DNA of 64,000 nt from an uncultured Eubacteriales bacterium (GTDB lineage: Bacteria; Bacillota; Clostridia; TANB77; CAG-508): positions 34,064 to 98,063 of the forward strand of contig CAOKHL010000001.1 in assembly GCA_948468315.1 (NCBI GenBank). Reading direction: 5' to 3'. Positions within the stretch are counted from its first letter, which is position 1. Every line of letters starts with the position of its first letter. The position numbers and the translations under genes are program-made. Under the pieces are notes generated by a model. It was not told the DNA's origin. It searched no databases and worked only from the letters and a program-made list of their open reading frames with translations. This document shows, piece by piece, positions 1 to 64,000 of this stretch.

Positions 1-641
1 TCAACATCTAATTGACCACTAACAGTAAGATGAGCAGGTTTTCCAAAGAAGTCTTTTGAAAAGTCGACTTTTCCATCATCTGTTTTAGGAACATTTGCTA
101 AGTCAAAAGCATTTACATTAAACATTTCTCCTGCGCCTTCAGCATCACTTGAAGTAATAAGAGGTGTATGAACATATACAAATCCTTTTTCTTGGAAGAA
201 TTTGTGTATAGCATAAGATAAAACACTTCTAACTCTAAATACAGCATAAAATGTATTTGAACGTGGACGTAGATGTGAAATTGTTCTTAAATATTCAAAA
301 GTATGTCTTTTTTTCTGTAAAGGGTATTCATTATCACACATGTTGAAAATTTCTACATTATTTGCTTGGATTTCAAATGGTTGTTTAGAATTTGGTGTAA
401 GAACCAAAGTTCCTGTTACTTTTATAGATGAACTTATTGTAAGTTTTGATAATTCTTTGAAGTTTTCTAAACTATCTGATATTACAATTTGAACATTTTT
501 AAAAAATGAACCATCATTTAATTCTATAAATCCAAAGTTTTTAGAAGCTCTAATTGTACGAACCCAGCCTTCTAGAGTAATTTCCTTTTGTTCATATTCT
601 TTTGTATTTTTATATAATTCTTTTATTACTAATTTTTCCAT
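1..641 (-). CDS. asnS: Asparagine--tRNA ligase, N-terminal part (runs off the window start)
   Basis: Manual translation from ATG at 641 (GGAGG RBS upstream): [45 protein letters not shown]...[24 protein letters not shown]...[17 protein letters not shown]...LTVSGQL, all AsnRS motifs. Confidence 0.95.
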
Positions 642-801
642 AAATTGCCTCCATAATATATATTATGTGACTATTATACAAAATTATAAGAGAAAATGCA
701 AGAAAATAATTTTTTATTTTAAAAAGTAAAAAATACTTGAAAAATAATTACAAATATGGTAGCATAAAATTATGAAAATAAATAATAACAAGGAGGAAAA
801 A

Positions 802-2283
802 ATGTTAAGAAACGTGAAAGAAAAAGGTAGGAAAAAACAAGAGAAAGGTATAACATTAATAGCATTAATAGTAACAATAATTGTGTTATTAATATTATCA
901 GGGATAAGCATAGCAATGCTAACTGGTGATAATGGTATTTTAAATAAGGCAGCAGAGGCAAAAGTGCAGACTGAAATTGCAACATTAATAGAAAGAGTAA
1001 GACTTGACATATTTGAAAAACAAATGATAGGTAGCGGAGAAATATCAAATTTAGATTTGCAGAAAATATTAGATACATATTTTTTAGGGGTACCATCTGA
1101 GTTACCAGAAACTGCAACAGAATTAGAAGCCATAGAATTAATTTCAAGAGATGGTGGATATAAGATAAAAATTGGAGAGATTTATAAGGGAAGTGTAAGT
1201 TCTGGTTCTGGAAGTGAAGAAGAATTACCAGAATTACCAACAGGAGAAGGAACAATACCATATTTACCAAGTAGTGATTTTACACCAGTTGAAGGAACAA
1301 ATTTACAAAATGGATTAGTAATAGAAGATAAGGCAAAGAATCAATATGTATGGATAGAAGTACCAAGAACAACAACAGTATATCCAAATGCAGGGATAGG
1401 AATAACAAGTTTTACAGAAGCTGAATATACACAGATTGAAGATGACTTACATAATTATGCAAGTGAATATAGAACAAACAAAAATAGTGGATATATATAC
1501 ACTGATCAATATTTTGCAGATACAGAAGAAGGATGGTTCTCAGGAGAAGCTCAATATAATACAGCAAAACAAAATATGTTAAAAAGTGTATACAATAATG
1601 GTGGATTTTGGATAGGTAGATACGAGGCAGGAATAGAAACAAATAGAACAGAAAAAGGAACAGCAACAGAAGCGCCATTATCACGAGAAAATCTATATCC
1701 ATATACATATGTAACAAGAACACAAGCAAAAGTATTAGCAGAAAAAGTCAATTCAGGTAGTTATACAAGTAGTTTAATGTTTGGGACTCAATGGGATTTA
1801 GTATTAAAATATATAGAAGTAAAATCTGTAGAACAAGGAGTAGAATTAGCTACAATACAATCAGAAATAAAAAATGGTGGTAGTTGGGGAAACTATTATG
1901 ATGTATCATTTACATTAGATAGAGGAAAATATTGTAAATATGATGGAACTACAACATGGGCATTAACTGGAATATGGAATGCATATACTGAAAATACAAC
2001 TGGTCTAGTTGAAAATAAAGAAAAGAAATCGACAGATATAAATTCAGATAAAGTATTATTAACAACGGGAGCGTCAGATAGAAACAGAAGGCAAAATATT
2101 TATGATTTATCAGGAAATGTAACAGAGTGGACTTTGGAGAGGTGTAGTCAAGAGACAACGCCTTGTACAAGTCAAGGTGGACGTTATTTAGATAGTGGGG
2201 AAGCAAATTCAGTAGCATATCCAGTTATGGCTAATTTGACTAGAGCAAATGATAATTATGGATTTAGAGTTTCAATTTATTAA
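802..2283 (+). CDS. Type IV pilin-like protein with C-terminal FGE-sulfatase/C-type-lectin-fold domain
   Basis: Prepilin-like N-terminus (KGITLIALIVTIIVLLIL). Motifs NQYVWIEVP, GGFWIGRYEAG, NIYDLSGNVTEWT and GFRVSIY. AGGAGG RBS before ATG 802. Confidence 0.8.
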   Translation: MLRNVKEKGRKKQEKGITLIALIVTIIVLLILSGISIAMLTGDNGILNKAAEAKVQTEIATLIERVRLDIFEKQMIGSGEISNLDLQKILDTYFLGVPSELPETATELEAIELISRDGGYKIKIGEIYKGSVSSGSGSEEELPELPTGEGTIPYLPSSDFTPVEGTNLQNGLVIEDKAKNQYVWIEVPRTTTVYPNAGIGITSFTEAEYTQIEDDLHNYASEYRTNKNSGYIYTDQYFADTEEGWFSGEAQYNTAKQNMLKSVYNNGGFWIGRYEAGIETNRTEKGTATEAPLSRENLYPYTYVTRTQAKVLAEKVNSGSYTSSLMFGTQWDLVLKYIEVKSVEQGVELATIQSEIKNGGSWGNYYDVSFTLDRGKYCKYDGTTTWALTGIWNAYTENTTGLVENKEKKSTDINSDKVLLTTGASDRNRRQNIYDLSGNVTEWTLERCSQETTPCTSQGGRYLDSGEANSVAYPVMANLTRANDNYGFRVSIY

Positions 2284-2296
2284 AAGATAAAAAAAT

Positions 2297-2337
2297 AAAA
2301 AACTTAAACAATATTTTATAATTTGTTTAAGTTTTTT
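2297..2337. terminator. Bidirectional intrinsic terminator between convergent genes
   Basis: Inverted repeat aaaaacttaaacaa...ttgtttaagttttt with A/T tails. Confidence 0.6.
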
Positions 2338-2364
2338 ACTTTTATATTTAAGATGTAAAAAACA

Positions 2365-3844
2365 TTAAAGTATAATACAAATCAATCCACCACTACCTTC
2401 ATTTACAATTCTTTCCAAAGTTTCTTGTAACTTAATTTGGGCTTCTTCAGGCATTTTAGCAAGTTTAGTCTGTAAACCTTCATTTACTAATTCGTGTAAA
2501 CTTTTTCCGAAAATATTTGAATTCCAGATTTTTTGAGGATCACTTTCAAAACCAGAAAGAAGATAATTAACCAATTCCTCAGATTGTTTTTCAGAACCAA
2601 CAATTGGAGAAACTTCAGTTTCAATGTTAGCTTTAATAATATGAAGACTAGGGGCTGTAGCTTTTAATTTAACACCAAAGCGAGAACCTTGTTTTACCAT
2701 TTCAGGCTCAGCTAAAATTAGTTCATCAATAGAAGGAGTAACTATACCATATCCTTTGCGATTTACTTCATCTAAAGCTTCAGCAATTTTATCATATTTC
2801 TTTTTAGTACAAGCCAAATTATTAATGATTGAGAATAAATCCCCTTCATTTGAAATATTAACACCTGTCATTTGAGTTAGAACTTGATAAAATAAATCAT
2901 TTTTTAAAGTTACAGAAATATTTATTCTACCAGTTCCAAGTTCAATATTATCAATTTGAGTTCTAGTAATTATATCTGTTTGATTTATCATACTACTGCA
3001 TTTAGAAGCTTCTTTTAATAAAGAAATATCATTAAAAGCATTTTTTACACTATCAAATAATTCTTGCTTCAAAGGATGAGAAAAATCTAATCCATTAATC
3101 CATTTTGGAAATGAAAAATTAACTTGACTAACAGGAAATTCGTATAGTATTTTAGAAAAGATATTAGTTATATCAGAAATATCAAGCTTAGCACAGTTAA
3201 TTGGAAGAACAGTAGACTGGTATTTCTCACAAAGAGTAGAGGCCAAATGCGCTGTATCTGGACTTTCTGGATGTTCTGAATTTAGAAGAATAATAAAAGG
3301 TTTATTTATTGCTTTTAATTCTGAAACAACACGTTCTTCTGCCTCAATGTAGTCTTCTCTTGGAATTTCAGAAAAACTTCCATCTGTTGTAATTAAAACC
3401 CCAATTGTTGAATGTTCTTCAATAACCTTTTTAGTTCCAATTTCAGCAGCTTTTTCGAATGGAATTTCAGTATCAGACCAAGGAGTTTTAACCATTCTAG
3501 GTTTATCATCTTCTAAATAACCAATACTATTTGGTACTAAATATCCAACACAATCTACTAAACGAGTTTTTAATTTTAGATTATTATCAATTGTAATTTC
3601 AATAGCCTCATTTGGAACAAATTTTGGCTCTGTTGTCATAATAGTTTTTCCACCAGCACTTTGAGGCAACTCATCTTTAGCACGTTCTTTTTTGTAATCA
3701 TTATTAATGTTTGGAATAACTAGTAAATCCATAAATTTTTTTATAAAAGTTGATTTTCCGTGTTCTTACAGGACCTACAACTCCAACATATATATCACCT
3801 TCAGTTCTTTTGGCAATATCTTGGTATAATCCGAGATTTTCCAT
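2365..3844 (-). CDS. spoIVA: Stage IV sporulation protein A; +1 frameshift at in-frame CGG (3760-3758); 492 aa if the C is skipped
   Basis: ATG 3844 with RBS gives MENLGLYQDIAKRTEGDIYVGVVGPVRT, then CGG. The +1 frame gives GKSTFIKKFMDLLVIP... and joins ORF 2365..3732, ending NEGSGGLICIIL. The Walker A motif is restored. Confidence 0.93.
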
Positions 3845-3891
3845 TTTTTCTACCTCCTATGTACAAATATTGATTGTACTTGCTTTTAGTA

Positions 3892-3921
3892 ATTTATATG
3901 AAGTAAAATAAGGTTTATGAC
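3892..3921 (-). promoter_or_regulatory. Putative sigma-E-type sporulation promoter of spoIVA
   Basis: Minus strand gTCATAaa-ccttattttactt-CATAtaaaT resembles the SigE consensus; spoIVA is SigE-controlled in Firmicutes. Confidence 0.55.
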
Positions 3922-3998
3922 AAGTTAATAAAATTTTATTCTCTTTTTTAAATTGACTTTAGCTATATTAATATGTTATACTTGCTTTATTCAATAAG

Positions 3999-4079
3999 TA
4001 AATCCCCAAAAAAGAACCGGCCCCTAACAGGGAATTAGCTAAATCCCCAAAAAAGAACCGGCCCTTAACAAGGAAATAG
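3999..4079 (+). repeat. Two tandem ~41-bp units (aaatccccaaaaaagaaccggccc(c/t)taaca(g/a)ggaa) in the 5' leader of the kinase gene
   Basis: Direct repeat with period 41. A homologous pair occurs at 8936-9017 on the minus strand. Confidence 0.85.
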
Positions 4080-4093
4080 AAAGGAAATAAGAG

Positions 4094-5734
4094 ATGAAAA
4101 TTATATATAATTCAAAAGAGGTTGATATACCAGAAAAAACACCAGTTGGAGAAGTTTTTAAGAGTGAAATTGAAAACAGTAAGTTTCCTATTATAGGAGC
4201 AAAATTTAATAATGAATATAAAAGGTTAGATTTTATACCTAATGAAGAAGGAGTTTTGTCTTGGGTAGATGTTTCTAGCAAAGGTGGTATGAAAATATAT
4301 AGAAAAACACTTATATTCATAATGGCAAAGGCATTTGAAAAGTTATATAAACAAGCTAAAATAAGAGTCAATTACCAATTAGCACATGCTATGTTTTGTA
4401 CAATAGAAAATATGGAAGTAACAGATGAAATTTTGGAAAATGTCCAAAAAGAGATGAGGGAAATTGTAGATAAAAATTTACCAATTACAAATAAAGCAAT
4501 GACGAGAAAAGAAGCTGAAGAATTATATGAAAAAGAGAATTCTTCAAAGGGAAGACTTCAATTAGATTTAGAAGAAAATGAAATTATAAATATGTATTAT
4601 TGTGAGGATTACTACAATTATATATATGAAGATATTGCTGTTAATACAGGGATTGTAAAAGTATTTGAGTTAATGAAATATGATGATGGATTTTTATTAA
4701 GATATCCAAGTTCAAGTGATCCATTTATTTTACAAGAATACCAGGAAACAAAGAAATTGCTTTGGGCATTAGACGAATATAATGATATACATAAAATTTT
4801 AGATGTAAGTACAGTTTATAAACTAAACAGTATTATTAAAAATGGAAATATAAAAAATTTAATAATGTTAGAAGAAGCATTACATGAAAAGAAAATTGCA
4901 GGAATAGCAGACAAAATAGCAGATAATAAAAACATAAAAATGATCTTAATTGCTGGTCCTTCATCATCAGGAAAAACAACATTTGCACAAAGATTAGGTT
5001 TGCAGCTTAAAATAAATGGATTAAAACCAGTTACTATTTCTGTTGATAATTACTTTGTTGAAAGAGAACAAACTCCAAGAGATGAGAATGGGGAATATGA
5101 TTTTGAAGATATTGAAGCAATAGATTTAGAATTATTTAACAAAGATTTAACAGCACTATTAAAAGGAGAAACAATTAATTGTCCAGAATTTGATTTTTCA
5201 GTAGGAACAAAAAGATATAAGGGAAAAACTATGCATTTAGCAGAAGATGAAATACTTGTTATTGAAGGAATTCACTGTCTAAATGATAAACTTACATCAC
5301 AAATTCCGAAAGAACAAAAATATAAAGTATATATAAGTGATTTAACAGTTTTAAATATGGATAGATTAAACAGGATATCTACAACTGATACAAGATTAAT
5401 TAGGAGAATAGTAAGAGATTATCAGTTTAGAAATTATAGTGCTGAACATACATTAAATTCATGGCCAAAAGTAAATAGGGGGGAACAAAAAAATATTTTT
5501 CCATATCAAGAAGAAGCAGATAGTATATTTAATACATCATTAATATATGAAATAGCAGCACTTAAGGAAATTGCACTTCCATTATTAGAAAAAATATCAC
5601 CAGATAAAAAAGAACATGCTGAAGCAGTTAGACTTATAAATATTTTAAAATATTTTGAGCCAATTCCTTCAGAATATATACCTGCAAACTCATTACTAAA
5701 AGAATTTTTGGGTGGGGGATATTTTGAATATTAG
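4094..5734 (+). CDS. Nucleoside (uridine) kinase family protein with ThrRS-like N-terminal domain
   Basis: P-loop IAGPSSSGKTT plus ISVDNYF, IEGIHCLN and RLIRRIVRD motifs; TGS/ThrRS-like N-terminus. Confidence 0.85.
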   Translation: MKIIYNSKEVDIPEKTPVGEVFKSEIENSKFPIIGAKFNNEYKRLDFIPNEEGVLSWVDVSSKGGMKIYRKTLIFIMAKAFEKLYKQAKIRVNYQLAHAMFCTIENMEVTDEILENVQKEMREIVDKNLPITNKAMTRKEAEELYEKENSSKGRLQLDLEENEIINMYYCEDYYNYIYEDIAVNTGIVKVFELMKYDDGFLLRYPSSSDPFILQEYQETKKLLWALDEYNDIHKILDVSTVYKLNSIIKNGNIKNLIMLEEALHEKKIAGIADKIADNKNIKMILIAGPSSSGKTTFAQRLGLQLKINGLKPVTISVDNYFVEREQTPRDENGEYDFEDIEAIDLELFNKDLTALLKGETINCPEFDFSVGTKRYKGKTMHLAEDEILVIEGIHCLNDKLTSQIPKEQKYKVYISDLTVLNMDRLNRISTTDTRLIRRIVRDYQFRNYSAEHTLNSWPKVNRGEQKNIFPYQEEADSIFNTSLIYEIAALKEIALPLLEKISPDKKEHAEAVRLINILKYFEPIPSEYIPANSLLKEFLGGGYFEY

Positions 5735-5762
5735 GACAGAAGGAGGACAGAAGGGACAGGTC

Positions 5763-5816
5763 TTTTTGTATTGGGGACAGGTCCTTTCGCCAAAGGACCT
5801 GTCCCCAATATAAAAA
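5763..5816. repeat. REP-like perfect palindrome (gtattggggacaggtccttt-cgcc-aaaggacctgtccccaata), copy 1
   Basis: GC-rich 20-bp stem. A near-identical copy lies at 47193-47236, and partial ggacag repeats lie just upstream at 5734-5762. Confidence 0.8.
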
Positions 5817-5834
5817 AGAATGGAGATAAGAAAA

Positions 5835-6144
5835 ATGCAAAGAAATTTTACTGTAATAGATGAAGAATTTATATGCGAAAATTGTGGAAAAAAAGTTCCA
5901 AAGCTTGGATATTCTTGTAGAAACCACTGTCCATATTGTTTACATTCAAAACATGTAGATGTAAATCCTGGAGATAGGCAGGAAAATTGTCATGGAGATT
6001 TAGAGCCTGTTCGGATTAGAGGTAAGTAATAAAAAGGGATATGTAATAATTTTTAAATGTAAGAAGTGTGGGGCTATAAGGAAAAATAAGGCAGCAGAAG
6101 ATGATAATATGGATTTGATAATTGAATTAAGTAGTAAACATTAA
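5835..6144 (+). CDS. RNHCP domain zinc-binding protein; +1 frameshift at in-frame CGG (6012-6014); 102 aa
   Basis: FICENCG...CRNHCPYCLHSKHVDVNPGDR...LEPV, then CGG. The +1 frame gives GLEVSNKKGYVIIFKCKKCGAIRKNKAAEDDN...SKH*, the expected C-terminal CxxC half. Confidence 0.85.
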
Positions 6145-6181
6145 AATTTTGCCAAAAAGTGTAAATTATGGTATAATATAA

Positions 6182-6424
6182 ATGAAACACGCTAATATGC
6201 AAATCAATAGAGAGGAGAGAGAAGACATCATGCATTTAATCCGAAAAATTTTCCAGCGTCAATATTTTGAGGCTGATGAAGAATTAGGATTCTGGGAGGA
6301 GATCATATTTGAGCACGAGTTAGATCTTAAGAAAAATTTAGTGCGAAGAGGTGGTGTCCGACTGGAGTGGCAAGGGATATTGATACTAATAAGTATTAAC
6401 TTATTAGTACGGACAATCTTCTAA
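6182..6424 (+). CDS. Hypothetical protein (orphan)
   Basis: 80-aa ORF just downstream of an extended -10 promoter (TGgTATAAT, about 6169-6177), followed by a hairpin at about 6432-6460. Confidence 0.45.
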   Translation: MKHANMQINREEREDIMHLIRKIFQRQYFEADEELGFWEEIIFEHELDLKKNLVRRGGVRLEWQGILILISINLLVRTIF

Positions 6425-6466
6425 AAGAAAGACCATGTCAATTTCAATATTGACATGGTTCCTCTT

Positions 6467-8917
6467 TTAAATATTTCTTCTTATATTACCATTAGTATAA
6501 TTTTTACCTTCAAAACGACTACTTGTTTTTACAGTATATATAATGTTATTAATTTCCTTAATATTTTCGTCTAAAATATCAATTCTAGCAAAATCTATAT
6601 TAAAATCTTTATACTCAATAGATGTGGTTTTTGAATTATATATAGTACTTATTGTTTGTATATTATCAGGAATAACTCTAAATAAAATCCCCATTCTATC
6701 TTTTAGAAAATATTTTGAATTTGAATTACATTTTTTTCTACAATTTTTATAACATTTGTTAGAATCTCCAAGCACACAATAATTCATTGTCATAACAGGG
6801 ATTTTACCATAAACAATTAGTTCTTTTGGAATAGGTGTATTTTCACAAACAGACAATATACCATTTTCATCTAATTCAGGAGAAATTGTTGTAGTCTTAA
6901 TGTTTAGAGTTTTAAGTGTATAAATAGAATTAGTATTATATACATTTAAAGTATAATTTCCAATTAAATCTAAATTTGAAGATGTAGGAATTAGTTTTAA
7001 TTGTGATAAATTTGATATTACAATTCCTTTTAAATTAAATTTGTTTATACTGTTCTCTATAATTTTTCTAGAAGTATCTACATAATTTTTTCTAATAATT
7101 GTTGGCATATAGATATAGAGATTAAAATTATTAGAAAAGTAATTTAAAATATCTAGATATTTAATATCTCCAAAATACTTTAAAGGAATATATAATTTAT
7201 CAACATTTTCTAATAAGGTATAATCATAATCTAAATTTAAAGTTGTTAATAATAATGAGGTTTTAGGTATTGGATTATTTAAAGTATCTGTATTTTGATG
7301 ATTTTTGGTTGGAAGAATGTTAATTTCTTTTTTAAAACTTCCAATAATTTTTTCTCTTATCATATTAATTCCAAAACGTCTAACATCATTTATAATTGAT
7401 ACTGGGATAAATAAATTATCATCTAATTCAATCTCGAAATTTGAAAATTCAAATTCAGTATCTAAGGTTTTACTAAATTGAGAGATTATTTTTTCTTCAG
7501 AAATGCTGGCATTTTGAGCAATTTGTGGGATATAATCATATGTATAATCTGCTTTTATGTTAAACTGTTTGCATACTATTTCCACATTAATTTTTTGATT
7601 TTTTCTTATAGTTATTTTACATTCTAATTTATTTTTTATATTTTCTTTTGAAAAGCTTTCAATAGCTAAGTCTGTAAGAGATTTATCAGAAATTTTATAT
7701 ATTTTATCACCAATATTTATATTACCTTTCATTCTTCCAAAAGTAACATTTTGCATAGGATTAGCAGTTTTTATATTTTGATTTTTGTCAAGCAATTCCG
7801 AAATGGTATATTTTGTATTTTCATTCTCAAAAGAAATTGAGTCTCCTATTGATAAAGTATTTTGGATTGTAGAAGTTACAAGACCTTTATTCTTATTATA
7901 TTTAGAGATAGTACCTAAATAAATTCCCATATTGTTTTGTTTTTCTTTAAAAACGAGATTTGGATTTCCTTTTGAGTCTAAATGACCATCAGAAAAACCA
8001 CCTCTATTGAAAACTTGCAATAGTTCTGTTTTATCATCTTGACTAATTACAAATTCCTTATTTTTATCTAAGGCTAAATCAATATATTTTCTATAAATTC
8101 TAGTAACTATTGCAACATATTCTGGGTTTTTCATACGTCCTTCAATTTTAAACGATGTAACCCCAGCTTCTATCAATTTAGGTAAATATTCTAAACTACA
8201 TAAATCACGAGTACTTAAAAGATAACCTTTGTCTAATTTTTTAAATTGACTATTATTTTGATAAGTAGATGTTCCATCAGCATTTAAAATAACTTTATTT
8301 TTAGACTGTTCCTCTAATAATTCATAAGGTAACCTACAAGTTTGGGCACATTTTCCTCTATTTCCAGAACGACCACCTATCATACTAGAAAATAGGCATT
8401 GACCTGAATATGATATACATAAAGCTCCATGAACAAAAACTTCTATTTCTATATCAGTATTTTCACAAATATATTTTATTTCATCATAAGAAAGCTCACG
8501 AGATAAGACAACTCTCTTAAAACCAAGTTCTTTTAAAGCTATAACACCTTCTAAGTTATGTACTGTCATTTGAGTACTACTATGTATATCTAAATCTGGG
8601 AATCTTTTAATTAATTCCAAGGCTAGACCTAAATCTTGTACAATTATTGCGTCAATACCATATTTATAAGCTTTTTCGGCAAGATTTATGGCATCTTTAA
8701 ATTCATTTTCTTTAATTAATGTATTTAAAGTAAGATTAGTTTTTACATTCCTTAATTTTGCATAATTAATAGCGTTTTCCAAACTTTCGTCATCAAAATT
8801 CGAAGCAAAAGCTCGTGCGCCAAAAGACTTTGCGGCAAAATATACAGCATTTGCTCCATTTTGCACAGCAGCTTTCAAGCATTCAAAATCTCCAACTGGA
8901 GAAAGTAATTCAACCAT
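6467..8917 (-). CDS. U32 peptidase family protein (RlhA/TrhP-like RNA hydroxylation) with DUF3656-type extension
   Basis: ELLSPVG, HSSTQMTVHN, VHGALCISYSGQC, NRGKCAQTCRLPY and KIEGRMK motifs. Confidence 0.9.
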   Translation of the reverse strand: MVELLSPVGDFECLKAAVQNGANAVYFAAKSFGARAFASNFDDESLENAINYAKLRNVKTNLTLNTLIKENEFKDAINLAEKAYKYGIDAIIVQDLGLALELIKRFPDLDIHSSTQMTVHNLEGVIALKELGFKRVVLSRELSYDEIKYICENTDIEIEVFVHGALCISYSGQCLFSSMIGGRSGNRGKCAQTCRLPYELLEEQSKNKVILNADGTSTYQNNSQFKKLDKGYLLSTRDLCSLEYLPKLIEAGVTSFKIEGRMKNPEYVAIVTRIYRKYIDLALDKNKEFVISQDDKTELLQVFNRGGFSDGHLDSKGNPNLVFKEKQNNMGIYLGTISKYNKNKGLVTSTIQNTLSIGDSISFENENTKYTISELLDKNQNIKTANPMQNVTFGRMKGNINIGDKIYKISDKSLTDLAIESFSKENIKNKLECKITIRKNQKINVEIVCKQFNIKADYTYDYIPQIAQNASISEEKIISQFSKTLDTEFEFSNFEIELDDNLFIPVSIINDVRRFGINMIREKIIGSFKKEINILPTKNHQNTDTLNNPIPKTSLLLTTLNLDYDYTLLENVDKLYIPLKYFGDIKYLDILNYFSNNFNLYIYMPTIIRKNYVDTSRKIIENSINKFNLKGIVISNLSQLKLIPTSSNLDLIGNYTLNVYNTNSIYTLKTLNIKTTTISPELDENGILSVCENTPIPKELIVYGKIPVMTMNYCVLGDSNKCYKNCRKKCNSNSKYFLKDRMGILFRVIPDNIQTISTIYNSKTTSIEYKDFNIDFARIDILDENIKEINNIIYTVKTSSRFEGKNYTNGNIRRNI

Positions 8918-8935
8918 AACATTCATTCCTTTTTT

Positions 8936-9017
8936 CTATTTCCCTATTAAGTGCCGGTTCTTTTTCAGGGAATTAGCCAATTCCTTGTTAGGGGCTGGTT
9001 CTTTTTTAGGGAATTAG
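8936..9017 (-). repeat. Two tandem ~41-bp units in the 5' leader of the U32 gene, homologous to 3999-4079
   Basis: Reverse complement reads aattccctaaaaaagaaccagcccctaacaaggaattggct-aattccctgaaaaaagaaccggcacttaatagggaaatag. Confidence 0.8.
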
Positions 9018-9097
9018 AAATATTATACCATAAAATAGTAACCAAAAACAAGAATATTTCATAAGATAGAATATAAAACGAAAAGGAGGATGAAATA

Positions 9098-9289
9098 ATG
9101 CCAGAAAATAATGTAAATGCACAAAATGACCGTTGTTGTTGTCAAAATAATAATAATGGTGGATTTTTAAGTGGATTATTTGGTGGAAATGGTGGTTGTT
9201 GTGGAAATGATAGCGAAATATTATTCTTCATAATTATATTTTTACTTTTATTCACAAATTTCGGATGCTGTGGTTGCTGTAGAGGATAA
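9098..9289 (+). CDS. Small Cys/Gly-rich membrane protein, probably spore-associated
   Basis: Strong AGGAGG RBS; CCC/GGCCG motifs and a hydrophobic ILFFIIIFLLLF segment; terminator hairpin at about 9296-9332. Confidence 0.65.
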   Translation: MPENNVNAQNDRCCCQNNNNGGFLSGLFGGNGGCCGNDSEILFFIIIFLLLFTNFGCCGCCRG

Positions 9290-9386
9290 CATATAAATTT
9301 TCCATTGGGAGGTAGTTCTCAATGGAAAATTTTTTGCTATAAATATGCTGCCTAATAAAAATTGTATGATATAATTAGATAAAAAT

Positions 9387-9415
9387 TGTAACGAATTTAG
9401 TTTTAGATTGTCATA
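9387..9415 (+). promoter_or_regulatory. Putative autoregulated ECF sigma promoter
   Basis: TGTAAC-N17-GTCATA directly upstream of the ECF sigma gene. Confidence 0.45.
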
Positions 9416-9433
9416 TATATAGAGGAGAAAAAT

Positions 9434-9934
9434 ATGACGAATATAGATATGGAAAAAATATATAATGAATATTTTAAAGTAGTATATAAATATTTAATTT
9501 GTTTAACATACAATCAAGAAATAGCAGAAGATTTAACGCAAGAGACATTTTGTAAAGCAATAAAGAATATAAGAAATTTTCAGGAAAATTGCAAAATATC
9601 TGTATGGTTGTGTCAAATTGCTAAAAATTTATGGCTGAACGAATTAAAGAAGAATAAGAAAATATTAGTAACTAATATAGAGTCAATTGAATTAATAGGA
9701 GAAGAAAATATTGAAGAAGATTTTTTGAATAGAGAGGATTTAAAAGGCGTATATAAAAGAATTTCTTTATTGGACGAGCCGATGAAAAATATAATTTATT
9801 TGAAACTGATAGGAAATCTAACATTTAAAGAAATAGGAGAGATTATGGGAAGAAATGAAGTATGGGCAAGAGTAAATTTTTATAGAGCTAAACAAAAATT
9901 AAAGGAGGTAGAAGAAAATGGAAAGAGACTGTAA
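9434..9934 (+). CDS. ECF RNA polymerase sigma factor
   Basis: AEDLTQETF and WLCQIAKN region-2 motifs; C-terminal HTH (FKEIGEIMGRNEVWARVNFYRAKQKL). Confidence 0.92.
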   Translation: MTNIDMEKIYNEYFKVVYKYLICLTYNQEIAEDLTQETFCKAIKNIRNFQENCKISVWLCQIAKNLWLNELKKNKKILVTNIESIELIGEENIEEDFLNREDLKGVYKRISLLDEPMKNIIYLKLIGNLTFKEIGEIMGRNEVWARVNFYRAKQKLKEVEENGKRL

Positions 9935-10793
9935 AATAGTTCAAGATTTATTACCAAATTACCTTGAAAAAACAACAAGTAAAGAAACAAATCAATACAT
10001 AGAAGAACATATAAAACAATGTCCAAAATGTTCTAAAATTTGTAATGCGATGAAAGAAGAATTAAATATAAGCTGTTCACTTGATACTGAAAAGGAAGTG
10101 AATTATATGAAGAAATTTAATGGAAAAATGAAAAGGCTAGAATTATGGAAAAAGATAGCTATGGTAATGATTTCAATATTGATTATTTTATTAGGAATGG
10201 TTTTATACAGATATTCAATTATAACTAAAATATATAAACTTCATTCAAAAATAAGTGAAATAACTAATGTTTATTATCAAGCAGAATATGAAGACAAAGT
10301 GATAGAGTTTTGGAGAAAAGATAGTATAATAAAACAAGTAAATAAATTAAAAAATAAGGAAGATACGATGACGTTTTGGAGGGATATAAGCACAGAGGAA
10401 GGATATTTGATATCTAACACTTCAAAAATATATGCAGAAACACCTAAAGAAGTACCTAGTCAAAACTTACCATGGGGATTTGCAGGTGATTGGGATACGT
10501 TTGAAAAAAGAATTAAAATAGCAATAAATCCTACTATTACTATAACTATTAAACAATATGATAATAAAGATTGCTATTATTTAAGATTAAATGGAAGTGA
10601 TTTTTTCAATAATACAGAAGAAATATATGAAAAAGATACAGGGCTATTATTGTTTGAAAGTGGCCATACTCAATATAGTAGTTGGGGAGAAGATATTAAT
10701 TGTAAAGTTAAATATGAATATAAAATTAATGTGGTTTTAGATAAAGATGTTGAAAGGCCTAATCTAAGTGAGTATGAATTAAGGGATAATTAG
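9918..10793 (+). CDS. Anti-sigma factor with zf-HC2 domain and one transmembrane helix
   Basis: CKIVQDLLPNY...HIKQCPKC (HxxxCxxC); overlaps the sigma gene. Confidence 0.88.
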   Translation: MERDCKIVQDLLPNYLEKTTSKETNQYIEEHIKQCPKCSKICNAMKEELNISCSLDTEKEVNYMKKFNGKMKRLELWKKIAMVMISILIILLGMVLYRYSIITKIYKLHSKISEITNVYYQAEYEDKVIEFWRKDSIIKQVNKLKNKEDTMTFWRDISTEEGYLISNTSKIYAETPKEVPSQNLPWGFAGDWDTFEKRIKIAINPTITITIKQYDNKDCYYLRLNGSDFFNNTEEIYEKDTGLLLFESGHTQYSSWGEDINCKVKYEYKINVVLDKDVERPNLSEYELRDN

Positions 10794-11092
10794 ATTTAAT
10801 ATTAAAATTTAAATATTTAGAAATGATTATGAATTTAGTGCTAAAAATTAGGTAAAAAAATGATAAAATGTTTTTGGCTTGTTGTTAAGTTACTTACTTA
10901 ATGATAAAAATTACAAAATAATTATAGCAATAAAGTCTAGAAAATGCAACAAAAATGTTAAAAAATTTTTGTTGCATTTTTTTACTTTTTATATAAATAG
11001 GAATTAGCTATAAGAATTGATTTTAAGCTGAAATATTACATTTTATTTTTATCATTAAGTAAGTAACTTGATGAACAGAAAGGATGTAAGAG

Positions 11093-12751
11093 ATGAGGAG
11101 AAAAACAAATGAAAATAGAGGGATAACATTAATAGCACTAGTTGTAACAATAATTATAGTAGTATTATTAGCAGGAATAACAATAAGTATGTTAATAGGG
11201 AAAAATGGAATACTAAATAGAGCAGCAGAGGCAAAGGAAAAAACAGGGAAGGCAGGAGATATAGAGTATTTGCAAATAGAAGTAAATGGAATATTAACGA
11301 AATATTATATGGATGGAGCTAAAAATATAGAGGAAAATGAATACATATTAATAGAATTAGGAAAAAAAGAGGAAATAACAACAAATGTAGGAAAAGGAAC
11401 TGTAAAATATAAAGGAAAAGAATATGAAATAAGCGAAATAAAAGGAGAAACAAAAGAGAAGACAGAAATAAAAGCCAATAAATTGGAGGCAATAACAATA
11501 TCTAATGTTGCAAAGGGAAGTGAAGAAGAAGAATTATTAAAAAGTGACCAAGTAAGAATGATAATAAAAGAACAAGGAGAAAAAGAAAGCATAGCTGTAA
11601 TACCAACAGGATTTTACTATGTAACAGGAACACCAAGTACAGGATTAGTAATATCAGATAAAGCAGAAGATGATGATAAAAATACAAAAAAAGGAAATCA
11701 ATTTGTGTGGATACCATGTAATGGAAAAAGTGGAGTAACATACGAAAAAACAGATGATAATGCAGAAGGAAATCATGGATTAGCTTCGTATTGGAAAGAA
11801 GATGGATATAATGGAAAACAGCATTTTTATAATACAATCCCATCAGGATATACAAATGCAGGACAAGAAATAATAGACTGGGAAGATAATGGGGGAAGTT
11901 ATGAAAGCGTAAAAAAATATGGAGGATTTTATGTAGGAAGATATGAAGCAGGAGTGCCAGAAACAGCAGAGTTTTATGCAAGTAAAGATGGGGACAAATA
12001 TGAAACAAATGGCAAGAAAAATGCAGAAGAAGTAAAAGAGTTAAGTCCAGTGAGTAAAAAGAATAATCAAGCATGGAATTATATATCACAAGAAAATGCA
12101 AAAATACTATCAGAAAATATGTATAAAGAAAGTGTATCAGTAAAAAGTAGTTTAATAGATAGTTACGCATGGGATACAATAGTAAGATGGGTGGCAAAAG
12201 ATAGCCAATATAGTGGAATAGGATTAGATAGTACAAATTACGGAAATTATTATAATAATACTGGAATAACAGAAAATACATTATATGCAATGCATTTATA
12301 TAGAAGTGTAAAATCAGCAGGACAAAATAATAGTGCATACACTGCAACATGGACAGCAGCAACAAAATATAGAAAAGGAAATATAACAAGTGGACATATA
12401 CCAAATATTTTAGAAACAGATAGAAATAAATATGAATGGGAAGAAAGTGAATATAGCGGAGGAACTGAATATTATAATTATACAGTATATAAAGAATTAG
12501 CAACAGGAGCAAGTGAAAAAAACAAAGTAAAAAATATATATGATATGGCAGGAAATATGTGGGAGTGGACAACAGAGACAGGAAAACATACAACTGCAAG
12601 TGGAACCACTGCTACAACTTATGCTGTGCTTCGTGGTGGTGGCTTCAACAACGCTGGTTCTGCTAACCCTGTGTCTTTTCGCAATGGGAACTATACTACT
12701 AGAGGGTACTTCTTCACCATTGGCTTTCGTGCCGTGCTTTACATAGCGTAG
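11093..12751 (+). CDS. Type IV pilin-like protein with C-terminal FGE/CLec-fold domain; probable DGR target gene
   Basis: RGITLIALVVTIIIVVLL N-terminus; GNQFVWIP, YGGFYVGRYEAG, NIYDMAGNMWEWT and RGG...GFRAVLY motifs; the last ~150 nt have a VR-like composition. Confidence 0.85.
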   Translation: MRRKTNENRGITLIALVVTIIIVVLLAGITISMLIGKNGILNRAAEAKEKTGKAGDIEYLQIEVNGILTKYYMDGAKNIEENEYILIELGKKEEITTNVGKGTVKYKGKEYEISEIKGETKEKTEIKANKLEAITISNVAKGSEEEELLKSDQVRMIIKEQGEKESIAVIPTGFYYVTGTPSTGLVISDKAEDDDKNTKKGNQFVWIPCNGKSGVTYEKTDDNAEGNHGLASYWKEDGYNGKQHFYNTIPSGYTNAGQEIIDWEDNGGSYESVKKYGGFYVGRYEAGVPETAEFYASKDGDKYETNGKKNAEEVKELSPVSKKNNQAWNYISQENAKILSENMYKESVSVKSSLIDSYAWDTIVRWVAKDSQYSGIGLDSTNYGNYYNNTGITENTLYAMHLYRSVKSAGQNNSAYTATWTAATKYRKGNITSGHIPNILETDRNKYEWEESEYSGGTEYYNYTVYKELATGASEKNKVKNIYDMAGNMWEWTTETGKHTTASGTTATTYAVLRGGGFNNAGSANPVSFRNGNYTTRGYFFTIGFRAVLYIA

Positions 12752-12755
12752 TGCT
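12605..12755 (+). other. Putative DGR variable region (VR) and IMH
   Basis: Abrupt switch from A-ending codons to GGT/GGC/CGT/CGC/GCT/GTG and AAC/NNC/NNT codons across the ligand-binding C-terminus. Confidence 0.75.
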
Positions 12756-12827
12756 AAAAAATTTTATTGCATCAATGATATTTTTATAGTACAATAGGTA
12801 ATATAAGAATGGAGGATTTAAGCAATT

Positions 12828-13631
12828 ATGAATAAGCAAGAATTATTAAAAGACTATAAAAATCAAGAGGACAAGCTACTTTTAGCTAGAGTATTAGATA
12901 AAATAGAATTTTCAAAAGGAAAAAATAAAATAGAAGATACAGATTTTTTGAATTTAGCAGAGCAGGATTTAGTAGATAAATTTCTAAAAAAAATGAAATA
13001 TCAAAATTATTACTTTTTTGGTGGTGCAGGAGAAGCGGAAAGAAAGATATTAATATTATATCCAGAGAAATTAACAGAAGAAATGGCAAGAAAAAATCAC
13101 TCAAAAATGATTAGTGTAATAAAGATAAAACTTCCAATAGAATTAGATGATGAATATGACCATAGAAGATATTTAGGAGCTATAATGAAACTCGGAATAG
13201 AAAGAGAAAAAGTTGGAGACATATCAGTAAAATCGAGAGGTGCAGAAATTATAGTAAAAAATGAAGTAGAAAAGTTTCTAATGCAGAATCTAGGTTCACT
13301 TACTAGATTTTCTTCAGCAGAAATAGAAGTTAAAAATATAGATGATTTACAAGAAATTGAAGCTCAAAAAGTTGAAATAACAGAAATTGTAGCTTCTTTA
13401 AGATTAGATAATATTGTAGCGAGTTTAGCGAGAACTTCTAGAAGTAAGGCAACACAAATGCTTGAACAGGAGAGAGTATTTTTGAATTTTAAAAATGAAA
13501 CTAAGTCTTCAAAACAAGTGAATGTGGGAGATGTAATTACTATAAGAGGTAAGGGGAGATTTGTATTTAAAGAGATTTCAGGAAATACTAGAAAGGGAAG
13601 ATTTGTTATAAAAATTGATAAATTTATTTAA
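12828..13631 (+). CDS. YlmH/Sll1252-family S4 RNA-binding protein
   Basis: TDFLN, GGAGEAER, HRRYLGAIMKLG, SLRLDNIVA and GDVITIRGKGR motifs. Confidence 0.88.
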   Translation: MNKQELLKDYKNQEDKLLLARVLDKIEFSKGKNKIEDTDFLNLAEQDLVDKFLKKMKYQNYYFFGGAGEAERKILILYPEKLTEEMARKNHSKMISVIKIKLPIELDDEYDHRRYLGAIMKLGIEREKVGDISVKSRGAEIIVKNEVEKFLMQNLGSLTRFSSAEIEVKNIDDLQEIEAQKVEITEIVASLRLDNIVASLARTSRSKATQMLEQERVFLNFKNETKSSKQVNVGDVITIRGKGRFVFKEISGNTRKGRFVIKIDKFI

Positions 13632-13790
13632 TCGAAAAAAGCAAAATGTTTATTAATTAAGCATATTTGCTTTTTTTATAAGCATAACAAAAAAACGAAA
13701 AAACTTTCGCAAAAACCCTTGACAAAAAAATAAAAAGCTGTATAATAATAACGAACATAAATTTGAAAAACGTTTTTTTGGAGGAATACT

Positions 13791-15425
13791 ATGATTACAA
13801 ATTTGCACATAAAAAATATAGGAATAATAGATGACATAGAAATAGACTTTAATAAAGGATTAAATGTATTAACAGGAGAAACAGGAGCGGGAAAAAGTTT
13901 AATAATAGGAGCACTAAATATCATATCTGGAGAAAGATTTTCCAAAGATATGATACGTAAAGGAGAAAACAATTCTTTTGTGGAAATATGTCTATATGAA
14001 CCAGAAAGAGAAGACTCAATAGATGGAACCATAATAGTATCAAGAGAAATAAACTTAAACGGAAAAAATATGTGTAAAATAAATGGAAGAATGGTAACTG
14101 TAAATGAATTAAAAGAATTTATGAAAAAAATCATAGAAATACACGGACAAAATGCAAATCAAAATCTTTTAGACAGTAAAGAACATATAAAATATTTAGA
14201 TAATTTTATTGGAATTGATATAAATAAATTAAAAGAAATATACAGAAATTATTATATAAGATATAATGAAATAAAAAAAGAACTAAAAGAAAATTATGGT
14301 GATGAAAAAGAAAGACAAAGAAAATTAGACTTATTAAAATATCAATTTAATGAAATAGAAGAAGCAAAATTAATAGATGGAGAAGAAGAAGAGTTAGACA
14401 ATAAACAAAAAATAATAACAAACTCTGAAAAAATAGCAAAAATTTTAAGTGAAATAGATATATCAATAGGAGAAAATGCAATAGATTTAATAAGTAACAG
14501 TATAAGAAATTTAGAAAAGATAGAACACATAGATAACAAATATCAAGAAACATCTAATTGCCTAAAGAGTGCATATTATGAGCTTCAAGAAGTTTCTAGA
14601 GATATAACAAATTATAAAGAAGCGGTATATTTTGATGAAGAAGAGCAAAGAGAAATAGAAGACAGATTAGATTTAATATTTTCATTAAAAAGAAAATATG
14701 GAAACTCTATAAAAGAAATTTTACAATATAAAGATGAAGTAGAAAATGAAATATATAGAATAGAGAATTTAGAAGAATATACAAATAAATTAAAAAAAGA
14801 ACAGGAAAAATTAAAAACGAAGCTGGACAATTTAGGATTAGAAATTCATAAATTAAGAGAAATAAAAGCAGAAGAATTGTCAATAGAAATAAATAAAAAC
14901 CTAAAAGACTTAGAAATGAAAAATGCAATAATAAATATCCATACAGAATATATACAAGATGAATATTTTGAAACAGGAAAAGATAAAATTGAATTTTATA
15001 TAAGAACAAATATAGGAGAAGATGAAAAAGAGCTAAGCAAAATTGCATCTGGAGGAGAAATGTCAAGAATAATGTTAGCTATAAAAACAGTTTTAGCAGA
15101 TACTGATAATGCATCAATTTTAATATTTGATGAAATAGATACAGGAATAAGCGGAAAAGCAGCAAATTCTGTTGCTGAAAAACTAAATAAAATATCAGAA
15201 AAACATCAGGTATTATGCATATCACATCTTGCTAATATAGCAGCAATTGCTGATTATAATTATTTTATAAGCAAAAATATAGTAAATGAAAGAACTTTAA
15301 CATCTATAAAACAATTAAATGAAAAAGAAACAATAAAAGAAATTGCAAGAATATCTTCGGGAGAAGTAAATGATGTTACAATAAAATATGCAGAAAAATT
15401 AAGATATAAAAAAATAGCTAGTTGA
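13791..15425 (+). CDS. recN: DNA repair protein RecN
   Basis: LTGETGAGKS, IEIHGQ, ASGGEMSRIMLA, FDEIDTGISG and QVLCISHL motifs. Confidence 0.95.
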   Translation: MITNLHIKNIGIIDDIEIDFNKGLNVLTGETGAGKSLIIGALNIISGERFSKDMIRKGENNSFVEICLYEPEREDSIDGTIIVSREINLNGKNMCKINGRMVTVNELKEFMKKIIEIHGQNANQNLLDSKEHIKYLDNFIGIDINKLKEIYRNYYIRYNEIKKELKENYGDEKERQRKLDLLKYQFNEIEEAKLIDGEEEELDNKQKIITNSEKIAKILSEIDISIGENAIDLISNSIRNLEKIEHIDNKYQETSNCLKSAYYELQEVSRDITNYKEAVYFDEEEQREIEDRLDLIFSLKRKYGNSIKEILQYKDEVENEIYRIENLEEYTNKLKKEQEKLKTKLDNLGLEIHKLREIKAEELSIEINKNLKDLEMKNAIINIHTEYIQDEYFETGKDKIEFYIRTNIGEDEKELSKIASGGEMSRIMLAIKTVLADTDNASILIFDEIDTGISGKAANSVAEKLNKISEKHQVLCISHLANIAAIADYNYFISKNIVNERTLTSIKQLNEKETIKEIARISSGEVNDVTIKYAEKLRYKKIAS

Positions 15426-15582
15426 TTAGATTTATTTAATAATAATTCAATATATTTATCATGAATTTGTAGTAGACTTAACTATTAGAGTACACAAATT
15501 AACATAAAAAGCTTGCAATATTCCCAAAAAAGTTATATTATATATCTAACAAAAATTGAAATAATTATAAAGGGTGATAAAA

Positions 15583-17527
15583 ATGCTAGAAAAAGTAAAC
15601 AGTACAGAAGATTTGAAGAAATTAACCATAAAAGAAAAAGAAATTCTTGCAGAAGACATAAGAAAATATATAATAGAAGTAGTATCAAAAAATGGAGGAC
15701 ATTTAGCTTCAAATTTAGGTGTAGTTGAACTTACACTAGCATTAGAAAGTGTTTTTGATGTAAACAAAGATAAAATAGTATGGGATGTAGGTCATCAAAC
15801 CTATGTACATAAGATTTTAAATGGAAGAAAAGAAGAGTTAAAGAGTTTAAGAAAACTAAAGGGAATTGCAGGTTTTCCAAAAACAAAAGAATCAGAAACA
15901 GATTGTTTTAATACTGGTCATAGTAGTACATCAATTTCGGCAGCAATGGGAATGGCAAAAGCAAGAGACATCAAGAAAGAAAATCATTCTGTAATAGCAG
16001 TAATTGGAGATGGTGCACTAACAGGTGGAATGGCTTTAGAAGCATTAAATCATATAGGAAGTTCAAAAACAAATGTAATAGTAGTACTAAATGATAATGA
16101 AATGAGTATATCAAAAAATATTGGTGGAATAAATATGCTTTTAAGTAAATTAAGAGCAAGAAGACATTATACAATTTCAAATCAATCTGGAAGAAAAGTT
16201 TTAGATAAAATTCCAATTATAGGACCAGTTTTAATTAAAATAATTAGAAGAATAAAAAAAGGAATAAAACAGTTAATTATACCTAAAATGTTTTTTGAAG
16301 ATATTGGGTTTAAATATTTAGGACCAATAGATGGTCATAATATAGAAGATATGGAATTAATATTAAAAAGAGCAAAAGAACTAAATGAGCCAGTGTTAAT
16401 ACATGTACTTACTAAAAAGGGAAAAGGATATGAACCTGCTGAACTTATGCCAGATAAATTTCATGCAACATCAGCATTTGATATAGAAACAGGAAATCCA
16501 AAAAAGGTTAAAGAAAAAGACTATTCTAAAGCTTTTGGAGAGAAACTAGTAAGATTAGCGAAAAAAAATAACAATATAGTAGCAATTACAGCAGCTATGA
16601 AGGATGGTACAGGACTAACAGAATTTGCCAAAATCTATCCAGATAGATTTTTTGATGTAGGAATAGCTGAACAACATGCACTAACATTTGCAGCAGGATT
16701 AGCTAAAGAAGGAATGATACCATTCGTTCCAATATATTCATCATTTTATCAAAGAGCATATGATCAAGTAATTCACGATATTTGTATGCAAAATTTGCCT
16801 GTTATAATGTGTGCAGATAGAGCTGGTATAGTTGGGGCAGACCGGAGAGACACATCAAGGAATATTAGATTTATCATTTTTTAAAGTAGTTCCAAATCTT
16901 ACAGTAATGTCTCCAAAAGATTTCAAAGAATTAGAAGATATGATGGAATTTGCTGTTAAACTTAAATCTCCTGTTATCATAAGATATCCAAGAGGAGGAG
17001 AAGCAAAAGAAAAATTTATAACACATTCATATATTCAACATAAAAAATGTGATATTTTAACATTAGGAACAGATGTAACTATTGTAGCAATAGGAAATCA
17101 AGTTAGTAAAGCAATGAATATTTACAGAAAATTAAAAGAATGTAATATAAATGCAGAAGTAATAAATGCTAGATTTTTAAAACCATTTGACAAATATACA
17201 GTCTTAAAATCTATTTCAAAAACTAAATTTGTTATAACTATTGAAGACAATAGTTTAATTGGAGGACTTGGAACAGAAGTAAAAGAGATTGTTGCAGAAA
17301 AACGAATTCAAGATATAATAATAAGAAATTTTGGATATCCAGATGTTTTTGTAGAACATGGAGCTCCACAAGAATTAGAACAAATATATAAAATGGATGA
17401 AAAATCAATATTTAATTATATAAAAAATACGATAAAACATAAAAAAATTACTAAAAATTATGGAGAAGATGAAAAAAAGAAAAAGTACAATTACTATCAA
17501 GTAAAAGAAAGAAGAAAAAATGCATAA
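15583..17527 (+). CDS. dxs: 1-deoxy-D-xylulose-5-phosphate synthase; +1 frameshift at in-frame CGG (16843-16845); 647 aa
   Basis: GGHLASNLG, WDVGHQ, GDGALTGG and DVGIAEQH motifs. DRAGIVGAD-CGG followed by the +1 frame GETHQG restores the conserved GADGETHQG and joins ORFs 15574..16884 and 16832..17527. Confidence 0.93.
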
Positions 17528-18206
17528 ATATATAAAAGAAGAATTAGAAAAAAACATAGATTTAAAATATAAAGAATTTAACCAAAAACTTTGCCCAGAT
17601 ACTAATAAAAAGCTATTGGGTATAAGAATACCAGTATTAAGAAAAATATCTAAAAAAATAATAGCTGATAATCCAGAAGAATATTTAAAAAATGTTTCTA
17701 ATGAATATTTGGAAGAAATTTTATTAGAAGGTTTTGTTATAGCAGGTTTAAAAATTGATATTAGAGATAAACTAAAATTAATAGAAAAATATATTCCTAA
17801 GATGGATAGTTGGATAGTAACAGATACAGTATGTCCAAGCTTAAAGCCCAAAAAAGATGAATTAACTATTGTTTGGGAATTTATAGGAAAATATTTAAAA
17901 TCAGAAAAAGAATTTGAATTGAGATTTGCAGTTATAATGATGTTGGATTATTTTGTATCAGATGATTATGTGGATAAAGTTATACAAATTTTGGACAAGA
18001 TTAAAACAGACAAATATTATGTTCAAATGGCGATTGCGTGGTGTTTGGCAGAAATTGGCATTAAGTATAATGAAAAGGCTATGAAATATTTAAGTGAGAA
18101 AAATAATTTAGATAATTTTACTTATAATAAAACATTACAAAAAATGAGAGAATCTTATAGAATAGATAAAGAACAAAAAATATTACTGAAAAAAATGAAA
18201 AGGTAA
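17520..18206 (+). CDS. DNA alkylation repair protein (AlkD-like)
   Basis: LGIRIPVLRKI, DSWIVTD, EFELRFA and YYVQMAIAW motifs. Confidence 0.85.
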   Translation: MHKYIKEELEKNIDLKYKEFNQKLCPDTNKKLLGIRIPVLRKISKKIIADNPEEYLKNVSNEYLEEILLEGFVIAGLKIDIRDKLKLIEKYIPKMDSWIVTDTVCPSLKPKKDELTIVWEFIGKYLKSEKEFELRFAVIMMLDYFVSDDYVDKVIQILDKIKTDKYYVQMAIAWCLAEIGIKYNEKAMKYLSEKNNLDNFTYNKTLQKMRESYRIDKEQKILLKKMKR

Positions 18207-18232
18207 AATAGCATAAAAATTAGGAGATAGTA

Positions 18233-19111
18233 TTAAATCTTACTATCTCTTAAAAAATCAAAATAATTTTCATCTAATTCAAATGTTACTAATTTTGAGT
18301 TAATGGGATGAATAAAAGATAATTTATAACACAATAATGCTTGGCCATCTAAAACGTCACATTTTTTTCCATATAAATCATCACCTAAAAGAGGATGACC
18401 GATAGAAGCAAAATGAACTCTAATTTGATGAGTTCTACCAGTTTCTAGAATACATTTTACTAAAGAAAAATTTTTATATTCGTTTATAACCTCAAAATGA
18501 GTAACAGATTTTTTTCCATCAATTGAAACACATCTTTCAATTATACTTCCTTTTTTTCTAGAAATAGGTTTATCAATAGTTCCTTTTTTATTATTCAAAA
18601 TACCTGTTACAACAGCTAAATATTCCTTTTTAAAAGTATTATTGGACATTTGCTTAATTAAACATTCTTGTACATATTCGTTTTTAGCAAAAACAATTAA
18701 ACCAGAAGTATTAAAATCTAATCGATTAACAGGCCTGATTTTTTTATGTAAATTTATATTATCAAAATAAAACTTTAATCCATTTGAAATAGTATTGTCA
18801 AAATGAAGCATTGATGGATGGACAGCTATACCAGAAGGCTTGTTTAGAACTATAAAAGCTTCATCTTCATATATAATATTTAAGTCCATTTCTTTAGGAA
18901 CAATATTAGAATTATCTTCTTTATAATTTAAATCAATAGATACAATATCTCCTATACATGCAATATTTCTTGTATCACAGGATTTTCCATTAATATATAC
19001 TAATTTATTTTTCAGCAATTTAACAAAAAGTCTAGAAGAAATCTGTAATTTGTTTCTTAAAATATAATTAATAGTTAAATTTTCATCTTTTACTTTGTAT
19101 TCTAGTATCAT
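18233..19111 (-). CDS. RluA-family pseudouridine synthase
   Basis: NKPSGIAVHP, NRLDFNTSG, LETGRTHQIRVH and HPLLGDDLYG motifs. Confidence 0.93.
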   Translation of the reverse strand: MILEYKVKDENLTINYILRNKLQISSRLFVKLLKNKLVYINGKSCDTRNIACIGDIVSIDLNYKEDNSNIVPKEMDLNIIYEDEAFIVLNKPSGIAVHPSMLHFDNTISNGLKFYFDNINLHKKIRPVNRLDFNTSGLIVFAKNEYVQECLIKQMSNNTFKKEYLAVVTGILNNKKGTIDKPISRKKGSIIERCVSIDGKKSVTHFEVINEYKNFSLVKCILETGRTHQIRVHFASIGHPLLGDDLYGKKCDVLDGQALLCYKLSFIHPINSKLVTFELDENYFDFLRDSKI

Positions 19112-19288
19112 AAATTCTCCTCTATAATGTTAATTTTATTTAATAATAAACTTACTCCTATAAGAGTTATTAAAACTTGGTATTATAAACTATGTAATAA
19201 AATGTTCTATAATATAATTTCCTATTATAAAAAACTTATATTATAGAACACCTATTAAAAATAATTTTGAATTCTAATAAAACTAAAA

Positions 19289-19774
19289 TTATTCATCATC
19301 ATCATTATAATGATTTCTGTTTGATATTCCAACAGAATAATAATATACTAAAGCAACAATAGCAACAGCTGCAACAGCTAATATTAGCCAAATCCAAGTT
19401 GTTGAATCCATTCCAAATAGAGTGTTATTTGCTGTAGTTGAAGTTCTTCTAGCTACATAGTTCCCTGTATTAGAATTTGTTGTTGCACTATTTCTACGAT
19501 TATTGTTGTTAGTGTTATTATTATTGTTGTCTACACCATTATTTGTTGTAGCATTTGATGCACCTCTTTCCATATCTCCTGTAACATCTTTAGATGTGTT
19601 TGAGATATCTCTAGCAGCACCTTCTATACCATTTTCAGCATCACCAACAACATTTCTTACAGTATCAGCAGCATTTTCTAGAGCTGTTCCACCATCAGCA
19701 GCAAATGTATAAGTAATACCAAATATTATTGATAAAGTTAATAATAACAATCCAAATAAATATTTTTTTGTCAT
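19289..19774 (-). CDS. Hypothetical exported/membrane protein with Asn-rich linker
   Basis: Signal peptide, low-complexity middle and C-terminal TM helix; GGAGG RBS. Confidence 0.75.
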   Translation of the reverse strand: MTKKYLFGLLLLTLSIIFGITYTFAADGGTALENAADTVRNVVGDAENGIEGAARDISNTSKDVTGDMERGASNATTNNGVDNNNNNTNNNNRRNSATTNSNTGNYVARRTSTTANNTLFGMDSTTWIWLILAVAAVAIVALVYYYSVGISNRNHYNDDDE

Positions 19775-19905
19775 TTTTACATCCTCCTAAAAAATTAGTT
19801 TAAAAAGTAAACTTAATAATATTATTATTTTTTTAGGATAAAATATACTATGAAAAAAATTCAAAAAAATAAAAAACAAGCAAAAATATATTGCTTGTAT
19901 AAAAA

Positions 19906-20262
19906 TTAATTATTACTTAATCTTATTAAAATTGCTATTGCGAAGAAAATTAATAAAACACCAATTACAATTAAAGCAATATTTATAAGGTTTGTGATTG
20001 TAGATGTATTAGAGTTTGAAACACTAGATACACCACTTATTGTAGATGAAGTATTAGAATTAGATGTATTATTAGTAAACAAGCTATTTTGTGATGTATT
20101 TGCAGTAGAATTAGAAGTTGAGTTGATATCAGTTTGGTTTGATGAAGTTGGATTTGCAGTATTTGAGTTTTCTGTTAAATTTAAATCAATACCATAACAA
20201 CAATTAAGTGAAAATATAATTACTAATGCAAATAATAGTATCATTTTTGTTAATTTTGACAT
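19906..20262 (-). CDS. Hypothetical exported/membrane protein with Ser/Thr/Asn-rich linker
   Basis: Signal peptide and C-terminal TM helix; AGGAGG RBS. Confidence 0.7.
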   Translation of the reverse strand: MSKLTKMILLFALVIIFSLNCCYGIDLNLTENSNTANPTSSNQTDINSTSNSTANTSQNSLFTNNTSNSNTSSTISGVSSVSNSNTSTITNLINIALIVIGVLLIFFAIAILIRLSNN

Positions 20263-20479
20263 AAATATTCCTCCTTAAGACTTTTTCATTGGATTTACAA
20301 TAATAATATAATAACATAACAAAATACAATTTGTCTATAATTTTTGTGAAAAATATAAAAATATGTTGATTTTTTATTGTAAAAAGAGCAATATTTTGAT
20401 AAAATAAATGCAAAAATTTACCTACAAAAAGTCGACACTTAATAGAAATTTTTTTAGAGGACCAAAGGAGAAAAAATAA

Positions 20480-20926
20480 ATGTATTCAATGGAAGATTTT
20501 GATAAGCAAAAAACGAGAGTATTAAAATATATAATATATAAAAGAAGAACAGAAAATGAAGTAAGAACTAAATTTCAGAATGATATAGATGAACAAATGT
20601 TAGAAGAAATAATAGAGTATTTAAAAGAAGCAAAATACATAGATGATTTAGATTATATTGAAAAAACAATAAACAATTTTAAAATGTTAAAAAATTTATC
20701 AAAAACAGAATTGAAATATAAGTTAATGTCAAAAGGTTTAAATAAAAATTTGATTGAAGATTATTTTTATGAAAACAAAGAAGAATTAACAGAATATGAA
20801 ATAAAATCAGCATCAAATATAATAATGAAAAAAAGGCGAGATTTAGAAGATGCTGAAATAAAAGTATTTCTATTAAAAAAAGGATATAAACAAGATAATA
20901 TAAATGAAGCATTTGAAAATATTTAA
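20480..20926 (+). CDS. recX: Regulatory protein RecX
   Basis: RRTENEVRTK, YIDDLDY, LKYKLMSKG and FLLKKGY pattern of RecX repeats. Confidence 0.8.
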   Translation: MYSMEDFDKQKTRVLKYIIYKRRTENEVRTKFQNDIDEQMLEEIIEYLKEAKYIDDLDYIEKTINNFKMLKNLSKTELKYKLMSKGLNKNLIEDYFYENKEELTEYEIKSASNIIMKKRRDLEDAEIKVFLLKKGYKQDNINEAFENI

Positions 20927-20967
20927 AATTGGAAAAGAAAATGTACTTTTTCCAGAATGGAGAGAAA

Positions 20968-22041
20968 ATGAAAAGAATATTATTTTCTGCTTATTCACTG
21001 GATGTTGGTGGAATAGAAACAGCACTAATAACTTTACTTAAAAATATACATTCTAAATATAATATAACATTAATTTTAGAAAAAAAAGAAGGGATATTTC
21101 TAAAAGATGTTCCAAAAGATGTAAAAATTATTACATATAATCCTAATAACTGTAAAATAACAATAATTAGAAAAATATGTAACTTGTTTAAGCAATTAAT
21201 ATTCAAATTAAAATATAAGAACAAATTTGATTTTTCAGCATGTTATGCAACATATAGTTATCCGGCGTCTTTTACAGCAAGGGTAGGAAGTAGAAACAGT
21301 AGTTTATGGGTTCATAATGATTATATGAATTTTTATAATAACAATGTAGAAGAATATAAAAATTTTTTCTATAAATTAAAAATAAAAGATTTTTCAAAAA
21401 TAATATTTGTATCTGAAAATGATAAAAATGTATTTTTAAATCAATTTAAAGAATATGAAGAAAAGTGTATTGAATGTAATAATTTGATAGATTTTAAAAA
21501 GATAGAAAATAAAGCTAAAGAAAATATAGATGATTTTGAAGAAAGTAAAGATATAATTACATTTATAAATTTAGGAAGACATGAAGACAAACAAAAAAAA
21601 TTAGGAAGAATAATAGAAGCAACAAAAAAGTTAAATGAACAAGGATATAATTTTAGAGTAATATTTGTAGGAAGTGGGCCAGATACATTAAAATATAAAA
21701 ATCAAGCGGAAAAGATTCAAAACATAGAATTTTTAGGTGCTAAGTCAAATCCATATCCATATTTGAAAAAAAGTGATTGCTTGCTTATGTCATCAGATTT
21801 TGAAGGATATCCAGTAGTATTTATAGAAAGCCTAATTTTAGGAAAGCCAATAGTAACAACAGATATATCTGATAGTAGAAAGGATATAAAAGATAAGTAT
21901 GGAATTGTTGTAGATAAATCACAAGATGGTATATATAATGGAATGAAACAGTATTTAGATAATGGTTTTAATATGGAAAAATTTTCTCCAGAAGAGTATA
22001 ATAGTAATATATTAAAAAAGTTAGAAGAAATTATAAAATAA
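20968..22041 (+). CDS. Glycosyltransferase family 4
   Basis: GGIE, GR..QK and NPYPYLKKSD...SDFEGYPVVFIES motifs. Confidence 0.88.
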   Translation: MKRILFSAYSLDVGGIETALITLLKNIHSKYNITLILEKKEGIFLKDVPKDVKIITYNPNNCKITIIRKICNLFKQLIFKLKYKNKFDFSACYATYSYPASFTARVGSRNSSLWVHNDYMNFYNNNVEEYKNFFYKLKIKDFSKIIFVSENDKNVFLNQFKEYEEKCIECNNLIDFKKIENKAKENIDDFEESKDIITFINLGRHEDKQKKLGRIIEATKKLNEQGYNFRVIFVGSGPDTLKYKNQAEKIQNIEFLGAKSNPYPYLKKSDCLLMSSDFEGYPVVFIESLILGKPIVTTDISDSRKDIKDKYGIVVDKSQDGIYNGMKQYLDNGFNMEKFSPEEYNSNILKKLEEIIK

Positions 22042-22105
22042 AAATAGTATCAATGAAAGGAGAACATATTGCTAGAAATTTAAAACTAGTATATGGAAAT
22101 AAAAA

Positions 22106-23014
22106 ATGATAAGTTTTATAATACCAACATATAATGCAGAAAAAACCATAGAGAATACAATAAATTCAATATTAATGCAAGAAAAATCTGACATAGAATA
22201 TGAAATAATAGTAGTAAATGATGGTTCAACAGACAATACAGATAAAGTTATGCAAAAATTTAATGAAAATACAAAAGTAAAATACTTTACAAAAGAAAAT
22301 AAAGGTGTAGCAGATACTAGAAATTATGGAGTAAATAAAGCATCAGGGGAATATATAATTTTTGTTGATAGTGATGATTATATATCAAAAGATTTGTTAA
22401 AAGATATTGAATCCTATATAAGACAGGGAATAGAATTAATAAAATGGAACCCAATATTTGTTGATGAAAATAAAAATGAGTTAACTAGGTCTACGAATAT
22501 AGTTTTTGAAGATGTAACAGGAGAACAAGGTTTTAATTTATTATTTGGAAAAGATAATTTAATTGATTGTTTATGGAATTATGCTATCAAAAAAGAAATA
22601 ATGTTAAAGTTTCCCACAGGAACATATCATGAGGATTTTGCTGTAATGCCATTAATAATGTTAAAAGCAAAATCAATGACTGCAATTGATAAATATGAAT
22701 ATTATTATGTACAAAGTAAAAATAGTATAATGAGAAATGAAAATAAAGATAATACAATAAAAAAGTTACAAGATAAACTAAATCATTATGATAATCTTAT
22801 AAAAGAAGCCAATAATATGAAACTAGAAAAAGTAACAAAAGAAAATTTAGCAATATTTGCTACAAATGCTTTGTTAGTTGTGGTTCCAGAGTTAGAAAGG
22901 GAAAACAAAAGATGGTTTAAAAAAGGATTAAAAACAAGAAATATTGCTAAAAATATAAAAGTAAGAAATTTTAAACAATTAATAAAAAGATTAATTTTAG
23001 AGATAAAATATTAA
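22106..23014 (+). CDS. Glycosyltransferase family 2
   Basis: ISFIIPTYN, VNDGSTD and FVDSDD motifs. Confidence 0.9.
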   Translation: MISFIIPTYNAEKTIENTINSILMQEKSDIEYEIIVVNDGSTDNTDKVMQKFNENTKVKYFTKENKGVADTRNYGVNKASGEYIIFVDSDDYISKDLLKDIESYIRQGIELIKWNPIFVDENKNELTRSTNIVFEDVTGEQGFNLLFGKDNLIDCLWNYAIKKEIMLKFPTGTYHEDFAVMPLIMLKAKSMTAIDKYEYYYVQSKNSIMRNENKDNTIKKLQDKLNHYDNLIKEANNMKLEKVTKENLAIFATNALLVVVPELERENKRWFKKGLKTRNIAKNIKVRNFKQLIKRLILEIKY

Positions 23015-23048
23015 ATTTATAATATTTATTAGTGAAAGAGGAGAAAAA

Positions 23049-24341
23049 ATGTTAGCAAGTATAATAATTTTAATAATATTAATTTTAATAAATGCATTTT
23101 TCGCAGCAGCGGAAATAGCTTTTATATCTTTAAATGATACAAAAATTGAAATTCAAGCTAAAGATGGAAACAAAAAAGCTATAAAAATTCAAAAAATGTT
23201 AAAAGATCCAAGCAAATTTTTAGCTACAATCCAAATAGGAGTAACACTTGCAGGATTTTTGTCAAGTGCGTTTGCATCAGATACATTTGCCGATATACTA
23301 GCACCAGCATTAAATAACATATTGCCAAGTGTTTCAATAGCAACGTGGAAAAGTATATCAATAGTAATTATTACAATAATTTTATCATATTTTACATTAG
23401 TTTTTGGCGAATTGGTACCAAAAAGAATTGCAATGAGATATTATGAAAAAGTGTCATTTGCAAGTGTAGGTATAATAAAAACTATTTCAGTTATAACAGC
23501 ACCATTTGTAAAATTCTTAACTTTTTCAACTAATATTATATCAAAAGTATTTGGAGTAACAGGTGATGAAGAAGAAAATGTTACAGAAGAAGAAATAAGA
23601 ATGATGATAGATGTAGGAGAAGAAAAAGGAGCAATTGAAGAAGAAGAAAAAGAAATGATAAATAACATTTTTGAATTTAATGATAAAGTTGTTTCTGAAA
23701 TAATGATACCTAGAAATAAAATATTTGCATTAGATGTCAATTTAAGTATTGCAGATGTAATAGAAAGATTATCAGAAGATACTAGATATAGTAGAATTCC
23801 AGTATATGAGGAAACAATGGATAATATAAAGGGAATTGTCTATATAAAAGATATATTACTTTCAACAAAAAACAAAAATTCAAAAATAAAAGGTCTTGTT
23901 AAAGAGGCATATTTTGTTTCTGAAACAAAGATGGTAAATGAATTGTTCCAAGAATTAAGAAAAAATAAAAAACAAATTGCAATAATTATAGACGAATATG
24001 GTGGTACAGCAGGAATGGTAACAATGGAAGACATTTTGGAAGAAATTGTTGGAGAAATTTATGATGAATATGATAAAGAAACAGATAAATTTAAAAAAAT
24101 AGATAATAACACTTTTCTATTTGATGCAAGTATAGCTTTATATGATGTAGAAAAAATTCTTGATGTAGAAATAGATGAAGATGATGTGGATACATTAGGA
24201 GGGTATTTAATAAAACAGCTAGATAGAATTCCAAAAGATGGAGAAAAACCAGTAATAGAAACAGAGAAAGTAACTTATAAAATTGAAAAAGTACTTGATA
24301 AAAAAATAATAAAAGTTAAAGCTTGTTCAAATGGAAATTAA
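23049..24341 (+). CDS. Hemolysin-family CNNM/CBS/CorC transporter protein
   Basis: FFAAAEIA, FGELVPK, YSRIPVY and DEYGGTAGMVTMEDILEEIVG motifs. Confidence 0.92.
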   Translation: MLASIIILIILILINAFFAAAEIAFISLNDTKIEIQAKDGNKKAIKIQKMLKDPSKFLATIQIGVTLAGFLSSAFASDTFADILAPALNNILPSVSIATWKSISIVIITIILSYFTLVFGELVPKRIAMRYYEKVSFASVGIIKTISVITAPFVKFLTFSTNIISKVFGVTGDEEENVTEEEIRMMIDVGEEKGAIEEEEKEMINNIFEFNDKVVSEIMIPRNKIFALDVNLSIADVIERLSEDTRYSRIPVYEETMDNIKGIVYIKDILLSTKNKNSKIKGLVKEAYFVSETKMVNELFQELRKNKKQIAIIIDEYGGTAGMVTMEDILEEIVGEIYDEYDKETDKFKKIDNNTFLFDASIALYDVEKILDVEIDEDDVDTLGGYLIKQLDRIPKDGEKPVIETEKVTYKIEKVLDKKIIKVKACSNGN

Positions 24342-24426
24342 AAATATTTTTTGATAATACTTGATAATAAAAATAAAATATGATATAACTATTATCATCA
24401 CAAAAACGAAAAAGGGGAGAAGTAAA

Positions 24427-25809
24427 ATGCTAGATTCAATGGAAAAAATAGTTAATCTATGTAAAGCAAGAGGATATATATACCCAGGTTCAGAGATATA
24501 TGGTGGACTTTCAAATACATGGGATTATGGACCACTAGGAGTAGAACTAAAAAATAATGTAAAAAAAGCATGGATGAAAAAAATGGTGCAAGAAAACAAA
24601 TATAATGTAGGATTAGATAGTGCCATATTAATGAATCCACAAGTATGGGTAACAACAGGTCATGTAGCAAGTTTTGCTGATCCATTAATAGATTGTAAAG
24701 AATGTAAAACAAGACATAGAGCAGACAAGTTGATAGAAGAATGGGCTGCTAAAAATGGTAAAGATGTTATAGCAGATGGATGGACAGATGAAGAAACAGT
24801 AAAATATATAAATGATAATAATATCATATGTCCTAACTGTGGAAAATTAAATTATACAAGTATAAGAAAATTTAATCTAATGTTTAAAACTTTCCAAGGA
24901 GTTACAGAAGACGCAAAATCAGAAATATATTTACGTCCAGAAACAGCACAAGGTATATTTGTTAATTTTAAAAATGTATTAAGAACAACAAGAAGAAAAT
25001 TACCAATGGGAATATGCCAACAAGGAAAGGCCTTCAGAAATGAGATAACACCAGGAAACTTTATATTTAGAACACGTGAATTTGAGCAAATGGAAATAGA
25101 GTTTTTCTGTAAGCCAGATACAGACTTAGAATGGCATGAATATTGGAAAGAATATTGCAAAAATTTCTTACTTTCTTTAGGAACAAAAGAAGAAGATATA
25201 AGATTTAGAAACCATTCTCCAGAAGAATTAGTATTTTATAGTAAAGCAACAGCAGATATAGAATACAGATTCCCATTTGGTTGGGGAGAAGTTTGGGGAA
25301 TTGCAGACAGAACAAATTATGATTTATCAAGACATATGGAAGCTACAAAACAAGACTTAACATATCAAGACCCAGAAACAGGAGAAAAATATGTACCATT
25401 TGTAATAGAGCCATCTGTTGGAGTAGATAGATTAGTACTTATGTTTTTATGCAATTCTTATGAAGAACAAGAAATAGCAGAAGGAGATGTAAGAACAGTA
25501 TTACATATGCATCCAGCTTTAGCACCATATAAGGTTGCTATACTACCTTTATCTAAAAAATTATCAGAAAAAGCTGTTGAGTTACATGATAAATTATCAA
25601 AATCATTTATGTGTGATTATGATGAAACAGGCTCAATTGGTAAACGTTATAGAAGAGAAGATGAAATAGGAACACCATATTGTGTGACAGTAGATTTTGA
25701 TACTTTAGAGGATAATCAAGTTACAATAAGAGATAGAGATACAATGGAACAAGTTCGTATTTCTATTGATGAAGTTGAAAATTGGATTAAAGAGAAAATT
25801 GAATTTTAA
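24427..25809 (+). CDS. glyQS: Glycine--tRNA ligase (alpha2 type)
   Basis: [43 protein letters not shown] and [14 protein letters not shown] motifs. Confidence 0.96.
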
Positions 25810-25882
25810 TAATATAAAGAACTTTTAGAAATGTTCATTTTAATATCAAAAACCTCACATGTTACTGTGAGGTTTTTGGGTT

Positions 25883-26053
25883 TTATTTCTCATACAAATC
25901 TTTAATAAAAACATCTTTCTCTTCAAAATTATCAACAAACCCAACTTTAGCTTTTGTTTTAGAAATACCTTGAATCCAAACAGGCCTGTCCTTATAAAAT
26001 ACATCAAATTTTTCATCATTAGATAAAATAGAATTTATTCTGTGCATATCCAT
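25883..26053 (-). CDS. sspH: H-type small acid-soluble spore protein
   Basis: MDMHRINSILSN...DVFYKDRPVWIQ pattern; GGAGG RBS before ATG 26053. Confidence 0.75.
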   Translation of the reverse strand: MDMHRINSILSNDEKFDVFYKDRPVWIQGISKTKAKVGFVDNFEEKDVFIKDLYEK

Positions 26054-26232
26054 ATATAAAACCTCCAAATTAATTATATTATTATAAAAATTATATACAG
26101 AAAAATGAAAAGTATGCATAAAGAATAAAATAAAGAATTGGTAAATACAAAGTATTGTATAATTTGTAAATTTTTGACTATAAATTTTCTTTGTGATATA
26201 ATAAAGATGTATGGAGAAGGGAGTGTTATATT

Positions 26233-28404
26233 ATGATAAAATATAGAAAAATAATATTTACAATTATAATTTGTATTTTTTATGTATTAATTTATACTAA
26301 TTATAGTAATGCATCAAATCAAAGGTTAAAAGCTTTTAATAATGCTCCAAGAATGAATATAAATGTAAATAATGAAAAATATGATAATATAGAGATAAAA
26401 TTTACAGACTATAATGGATTAAATTCTTCAAATATAAAATTTTTTTCGGTAAACTCTGAAAATGAAAGAACAGAGATAAAAGATAAAGATTTTATATTAT
26501 CGGAAAAAGTAAGTGTGGTAAAAAATGAAAAAGATGTACAATATACATATGTAATATCTAATAAATATTTAGGACAGAAAACAAAAAGATTTTATGTATC
26601 TGCGATGGACAATACAGGTAAAATACTTGAATCATATTTTAAAATAGAAAGTAATGGAAAAAGATATAGAGCTAAATATGCTTCAAAAGTTGGTAATTGG
26701 GACATTAGTAATAATGGAGTATCATGTAAAGTAGAAGCTTCAGATGGTATAGAAGAGGTTATATTATATGATATGAATAATTATGGAGAAGAAACATATA
26801 AAGAACAAAAAATTCAAGGAAATATTGCAACTATAAATTTTGATATAAAACAATTTAAAGAGATTAATAATAGATATCAAATAAAAATATTTACTAAAGA
26901 CCAATCTAAAGAAGGACAAGAAGCAAGCAGGTTAGTGACTTTTGGTATATCTGATACAATAAATCAAAATGATAGTGTAAATAATTTAAGTACTAAATCA
27001 GATGAAAAGAATAATAAAAATAAAAAAATAAACGTACTTTTTGTTGGAAATAGTAAAACATATGTAAAAGATATTCCAAAGAAATTTAAAGGATTAGCTA
27101 AAGCGGGAGGATATAATAAAGTTTCTGTTACAGCTGTAACACAAGGAGGAAAAACTTTAAAATATTTGGCTTCAAAATATAGTAAAAAAATTAGTAAAGA
27201 AAAATATGATTATGTTATTATTCAAGAGGGTTCAGACAATTATCCAAATTATAATGAGTTTTTAGAAGGTGCTAAGCAGATAAGTAATTTAGTAAGAAAT
27301 AAAAACAAAGATGCAAAAATTTATTTAAGGCAAGTATGGTTGTTAAAGAACTCTAGTAATGAAGAGAAGAAACAAGTATATGAAAATGCAGAGAAAGTAG
27401 CTAAAAATATAAATGCAAAATTAATATATGACGGAAAATCATTTGATAAATGTAATTCACAATATCCATCAATTAATTTATATTCAGATGATAGACACCA
27501 AACGTTATCAGGTGCATATTTGGCTGCATGTTCAATTTATGAATCAATATTTAATGAAAGTTCAGTTGGTTTAAGCTATAAAGCAGGACTTAGTGCAGAC
27601 AATGTTATAAAGTTACAACAAATAGCACATGACATTTATAATACAGAACGTATAACAAAAACTAATGTAGGAAAAACTAATAATTCTAATGAAAAAGAAC
27701 AAAAAGAATTTGTTATAACTGCACATAGAGGGGCAAATAGAGGAAAGGGATATGCTCCAGAAAATACAAAAGCTGCATTTGATTTGGCAATAGAAATGGG
27801 AGCAACAGAATTAGAATGTGATATAAGAAAAACCAAAGATGGAGAATTAGTAATTTGCCACGATGATACAATTAATAGGACATCAAATGGAAAAGGAAAA
27901 GTATCTGAGATGACATATAAACAATTGTTAAAATATGACTTTGGAAATGGGCAAAAAATAATGAGTTTGAAAGATTTTGCTAAAAGATATTTTTCTAAAG
28001 ATATTTCGGTAGCATTAGAAATAAAAGATTCTGGAATTGAAGCTCAAATGATGAAGATTATAAATAAATATAAGAAAAAAGATAATATACTTGTAATGAA
28101 TTTCTCATATAATAGTTTAAAGAAAATTCGTGAGATAGATTCAAAAGTACAAATAGGTTGGTTGTTACATGAAGATGAATTAATAGATACAAACAGAATA
28201 AAAAAATTACAAGAAATAAATGGAACTGAATTAAGAGTAAAGAAAACAAAATTAACAAAAGAACAAATAAATTTAGCACATAAACAAAATATAAAAATTA
28301 ATGTATGGGGAGTTAGTGATAGTCAGTTGCAAGAAGTATATAATTTAGGAGTAGATGGAATTACAACAAACCATCCAGATAAATTAATTAAGATTGTAAA
28401 ATAA
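26233..28404 (+). CDS. Secreted multidomain protein: N-terminal region + SGNH-type hydrolase + glycerophosphodiester phosphodiesterase
   Basis: Signal peptide; VLFVGNS...DDRH (SGNH-like); AHRG..APENT..ECDIRKTKDG..CHD and GVDGITTNHP (GDPD). Confidence 0.82.
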   Translation: MIKYRKIIFTIIICIFYVLIYTNYSNASNQRLKAFNNAPRMNINVNNEKYDNIEIKFTDYNGLNSSNIKFFSVNSENERTEIKDKDFILSEKVSVVKNEKDVQYTYVISNKYLGQKTKRFYVSAMDNTGKILESYFKIESNGKRYRAKYASKVGNWDISNNGVSCKVEASDGIEEVILYDMNNYGEETYKEQKIQGNIATINFDIKQFKEINNRYQIKIFTKDQSKEGQEASRLVTFGISDTINQNDSVNNLSTKSDEKNNKNKKINVLFVGNSKTYVKDIPKKFKGLAKAGGYNKVSVTAVTQGGKTLKYLASKYSKKISKEKYDYVIIQEGSDNYPNYNEFLEGAKQISNLVRNKNKDAKIYLRQVWLLKNSSNEEKKQVYENAEKVAKNINAKLIYDGKSFDKCNSQYPSINLYSDDRHQTLSGAYLAACSIYESIFNESSVGLSYKAGLSADNVIKLQQIAHDIYNTERITKTNVGKTNNSNEKEQKEFVITAHRGANRGKGYAPENTKAAFDLAIEMGATELECDIRKTKDGELVICHDDTINRTSNGKGKVSEMTYKQLLKYDFGNGQKIMSLKDFAKRYFSKDISVALEIKDSGIEAQMMKIINKYKKKDNILVMNFSYNSLKKIREIDSKVQIGWLLHEDELIDTNRIKKLQEINGTELRVKKTKLTKEQINLAHKQNIKINVWGVSDSQLQEVYNLGVDGITTNHPDKLIKIVK

Positions 28405-28451
28405 ATAAAAAGACTACAAGAATTAATCTTGTAGCTTTTTATGTTTTGGCA

Positions 28452-30131
28452 CTATAAATAAATTCTGTAATCGATATCAGGAAAAATAGCATCTTTTTCT
28501 TCAATTTCATTTAAAAAGGTAATATCAATTTTATTTGAATTCAATTGCTCATACAATTTTGTAAATCTACCAATATGGTCTTTAATTCTTCTATGTGCAT
28601 AATCAACCATAGTATCATTAGTAATAATAAATAACCAATCACTACTTTGGGCTAAAAGCAACTCTCTTGCTGCTTGGTTTAAAGCTCTAATTTGAAGCTT
28701 GGTGATTTTGTATTTTGATGTAGAAGTAATGGAACTAACAGACTTTTTATTAAGTTTTAAGTTTTTTATTTTTTCTTCTAAATCATTTAAAACATCATAA
28801 CAATCTTTAAATTTATAAGCTAGTTCACACATTCTATCTCCAGCCTTATGTAAGTGTTTATGTGCATAATCATTAGATGGATTTAGCCAAACTTCACTAT
28901 AACCATTTGCACCCCAACTTGACCTACAAGGTTCACATTGTTGGATTTCAGGATATTTATCAATATACTCAGAAGGAGTAATCAACTCAAAATTACAATT
29001 ATCATAATAAACTTTTTTAAATAATATGTATAACCAATAAGGGCCTTCATACCACCAATGTCCATATAGTTCTGCATCATAAGGACATAGAACAATAGGA
29101 GGCTTATCCATATAACAAGATGCGTTTTCAATTTGTTCAGTTCTAGAATTTAAAAAATGTCCAGCTTGTTTTTCAGCAGAGTCTTTAGCCCACTGAATAT
29201 CATATATATCTTTATTATCAGTTTTACCAGTTATTCTATGATATTTTATACCTGTGTGAACCCTTACACCATTATGAGCAATATATGGTTTTATATAATC
29301 ATAATCAGCTTCATAACCAATGTCTTTGTAAAAATCTCTATAATTAAAATCACCTGGATAACCATTAATTGAGCTCCATACTTGCCTTGAAGATTCCATA
29401 TCACGACCAAATACAGTAAAACCTTGAGGAGAAACAATAGGAGCTAAAGTCCCATAAATTGGAGTAGGATTAGCATATAAAATTCCATGTGATTCAACAA
29501 TTGCATAATCTAAACCAAATTCTCTTAAGTATTTATCAGCTTCAGGAACATATCCACATTCAGGTAGCCAAATTCCACGGGGTTTTTTACCAAAAAATCT
29601 TTCATATGTTTGAACTCCAACAGCAATTTGAGCACGAACTGTTTTTTCATTTACATATAAAATAGGAAAATAACCATGTGTTGCTCCACATGTTATAATT
29701 TCTAGCACACCAATATCTTGGAAGTGCTTAAACTGAGAAATTATGTCACATTTAAATACATCTCTAAATAATCTTAAGTCTTCGGAATACCTTTCATAAT
29801 AATAATGAGAAAGTTTATTTATTTTTTCATTAAATGTGGTTCTTTCTATTTCTTTTTTTGATAATTCGATTAGTTGCTCTAAATAATGAATATATTTTTG
29901 CTGTAATAGTTTACTATCAAGCATTGAAAGTAGAGGAGGGGTCATAGACATTGTAATTCTAAAATTTACTTTTTCATCTACTAGTTTTTTAAAATTTTTT
30001 AATAGTGGTATATATGTTTCTGAAATTGCTTCATATAGCCATGATTCTTCTAAATAATCATCACTTTCTGGATGATGAATAAATGGAAGATGAGCATGTA
30101 ATACAAAGCTTACATAGCCTTTTTTCTGCAT
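28452..30131 (-). CDS. GH57 1,4-alpha-glucan branching enzyme (DUF1957)
   Basis: LHAHLPF, GIWLPECGY, PYDAELYGHWWYEG and ARELLLAQSSDW motifs. Confidence 0.92.
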   Translation of the reverse strand: MQKKGYVSFVLHAHLPFIHHPESDDYLEESWLYEAISETYIPLLKNFKKLVDEKVNFRITMSMTPPLLSMLDSKLLQQKYIHYLEQLIELSKKEIERTTFNEKINKLSHYYYERYSEDLRLFRDVFKCDIISQFKHFQDIGVLEIITCGATHGYFPILYVNEKTVRAQIAVGVQTYERFFGKKPRGIWLPECGYVPEADKYLREFGLDYAIVESHGILYANPTPIYGTLAPIVSPQGFTVFGRDMESSRQVWSSINGYPGDFNYRDFYKDIGYEADYDYIKPYIAHNGVRVHTGIKYHRITGKTDNKDIYDIQWAKDSAEKQAGHFLNSRTEQIENASCYMDKPPIVLCPYDAELYGHWWYEGPYWLYILFKKVYYDNCNFELITPSEYIDKYPEIQQCEPCRSSWGANGYSEVWLNPSNDYAHKHLHKAGDRMCELAYKFKDCYDVLNDLEEKIKNLKLNKKSVSSITSTSKYKITKLQIRALNQAARELLLAQSSDWLFIITNDTMVDYAHRRIKDHIGRFTKLYEQLNSNKIDITFLNEIEEKDAIFPDIDYRIYL

Positions 30132-30263
30132 TTATTTCTTCGTATAGATATTTCTATACTCTCCTTTCGTTTTAACTAAAAAATGAAATTAAAAGTTTTT
30201 AGTTTCTTATATTACTATGAAACTTTTAATTTCTGTAAATTTATTTAGGTTTTGATAAAAGAC

Positions 30264-31220
30264 TTACCAAGAAGTGGGATTTCCAGAAGATGGATTTATT
30301 AAATCAAAACTATTATTTGAAATTTCTTCTTTATATAAATTTTTATAAAGCTCATAAATATTAATAAATCCATTATTTTTATTAATAAATGAAAAATCTT
30401 TAATATCTTTTTCTATAAGTTCATTTGTTTTTAAATTCCTAAAATATATTTTATTTTGGTCATTAAATAATATATGATTATTTGGAGCTTCTAATTCGTT
30501 TGAAGAAGATATGTATATGTATTCAGTTTCAACTGGCTTTATTGGGCCATTTTTTTGGATGTCATATTGTGGCATATAATTATAATTTATAGGGATAGGT
30601 CGTCTTCCCAGTTCAATTTTATATTCACAATCAGCATCTTTTACTTGAAAATACCAACTGTTTGCAAAGTCATTTATATCTAATTCAAATGTATAATTCA
30701 TTGTTTCATTGTGTATAACTAAAACAGGTTTAGTTATTTCAAAAAAGTATTCTCCATACTGTTCTTTTAAATTTTTTCTATCTTCATCTGATATTTCCCA
30801 ATAAACAAATAAATTATTTGGAGTTTGTGCTAGTATTTTTACTACTGTTTGATTATATCTATATGGTAAATCATAATATTCTGGTGAAAATGTAGTGGTT
30901 TTGACTTTTTTGCTTGAAGATTTTGAAGAAACAGTTTTAGATACTTTGCTTTTTGTTTTTGAAGTAGAATTAGATTTTTTGCTTGACTTAGAAGAAACTG
31001 CTTTTTTATGTGTTTCCTTTTTTAATACATTTTTAGACACATTCTTTTTTTGAGTAGAACTTTTTGAAGTACCTTTTTTTTCTGTATCTTTTTTATTTGA
31101 TTTTGATGTAGTAGCCTTTTTAGTAGATTTATCATCTTTAGATTTAGTTTCATTTTTTTTGGATAATAAATTTCTTATATTTTCTATTTTATTCTCTATT
31201 TCTTTTGTTTTTTTAGGCAT
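30264..31220 (-). CDS. DUF4912 domain protein with Lys/Ser-rich N-terminus
   Basis: YDLPYRYNQTVVKILAQTP..LFVYWEI and NSWYF motifs; usual neighbour of GH57 branching enzyme. Confidence 0.8.
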   Translation of the reverse strand: MPKKTKEIENKIENIRNLLSKKNETKSKDDKSTKKATTSKSNKKDTEKKGTSKSSTQKKNVSKNVLKKETHKKAVSSKSSKKSNSTSKTKSKVSKTVSSKSSSKKVKTTTFSPEYYDLPYRYNQTVVKILAQTPNNLFVYWEISDEDRKNLKEQYGEYFFEITKPVLVIHNETMNYTFELDINDFANSWYFQVKDADCEYKIELGRRPIPINYNYMPQYDIQKNGPIKPVETEYIYISSSNELEAPNNHILFNDQNKIYFRNLKTNELIEKDIKDFSFINKNNGFINIYELYKNLYKEEISNNSFDLINPSSGNPTSW

Positions 31221-31421
31221 TTTTTATCCTCCTGTTTCTTTTTTATATATACTATACTAAAAAATAAATAAATTCAAGTTTTTTCTCAAAAGTTTTAAAA
31301 ATTTCTGAGCAATAAAAAATAACTAGACTGTAAATTCGAATTTTCTTGGGACTATTGCAAAATTAAAAAAAATTATATATAATAGAGCATGAAAAAATCC
31401 CCAAAGAAAGAAGGATAAATT

Positions 31422-31991
31422 TTGAATAAAACAAAAAGAAAAATATTTGAAACATCTATGAGGCTATTTGCAGAGAAGGGTTATGAGAACACAAGTATAG
31501 AAGAAATAACGGCAACAGTAGGAGTTGCAAAGGGAACATTATATTATCATTTTTCAAGTAAAGAAGAAATCTTTGACTTTTTAGTGACAGAAGGGATAAA
31601 ACTTTTGCAAAACAGTGTAGACATAAAAACGTCGAAATATGATAATTATATTGATAAAATAAAAGCAATTGTTTTAATCCAAATAAAAATAGTAAACAAA
31701 TATGAAGATATAATAACAATACTTTTAAGTCAATTCTATGGAAATGAAAAAAGAAATCAAAGATGTAAAGAATATATATATGAATATATAAGTAAAATTG
31801 AAGAAATAGTAAAACAAGGAATTGAAAATAAGCAAATAAAACAAGGAAATGCAAAAATTTATGCTTCTGAAATTTATGGACTAATATGTTCTTGTTTAGT
31901 TTATAAATTAAGAGAAAGAGAAAATTTTGATGTTGTAAGAGTTTATAAAGAATTTGAAAACACAATAATAAAAGGGTTAAAGGAGAAATAA
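31422..31991 (+). CDS. TetR/AcrR-family transcriptional regulator
   Basis: LFAEKGYENTSIEEIT..VGVAKGTLYYHFSSKEEI HTH; TTG start. Confidence 0.92.
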   Translation: MNKTKRKIFETSMRLFAEKGYENTSIEEITATVGVAKGTLYYHFSSKEEIFDFLVTEGIKLLQNSVDIKTSKYDNYIDKIKAIVLIQIKIVNKYEDIITILLSQFYGNEKRNQRCKEYIYEYISKIEEIVKQGIENKQIKQGNAKIYASEIYGLICSCLVYKLRERENFDVVRVYKEFENTIIKGLKEK

Positions 31992-31994
31992 AAA

Positions 31995-33719
31995 ATGTTA
32001 GACAGAAGTATAAGATTTAATAATCTAAAAGAAATGATGTCAAAATCTAATGAAAAATTTGGGAATAGACCTGCATATTATGTTGATGGGAATAGTATAG
32101 AAAACGCAAGAATAATTAATTATAGAGAATTTTATAATGATATAAATAGTTTAGGTACAGCATTAATAGAAATGGGACTTAAAGGGAAAAGAATAGCGGT
32201 TATTGGAGAAAATAGATATGAATGGGAAGTAGCATATCTAGCTATTTGTTGTGGGACTGGAATTGTTGTACCACTTGATAAAGCCTTACCAGATAATGAA
32301 ATAGAAAGTTTAATTATACGTTCAGAAGTTGAAGCAATTTTTTATTCTAACAAATATGATGAATGTATGGCCAAAATCCAAAAACAAGGAAATTCAAAAA
32401 TAAAATACTTTATATCAATGGATTTAGAAAATAATGACTTTAATAAATATTCTCAAAAAGAAATAACTTCAAAAGGAAGAGAATTAATAAAACAAGGAAA
32501 TAATGAGTTTATAAATTCTAAGATTGATAATGAAGAAATGACTATAATGTTATTTACATCAGGAACAACAAATCAATCAAAAGCTGTTATGTTATCACAA
32601 CAAAATATTTGTACAAACATCATAGATATAAGAAATGTTTTTGAGCTTGACGAAACAGACAGATTTTTATCATTTTTACCATTACATCATACATTTGAAT
32701 GTACAGTAGGATTTTTGTATCCTTTATCTATTGGAGGAAGTATAATATTTTCAAAAGGGGTTAGACATATTGCCGATGAACTTAAAAATTTTAAAATAAC
32801 AGCAATAATATGCGTTCCAGTTGTATTTGAAAAAATGTATGATAAATTAATGAAGACAATAGAAGAAAAAGGAAAATTACCTACTGTAAAAAAAGGTATA
32901 AAACTAAGTAATACATTATTAAAAGTTGGAATAGATATTAGAAAAAAATTGTTTAAAGAAATACATGATAATTTAGGTGGAGCTCTAAGAGTAATGGTTG
33001 CTGGTGGAGCAGCATTATCTCCTGAAAAAGAAAAAGGATTTTGGGACTTAGGATTTAATCTATTACAAGGATACGGATTAACTGAAACATCACCTGTAAT
33101 ATCAGCAGAATTAACAAAACAAAAAAGAATAGGTTCAATAGGAAAGAAATTTCCAAATGTAGAAGTAAAAATAGATAATCCAGATGAAGAAGGAGTAGGG
33201 GAACTTCTAGCAAAAGGAAAATCTATAATGTTAGGATATTATAACAATGAAGAAGCAAATAAAGAATCTTTTACTGAAGATGGTTGGTTCCGTACAGGAG
33301 ATTTAGCTAAAATAGATAAAGACGGATATATATATATTTCTGGAAGAAAAAAATTTGTTATTGTGCTAAAAAATGGTAAAAATGTATATCCAGAAGAAAT
33401 TGAAAGTTTAATAGAAAAATCAGATTTAATAAAAGAATGTATGGTATTTGCTATTCCCGCAGATAATAAAGATGTTATGTTATCTGTAAAAGTTTGTTAT
33501 GATAAAGAATATATTGAAAAAGAATATGGAAATATTACAGAGCAAGAAATAAGAGAAAAGGTATGGAATTGGGTAAAAGAAGTTAATAAGACTATGCCAA
33601 AATATAAATATGTAAAAAAATTATTCTTGACAGACGAAGAACTTGTAAAAACAACGACTCTAAAAATAAAAAGAAATATAGAAATAGAAAAAACATTAAA
33701 GAATATTCAAACTATGTAA
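31995..33719 (+). CDS. Long-chain fatty acid--CoA ligase (AMP-binding)
   Basis: FTSGTT, QGYGLTETSP, GWFRTGDL and NGKNVYPEEIE motifs. Confidence 0.92.
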   Translation: MLDRSIRFNNLKEMMSKSNEKFGNRPAYYVDGNSIENARIINYREFYNDINSLGTALIEMGLKGKRIAVIGENRYEWEVAYLAICCGTGIVVPLDKALPDNEIESLIIRSEVEAIFYSNKYDECMAKIQKQGNSKIKYFISMDLENNDFNKYSQKEITSKGRELIKQGNNEFINSKIDNEEMTIMLFTSGTTNQSKAVMLSQQNICTNIIDIRNVFELDETDRFLSFLPLHHTFECTVGFLYPLSIGGSIIFSKGVRHIADELKNFKITAIICVPVVFEKMYDKLMKTIEEKGKLPTVKKGIKLSNTLLKVGIDIRKKLFKEIHDNLGGALRVMVAGGAALSPEKEKGFWDLGFNLLQGYGLTETSPVISAELTKQKRIGSIGKKFPNVEVKIDNPDEEGVGELLAKGKSIMLGYYNNEEANKESFTEDGWFRTGDLAKIDKDGYIYISGRKKFVIVLKNGKNVYPEEIESLIEKSDLIKECMVFAIPADNKDVMLSVKVCYDKEYIEKEYGNITEQEIREKVWNWVKEVNKTMPKYKYVKKLFLTDEELVKTTTLKIKRNIEIEKTLKNIQTM

Positions 33720-33753
33720 TAAAAATGTAATATTTATGTTACAAAAATGTAAA
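33715..33753 (+). promoter_or_regulatory. Four TGTWAH direct repeats at 11-bp spacing (OmpR/WalR-type binding array)
   Basis: tgtaat-aaaaa-tgtaat-attta-tgttac-aaaaa-tgtaaa, just upstream of a TTGTAG...TATAAT promoter. Confidence 0.55.
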
Positions 33754-33859
33754 AAAAACTTTTTTGAAATTTCTTGTAGTTTTTACGGGAGTGGTGTATA
33801 ATAAAAGTAAATTATGTAGAAAATACGTTAAAAACAATAACAAAGGAGGGAAGTTTACA

Positions 33860-34804
33860 ATGTCTAAGTCTGGCATAGTAAATGTGAGAATGGTAATCAC
33901 TGAAGAAAAAATAATATCAAATATAGATAAAGTTCAAAAAATAATAAATCCAAAAAATAAAAAACAAATAATACAACTAGAAGAAGATACTTATTTTAAA
34001 GATTTGATAGAATCTATAAAGACATATCTAATAGAGTATCCTAAAAAGAAAAATTTCCCTATTAGTGTATATAATGCAGCTTATTCGCTAGTTGAATTTG
34101 CAATAAATCAATTTGAAGAAAATACAAAAAGAGTAGAAGAATTAATAAAACAAAGAGAAGAAAATATAGCTTTAGCAGGAACATTAAATGATCTTATAGA
34201 AGCAGTAGATGAAAAACAAGAAGGTTGGAAAAACAGCGTAGAAGAAGCAAATAGTAAATTCACAGAAGACATTATTGAAAATTTAAATATAGTTGGAAGA
34301 TGCAAAGGGAAAACATCTCAAAAATATAATGATTCTATGAAAATACTTAAAGCAAAAGTAAATAACCTTGAATCTAATTTACACATAGAAATAGATATGG
34401 AAAGATTAGAAGATAGTTCAAAAGCACTAAGCTTTATAGGAATAGAAATATCAGATGCCTTAAAATTAATACCAACACCAGAAGAAAAAGTAGAACAAAT
34501 AGTTGCAGAAGAAACTGAACCAGTAAATATAGAAGAAATTGCTGAAAATAATAAAAAAGCAAAATCTAAGAAGAAAGAAAAAGTTAAAGAAAATATTCAA
34601 ACAATAAAACAAGAAGAAAACAAGGATATTAAAGAAGAAATAGCACAATATCAAGAAGAAACAACATTTAAAGCAAAACCATCATTATGGCAAAGATTTA
34701 AAAACAGTAAAATTGTTAGAGCAGCAACTTATGTATTTAGAATAAAAATAAGAATTGAATTACCAAGTAATGCACTTCCAGAAGGAAGAGATGAAAATTC
34801 TTAA
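33860..34804 (+). CDS. Hypothetical coiled-coil protein
   Basis: Long ORF with AGGAGG RBS and a downstream terminator (gacgccc/gggcgttc, about 34809-34834). Confidence 0.75.
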   Translation: MSKSGIVNVRMVITEEKIISNIDKVQKIINPKNKKQIIQLEEDTYFKDLIESIKTYLIEYPKKKNFPISVYNAAYSLVEFAINQFEENTKRVEELIKQREENIALAGTLNDLIEAVDEKQEGWKNSVEEANSKFTEDIIENLNIVGRCKGKTSQKYNDSMKILKAKVNNLESNLHIEIDMERLEDSSKALSFIGIEISDALKLIPTPEEKVEQIVAEETEPVNIEEIAENNKKAKSKKKEKVKENIQTIKQEENKDIKEEIAQYQEETTFKAKPSLWQRFKNSKIVRAATYVFRIKIRIELPSNALPEGRDENS

Positions 34805-34935
34805 AATAAGGACGCCCCAAAAAAGGGCGTTCTTTATGGTTTTTAATTAATCCATTTTTGAGTATAAATTTTATAAATAAAAATATATATTATAAAAAAA
34901 TACAGGTTAGAAATTTAACTTCTAACCTGATATTT

Positions 34936-35012
34936 TGGTGCTCCCTCAAGGATTCGAACCTTGGACCCACCGGTTATGAGCCGGTTGCTCTGACCAACTG
35001 AGCTAAGGGAGC
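34936..35012 (-). tRNA. tRNA with CAT anticodon, most likely tRNA-Ile2 (lysidine), otherwise elongator Met
   Basis: Reverse complement GCTCCCTTAGCTCAGTTGGTCAGAGCAACCGGCT-CAT-AACCGGTGGGTCCAAGGTTCGAATCCTTGAGGGAGCACCA forms a cloverleaf with encoded CCA; TTGACA...TACAAT promoter upstream. Confidence 0.93.
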
Positions 35013-35090
35013 ATTTCTTATAACGAATTGTAGTATATAATATTTTTGATTTTTTGTCAATAGTTTTTTAAAAAATAATGAAAATTTTTT

Positions 35091-35111
35091 TGTCGAATTT
35101 TGCGATGAAAA
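35091..35111 (+). promoter_or_regulatory. 21-bp motif tgtcgaattttgcgatgaaaa containing a Spo0A-type box (TGTCGAA), copy 1
   Basis: Identical copy at 55568-55588; lies immediately upstream of a TTGACA...TATAAT promoter. Confidence 0.55.
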
Positions 35112-35314
35112 GTTCTTGACAATATAAGACTAAAAAAGTATAATAATGACAATCAAGTTGATTTTTTCAAAAGGCAGTTAAAAACTAGTAGTTTCATAAA
35201 AAAATTTATTTCTGAAAAGTTATTTTCATACTTTTTTAAGCCTATAAATATGATTACTAAGCAACAACAACTTTATAAAAATGAACTTAGACTAGAAAAG
35301 AAAGGAGGATGTAA

Positions 35315-35920
35315 ATGACTGAACAACAAAAAGAAAATATATTATTGTCAATAGATAATAAAGTATCTAGTCATGATGAGCTATTAAAAACGATAAATAA
35401 TAAAGTATCAAACCATGATGAGCTATTAAAAACGATAAATAATAAAGTATCAAACCATGATGAGCTATTAAAAACGATAAATAATAAAGTATCAAACCAT
35501 GATGAATTATTAAAAACGATAAATAATAAAGTATCTAATCATGATGAACTATTAAAAAGAATAGTAGAAAAATTAGATAATCATTCAGAAAGATTATCTA
35601 ATCATGATGAACAATTTAAAATTGTATTTGAAAAAATAGAACTTAGAGATAATCTACTAATTGCAATAGTAAAAGAAATAGCATTAATAAGAACAGAAAT
35701 GAATAACCGATTTGAAAAGATTGAGAAAGAATTAGAACGTCAAAGACAAAACATGGTTAGAATGGAATACGAATTATTAAATAAAATAGAAGCACTGTTT
35801 GATATAAGCAAAATAAATGAAGATAAATTTCAAGAACAAGACACTAAAATTATAGAAATCAAAGATACTTTAGATTGGCATGATAGTAGAATTTTCAAGC
35901 TTGAAACAAGTAACAAATAA
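35315..35920 (+). CDS. Coiled-coil protein with tandem 14-aa repeats
   Basis: (I)NNKVSNHDELLKT repeated about 5 times; AGGAGG RBS. Confidence 0.8.
   Translation: MTEQQKENILLSIDNKVSSHDELLKTINNKVSNHDELLKTINNKVSNHDELLKTINNKVSNHDELLKTINNKVSNHDELLKRIVEKLDNHSERLSNHDEQFKIVFEKIELRDNLLIAIVKEIALIRTEMNNRFEKIEKELERQRQNMVRMEYELLNKIEALFDISKINEDKFQEQDTKIIEIKDTLDWHDSRIFKLETSNK
35352..35558 (+). repeat. Intragenic 42-bp tandem repeat, about 5 copies
   Basis: ataaataataaagtatcaaaccatgatgagctattaaaaacg units. Confidence 0.9.
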
Positions 35921-36112
35921 AAGATACAAAAATACCCTTAAAAAGTAATAAAAATAAAAAAATTACTAATATTTAGGGTATTTTTATTATCCAAAAACTG
36001 TAACCAAACATTTTGTAAATTTTTCGTAAATCCACTTGAAAAAATAGATAATTATTGTTATGATAATATTGATTGAATAAAAACAAGCAGATAAAAGGAG
36101 AATTTTGTAAAA

Positions 36113-36796
36113 ATGATAGAATTTAGAAATGTTACAAAGACATATGATACAGGAACAAAAGCTGTAAAAAATGCGAATTTTTTAATAGAAAAAGGTGAAT
36201 TTTGTTTCTTGGTTGGAACATCAGGAAGTGGTAAATCTACACTTATAAAATTAATATTAAAAGAAGAAGAAGCAACATCAGGAAATATAATAATAAACGG
36301 AAAAGACACAACTTTTTTAAAACCAAATAGAGTACCATATTTACGTAGAAGTATGGGAGTTGTTTTCCAAGACTTTAGACTTTTACCAGACAAAACAGTT
36401 TATGATAATGTTGCATATGCAATGTATATAGTACGTGCAACACAAAGACATATACGTAGACAAGTTCCAATGGTACTTTCATTAGTAGGACTTAGCCAAA
36501 AAGCAAAAATGTATCCAAATGAATTATCAGGAGGAGAGCAACAAAGAGTAGCACTAGCAAGAGCATTAGTAAATAATCCATCAATGTTAATTGCAGATGA
36601 GCCAACAGGAAATTTAGACCCAGATACAGCTTGGGATATAATGAATTTATTAAATGATATAAATATGAGAGGAACAACAGTAGTTGTAGCAACACATGCC
36701 AAAGATATAGTAGATAAAATGAAAAAAAGAGTTATCCATATCGAAAAAGGCGATATAATAAGAGATGATAAAAAAGGTGGTTATGATGAAATATAA
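36113..36796 (+). CDS. ftsE: Cell division ATP-binding protein FtsE
   Basis: GTSGSGKST, VFQDFRLL, LSGGEQQRVA and ADEPTGNLDP motifs; followed by ftsX. Confidence 0.95.
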   Translation: MIEFRNVTKTYDTGTKAVKNANFLIEKGEFCFLVGTSGSGKSTLIKLILKEEEATSGNIIINGKDTTFLKPNRVPYLRRSMGVVFQDFRLLPDKTVYDNVAYAMYIVRATQRHIRRQVPMVLSLVGLSQKAKMYPNELSGGEQQRVALARALVNNPSMLIADEPTGNLDPDTAWDIMNLLNDINMRGTTVVVATHAKDIVDKMKKRVIHIEKGDIIRDDKKGGYDEI

Positions 36797-37685
36797 TGTA
36801 TTAACATATTTAATTGGAGAAGGATTTTCCAATATATTTAAAAATAAAAAACAAGCAGCAACATCATTTGGAACTATGTGTGTAATAATGATATTTTTTG
36901 GAATATGTTTTATATTAGTAGGAAATTTTAATCACTTTATAAAGCAAGTAGAATCAGAACAAGGAATACAAGCATATATAGTAAATGATGCAACAGAAGA
37001 AGAAATAAAAGTACTTGAAGAACAAATAAAAGCTCTAGAAGGAGTAAATACGACAGAATTTATTTCAAAAGAAGAAGCCTTGCAAAGTATGAAAAACAGA
37101 TTAGGGGAAAAATCATATTTATTAGATGGATATGATGAAAACAATATATTTCCTGCATCATATATAGTAACACTTACAGACTTAACATTAAGTTCTAAAG
37201 TGCAATCTTCAATAAAAGAATTAGACAATGTAAAAAAGATTACAAGTAGTGATGAAACAATTTCAACATTAGTAAAAATAGCAAATGGAATAAAAATAGG
37301 AAGTTATGTAATTATTGCTGCATTAGTATGTGTAAGTATATTCATAATTTCAAACACAATAAAACTTACAGTATATGCAAGAAGAAAAGAAATTTCAATA
37401 ATGAAATATGTTGGGGCAACAAATAGTTTTATAAGATGGCCTTTTATAGTAGAAGGTGTAATAATAGGAATAATTTCAGGAGCAATATCTTTAGCAATTA
37501 TTGCTGGAATATATTTATTAATTGGACAAAATATAGGTTTTGTAGGATTTTTATCAAATTTAGGTTTAAGCCTATTAGAATTTAGTGATATGTTCAATTT
37601 AATATTAATTATATATTTAGTACTAGGTGTTGGAATAGGAATACTTGGAAGTAGTCTTTCAATGAGAAAATATTTAAAAGTATAG
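36786..37685 (+). CDS. ftsX: Cell division permease FtsX
   Basis: ISNTIKLTVYARRKEISIMKYVGAT..FIRWPF motif. Confidence 0.95.
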   Translation: MKYNVLTYLIGEGFSNIFKNKKQAATSFGTMCVIMIFFGICFILVGNFNHFIKQVESEQGIQAYIVNDATEEEIKVLEEQIKALEGVNTTEFISKEEALQSMKNRLGEKSYLLDGYDENNIFPASYIVTLTDLTLSSKVQSSIKELDNVKKITSSDETISTLVKIANGIKIGSYVIIAALVCVSIFIISNTIKLTVYARRKEISIMKYVGATNSFIRWPFIVEGVIIGIISGAISLAIIAGIYLLIGQNIGFVGFLSNLGLSLLEFSDMFNLILIIYLVLGVGIGILGSSLSMRKYLKV

Positions 37686-37735
37686 ATATAAGTGCATTTT
37701 CAAATATAGAAAATAGCATGAAAGGAGGAAAAGTA

Positions 37736-38881
37736 ATGCGCAAAATATATAAACTTTTAATAATTAGTATATTAGTTTGCGCCATTTCTTTTGTTTCATA
37801 TGCAGCAGATTTAAATGAATTACAGAACCAGAAAAACGAAATTCAAACACAAATAGAAGAAGATAATAATAAACTAACAGATGTAAATGATGAACTAACA
37901 GAAAACTTAAAACAGATACAAAAATTAGATGAGAGTATTCAAAGTACACAGGAATCATTAGACAAGTTAAATAGAGAAATTGCAGAAAAAGAAGAAGAAA
38001 TATCAAAAGTAGAAATAGAACTAAAAATAATTACTCAAAAATATAATATTCAAAAAGAATTATTAGATGCAAGATTAATTGCAATGTATGAAACAGAAAA
38101 CACCAATTATTTAGATGTGGTGTTAGGTGCAAGTAGTATATCAGATTTTATATCTACTTATTACTTGATATCAGAGATAGCATCTTATGATATAGATTTA
38201 TTGGAATTAGTTGAAGAACAAAAGAAAGAAATTGAACAGAAAAATCTTGAAATAAGTACACAAAAAGAAAAATTAGTAACTGAAAAAAGAACTTCGCAAA
38301 AAACTGAAATAGCATTATCAAATACAAAGGTTTTAAGGCAGAACTATATCCAAAAATTAAGTGAAGAAGAACAAGCACTTCAAGCACAAATAGATGAATA
38401 TAATAATCAAATAAATGCAATAGAAGCAGAAATAAGAAGTTTAGCATCAACAATTAATTTTGGTGAAGATTATCAAGGTGGACCAATGCAATGGCCTATA
38501 TATGGTCATTATAATATAACATCAAATTATGGGATGAGAACACATCCTATAACAGGAGTTTATAAACTTCATACTGGAGTCGATATAAGTGCTACAATAG
38601 GAACAGATTTTACAGCAATGGCTAATGGCATTGTTGTTAAAGCAGAATTCAATACTGCATATGGAAATATGGTTATAATAGACCATGGAGGAGGAGTTCA
38701 AACACTTTATGCACATGGATCAGAAATTATTGCTCAAGTTGGACAAGAAGTTAAAGCAGGTGATGTTATTTTAAAAGTAGGTTCAACAGGATATTCAACA
38801 GGTCCACATGCACATTTTGAAGTTAGAATTAATGGAACAACTGCAAATCCACTAGATTATGTTTCAATACCACAAGAATAA
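37736..38881 (+). CDS. Coiled-coil M23 peptidase (EnvC/CwlO-like murein hydrolase activator)
   Basis: Signal peptide, coiled coil, HTGVD, YGNMVIIDH and STGPHAHFEV motifs. Confidence 0.9.
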   Translation: MRKIYKLLIISILVCAISFVSYAADLNELQNQKNEIQTQIEEDNNKLTDVNDELTENLKQIQKLDESIQSTQESLDKLNREIAEKEEEISKVEIELKIITQKYNIQKELLDARLIAMYETENTNYLDVVLGASSISDFISTYYLISEIASYDIDLLELVEEQKKEIEQKNLEISTQKEKLVTEKRTSQKTEIALSNTKVLRQNYIQKLSEEEQALQAQIDEYNNQINAIEAEIRSLASTINFGEDYQGGPMQWPIYGHYNITSNYGMRTHPITGVYKLHTGVDISATIGTDFTAMANGIVVKAEFNTAYGNMVIIDHGGGVQTLYAHGSEIIAQVGQEVKAGDVILKVGSTGYSTGPHAHFEVRINGTTANPLDYVSIPQE

Positions 38882-38915
38882 AATACTTTTTAGATAAAAG
38901 AGAGGAATTTTTATT

Positions 38916-40199
38916 ATGAAAAAAAATTTAAAAGTACTAATAATTATACTAATAATTGCAAATATAATTACATACACTAATATAAGTGTTGCAAGTAATA
39001 AAACAGACTTGCAGAATCAACAATCAGATTTAGATGAATCTATATCACATGCTAAAGATGATTTAAAAAATATAGAAAAAGAAAAATCAAAAACATTAAG
39101 TCAGGTAGAAGATTTAATGGGGCAAATATCTGATTATCAAACAGAAATAAATGAATTAGATTCAAAAATTTCTAATTTACAAACTAAAATTAAAGATGCT
39201 GAAAAACAAATAAAAGAAGATGAAGAAGAATATAAAAAACAACAAAAAGCATTAGATGAAAGATTAGTTACAATGTATGAAAATGGAGATATATCTTATT
39301 TAGATGTTTTACTTTCATCAAGTAGTTTAACAGATTTTATATCAAGTTATTACATAGTTTCAGAATTAACATCATATGATACAGAAATGTTGAAACAAGT
39401 AGAAGAAGAAAAGAAAAAAATAGAAAATGAAAAACAAGAATTAGAAACAAGTAAAAAATCTTTAGACCAAGCAAAAGAAACTAAAGAAGCAAAAGCAGGA
39501 GCATTAAAAGTAGCTAAAAAAGAGAAAGAAGAAAAAGCAAAAGAACTTTCTGAAGAAGAAAAAAGTACACAAAAAGAAATAGAAGAAATGCTTGAAGATA
39601 AAGCAGTAATAGATAAACAATTACAAAAAATAGCTAAAGAAGAAGCCGAAAGACTAGAAAGAGAAAGACTAGAAGCTGAGAAAAAGGCACAAGAAGCAAA
39701 TAACAATAAAAACCCAGGAAAAAATAATACATCATCTGGTTCATCATCAACTTCAAATAGTCCAAGTACAAAAGGATATATTTTCCCTGTTGCAGGATGT
39801 AGTAGAGCAAATATTAATAAATTAGTATATCCTTCATATAAAGGTCATACTGGTATTGATGTAAATATAGGAGTTACAGGAAAAAGTGTAGTTGCAACAA
39901 AAGCAGGAACTGTAACTACATCAACAGCTTTAAAAAATCCAAATGGAACATATAGAAGTTATGGAGAATATGTCATGATAAATCATGGAGATGGAACAGT
40001 AACATTATATGCACATATGCTTGCAGGTTCAAGAAAAGTTCAAGAAGGAGATAAAGTATCTCAAGGTCAAGTAATTGGAACAGTAGGTTCAACAGGAAAT
40101 TCATCAGGAACACATTTACATTATGAAGTAAGAATACTTACAAATTCTGGTGGAGTATATTCATTTAAACCAACAAACCCAATTCCATATTTACCATAA
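38916..40199 (+). CDS. Second coiled-coil M23 peptidase
   Basis: HTGID, TLYAHM and SSGTHLHYEV motifs; paralog of the upstream gene. Confidence 0.9.
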   Translation: MKKNLKVLIIILIIANIITYTNISVASNKTDLQNQQSDLDESISHAKDDLKNIEKEKSKTLSQVEDLMGQISDYQTEINELDSKISNLQTKIKDAEKQIKEDEEEYKKQQKALDERLVTMYENGDISYLDVLLSSSSLTDFISSYYIVSELTSYDTEMLKQVEEEKKKIENEKQELETSKKSLDQAKETKEAKAGALKVAKKEKEEKAKELSEEEKSTQKEIEEMLEDKAVIDKQLQKIAKEEAERLERERLEAEKKAQEANNNKNPGKNNTSSGSSSTSNSPSTKGYIFPVAGCSRANINKLVYPSYKGHTGIDVNIGVTGKSVVATKAGTVTTSTALKNPNGTYRSYGEYVMINHGDGTVTLYAHMLAGSRKVQEGDKVSQGQVIGTVGSTGNSSGTHLHYEVRILTNSGGVYSFKPTNPIPYLP

Positions 40200-40286
40200 A
40201 AATATCTAGTTTATGGAAGTTATAAAATTTATAAACATCGAAGGGAGGAAGTCTATTTAGTAAATTAGCTATTTAGACTAGAAAAA

Positions 40287-41522
40287 ATGGAAAATAAAAA
40301 TAAAGTTTACAAAACAGTAATGTTAGTTATTTTAACAGCATTTTTAACATTTATGATAACAGCATTTTCAATGTATTCATATTTTAGCAATAACTCATTT
40401 ATTACACTTTCAGGAATTAATAATTCTACAGGTAGTATAAGTGGTAAAAATAATTCAGAGTTGGAAAAATACTTAAAAAAAATAAAAGCAACAATAGATA
40501 AATATTATTTATGGAATGATAAAATTGATGAAGAAAAGTTACAAACAGGAGCTATTAAAGGATATGTTGAAGGATTAGAAGATGAATATACAGAATATAT
40601 TCCAGCAGATGAAATGAAAGAATATAAAGAAAATATTGTAGGTAATTTTGTTGGAATTGGAATATATATGAGGGCAGATGAAGATTTAGGAAGAGTAGTT
40701 GTATATTATCCAATCCCTGATAGTCCAGCAGAAAAAGCGGGAATAAAAGCAGGAGATTTAATTATAAAAGTAAATGGTACAGAATACACATCAAATGATT
40801 TTGAAAACATTTCTAATTACATAAAAGGAGAAGAAGGGTCAACTGTAAATATATTAGTAGAGAGAAATGGAGAAAGATTATCATTTGATATAGTAAGAGA
40901 AAAAATAAATACTAATCCAATTACAATTAAGATGTTAGATAAGGAAATAGGATATTTAAAACTTCCAAGTTTTGATGAAGGAACAGCAAAAGATTTTGAA
41001 GAAAAGGTTAAAGAATTAAAATCAGAAGGCGCAAAAAGTTTAATAATAGATTTAAGAAATAATGGTGGAGGAATTGTAACAGAAGCAACAGATATTGCTA
41101 ATTTTCTATTAGAAAAAGGCAAGACAATAATTTCAACAGTAGATAATCAAGATAAAAAAGAAATAACTTATTCAAAAAATGATGCAATTTTTACTATGCC
41201 AATAACAGTTTTAGTAAATGAGAATTCAGCAAGTGCATCTGAAATATTAGCTTGTAGTCTTCAAGATAATGAAAGAGCAAAAATTATTGGAACAAAAACT
41301 TATGGAAAAGGAATAATACAAACATTGCTTTCTTTAAATGATGGAAGTGGTTTGAAAATAACAACAGAAGAATATTACACACCAAAAGGAACTACAATTC
41401 ACGAAGTAGGAATTACACCAGATGAAGAAGTAAAACTTCCAGACACTGTAAAAAGTATATATGCAGTGAAAGAAGAAGAAGATACTCAACTTCAAAAAGC
41501 AATAGAATTATTAGAAAGATAG
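40287..41522 (+). CDS. S41 C-terminal processing peptidase (PDZ)
   Basis: GIGI, DLRNNGGG, SASASEI and TYGKGIIQ motifs. Confidence 0.92.
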   Translation: MENKNKVYKTVMLVILTAFLTFMITAFSMYSYFSNNSFITLSGINNSTGSISGKNNSELEKYLKKIKATIDKYYLWNDKIDEEKLQTGAIKGYVEGLEDEYTEYIPADEMKEYKENIVGNFVGIGIYMRADEDLGRVVVYYPIPDSPAEKAGIKAGDLIIKVNGTEYTSNDFENISNYIKGEEGSTVNILVERNGERLSFDIVREKINTNPITIKMLDKEIGYLKLPSFDEGTAKDFEEKVKELKSEGAKSLIIDLRNNGGGIVTEATDIANFLLEKGKTIISTVDNQDKKEITYSKNDAIFTMPITVLVNENSASASEILACSLQDNERAKIIGTKTYGKGIIQTLLSLNDGSGLKITTEEYYTPKGTTIHEVGITPDEEVKLPDTVKSIYAVKEEEDTQLQKAIELLER

Positions 41523-41534
41523 AGGAAAATTGTA

Positions 41535-42173
41535 ATGAATTTGCCAAATAAATTGACAATATTTAGAATAATATTAGTACCTATAATGGTTATTATACCA
41601 TTTTTAAATATACAAGGTGAAATTTTAGGAGTACCAATTACGTTTTTAATAATAGACTTAATTTTTATAATAGCATCAATAACAGATAAATTAGATGGAA
41701 GTATAGCAAGGTCTAAAAATTTAGTTACAACTTTTGGTAAATTTTTAGACCCCATAGCAGATAAAATTTTAGTTTTAGCAGCTTTAATAATGCTTGTAGA
41801 TTTTAATAAAATTCCTGCTTGGATACCAATAATAATTTTATTTAGAGAATTTATAGTTTCTGGATATAGATTAATTGCCTCACAAAATGGAGGAAAGGTA
41901 ATTGCAGCATCTATTTGGGGAAAGATAAAAACAGTAACTCAAATGGTAGCTATAATACTAATATTTATAGATAAATATAATTTCTTTGATTTTATAAGAG
42001 CAACAACAGATGTTGTAAAACAAACTGGAAGTAGTTTTCTAATTTTAATGACAGGTCCAGAAATGATATTCAATATAATTACATCTGTACTTTTATTGAT
42101 ATCTGTAATAGCAACAGTTATTTCTGGAATTGACTATTTGAAAGGTGGAAAAGAATTATTAAAAGATAAATAG
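41535..42173 (+). CDS. pgsA: CDP-diacylglycerol--glycerol-3-phosphate 3-phosphatidyltransferase
   Basis: MNLPNKLT and TDKLDGSIAR..VTTFGKFLDPIADK motifs. Confidence 0.94.
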   Translation: MNLPNKLTIFRIILVPIMVIIPFLNIQGEILGVPITFLIIDLIFIIASITDKLDGSIARSKNLVTTFGKFLDPIADKILVLAALIMLVDFNKIPAWIPIIILFREFIVSGYRLIASQNGGKVIAASIWGKIKTVTQMVAIILIFIDKYNFFDFIRATTDVVKQTGSSFLILMTGPEMIFNIITSVLLLISVIATVISGIDYLKGGKELLKDK

Positions 42174-42184
42174 AAGGTGATAAT

Positions 42185-43030
42185 ATGACAATAAAAGAAG
42201 CTTTAAATCAAGCAGTAATAATGTTAAAAAATGAAAATATAGAAGCACCTAAGAATAAGGCAAGAATGTTATTACAAACAACTTTGAAGAAGCCCAAAGA
42301 ATATTTAATGATATATGATACCAAAGAAATCACCCCAAATGAAAGAGAACAATATATAAAAAATGTAAAAAGATTAATTTCAGGAGAACCACTTCAATAT
42401 ATAACAGGTAAACAAGAATTTATGAAGTTAAATTTTCTTGTAACTAAAGATGTTTTGATACCTAGACAAGATACTGAAATATTAGTGGAAGAAGTAATAA
42501 ATATTGCAAATAATTTTAAAAATCCTGTAATACTAGACCTATGTACAGGAAGTGGTGCAATAGCTATTTCTATTGCAAAATATGTAAAAAATGTGAAAGT
42601 ATATGCTTCAGATATAAGTTCTAAAGCACTTGAAATAGCTAAGAAGAATGCAGAGTTTAATGGAGTTAAAAATAATATCGAGTTTGTAGAATCTAATTTG
42701 TTTTCTAAAATAAAAGATGAGAAATTTGATATAATAGTATCAAATCCACCATATATAGAAACTGATATAATAAAAACATTATCTAAAGATGTACAAAATG
42801 AGCCCAAATTAGCACTTGACGGAGGTAAAGATGGTTTAGATTTTTATAAAAAAATATCAGAAAATGCATATAAATTTTTAAATAGACAAGGATATTTGTG
42901 TTTTGAAATTGGATATAATCAAAAACAATCTGTTTTCAAAATTTTGGAAAATCAGAAAAGGTATATAAATATTTATTGTAAAAAAGATTTGTGTGGAAAT
43001 GATAGAGTGATTGTTGCAAGAATAGGTTAG
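42185..43030 (+). CDS. prmC: Release factor glutamine methyltransferase
   Basis: EPLQYI, VLIPRQDTE, DLCTGSG, SNPPY and ALDGGKDGL motifs. Confidence 0.94.
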   Translation: MTIKEALNQAVIMLKNENIEAPKNKARMLLQTTLKKPKEYLMIYDTKEITPNEREQYIKNVKRLISGEPLQYITGKQEFMKLNFLVTKDVLIPRQDTEILVEEVINIANNFKNPVILDLCTGSGAIAISIAKYVKNVKVYASDISSKALEIAKKNAEFNGVKNNIEFVESNLFSKIKDEKFDIIVSNPPYIETDIIKTLSKDVQNEPKLALDGGKDGLDFYKKISENAYKFLNRQGYLCFEIGYNQKQSVFKILENQKRYINIYCKKDLCGNDRVIVARIG

Positions 43031-43083
43031 TTAGTGAAGAGAAAGAGGCCAGGATCTGTCAAGATTAGATTTTATAAGTTAAT

Positions 43084-43170
43084 AAAAAAAGAGTGGTTGC
43101 AATGAACCACTCATAAAGTCTTCTATTTTGCAGGTACTAATATCAAAGATATTGCACTGCCAAGTTCTAA
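43084..43170 (-). ncRNA. Candidate small RNA downstream of the PemK/MazF-like gene
   Basis: Own TTGACA (43204-43199) and TATAAT (43180-43175) promoter; hairpin gcagtgcaatatc/gatattagtacctgc; then terminator gagtggt/accactc + T7. Confidence 0.45.
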
Positions 43171-43216
43171 CTTTATTATAATATATAATATGCATATTTG
43201 TCAAATGTTATACAGA

Positions 43217-43927
43217 TTATTTTATAAAAAGTTGCTTGATTTTTGAGTCAATTAAATCTAAGGTATTATTTGAAACTCTCAAATTAGCAAGAATATCAGA
43301 AGAAGTTTTAGGATCATATATTCTTTGTTTACTAACTGTAGTAATTTGAGATATTAAAGCAATACTTCCCTTTTTCATTTTTGAGATTTCTTTTTCTATC
43401 TTTTTTATATATTTAAAATCAATATTAAATTGTTCTACTTTTTCAGCAGGTAACTGCCATATATTTTCATACTCTTCAGATAATTTTTTAAACATATTGT
43501 CATAGATTTTCTTTAAATTCAAGTAGATTTCATCTCCTAAATTAAGAGTAGTGCTATTGTATTTCTTATTTTCTTTTATAGAAGTTAATGGAATTACTGT
43601 CAAAGTACCAGATGATAATGCATTAGATTTATCTAGTACAATGCAATAATGTAAACCACCTTCCTCACTTCCAACATTAAAACCTAGATTTACTTTAATT
43701 ATGCTACCACGCTTATATTTTTTCAAAAGTCTGGGATTAAAAGTTTCTTCTGCTAAATTGTATTTTGCGAAATCTTCAAACCAGTATGAAAGTAAGTTTG
43801 CTTTTTTCAAATGATTATTATCTATATGATAAGTTAGTAATGAATCTAACTGATTTAATGCTATTTGTTTATGAGCAACAGTATTTATATATTCTGTTAT
43901 ATTTTCTTTATTTTGCTTGTCTTCCAA
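43217..43927 (-). CDS. PemK/MazF-family toxin-like endoribonuclease (long form); no adjacent protein antitoxin
   Basis: YKRGSIIKVNLGFNVGSEEGGLHYCIVL, VIPLTS and SQITTVSKQRI motifs; probable TTG start after AAGGTGG. Confidence 0.8.
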   Translation of the reverse strand: MEDKQNKENITEYINTVAHKQIALNQLDSLLTYHIDNNHLKKANLLSYWFEDFAKYNLAEETFNPRLLKKYKRGSIIKVNLGFNVGSEEGGLHYCIVLDKSNALSSGTLTVIPLTSIKENKKYNSTTLNLGDEIYLNLKKIYDNMFKKLSEEYENIWQLPAEKVEQFNIDFKYIKKIEKEISKMKKGSIALISQITTVSKQRIYDPKTSSDILANLRVSNNTLDLIDSKIKQLFIK

Positions 43928-44288
43928 TAATAACACCACCTTAAACTATTAACTGTTTCTTATGGTTAACATTATACCAAACAAAAGTTTTTAATGCAAT
44001 AGTTTTTTAGTAATTTATACAATTTTTATTTTATAGTATATATTTGGTTATATTTATGCTAAATTAAACTCTTAAGAAATAAATATTTTTGAGCAAATGT
44101 AAGAGGAATACTATGAGAAATAAGCATGTTTAAATAACCGAATTCATTTATTTTGTAAATTTTTCCATAAATTTATTTTTTTACACTCATCAAAAAAGTA
44201 TAAATCTAATTTTTTTTGCCAAAATAAATTTATATCAATTTTTAATTTTTGATAAAAATTGTGTACAATTAGAAAGGTGGTAGAAAAG

Positions 44289-44738
44289 ATGAAAGTAAGT
44301 GAATGTATGTGTCAAGATGTTTGCTTTGTAAAGCCAGATTGTAAAGTTTATGATGCAGCAAGAATAATGAATGAGAATCATGTAGGATGTATTCCCGTAT
44401 GTGATGATGATAAATGTATAGTAGGACTTTTAACAGATAGAGATATAGTTTTAAGAACAGTTGCATGTGATAAAAATGCAAAAGCAACACCTGTAAGTGA
44501 AATAATGACAACAAATGTATGTACTTGTGGATGTGAAGAAGATGTATGTGAAGCAGAAAATGCAATGGCAAGAAATCAAATAAGAAGAATACCAGTTATT
44601 GATGAAAAAAATAAAATGGTTGGAATTTTAACAATGGGAGATTTAGCTCATCATGGTAAAAAAATAGGAGAGCATAATTTTTCTGCAACAGTAGAAAATA
44701 TATGTGATTGTAAAGGAACAATAAAAAATTGTTGTTAA
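44289..44738 (+). CDS. CBS domain protein
   Basis: VGLLTDRDIVLR and IRRIPV..GILTMGDL motifs. Confidence 0.88.
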   Translation: MKVSECMCQDVCFVKPDCKVYDAARIMNENHVGCIPVCDDDKCIVGLLTDRDIVLRTVACDKNAKATPVSEIMTTNVCTCGCEEDVCEAENAMARNQIRRIPVIDEKNKMVGILTMGDLAHHGKKIGEHNFSATVENICDCKGTIKNCC

Positions 44739-44895
44739 AAAAATGGATAATCTAAATTTGTACAAGAATTTAGAAAAATAAGCATAAAAACGAAACCTCT
44801 TAATATAATTATAATAAAAACGAGATTAAAAGTAGTAAAGCTTGTTTATTACTAATTAATTCGGTAAGTTTTAATTATATTAGGAGGTTTAATTT

Positions 44896-46479
44896 ATGGA
44901 GGTACAAGTAAGCAAAGAAAATATATGTATCAATAAACTAGTAGCAGAAAAAAAGGAATTGGTTTTTGTACATAATGATATGATAGTTCCTGACTCAAAG
45001 CCAGACATTTTAAATACAATAAATATATCAGGAAATGTTTGCATATACAAAAAAGAGATAATGGATGATAAAGTTAAAATAGATGGGAACATAAATACAT
45101 ATATAATGTATTTGCCAGATAGTAAAGATGATAATCTAAGAGCTATAAATTGTAACTTGGATTTTTCAGAAACTATATCCGTTCCAGGAGCAAGAGAAGG
45201 AATGATTTTAACTACAAAATGTGTAATTAGAGATATAGAATGTAAAGTCATAAATGGAAGAAAAATAAGTGTAAAAGCAGGAGTAGAATTTTGTATAAAA
45301 CTTTATTCTAATGAAGATGTAGAAATAATAAACAAAGTGGGTAATATAGAAGATATTCAAGTATTACAAGAAGATTTTAATGTAAATTCTTTAGTTGGAA
45401 ACGGAAGAACATCTGTATATGCAAAAGACACTTTAAATATTGAGCCAAAAGATGAACTTGCTGAGATTTTAAAAGTTGATGTAAACTTGGTAGATAAAGA
45501 TATGAAACTTAGTTATAATAAAGTTTTAGCTAAAGCTGAGCTTGAGATAAAAATGATGTATTTAACAGAAGATAACAGAATTGGAAGGCTAGTTGGAAGA
45601 ATACCAGTAGTAGGATTTATTGATATACAAAATATATCAGAAAATAATATATGTGATGTAAACTATGAGATAAAAAATATGATGTTTAGACCAAACCCAG
45701 TAGAAGAACATTCAATTTATGTGGAAATGGAAATAGAACAAAGTTGTATGGCTTTTGAAAAGAAACAAATAAATCTTATTCAAGATTTATATAGTCCTAC
45801 ATGTAATTTAGAATTCTCACAAAAAAGAATATCATCATCTACTGATAAGACAGAAAGAACAAAGCAGTTTTCTATTAAAGATAAAATACAAATACCAGGG
45901 ATGGAAGAGGGAAATCTTCTAGATATAGAGGCTATACCAAATCTTTCAAATACTAAAATAACAAATTCAAAAATTATATATTCTGGAGATATAAATTTAA
46001 ATTTCATATTTGCAAATGAGAATTCTTTAAATTCAAGAAATGCAAAAATGCCATTTGAAGTATCTGTAGATAATATAGATGGTACAGATGGAATAAATGT
46101 AGAAACAGATTTAGCAATTGGAAGTACTAATTTTGACATAGACTCAAGAGGAGAAGCAACAGGAGAGATTGAGATGGAGGTATCTACAAAGACAAGTAAA
46201 AATGTAAATATGAATATAATAGATAATATAGAAGTAGTAGATGAGTTAAATGAACCAGACGATGAAGATTATGATAGTTTAATTTTATATATTGTAATGC
46301 CAGGAGATACTTTATGGAAAATAGCCAAAAGGTTTAATAGTACAGTTGAAGAATTAGCTAGAATGAATGGAATTGAAGATGAAAATAAACTAGTTGTAGG
46401 TCAAAAAATATATATACCAAAATTTAATTTGGTAAGGAAAGAAAATACTGAAAATGCAAGAGAGCAAATCTTTGTATAA
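44896..46479 (+). CDS. SPOCS (DUF3794) + LysM spore coat assembly protein (SipL-like)
   Basis: VPDSKPDI SPOCS motif; C-terminal LysM (YIVMPGDTLWKIAKRF). Confidence 0.88.
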   Translation: MEVQVSKENICINKLVAEKKELVFVHNDMIVPDSKPDILNTINISGNVCIYKKEIMDDKVKIDGNINTYIMYLPDSKDDNLRAINCNLDFSETISVPGAREGMILTTKCVIRDIECKVINGRKISVKAGVEFCIKLYSNEDVEIINKVGNIEDIQVLQEDFNVNSLVGNGRTSVYAKDTLNIEPKDELAEILKVDVNLVDKDMKLSYNKVLAKAELEIKMMYLTEDNRIGRLVGRIPVVGFIDIQNISENNICDVNYEIKNMMFRPNPVEEHSIYVEMEIEQSCMAFEKKQINLIQDLYSPTCNLEFSQKRISSSTDKTERTKQFSIKDKIQIPGMEEGNLLDIEAIPNLSNTKITNSKIIYSGDINLNFIFANENSLNSRNAKMPFEVSVDNIDGTDGINVETDLAIGSTNFDIDSRGEATGEIEMEVSTKTSKNVNMNIIDNIEVVDELNEPDDEDYDSLILYIVMPGDTLWKIAKRFNSTVEELARMNGIEDENKLVVGQKIYIPKFNLVRKENTENAREQIFV

Positions 46480-47186
46480 AATCTATTCTAGAAATAGGAT
46501 AAAAATTTTTAATCCAAATAGGTATAATAGAGGGGATAAAAAGAAAAATACAAAGATATTATGTATTTTTGTTATAATTATAATAGCAGTGATGACATAT
46601 GTTATAATATATAGGTCAATAGAGCCTATATTTAAAACAATCTGTCTAGATGAAGCACAAGCAATAGCTACTAAAGTAACAAATGAAGAATCTACAAGAG
46701 TTATGGCAAATTACAAATATAATGATATGTTTACAATTGAAAAAGATGAAGCTCGGTAATATACAAATGATAAATGCAAATATTTTTGTTATAGATGAAA
46801 TAACATCTGATATTGCATTATATATTCAAAATGCATTAGAAAAATCTGAAGCTTCAGAAGTAACACTTTCTTTTGGAAGTATTACAGGAATTAAAATTCT
46901 AGCTGGAATGGGACCAGATATAAAAATAAAAGTAACTTCAACAGGTAGAGTAAATACAGATGTTAGAAGTGAATTTATTTCTAAAGGAATAAATCAAACT
47001 ATACATAGAGTATATCTACAAATAGATTGTATAGTAAATATTTTAACACCATTTGAAACAATTGAAAGACAAATAGGAAATCAAGTACTTCTTATTGAAA
47101 ATGTAATTATAGGAAAAATACCAAGTACGTACTATAATTTGGAAGGTATTAATGGAAGTCAAGATTTGTTAGAAGTTATAGAGTAA
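46454..47186 (+). CDS. yunB: Sporulation protein YunB; +1 frameshift at in-frame CGG (46754-46756); ~243 aa
   Basis: TM helix + EPIFKTIC...IEKDEA-CGG-TAA. The +1 frame continues GNIQMINAN...GPDIKIK...SEFISKGINQTIHRVYL...IIGKIPSTY. Confidence 0.88.
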
Positions 47187-47192
47187 TTTTTC

Positions 47193-47236
47193 GTATTGGG
47201 GACAGGTCTTTTCGCGAAAAGACCTGTCCCCAATAC
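47193..47236. repeat. REP-like palindrome, copy 2 (also usable as a bidirectional terminator)
   Basis: gtattggggacaggtctttt-cgcg-aaaagacctgtccccaatac between convergent yunB and deoD. Confidence 0.8.
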
Positions 47237-47241
47237 AAAAT

Positions 47242-47955
47242 TTATATACTATCTAGTGCTAATTCTATCATTCGTGTTAGTCCTTGTTCGCGCTCTTCAG
47301 AAGTAGCATGTTCTTTTTTGAAAATAGAATCCACAACAGTCATTAGACAACTCGCGTTTTTGTTTAATTTTTTAGCAGTATAAATAAGAGCAAAAGCTTC
47401 CATTTCGACAGAGATAGGATTTAAGTCTTTGGGAATTCTTTTATTGTATTCATCAATATTAATAATATATTCGTCAAATATTTCAGAACATATGGTGTTT
47501 CCTGTAATTAAATTTAGTTGTTTTTCTTTTGCAGAATTTATAATTTTATTGTTTAAGGTATCACTAGAATCAATTAAATGGCAATTTTCACTTGCAAATG
47601 TTAAAGCATAATTTCCTTCTGTGTAAACCTGTTTTGCAAGTATAATATCAAATAAGTTAAGCTCTGGAACCATTGCTCCACAAGAACCAATTCTTATAAT
47701 GTTGTCTACATCATAAAATTTAAAAAGTTCATATGAATATATTCCCATACTTGGCATGCCCATACCAGAGGCCATGATAGTTACTTCTTTTCCTTTGTAA
47801 GTACCAGTATATGCATACATTCCTCTTACATCATTTACTAATTTATAATTTTCTAAATATTTTTCTGCAATTAATTTAGCTCTGTTTGGATCTCCTGGCA
47901 TTATAACATTTTTTGCTATGTCTCCAATATTAGCATTATTGTGTGGTGTTCCCAT
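47242..47955 (-). CDS. deoD: Purine-nucleoside phosphorylase (DeoD type)
   Basis: TPHN, MPGDPNRA, GMGMPSMGIY, IRIGSCG and VEMEA motifs. Confidence 0.92.
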   Translation of the reverse strand: MGTPHNNANIGDIAKNVIMPGDPNRAKLIAEKYLENYKLVNDVRGMYAYTGTYKGKEVTIMASGMGMPSMGIYSYELFKFYDVDNIIRIGSCGAMVPELNLFDIILAKQVYTEGNYALTFASENCHLIDSSDTLNNKIINSAKEKQLNLITGNTICSEIFDEYIINIDEYNKRIPKDLNPISVEMEAFALIYTAKKLNKNASCLMTVVDSIFKKEHATSEEREQGLTRMIELALDSI

Positions 47956-48084
47956 AAAAATTCCTCCTTTTTTGTACATTATATCCAAAAGTTAGAAAAT
48001 ATACAAGTAAAAATTTGCGATATTATGTAAAATGTGGTATAATAGGAAAGTACGTAAAAATTTATATTACAGGAGGAAAATAAC

Positions 48085-48558
48085 ATGTACAATGAAGAAA
48101 GAGCTTTTGGGTTTACAACAAGAAATAAAGTGACGTTACTTAAAGCCTATCCAGAAGATATTGGAACAATAATGCGGCTTTTTTCCACTGAAACAGGAAG
48201 AATGAACAGAGAAGACAAAAAGAAAATGAGGTGGGATTGGCTAAAAGAGTTAAAAAAAGAAATAAACGATTTTGATAATTATACATTTATTATTAGAGAT
48301 AAATGTAATAAGGAAATCGGATTGGTAACATCTGAAACTAGAGATAATAAGAGTTGGGAGTACTATATTTGGATTCCGAATTCATGTAAAAGAGTACAAT
48401 ATCAAAATTATATTTGTGAATGTTTGCTAGAATATATAGAAGACTACACAGATATAGAAAGAGTAAATGCAATTGTCTCTTTAGTTAGTTTCAAATCTCA
48501 GACAGCATTAATGCTAAAGAAGAATGTTATCTTCAAAAGAGATGAAAGACTTTTTTAG
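48085..48558 (+). CDS. Hypothetical protein (possibly degenerate GNAT-like fold)
   Basis: AGGAGG RBS, extended -10 promoter and downstream terminator (gagtggcacca/tggtgccact). Contains an in-frame CGG at 48175. Confidence 0.6.
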   Translation: MYNEERAFGFTTRNKVTLLKAYPEDIGTIMRLFSTETGRMNREDKKKMRWDWLKELKKEINDFDNYTFIIRDKCNKEIGLVTSETRDNKSWEYYIWIPNSCKRVQYQNYICECLLEYIEDYTDIERVNAIVSLVSFKSQTALMLKKNVIFKRDERLF

Positions 48559-48842
48559 TAAGAATTTCAGTACACATGTTTTTCCGAGTGGCACCAGAAA
48601 TTTATTGGTGCCACTTTTCATTTTATTTAATAATATTATCTTTAAACAAAAACATATTTGTAAAAAAGTACAAAAAACACTTGCAAAAAAACAAAAAAAA
48701 TATTATAATAATAAACATAGATTAAAAACAAGACCAAATTTCCTAAAAAACATTTAGGAAAAAAAAAACCAAATTTTTGGTAGGTAAGTTTTAATCTTTT
48801 TTTATTTTAATATAAAGGTTTGGTTTTAGAAAAGGAGTAATA

Positions 48843-50450
48843 ATGAACACAAAGTACATATTTGTAACAGGAGGAGTAGTATCAGGATTAGGAAAGGGAA
48901 TAACAGCAGCATCTTTAGGAAGATTACTTAAAAACAGAGGGTATAAAGTAACAATTCAAAAATTTGACCCATATTTAAATGTAGACCCAGGAACAATGAG
49001 TCCATATGAACATGGAGAAGTATTTGTAACAGATGATGGAGCTGAAACAGACTTAGATTTAGGTCATTATGAAAGATTCATAGATGAAAACTTAACAAAA
49101 AATTCAAGTGTAACAATGGGAAAAGTTTATTTATCTGTATTAGAAAAAGAAAGAAGAGGAGATTATCTTGGAAAAACAGTACAAGTAATACCTCATGTTA
49201 CAAATGAAATAAAAGAAAAAATATATAGTTTTGAAGATACAGATGTAGATATAGTAATTACAGAAGTAGGAGGAACAGTCGGTGATATAGAAGGTCTATC
49301 GATTATAGAAGCAATAAGACAAGTAGGTTTAGAAAAAAATAGAGAAGATGTTTTATATATACATGTAACATTACTTCCATATATATCAGGCTCAAATGAA
49401 ATAAAATCAAAACCAACTCAACATTCTGTAAAAGAGCTTCAAAGTTTAGGGATTACACCAAACATATTAGTTTGCAGAACAGAACAAGAAATACCAGATC
49501 CAATAAGAGAAAAATTAGCATTATTTTGTAATGTTCGAAAAACAAGTGTTATACAAAATATGACAGCAGATTGTTTATATGCAGTACCATTAATGCTTGA
49601 AAAAGAAGGACTAGGAAGAGAAACTTGTAATCACTTAAAATTAGACAAGTTTGTACCAGACAACTCAAAATGGGAAGAGATGGTAGAAAATATAAGACAA
49701 ATAAAAAATGATAAAAAAGTAAAAATTGCGATAGTAGGAAAATATGTACAACTTGAAGATTCATATATATCAGTAGTTGAAAGTCTACAACATGCAGGAT
49801 TTGAAAATAAAGTAAAAATAGACATCGAAATGGTAGACTCAGAAGAAATTGTACCTCAAAATGTAAAGACGAAATTATCAAAATATGATGGAATAGTAGT
49901 ACCTGGAGGATTTGGAAACCGTGGAATAGAAGGTATGATAGAAACAATAAAATATGCAAGAGAAAATAATGTACCATTCTTAGGAATATGCCTTGGAATG
50001 CAAATGTCTGTAATAGAATATGCAAGAAATGTATTAGGTTTAACTGATAGCAATTCAGCAGAATTTAGTAACAGTACAAAAAATCCTGTAATTCACATAA
50101 TGGAAAATCAAAAAGAAGTAAAGAAAAAAGGTGGAACAATGCGTCTAGGAAGTTATCCATGTATAATTAAAGAAAATAGTTTAGCAAGTAAATTATATGG
50201 TAATACTAAAATAGATGAAAGACATAGACATAGATTTGAATATAACAATGACTATAAAGAAATGCTAGAAGAAGCTGGACTTATATGTTCTGGAGTATCA
50301 CCAGATGGAAATTTAGTCGAAATTGTTGAAATTCCAAAACATCCATACTTTATAGCAGGACAATTTCATCCAGAACTAAAATCAAGACCAAATAGACCAG
50401 CACCGTTATTTGTAGGATTAATAAAAGCAGCAAAGGAGAGAATGGAATAA
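48843..50450 (+). CDS. pyrG: CTP synthase
   Basis: [42 protein letters not shown] and QFHPE motifs. Confidence 0.97.
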
Positions 50451-50462
50451 AAGGAGTGAAAA

Positions 50463-51284
50463 ATGGAACTTACACTAACACAATATTTTTTATTATTTAT
50501 TATATATGCAGTTTTAGGTTGGGCTTTAGAAGTAACATGTAAATTGATAGAATACAAAAGGTTTATAAATAGGGGATTTTTAATTGGTCCATATTGTCCA
50601 ATATATGGTTGGGGAGCTGTTGCAATTACAATATTACTTAATAGATATGCATATGATCCATTTGTATTATTTTTAATGACAATGTTTACATGTTCAATTT
50701 TAGAATATACAACAAGTTGGATAATGGAAAAACTTTTTAAAGCTAGATGGTGGGATTATAGTAAGCGCAAATTTAATATAGATGGAAGAGTATGTTTAGG
50801 TACAATGGTACCATTTGGATTATTTGGGATGTTTCTCACATATATTTCTAATCCATTTATAATAGGGCTTTTGGATAAAATAGATACAAATACTTTAAAT
50901 ATAATTGCAATTATAATATTTATTATTTATTTAGTAGATAATATAATTTCAACAGTTGTAATTATAGGATTTAGAAAGACGACTGTTCAAATTGGAAAAG
51001 AAGGAAGACAAGATAATACAGAACAAATTACTAAAAAGGTAAGAGAAGTTTTAAATACAAGATCTTGGTTTTACAAAAGACTTATTAATGCCTACCCAAA
51101 ACTTATTGCAATTAAGTCTAAAATAAAGGAAATCAAGGAAGAGGTTAAAGAAAATGCAATAGAAGTAAAAAATACTATAAATGAAAAGGCTCAAGAAGTA
51201 AGAAATACAATAAATGATAAAAAAGAAGAAGTCAAGAATAATTTAAAAGAAAAGTTCTCAGATACTGAAAATAAGAAAGATTAA
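50463..51284 (+). CDS. Putative ABC transporter permease (membrane protein)
   Basis: NRGFLIGPYCPIYG and RWWDYS...NIDGRVC motifs; several TM helices. Confidence 0.85.
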   Translation: MELTLTQYFLLFIIYAVLGWALEVTCKLIEYKRFINRGFLIGPYCPIYGWGAVAITILLNRYAYDPFVLFLMTMFTCSILEYTTSWIMEKLFKARWWDYSKRKFNIDGRVCLGTMVPFGLFGMFLTYISNPFIIGLLDKIDTNTLNIIAIIIFIIYLVDNIISTVVIIGFRKTTVQIGKEGRQDNTEQITKKVREVLNTRSWFYKRLINAYPKLIAIKSKIKEIKEEVKENAIEVKNTINEKAQEVRNTINDKKEEVKNNLKEKFSDTENKKD

Positions 51285-51331
51285 TTTTTAATAGTGTTAG
51301 TAACTAAAAAATAGCATAAAAGTAAATTATG

Positions 51332-51517
51332 CTATTTTTTTTCTTGTTCTAAATTATCTAAGCAGTATTGCAGCATTTGTGTTACTAAATAATTAAAAGA
51401 TATATCCATTTCATCAGCTAATTTTTGAATTTTATTTATCATAGTTTCTTTCAAACGAAGAGTTTTGTTTAAACTTGGTTCTGTTCTTGAAGTTGGTGGT
51501 CGTATCTTAAATCCCAT
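51332..51517 (-). CDS. Small ribbon-helix-helix-like DNA-binding protein
   Basis: AGGAGG RBS; NKTLRLKETMINKIQKLADEMDISFNYLVTQML pattern. Confidence 0.65.
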   Translation of the reverse strand: MGFKIRPPTSRTEPSLNKTLRLKETMINKIQKLADEMDISFNYLVTQMLQYCLDNLEQEKK

Positions 51518-51620
51518 ATTAGTACCTCCTACAAAATATATTATACTTTGTTTAAGTGAAAAAAGATATATTATAAAACATAACTTAAATTGTGATACAT
51601 AAATATAATGCAAAATGAAA

Positions 51621-51811
51621 GTTATAATTCACAGTTATGAAAGTTATATATATTAAAATTTCGTTCCTTACTGGTCGGGCAAACTTTCCAATGAAAATTA
51701 TACATAATTTAAAATCAGTGCTATAAATCACTGTTTAAAATGAGAAAGCCCTCCCAAGCTGCGCGTCACTGCATTTTAATATATATAACTTTCATAACGG
51801 TGAATTATAAC
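51621..51811. repeat. ~190-bp structured element with ~39-bp terminal inverted repeats, copy 1
   Basis: gttataattcacagttatgaaagttatatatattaaaat ... attttaatatatataactttcataacggtgaattataac; homolog at 63701-63895. Confidence 0.88.
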
Positions 51812-51915
51812 AAATAGAAATGTGAAACTTTTGTGAATTAGCAAACAAACCTTGACATTGCTAAAGGCGTATTATATAATAAACCTTACGAAAAAATGAA
51901 AGAAGGTAATAAAAA

Positions 51916-53679
51916 ATGATAAAATTATTAAAAAGTTTAGGCAAAAGAGAATGGTTTTTGGTAATAACATGTTTTGCTTTAATTATAGGGCAAGTATGGT
52001 TAGAACTAAAAATGCCAGATTATATGTCTGAAATAACAGTTTTAGTTCAAACAGAAGGAAGTCAAATGTCTGAAATTGTAAAAAATGGAGGATATATGTT
52101 ATTATGTGCTTTAGGAAGTTTAGTTTCAGCAGTTATTGTTGGATATATAGCATCAGGAATTTCAGCAACATTTTCAATGAAAATTAGGAAAAAGCTATTT
52201 AACAAAGTTGAAAATTTAGCAATGAGTGAAGTAAAAGGATTTTCAACAAGTAGTTTAATAACAAGAACAACAAATGACATAACTCAAATCCAAATGGTAA
52301 TAGCAATGGGGCTTCAACTTAGTATAAAATCACCAATAACAGCAATTTGGGCAATAACAAAAATATTAAATAAAAGTTGGCAATGGAGTGCATTAACAAG
52401 TGTAGGAGTAGTAATTTTATTATCTGTTATTATATCTTTAATGGCAATTGTAATGCCTAGATTTAAAATAGTACAAAAGTTAATAGACAAAGTAAATGGT
52501 GTAACAAGAGAAAATCTAACAGGAATTAAAGTTGTTAGAGCATTTAATGGAGAGAAATATCAAGAAGATAAATTTGAAGAAGTAAATGCAAAATTAACAA
52601 ATCAACAATTATTCAACCAAAAGGCATTTGCAGTACTTTCACCAACAATGTATTTAATAATGTATTTTTTAACACTTGGAATTTATTTTATAGGAGCATT
52701 TTTAATAAGAGATGCAGGAATGGCGGATAAAGTCGTACTATTTGGAGACATGGTAGTATTTAGTTCGTATGGTATGCAAGTAATAATGTCATTTTTAATG
52801 CTTGCAATGATATTTATGATGTGGCCACGTGCACAAGTATCAGCAAATCGTATAAATGAAGTATTAGAAACAGATATTACAATAAAAGATGGAACAATAA
52901 GCACAAAAACAAATAATGAGGTAGGAACAGTAGAATTTAAAGATGTATCATTTAAATATCCAGATGGAGAAGATTATATTTTAAAAGATATATCATTTAA
53001 AGCAAATAAAGGGGAAACAGTAGCATTTATAGGGGCTACGGGTTCTGGAAAATCAAGTTTAATTAATTTAATACCAAGACTTTATGATGTAACAGATGGA
53101 GAAGTTTTAGTAGATGGTATAAATGTAAAAGATTATACACAGGAATTTTTACACAATAAGATAGGGTATGTATCTCAAAAAGCAGTAATATTTAATGATA
53201 CTGTAAATGGTAATATTTCTTATGGAGAAAATGGAAAAGGAAATGTTACAGAAGAGAAAATAAAAGAAGCAATAGAAGTAGCGCAAGGAAAAGATTTTGT
53301 TGAAAAAATGGAAAAACAATATGAAACCCAAATGTCTCAAGGTGGTACAAATGTATCAGGAGGTCAAAAACAGAGACTTTCAATAGCAAGAGCAATAGCA
53401 AGAGACCCAGAAATATATATATTTGATGATAGTTTTTCAGCATTAGATTATAAAACAGATAGTATATTAAGAAAAGAATTAAAAAAATATACTAAAGATG
53501 CAACAACATTAATTGTAGCACAAAGAATAGGAACAATAATGAATGCAGATAAAATACTAGTCTTAGACGAAGGAAAAGTAGTAGGAATAGGAACACATAA
53601 AGAATTATTAAAAACATGTGAAGTATATAAACAAATAGCTATTTCACAATTATCAAAGGAGGAATTAGACAATGCCTAG
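51916..53679 (+). CDS. ABC exporter, TMD+NBD subunit A
   Basis: SSLITRTTND, GATGSGKS, SGGQKQRLSIAR and FDDSFSALD motifs. Confidence 0.93.
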   Translation: MIKLLKSLGKREWFLVITCFALIIGQVWLELKMPDYMSEITVLVQTEGSQMSEIVKNGGYMLLCALGSLVSAVIVGYIASGISATFSMKIRKKLFNKVENLAMSEVKGFSTSSLITRTTNDITQIQMVIAMGLQLSIKSPITAIWAITKILNKSWQWSALTSVGVVILLSVIISLMAIVMPRFKIVQKLIDKVNGVTRENLTGIKVVRAFNGEKYQEDKFEEVNAKLTNQQLFNQKAFAVLSPTMYLIMYFLTLGIYFIGAFLIRDAGMADKVVLFGDMVVFSSYGMQVIMSFLMLAMIFMMWPRAQVSANRINEVLETDITIKDGTISTKTNNEVGTVEFKDVSFKYPDGEDYILKDISFKANKGETVAFIGATGSGKSSLINLIPRLYDVTDGEVLVDGINVKDYTQEFLHNKIGYVSQKAVIFNDTVNGNISYGENGKGNVTEEKIKEAIEVAQGKDFVEKMEKQYETQMSQGGTNVSGGQKQRLSIARAIARDPEIYIFDDSFSALDYKTDSILRKELKKYTKDATTLIVAQRIGTIMNADKILVLDEGKVVGIGTHKELLKTCEVYKQIAISQLSKEELDNA

Positions 53680-55469
53680 AGGACCAATGGGAAGGGGAGG
53701 TAACCCAAGCGATAAAGCAAAAGACTTTAAAGGAGCAATGAAAAGACTTTTTTCAGAGCTAAAACCTTTTAAAATATTAATATGTATAGCTCTTGTCCTA
53801 TCAATATTAGGTTCAATAATGTCAATAATTGCTCCAAATCAATTATCAAATTTAACAGATACAATATCAGAAGGACTAATGGGTCCAATGAACATGGATG
53901 CTATCAAAAAAATAGCATTAATATTAGCTTCATTATATATATTAAGTGCATTATTTACATTTATAGAATCAATTTGTATGACAGATGTAGCAAATAAATT
54001 TGCAAAAAGTTTAAGAAGTAGAATATCTATAAAAATAAATAAATTACCATTAAGGTATTTTGATAAAAATTCTATAGGAGATACATTATCTAGAGTTACA
54101 AATGATGTAGATACTATTGCTCAAAGTATGAACCAATCAATAGCAACATTAGTAAGTAGTATAACTCTATTTTTAGGAACAATTTTAATGATGTTTGTAA
54201 CTAACTGGATAATGGCACTTACAGCAATATTTTCAAGTTTAATAGGATTTGTATTAATGTTTGTAATACTTGGCAAATCTCAAAAGTATTTCGTATCAAG
54301 ACAAGAAGAGCTTGGAAACTTAAATGGACATATAGAAGAAGTATATTCAGGATTAAATGTAGTAAAAGTATATAATGGTAAAAAACATGCTGATGAAAAA
54401 TTTGATGATTTAAACAAAAAAGTATATGAAGCAAATAGAAAAAGCCAATTTTTATCAGGACTTATGCGGGCCAATAATGAATTTTATAGGAAACTTTGGA
54501 TATGTTGCAGTATGTATAGTAGGAGCATTACTTACAATGAATGATATAATTTCATTTGGTGTAATAGTTGCATTTATTACATATGTAAGATTATTTACAT
54601 CTCCTTTATCACAGATAGCACAAGCAATGACATCACTTCAATCAACTGGAGCTGCAAGTGAGAGAGTATTTGAATTTTTAGATGAACAAGAAATGAGTGA
54701 TGAAAGTTCATTTGCCAAAAAGTTAGAAACCAAACAAGTAAAAGGAAATATTGAATTTGAAAATGTAGTATTTCAATATGATAATAATCCTAAACCAACA
54801 ATAAATAACTTTAGTGCAAAAGCAAAGTCAGGTCAAAAAATAGCGATAGTAGGACCAACAGGAGCTGGAAAAACAACTCTTGTAAATTTACTTATGAAAT
54901 TTTATGACATAAATTCAGGAGATATAAAAATAGATGGAGTTTCAATAAAAGAATTAACAAGAGAAAATATACATGATTTATTTACAATGGTTTTACAAGA
55001 TACATGGTTATTTGATGGGACAATTAGAGAAAACATAGTTTATAATAATGAAAATGTGACAGAAGAAAAATTAGAACAAATTTGTAAAACAGTTGGATTA
55101 GACCATTTTATAAAAACTTTGCCACATGGATTAGATACAGATATTTCAGATAATGATACAGTATCAGCAGGACAAAAACAATTACTTACAATAGCAAGAG
55201 GTATGACACAAGATACACCATTTTTAATATTAGATGAAGCAACTTCAAATGTAGATACAAGAACTGAAGAACTTGTACAAAAAGCTATGGATAAATTAAC
55301 AGAGGGGAAAACATCATTTATTATTGCACATAGATTATCTACAATTAAAAATGCAGATTTAATTTTAGTTGTAAATGATGGTAATATTATAGAACAAGGA
55401 AATCATGATGAGTTGATGGAAAAACAGGGATTTTATGCAGAGTTATATAATAGTCAGTTTGAGTTATAG
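53672..55469 (+). CDS. ABC exporter, TMD+NBD subunit B; +1 frameshift at in-frame CGG (54467-54469); 598 aa
   Basis: TMD ...SQFLSGLM-CGG; the +1 frame gives GPIMNFIGNFGYV... then GPTGAGKTT, SAGQKQLLTIAR and LDEATS. Joins ORFs 53672..54544 and 54426..55469. Confidence 0.88.
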
Positions 55470-55506
55470 GAGGAATAAGAGGTTTTGTTGTGATTTATGG
55501 ATGAGA

Positions 55507-55558
55507 GTGGGTAGCCCAAGTTCTAAATAATATAATTTAGAACTTGGGCTACTCTACT
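55507..55558. terminator. Long hairpin after the ABC operon
   Basis: gtagcccaagttctaaat / atttagaacttgggctac perfect inverted repeat. Confidence 0.6.
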
Positions 55559-55567
55559 AATGAAAAA

Positions 55568-55588
55568 TGTCGAATTTTGCGATGAAAA
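55568..55588 (+). promoter_or_regulatory. 21-bp motif with Spo0A-type box, copy 2, upstream of the pilus locus
   Basis: Identical to 35091-35111. Confidence 0.55.
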
Positions 55589-55746
55589 AATGAGAAAAAT
55601 TGTAAAAAATTCTTGCCAAGATAAAATTTTTATGTTAATATAGAAACATATTAAGATGAATTAATTCATATTTCAATTTTTTAGATAAAATTTAAAATTA
55701 AATCTATAATAGTTTTATAAAAGTCAAAAAATCTTAAAAACAAGGA

Positions 55747-57018
55747 GTGATTATTTCGAAAAAAGCAAAAAAAATAGCAATAATATTTTTATTAATTATA
55801 ACAATAACAATTTGTTCAAAATTTATTATTTTAAAATCAACACAAAAAATAAGTTTAAAATCAGAAAAAACTGTTACCTTAACACAACAAATTAATAATA
55901 TTTCTTATGTAGAAAGCAGTGACCAAAAACAAGTTCCAGTACCAAAAGGTTATACAGTATCAAAAATAAAAGAAGAAACATCTGTAAATGGTGGATTTGT
56001 TATATATGAAGGAGATGTTGACTGGAGTAACATAGAATTACTAGCTCAAAATGCAACAAATGTCTTAACAGATAATATAGAAAGCACTGAAAACAAACAA
56101 TTAGAAAAAGAAAAATTACACATACAATCAAAATATAATCAATATGTGTGGGTACCAATTGATGAACAAGAAGTAAAAAATATATATGGTATTGATAATA
56201 ATGGAAAATTATGGGGAAAACTTTATGAATATAATATAGAAGGAAGAACTCCAAAAGATTGGACAGAAAAGAATGGAAAAATAAGTGTCACAACACTCAA
56301 TAAGTATTTTGAACCAGGTCTAGGATATGGAGCAAATGCAGAAGTAATTGACGAAATAACATTAGATTTAAAGCTACACATGAATAGAGAAGAACTTACA
56401 AGAGAATTGGAACAAAGTTATTATGAAACAATAAAAAGTATAAAAAAATATGGAGGATTTTATATAGGTAGGTATGAAACAGGAATATTAGAAAATGAAG
56501 CAGTAATAAGAAGAATGAATGAAAATCTAACAGAACAGAATTGGGCTCAAATGTACCAAAAAGCAAAGAAAATAAAAGGAGAAAAAGACAATGTAAAAAC
56601 GTCAATGATATGGAATACACTATGGGATTATACAATAGAATGGCTTGTAAATACTGAAAGTAAATCATATGAAACAATTTGTCGTTCAGATTCTTGGGGA
56701 AATTATATGAATTCATCATTTAGTTATTATACAGACATTGAAGCAAATATAGATAAAAAAGAAAAAGGAAGTAGTAAATCAAAAGTAATACCTTCAGGAA
56801 GTGCTGATTATACAAAAGCCAATAATATTTATGATATGGCAGGAAATGTAAACGAATTAACACTTGGAGGTTATAGTCATTATTTTGTATTTAGAGGAGG
56901 ATGTTATAGTTCTTTATCAGAAAAAGAAAAATCATGTGCATACAGAAGTTATCAAAATATAAACAATGAAAGTGAAAAAGAAAAGACAGGAAGTAGAGCA
57001 ATACTTCTATTAAAATAA
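55747..57018 (+). CDS. Membrane-anchored FGE/CLec-fold protein, paralog of the pilin-like proteins
   Basis: VPVPKGY, NQYVWVP, KYGGFYIGRYE, NNIYDMAGNV and RGG...GSRAIL motifs; N-terminal TM helix, no prepilin motif. Confidence 0.8.
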   Translation: MIISKKAKKIAIIFLLIITITICSKFIILKSTQKISLKSEKTVTLTQQINNISYVESSDQKQVPVPKGYTVSKIKEETSVNGGFVIYEGDVDWSNIELLAQNATNVLTDNIESTENKQLEKEKLHIQSKYNQYVWVPIDEQEVKNIYGIDNNGKLWGKLYEYNIEGRTPKDWTEKNGKISVTTLNKYFEPGLGYGANAEVIDEITLDLKLHMNREELTRELEQSYYETIKSIKKYGGFYIGRYETGILENEAVIRRMNENLTEQNWAQMYQKAKKIKGEKDNVKTSMIWNTLWDYTIEWLVNTESKSYETICRSDSWGNYMNSSFSYYTDIEANIDKKEKGSSKSKVIPSGSADYTKANNIYDMAGNVNELTLGGYSHYFVFRGGCYSSLSEKEKSCAYRSYQNINNESEKEKTGSRAILLLK

Positions 57019-57087
57019 TGTAATAATTATAGAAAGGAGATTTTTAGTTAGTAATAAATAAAAAACTATACTAACCTAATCTAAAAA

Positions 57088-59610
57088 ATGAGTAAAAAAG
57101 TAAAAAATATAATATTAATAACAATAATATTTTCCGCAACAATTATTATTCAAGGAAATCTTGTAAAAAGTATATCAACAAATATAGAAAATGAACCAAT
57201 ATTTACTTTATATAAAGAAGATGGAGAAACATTTAATCCAATAGAAGGAACAAAGTTTGTAATAACAGATTTAGAAGGAAAAAATGTTATAGGAACAGAT
57301 GGAAAAGTTGTTGGAGATTTAGAAAATATAGAAGGAATAGACTATTATGTACTTACTACTGATAAAAAAGGGTATATAAAAGCAAATTTGCCCAAAGGAT
57401 TATATAAAGCTATAGAAATATATGCAAAAGAGGGATATATTTTAGAACAAGAAGAGAAAAATAGAACATATTATTTTGAAATTGGATTGCAAGACTTTGA
57501 TATAAATGATTGGATACAAGGTGTTAGAGGCTATTCATGGAATTATATAAATTCAAGTATTGGAAATAAAAAAGGCGGTATTATTGCAGTTGGTTCAATA
57601 TCTGAGTATGAACCTGAAGTCACAGGAGGATTTTATAATGGAATAGATTTAAATTCAGATGGAATAATTGATGAAATATCAGAAGGAGAAAATGATGGAA
57701 TAATTATTTCATATGACGAAAATGGGAATTATTTATGGTCAGAAACTTTTGGAGGAATTTATGATGATTGCTGTAAACAAATAATTCAAACAAAAGATGG
57801 AGGATATGTTGTAATAGGATATATATCAAGTCCAGTAATATATTTAAATGGAAAAATTATAACAGATTTGTCTAAATCAAATTATAATGTTGCAAATAAA
57901 GATGGTTTTATATTAAAAATTAATGAAAATGGAGAATATGAATGGGGAACAAGAATAGGTGGAACCTTAGATGATGAAATAGTGAAAGTCATGGAAGTGG
58001 ATGATGGGAATATCTACATTATAGGTAATTTTCAAAGTGATATGTTGAATTTATATGAATATAATTCGAATTATAAAGTTGTAAATAATCTAAAAAATAA
58101 AGGGGAAGTAAATTCTTTTATAGCTTCATATTCAGTAACAGGAAAACATAATTGGAGTAAAGGAATAACAGGAGATAATTATATTGATATATGTGATATA
58201 ACACAAGTAGAAAACAATATAGCAGTAGCAGTTAATTATAAGGGAACAGCAAATTTAGACCAAAATAAATGTAACTCAAGTTATTTACCAGATTATGAAA
58301 ATGCTATAATAATCAATTATTCCATGGAAGGTAGACTAAATTGGTTTTATGATATGTATTCTGCACAATCTAACATGTATTCAAATTATAAATATATAAG
58401 AGCTAATTCAATAACTAAAACCAAAAATAATGATTTAATTGTAGCAATTTCATATACAGATGTTGTAAAAGGAAGAGAAGATGAGACAAGTGAATATTCT
58501 ACAATTTGTAAAAGTGGAATTAATGGAATAGTTTCAAATTTAATAGTTTTATCAAGTAAAGGTAAATTTATAAAAGATCTTTATAAACTAAATTCACAAA
58601 TTCCAGGATATATGGAAAATTCAGTAATGGTTTTTAATGATGTGACATCTACATCTAATAATGAAATATTATTAGGAGGATATTATTATTCAAATAGAGA
58701 GATTGATGTTGATAAAGATGGTTCTTATCAAGAAAAATATGATTTTAAATGTTCAAGTGGATTAAGTTCAAATGGTTTTATTATTAAATTAGATTTAAAT
58801 GGAATTGTTAATTTCTCTGATTGTATGAATGGAAATAATGCAAAGGTATATGCATCAAGTCAAATTGTTAGTGTTAATGAAAGTAAAGATGGAAAAATAG
58901 TAGCAGGAGGAAATTTTTTCTGGAACACATTAACAACTAAAAATTTTTACAATAGACATTCGGGAAAAGATATGTCTAAAGAATATTATTTAACCAAAGT
59001 AGGAAATGTAGATGGTTTTGTTTTTTATGAGACTGAAAATGTAGAAATATTGAAACCAGAAAAAATTACTGTAAATAATTATAAGAAAAAATTTAATATA
59101 ACAACACAAGTAAACACACATGAAGAAACTGATGATAAAGGAAATCAAATACAAGTAAAAGGAGGAAAGATATCAGGAGAATATAACCAAATAATTAATG
59201 GAACCCAATACAATGAAGATGGAATTCATTATGTAGAAACAGTCAAATATGATGAAACATCTACAAAAGAAATAACAATTACACCAGAAAAAGGTTATAA
59301 GGTAGCAAAGATACTTTTAAATAATGAGGAATATAATGATTTTACAGTAGATGATAATGGTAATATAATTTTACCTGTATTTACAAATGTAAGAAATAAT
59401 ATTCATATAGAAGTAGAATTTTGTAAAATTATATTAAGTTTGTCAGAATTGCCACTTACAGGAAGCAAAAGCACAATAAAATTAGATTTAATTGCTGGGA
59501 TTTTCATATGTATAGGAATATACCTGATAAACTATGCAACCTACAATAAAGGTACTGTTAGACCTGAAAAAGTAAAAGTCACAATTAACAGAGAAAAAGG
59601 AGGAAAATGA
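57088..59610 (+). CDS. Sortase-anchored adhesin/ancillary pilin (SpaA-like domain, beta-propeller-like repeats, LPLTG)
   Basis: Signal peptide; GLYKAIEIYAKEGY E-box-like motif; W..T.GG..DD repeats; LPLTG + TM + basic tail. Confidence 0.8.
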   Translation: MSKKVKNIILITIIFSATIIIQGNLVKSISTNIENEPIFTLYKEDGETFNPIEGTKFVITDLEGKNVIGTDGKVVGDLENIEGIDYYVLTTDKKGYIKANLPKGLYKAIEIYAKEGYILEQEEKNRTYYFEIGLQDFDINDWIQGVRGYSWNYINSSIGNKKGGIIAVGSISEYEPEVTGGFYNGIDLNSDGIIDEISEGENDGIIISYDENGNYLWSETFGGIYDDCCKQIIQTKDGGYVVIGYISSPVIYLNGKIITDLSKSNYNVANKDGFILKINENGEYEWGTRIGGTLDDEIVKVMEVDDGNIYIIGNFQSDMLNLYEYNSNYKVVNNLKNKGEVNSFIASYSVTGKHNWSKGITGDNYIDICDITQVENNIAVAVNYKGTANLDQNKCNSSYLPDYENAIIINYSMEGRLNWFYDMYSAQSNMYSNYKYIRANSITKTKNNDLIVAISYTDVVKGREDETSEYSTICKSGINGIVSNLIVLSSKGKFIKDLYKLNSQIPGYMENSVMVFNDVTSTSNNEILLGGYYYSNREIDVDKDGSYQEKYDFKCSSGLSSNGFIIKLDLNGIVNFSDCMNGNNAKVYASSQIVSVNESKDGKIVAGGNFFWNTLTTKNFYNRHSGKDMSKEYYLTKVGNVDGFVFYETENVEILKPEKITVNNYKKKFNITTQVNTHEETDDKGNQIQVKGGKISGEYNQIINGTQYNEDGIHYVETVKYDETSTKEITITPEKGYKVAKILLNNEEYNDFTVDDNGNIILPVFTNVRNNIHIEVEFCKIILSLSELPLTGSKSTIKLDLIAGIFICIGIYLINYATYNKGTVRPEKVKVTINREKGGK

Positions 59611-61175
59611 ATAAGAAAAAAATTTTATCAATAGGTTTAATTTTAGTTTTTATTTTATCAATAATTAATTTAAATCAAATAAGTTATGCAAAAATTACAC
59701 AAACACAAGACAAAGGAAATATAAATGTTTCAAATATAGAAGAAGGAGTAAATGTTTATTTATATAAAATAGCAACAATGGAATATGATTATGTATCTAA
59801 CCAACCAAAAGAAGGTTATAATTGGGAAAGTACAATAAAAAATTGGATAGATACAAATTATCCAAGTTATTCAAATACAGAAAACTTTTATAAAGAAGTT
59901 GAAAGCAATTCAGAAGAAGCTAAAAGATTTTATGATGAATTAACATCAGCAATTAAAGATGGAGAAATAGATGTTTCTGTATATAAAGAAGCTAAATCTA
60001 AAGGTACTCCAAAATATCCTGTAACAACAGAAAATTTAAAAGGTAATGCTAAATTTTCAGAAGTAGATATGGGAACATATTTAGTAATAATTGAAAATGG
60101 ATATATGGTTTATACACCTTCAGTAGTAAATGTAATTCCAACCTTCAATGCAGAAACAAAAGATTGGATTTTAGAAGACAAAAATGTTGTAATAAAAGCA
60201 ACTAATCCATCAATAACAAAAACAATTACTGATGAAGAGAAAAAAGTTGATAATTTTAGTACAATAGATGAAATAACTTATACAATAAAGGCTGATATAC
60301 CAAAATATTTAGAAAATAGTTTGTCTAAAAAATATTATATAAGTGATATACTAGATAAATCATTAACTATAAATGAAGAAACTTTAACAATATATGGTTT
60401 AAAAACAGGAAATGAACCAGAATCAATATCTGGATATACAATAAGTTTTAATACTGAAAGACCTGATAGCTTAGATTTTGTAACTTTTTTAATAGATTTT
60501 GATTATAGCAAAATTAGTTCATATGAAACAATTAAAATTGTTTATAAAGCAAAATTAAGTCAAAATAGTGATCTAGTCTTGGGAACAGAAGGAAATAATA
60601 ATTATGCATATTTAAGTTATTCAAATAATCCATATTCTAGGACAAGTATTCAAACTCAAAGTACAGAGAAAATAACTGTATATACTTATGGATTAGAAAT
60701 AAAATCAGTAGACAAAGATGATACTAATACTCCTTTACCAGGAAGTGAATATTCTATATCTGATGAAGAAGGGAATGATTTATACTTTATAAAAGAAGCA
60801 GATGGAGAATATTATTTAGCAAAACAAGAAGACGAAGGAGCAACAACTAAATTAGCTGTTGACGAAAATGGTAATTTAAATATAAAAGGGTTAGATGAAG
60901 GAAATTATGTAATTAGACAAACAAAAGCTCCAGATGGATATAATATATCTTCTAAATCTTATGAAATAGAACTTATAGATAGTGATTTAGATGGAGAATT
61001 AGATGATGATTATAATTTATTATTTTATAATACAAAGGGATTTATATTACCTACAACAGGAGGTAGAGGAATAGTTGCTTTAGTATGTAGTGGAATAATA
61101 TTAATTGGCATAGGTATTTTACTTTTAGTATCTATAAATAAAAAGAAGAAGATTTTAAAAAATAAAAATATGTAA
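59607..61175 (+). CDS. Sortase-assembled pilus backbone pilin (LPTTG)
   Basis: YSNNP motif, QTKAPDGY E-box, LPTTG + TM + KKKK tail. Confidence 0.88.
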   Translation: MNKKKILSIGLILVFILSIINLNQISYAKITQTQDKGNINVSNIEEGVNVYLYKIATMEYDYVSNQPKEGYNWESTIKNWIDTNYPSYSNTENFYKEVESNSEEAKRFYDELTSAIKDGEIDVSVYKEAKSKGTPKYPVTTENLKGNAKFSEVDMGTYLVIIENGYMVYTPSVVNVIPTFNAETKDWILEDKNVVIKATNPSITKTITDEEKKVDNFSTIDEITYTIKADIPKYLENSLSKKYYISDILDKSLTINEETLTIYGLKTGNEPESISGYTISFNTERPDSLDFVTFLIDFDYSKISSYETIKIVYKAKLSQNSDLVLGTEGNNNYAYLSYSNNPYSRTSIQTQSTEKITVYTYGLEIKSVDKDDTNTPLPGSEYSISDEEGNDLYFIKEADGEYYLAKQEDEGATTKLAVDENGNLNIKGLDEGNYVIRQTKAPDGYNISSKSYEIELIDSDLDGELDDDYNLLFYNTKGFILPTTGGRGIVALVCSGIILIGIGILLLVSINKKKKILKNKNM

Positions 61176-61263
61176 AATATTTTTATTAAATTAAAGAAGA
61201 GTAGGTTGTATAGTTTATCAGATATAAAAGGTTTATAGATAAATCCTTAACAAAAATCTAAAT

Positions 61264-62130
61264 ATGTACAAAAAAGGTTTTATGTTGAATCAAAAATATT
61301 ATATTATTTCATTATTTTTTATAATTATAGGAACATCTATAATTTTATATCCAAAAGTAAGTAATTATTTAGAAAACAAGAATTATATTCAAATTATCAA
61401 AGAATACAAAGAAGATGTCTCTAATATGAACATGAATAATAAAGAAAAAGAATATGAAAATGCAAGAAAATATAATGAAAAAATATCCCAAGAAAAAATT
61501 GGTTATATTAATTATGAAAAAGATACTAATAAGTATGAAGAAATATTAAATATAGATGGTAATGGAATAATGGCATATATTGAAATTCCTAAAATATCAT
61601 GTTATTTACCAATATATCATGATACAAAAGATGAAATAATGAAAAAAGGAATAGGTCATCTAAAAAACACCTCATTACCTGTTGGAGGCAAGTCTAATCA
61701 TTCTGTTTTAACAGGACATACGGGACTTCTAAAAGCAGAGCTTTTTACTAGAATAAATGAATTAGAATTAAAAGATTATTTTTATATTTATACATTAGGA
61801 GAAAAATTAATTTACGAAATATATCAAATCAAAGTAGTATTACCAACAGAAGTCGAAGATTTACAAATTGTTGATGGAAAAGATTTAGTAACATTAGTTA
61901 CTTGTACACCTTATGGTATAAATACACATAGATTATTAGTTCAGGGGGAGAGAATTGAAACTTTTGAAAGTGAAAAAGAAGAAAAAAATTATGATATAAT
62001 AGAAGAAAAGAATAAAAATAGTAAAAATAACAATTATTATTTAATAGGAAGTATATGTAGTTTAATAATTCTTTTTTGTTGCATTTTATTTAATTACGTA
62101 GTAAAATACATAAAGAAATTAAGACAATAG
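61264..62130 (+). CDS. Class C (pilus) sortase
   Basis: GHLKNTSLPVGG, HSVLTGHTG and TLVTCTPYGINTHRLLV motifs. Confidence 0.95.
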   Translation: MYKKGFMLNQKYYIISLFFIIIGTSIILYPKVSNYLENKNYIQIIKEYKEDVSNMNMNNKEKEYENARKYNEKISQEKIGYINYEKDTNKYEEILNIDGNGIMAYIEIPKISCYLPIYHDTKDEIMKKGIGHLKNTSLPVGGKSNHSVLTGHTGLLKAELFTRINELELKDYFYIYTLGEKLIYEIYQIKVVLPTEVEDLQIVDGKDLVTLVTCTPYGINTHRLLVQGERIETFESEKEEKNYDIIEEKNKNSKNNNYYLIGSICSLIILFCCILFNYVVKYIKKLRQ

Positions 62131-62147
62131 AAAGGATGTATTTTATT

Positions 62148-62918
62148 ATGAATATTTTGGCAGTAGGAGATATAGTTGGGCAAATCGGAATAAAAGAGCT
62201 TCAAAAAAAACTTCAAAAAATAAAGCAAGAATATAATGTTGATTTCGTTATAGTAAATGGTGAAAATGCAGCAGAAGGAATGGGAATTACAGAAAAAAAC
62301 TTTAAGGACATATTATCGGCAGGAGCAGATTGTGTAACAATGGGCAATCATACATGGGGAAAAAAGGAAATATTTAATTTTATAGATAATCCAAAATTGA
62401 TAAGGCCAGCAAATTATCCAGAAGGAGTATGTGGAAAAGGTTATAATATTTATAATTGTAAGAATAAGAAAATAGCTGTAATAAATGCAATTGGAAGAGC
62501 AGAAATAAATATCATGACAGATAATCCATTTACAGTGACTAAGAAAATTGTCCAAAATATAAAAAATGAAGCAGATATTATAATTCTTGATTTTCATGCT
62601 GAAGCAACAGCAGAGAAAAAAGCTATGGGATATAATCTAGATGGAGAAATAACAGCTATGTTTGGAACACATACACATGTTCAAACAGCAGATGAACAAA
62701 TTTTAGAAAAAGGAACAGGTTTTATTACAGATATAGGAATGACTGGTCCAAAAAATTCAGTTATAGGAATGGATAAAGAGGCAGCATTAAAGAGATTTAT
62801 AACATCATTACCAGAGAAATACAGAATAGCAACAGGTGATGCTATATTCAATAGTGTATTGTTTGAAATAAACGATGAGACTAATAAGGTAGAAAAAATT
62901 GTAAGAATTAATAATTAG
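62148..62918 (+). CDS. ymdB: YmdB/TIGR00282 metallophosphoesterase
   Basis: GDIVG, NGENAA, MGNHTW, RPANYP, DFHAEATAEK and GTHTHVQTAD motifs. Confidence 0.92.
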   Translation: MNILAVGDIVGQIGIKELQKKLQKIKQEYNVDFVIVNGENAAEGMGITEKNFKDILSAGADCVTMGNHTWGKKEIFNFIDNPKLIRPANYPEGVCGKGYNIYNCKNKKIAVINAIGRAEINIMTDNPFTVTKKIVQNIKNEADIIILDFHAEATAEKKAMGYNLDGEITAMFGTHTHVQTADEQILEKGTGFITDIGMTGPKNSVIGMDKEAALKRFITSLPEKYRIATGDAIFNSVLFEINDETNKVEKIVRINN

Positions 62919-63002
62919 TTGAAATGCATTTGCAAAATACTTGATAAAGTAAATAATTTATGATAAAATAAATATAATAAAATAAGTACAGTAAAAGTAC
63001 TA

Positions 63003-63109
63003 AAAAAGCGGTGTTCCCCACCAAATAAGAGGGAGTGGAAAAAGCGGTGTTCCCCACCAAATAAGAGGGAGTGGAAAAAGCGGTGTTCCCCACCAATAAG
63101 AGGGAGTGG
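63003..63109 (+). ncRNA. toxI: Type III toxin-antitoxin antitoxin RNA (ToxI/AntiQ-like), three 36/36/35-nt repeats
   Basis: aaaaagcggtgttccccaccaaataagagggagtgg x3 with no spacers. Each unit can form an H-type pseudoknot (ggtg/cacc and tccc/ggga). TTGATA...TAAAAT promoter at 62941-62969. Confidence 0.88.
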
Positions 63110-63116
63110 AAAAAGG

Positions 63117-63155
63117 AAAAGAGGGCTTCCTAAATTAGTTTAGGTTGTCCTCTTT
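63117..63155 (+). terminator. Intrinsic terminator between antitoxin repeats and toxin gene
   Basis: aaagagggc..ctaaa/tttag..gtcctcttt hairpin, in the canonical type III TA position. Confidence 0.75.
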
Positions 63156-63187
63156 ATAATTTAATATTTAGGAGAAAAATAGTAATT

Positions 63188-63685
63188 ATGGATAGAAATT
63201 ATAATTTAGTAACAGTTAGTAGTAGATATTGTGAGTATTTAAGAAAATATGATTATAGAGTTAGCTATAACTCAAATGAGAAAAATACAAGACCATTTGT
63301 AGGAGTTCTTTTTGAGATTAATGAATATAAATATTTTGCACCACTTTCTTCTCCAAAGCCGAAACATTTAACAATGAAAAACAATATAGATTTTTATAAA
63401 ATAGATGGAGGCAAACTTGGTGCAGTGAATTTTAATAATATGATACCAATACCTAATGGTGAGTTCCAGTGTATTGATATAAATTTATCTTGTAGTACTA
63501 AAAAAGAAAAAATGTATCAAGATTTATTAAGAGACCAATTACATTGGTTAAATCGTTATGGAAAAAGCTTGAGAGAAAAAGCAAAAAAATTATATTTAAA
63601 AAGAATACAAAATAAGTTAAAGTCAAGTATTGCAAATAGATGTTGTGATTTTATATTATTAGAAGAAAAATGTAATAATTATTAA
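63188..63685 (+). CDS. toxN: Type III TA toxin, ToxN/AbiQ family endoribonuclease
   Basis: YLRKYDYRV, RPFVGVL, YFAPLSSPKPKH, LGAVNFNNMIPI and CCDFILLEEKC motifs. Confidence 0.92.
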   Translation: MDRNYNLVTVSSRYCEYLRKYDYRVSYNSNEKNTRPFVGVLFEINEYKYFAPLSSPKPKHLTMKNNIDFYKIDGGKLGAVNFNNMIPIPNGEFQCIDINLSCSTKKEKMYQDLLRDQLHWLNRYGKSLREKAKKLYLKRIQNKLKSSIANRCCDFILLEEKCNNY

Positions 63686-63700
63686 AATAAGTTTAAAATA

Positions 63701-63895
63701 GTTACAATTCACAGTTATGAAAGTTTCATATATATTAAAATTCCGTTCCTTACTGGTCGGGCAAACATTCCAAAGAAGAATATATGTAAATTAAAATTGG
63801 TGCTATAAATTACTGTTTAAAGTAAGAGAGCCCTCCCAAGCTGCGCGTCACTGCATTTTAATATATATGAAACTTTCATAACTGTGAATTGTAAC
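63701..63895. repeat. ~195-bp structured element with terminal inverted repeats, copy 2
   Basis: gttacaattcacagttatgaaagtttcatatatattaaaat ... attttaatatatatgaaactttcataactgtgaattgtaac; shares its GC-rich core motifs with 51621-51811. Confidence 0.88.
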
Positions 63896-64000
63896 ATAAA
63901 ATCAAACTTTATGCTAAATTTTTTGTCAAAACTATTGAATATTCCCCCCAACTTATGCTATAATACTCCAAGTTGTAAATTTAAAAGGAGGAATTTTAAA

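Follow-up and report, generated by a model that had tools for sequence, protein, structure and literature searches.

A probable leftover variable region of a diversity-generating retroelement at the end of a pilin-like FGE-type gene in a gut Clostridia genome

The window analyzed here, a whole stretch of 64,000 nucleotides from an uncultured Eubacteriales bacterium (genome G000 below), contains a gene for a 552-residue protein whose last codons depart sharply in composition from the rest of the reading frame. The features of the locus are as follows.

9434..9934, + strand: ECF-type sigma factor gene (Pfam Sigma70_r2, E 2.1e-13)
9918..10793, + strand: zf-HC2 anti-sigma gene (Pfam zf-HC2, E 8.1e-8)
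10939-10982, between the anti-sigma gene and the target gene: terminator-like hairpin, found by terminator scan
11093..12751, + strand: target gene, 552 aa, encoding a pilin-like FGE/CLec protein homologous to targets of diversity-generating retroelements (DGRs) in the same genus
11114..11182, + strand: pilin-like hydrophobic N-terminal segment, residues 8-30 (G-ITLIALVV...), recognized from PF07963, conservation and a helix in the structural model
12605..12751, + strand: A-depleted, GC-rich tail, read from codon statistics as the footprint of a DGR variable region (VR)
12742..12760, + strand: post-VR sequence, in which the first 8-9 bases of a 16-nt GTAGCACTGACCACTG-like sequence are kept and are followed by A/T
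12757..12785, no strand assigned: imperfect inverted repeat, AT-rich, downstream of the stop codon, with 13-nt arms and a 3-nt loop

An earlier examination of the letters alone (the sequence-only reading) had placed the target gene among housekeeping genes. This is accurate, with the qualification that the gene sits inside a block of about 3.5 kb (about 9294-12823) that also holds the sigma factor and anti-sigma genes, and it is because this block is specific to the lineage at this site that the target comes to have housekeeping genes around it. G014 and G053, the closest two of the species sampled (YlmH 89% and 85% identical), lack the block and have a U32 peptidase gene, a small Cys-rich ORF and ylmH side by side. 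In the window, just 76 nt separate the target stop codon from ylmH, and the suggestion that the right edge of the block coincides with the end of the VR was tested and set aside: the window does not match G014 and G053 again until the start of ylmH, at about 12824, and the 76-nt spacer is therefore uninformative.

With the tail boundary taken at 12605, where the sequence-only reading had put it, the gene consists of a body of 504 codons and a tail of 48 codons. Codons ending in A account for 305/504 of the body and 3/48 of the tail (Fisher p = 3.7e-14), which confirms the codon switch reported in that reading, and the codons quoted there match the sequence. GC content rises from 30% in the body to 49% over the last 48 codons, and the fraction of A falls from 0.489 to 0.188. 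Glycine is encoded by GGA at 42 of 48 positions in the body and at none of seven in the tail, and arginine by AGA or AGG at all 10 positions in the body, as against three CGT/CGC codons and one AGA in the tail, where AAC/AAT codons stand at residues 519, 520, 525, 531 and 533. In windows of 100 nt, GC lies between 0.24 and 0.37 over 11100-12599, reaches 0.47-0.49 over 12550-12749 and drops to 0.22 past the stop codon, and the AT skew changes sign from +0.2/+0.6 to -0.22/-0.28 in the tail before returning to background after the stop. The break in composition is abrupt, about 150 nt upstream of the stop codon, and the gene body is native right up to the VR. Against a genome-wide mean GC of 0.266 (sd 0.054, windows of 120 nt), windows of at least 0.44 GC occur in just 59 merged stretches of the genome, one of which is this tail.

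As the shift is one among synonymous codons, amino-acid composition does not explain it. Paralogues in the same genome bear on the role of the fold. A giant paralogue on contig C12 contains three FGE domains, the first two of which retain native A-rich codons (A 0.41-0.43), showing that the codon shift is not forced by the fold; its last FGE domain alone is A-poor and adjoins a fragment of an avd gene. At third codon positions, the frequency of A is 0.07 in the target VR and 0.5-0.6 in gene bodies, and graded depletion (third-position A 0.16-0.38) is seen in the tails of further paralogues on C5, C9, C10 and C15 and in the window gene 772..2283, for none of which a template repeat (TR) partner was found in G000.

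The protein end of this tail falls in a recognizable domain. The Pfam family PF03781 (FGE-sulfatase) matches residues 481-548 with E 3.9e-7, and an AlphaFold model of the 552-aa protein, built with 64 homologues, has a mean pLDDT of 86.5 and reaches 95-97 over residues 500-552. The structural domain of the model starts at about residue 118-170 and runs to residue 552. In VIA-align comparisons, its best structural match is TaqVP of Thermus aquaticus (PDB 5VF4; Z 17.4, rmsd 4.0, 235 aligned, for model residues from about 118 to 552), with Z scores of 13.8 for TvpA, 11.3-11.5 for Mtd and about 12 for FGEs, PvdO also being matched; Foldseek likewise returned Mtd and TaqVP as the best matches. These results bear out the proposal of a DGR-type VR carried on a CLec/FGE fold, with the reservation that TaqVP is 14% identical over model residues 118-551 and lacks a pilin-like N-terminus, and the fold that it is predicted to have in common with the window protein need not imply a common function. 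By homology search, 7474 of 8000 scored sequences match at E <= 1e-5, and the family is heavily paralogous in the genus. The human catalytic FGE carries a catalytic cysteine pair near its C-terminus. No cysteine is present in residues 500-552 of the translated window protein, which leaves no such pair in this region; C530 occurs in five of the seven strain variants described below, through the substitution R530C. The protein would presumably bind a ligand through its VR face.

The pilin-like character of the N-terminus, which the sequence-only reading had also proposed, is supported by the hydrophobic segment at residues 8-30, in which residues I11 to L16 vary little or not at all among 64 homologues and which the AlphaFold model renders as a helix at residues 12-35, at low pLDDT. 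The PF07963 (N_methyl) match of the window protein is sub-threshold (E 0.13, 12.3 bits, under a cut-off of 21.2), as is that of the homologue in genome G076 of the same genus (E 0.0015, 18.5 bits). Type IV prepilins have Glu at position +5 by consensus, and Ala occupies this position here. Genome G000 contains PilB-, PilT- and PilC-like genes (two T2SSE and one T2SSF on C18), and its sole Peptidase_A24 (prepilin peptidase) locus, at C5:59681-60020, is broken up across at least two reading frames. Given this split locus, display of the target protein on a pilus is only plausible.

Genome G076 provides a canonical DGR with which the locus can be compared. Along its contig C15 lie, in order, a target gene (N_methyl and FGE), bAvd (E 9.7e-16), an RT gene (RVT_1, E 6.3e-17), the TR and an RT-14 RNA (RF02921, 97.1 bits). 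The TR is a 121-nt repeat of the tail of the target, 87% identical to it, and 13 of the 16 mismatches fall at adenines of the downstream copy, identifying that copy as the TR. The window gene has the same N_methyl-like and FGE architecture and a homologous VR: positions 12621-12742 align with both the VR and the TR of G076 at a mean column identity of 78%, and the alignment extends to the GGxTTTCGTGxCGTGCT end and the last codons. It differs from the G076 locus in having no avd, RT, TR or RT-14 RNA downstream. On another contig of G076, a remote VR candidate differs from the TR at 21 positions, 17 of them TR adenines, and such candidates indicate that trans-targeting occurs in the genus.

With the G076 RT as query (E <= 1e-20), 127 of the 200 genus genomes sampled proved to contain DGR RT homologues, and internal stops interrupt 26 of the 150 RT matches listed, which suggests that DGR cassettes are common in the genus and often decaying. 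As a positive control, a homologue from another species, 51% identical to the window protein, was examined through its cluster at 90% identity (379 members, 13 aligned). All 13 aligned members carry different VRs, and near-total variability is found in the VR columns only; the closest homologue clade (61% identity) shows the same pattern. Together with the G076 cassette, these comparisons establish that the protein family is diversified by DGRs elsewhere in the genus.

No such machinery was found in the genome under study. The absence of an RT or TR near the gene, remarked on in the sequence-only reading, holds, and neither a TR-like copy, for which it had suggested a BLASTN check, nor a DGR RT was found anywhere in the G000 assembly (1.48 Mb, 35 contigs, 93% complete). 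The sole RVT_1 match in this assembly is the RT/maturase of a group II intron on C24 (TIGR04416, E 1.7e-101); the G076 RT returned nothing from G000 at E <= 1e-20, and tblastn gave only the intron RT (2.6e-9). G000 holds no second copy of the window VR, no match to a profile of ten genus TR flanks (best E 7.8), and no match to RF02921, the RNA family that scores 97.1 bits in G076. Its sole bAvd signal is the truncated 62-aa fragment on C12, which covers HMM positions 7-49 of 107 and immediately follows the A-poor end of the giant paralogue; behind it come unrelated genes and no RT. This avd remnant beside an A-poor VR without an RT argues that a cassette has been deleted at least once in the lineage. 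That the deleted C12 cassette was the source of the window VR is unlikely, as the C12 VR and the window VR do not match each other in DNA at E <= 0.01.

The search for a cognate TR was extended to 200 and then to all 337 other genomes of the genus, and none was found. At the DNA level, the tail comes closest to VRs and TRs from this same low-GC genus, and the best DNA match from any relative reaches 73-74%, at which distance the test for adenine-only differences is not applicable. Pattern scans with two A-free stretches of the VR as query gave no hit in viral contigs and none in metagenome contigs, collections that may omit the window's genome and its near relatives; six loci in genome contigs were recovered, all of them non-cognate as TR.

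The sequence 3' of the VR was also compared with that of known elements. The 16-nt GTAGCACTGACCACTG-like sequence follows seven VRs of the genus (L023, L024, L031, L035, L036, L037 and L057), and only its beginning is kept in the window. The GC hairpin GACCA/TGGTC that follows the G076 VR is absent from the window; the remote VR candidate of G076 likewise lacks the full 16-nt sequence and the GC hairpin. An imperfect hairpin after the stop codon, as the sequence-only reading had described, does exist, with arms at 12757-12769 and 12773-12785 that are 85% complementary, but it is weak and AT-rich and not a GC-stemmed hairpin of the G076 type: its DNA fold has a dG of -5.7 kcal/mol (z -1.98), which is equalled by 7 of 200 shuffles. 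The terminator scan did not call it as a terminator.

Variation among strains was assessed at the level of both proteins and reads assembled into contigs. The 90% cluster of the window protein contains seven protein variants on 22 contigs, with 19 variable columns in residues 1-509 and one in the 43 residues from 510 to 552. The sole variant in the VR is R530C, at a codon (CGC in the window) that contains no adenine, and only two VR alleles, differing at a non-adenine base, are present across the 22 contigs. Logan contigs, in which minority variants are hidden, were examined for four mouse-gut runs, one from each of four studies, and every part of the VR that they cover is identical. The strain in X11 shows 26 differences over 10800-11939 and a further 15 over 13193-13700, but 11918-13192 is free of them. 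Depth in the VR bin is lower in X4 and X5 (1.95 and 2.15, as compared with about 6) and contigs break there, which might point to heterogeneity; these dips were counted neither way, since contigs at 2-6x break everywhere. The adenine-specific variation among strains that the sequence-only reading would have predicted was thus not seen, either in the seven variants on 22 contigs or in the contigs of the four runs, an argument that is weakened to the extent that mouse laboratory strains may be near-clonal.

We consider it probable that the tail is a frozen orphan VR, left behind after the loss of a DGR and now a fixed coding sequence. The protein would be a surface protein in which a linker joins the pilin-like N-terminal segment to a large FGE-type C-type-lectin domain, of which the last ~43 residues would represent the DGR variable region. 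In past rounds of mutagenic retrohoming, adenines of the TR RNA would have been miscopied during reverse transcription, and the product would have overwritten the VR. A VR written in this manner would be expected to have scaffold codons that avoid A (CGT, GGT, GCT, GTG, CTT) and to keep AAC/AAT at several sites. The writing cassette (Avd, RT, TR and RT-14 RNA) would since have been lost in the lineage, with the compositional footprint of the VR staying behind. The footprint is very fresh, as judged by a third-position A of 0.07, which suggests that the VR was last rewritten recently on the time scale over which an AT-rich genome erodes such a signal. We infer that the DGR parts are absent through loss and not through non-assembly. 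This freshness counts against the leftover reading, as do the remote VR candidates of G076 and the fact that the assembly is 93% complete, so that the remaining part or an unbinned mobile element could harbor a cassette.

That last point is the opening for the proposal that the VR is a live remote target, rewritten rarely in trans by a DGR that was not assembled or binned, whether the organism's own or that of a mobile element, or else that one allele is strongly selected in mice. About 7% of the genome is missing, the footprint is fresh, two of the four runs show reduced depth and contig breaks at the VR, G076 has remote VR candidates, and 45 of 372 DGRs have non-adjacent targets according to the available part of PMC5758913. 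Set against this, no RT, TR, RT-14 RNA or intact avd was found in 1.48 Mb, neither the 337 genus genomes nor the three contig collections yielded a cognate TR, the 16-nt post-VR sequence is shortened and a GC hairpin like that of G076 is missing, and two alleles with a non-adenine difference on 22 contigs compare with 13 different VRs in 13 members of the other-species homologue. We therefore regard a live remote target as unlikely, and the ongoing remote, trans-targeted diversification put forward in the sequence-only reading is not borne out by a 93%-complete genome without an RT or TR and by strains without adenine-specific variation; these are, for the most part, the outcomes that the reading itself had named as refuting it. 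Quite doubtful, in our estimation, is a scenario in which a DGR outside the binned chromosome, for example of a prophage or plasmid in the community, rewrites the VR on rare occasions; the chromosomal pilus adhesin, placed under an ECF sigma/anti-sigma switch, would then be a cross-replicon target, and the A-poor paralogue tails would be standing remote targets and not fossils.

Origins that involve no DGR fare worse. Acquisition of the tail from a higher-GC organism by recombination or transfer, or amino-acid constraints of the FGE domain, would fit a C-terminal FGE motif rich in Gly, Arg and Phe and a gene that lies in a lineage-specific inserted block, but we hold either to be very improbable, given that the shift is synonymous (GGA at 42/48 body glycines and 0/7 tail glycines, AGA giving way to CGT/CGC), that the C12 paralogue has native codons in its first two FGE domains, that the gene body is native in composition up to the VR, and that the tail is closest in DNA to VRs and TRs of its own low-GC genus. 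A tail misjoined in the metagenome bin is barely credible: the assembly is fragmented, with 35 contigs, yet contigs from independent runs and studies cross the tail junctions with 0 differences (X10 at 12537-12829, X11 at 11918-13700, and X4 at 11917-12594 and 12573-12728), and the same full-length protein is found on 22 contigs.

A leftover VR is of a kind already described, with Treponema denticola as the precedent: in the part of PMC4891356 available to us, T. denticola isolates without an RT or TR keep target genes, which the authors consider likely 'leftovers', and repeated gain and loss of DGRs is argued for. As presented there, these genes share with the window gene an FGE-type CLec protein, a C-terminal VR, an adenine-mutagenesis pattern and an RT and TR not found in the genome, and Treponema TvpA (2Y3C) has a fold that the window protein matches (Z 13.8). 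The window gene differs from the Treponema leftovers, so far as that portion of the paper describes them, in that no close TR was found in any relative (best 73-74%), in an N-terminus that is pilin-like and not a lipoprotein signal, and in a low-GC gut Clostridia host with several paralogues in one genome that bear graded footprints.

Remote targets and FGE-type targets of DGRs are well catalogued in the accessible portions of PMC5758913 and PMC8144416, the former of which reports seven remote targets of a Treponema DGR. Those genes resemble the window gene in being VR-bearing FGE/CLec genes far from an RT. Remote targets are defined by a TR in the same genome with adenine-only differences, and a search of G000 for such a TR found none for the window gene. 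A related idea, a DGR-varied binding domain on a pilus subunit of a gut bacterium, is represented by the diversified adhesins on Bacteroides type V pili reported in the available text of bioRxiv 10.1101/2024.11.15.621889 and by the VR-carrying 'GspG-type pilin' domains listed as rare in the part of PMC11661182 at hand. In comparison with the Bacteroides type V system as outlined there, the window protein has a type IV-like N-terminus, comes from another phylum and shows no current diversification. The protein family may itself figure in the supplementary tables of DGR surveys (PMC5758913, PMC8144416, PMC11661182).

Read as a leftover VR, the tail demonstrates that in an AT-rich genome a DGR footprint can be recognized with nothing more than the raw sequence. 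As the footprint outlives the retroelement, a VR-like signature is no proof of ongoing diversification, and in the mouse-gut strains sampled here the binding face of the target protein is fixed. The genus is represented by 338 species genomes and has a very large family of pilin-like FGE proteins, some members of which are hypervariable. With its many RT homologues, many of them broken, and this big and partly hypervariable family, it offers a good natural system in which to follow the gain, loss and fixation of DGR adhesins in the gut.

The sole reverse transcriptase (RT) in the source assembly of the window, G000 (GCA_948468315.1), is a group II intron RT/maturase, which is intact. Remains of a diversity-generating retroelement (DGR) were found on another of its contigs, C12, where a giant gene encodes a pilin-like FGE protein of at least 2806 aa and is interrupted by the contig end.

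Features of the window, of G000 contigs (C-numbers) and of extracted loci (L-numbers), including loci of same-genus genomes (G053, G076, G102, G290)
Window 772..2283, plus strand: a second gene for a pilin-like FGE protein (503 aa), paralogous to the gene under study
Window about 5744-5805 and 47199-47230 (C1:39807-39868 and C1:81262-81293): palindromic GC-rich element
Window 9098..9289, plus strand: small Cys/Gly/Asn-rich ORF, 63 aa
Window 15574..16884 (436 aa) and 16832..17527 (231 aa), plus strand: dxs, apparently split into two overlapping ORFs
C5:59681-60020, minus strand: Peptidase_A24 (prepilin peptidase) locus
C12:37981-46401 (L038 7982..16402), minus strand, outside the window: giant pilin-like FGE protein gene
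C24:17512-18810 (L009 1249..2547): group II intron RT/maturase, 432 aa (TIGR04416, E 1.7e-101)
G076, L034 8991-9133: RT-14 RNA (Rfam RF02921, 97.1 bits), directly after the template repeat (TR)
L026 (G053:C1), L035 (G102:C68) and L053 (G290:C98): tandem TR and RT-14-like units

The giant protein combines repeated domains with three FGE-type domains, of which only the last carries A-poor codons resembling those of a variable region (VR). As this VR-like domain is followed by a truncated avd of 62 aa, with no RT after it at this locus, the C12 locus is clearly a DGR deletion scar. The tail of the second paralogue in the window, with A at 0.34 overall and at 0.38 in third positions, is only partly A-depleted and resembles an older VR undergoing erosion.

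In the canonical DGR of G076, the conserved structured region immediately 3' of the TR is the RT-14 RNA, a match that ties this motif to the DGRs of the genus. Some of these DGRs carry two tandem TR and RT-14-like units, approximately 300 nt apart.

Much deeper contigs with unrelated flanks also match 35 nt of the spacer after the stop codon of the gene under study (window 12762-12796) in all four mouse-gut runs, with bin depths of 21-162 compared to 4-16 nearby; this stretch is a short sequence that a more abundant organism also carries. The palindromic element (~39 nt, …GGGACAGGTCTTTTCGCGAAAAGACCTG-like) lies 3' of many genes across many G000 contigs, including the pilin-like paralogues on C5 and C10, with about 40 further places besides the two window copies, and resembles a REP-like or terminator repeat.

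Elsewhere in the window, the frame of dxs changes near the conserved GxTHQG stretch, which is a frameshift or sequencing error. The 63-aa ORF has no Pfam match and is kept in G053 and G014, another same-genus genome, with the U32 peptidase gene on one side of it and ylmH on the other.

Finally, the only Peptidase_A24 locus in the genome spans at least two reading frames, reflecting a frameshift in the gene or else a mistake in the assembly. The state of this locus bears on whether the many pilin-like proteins undergo processing.
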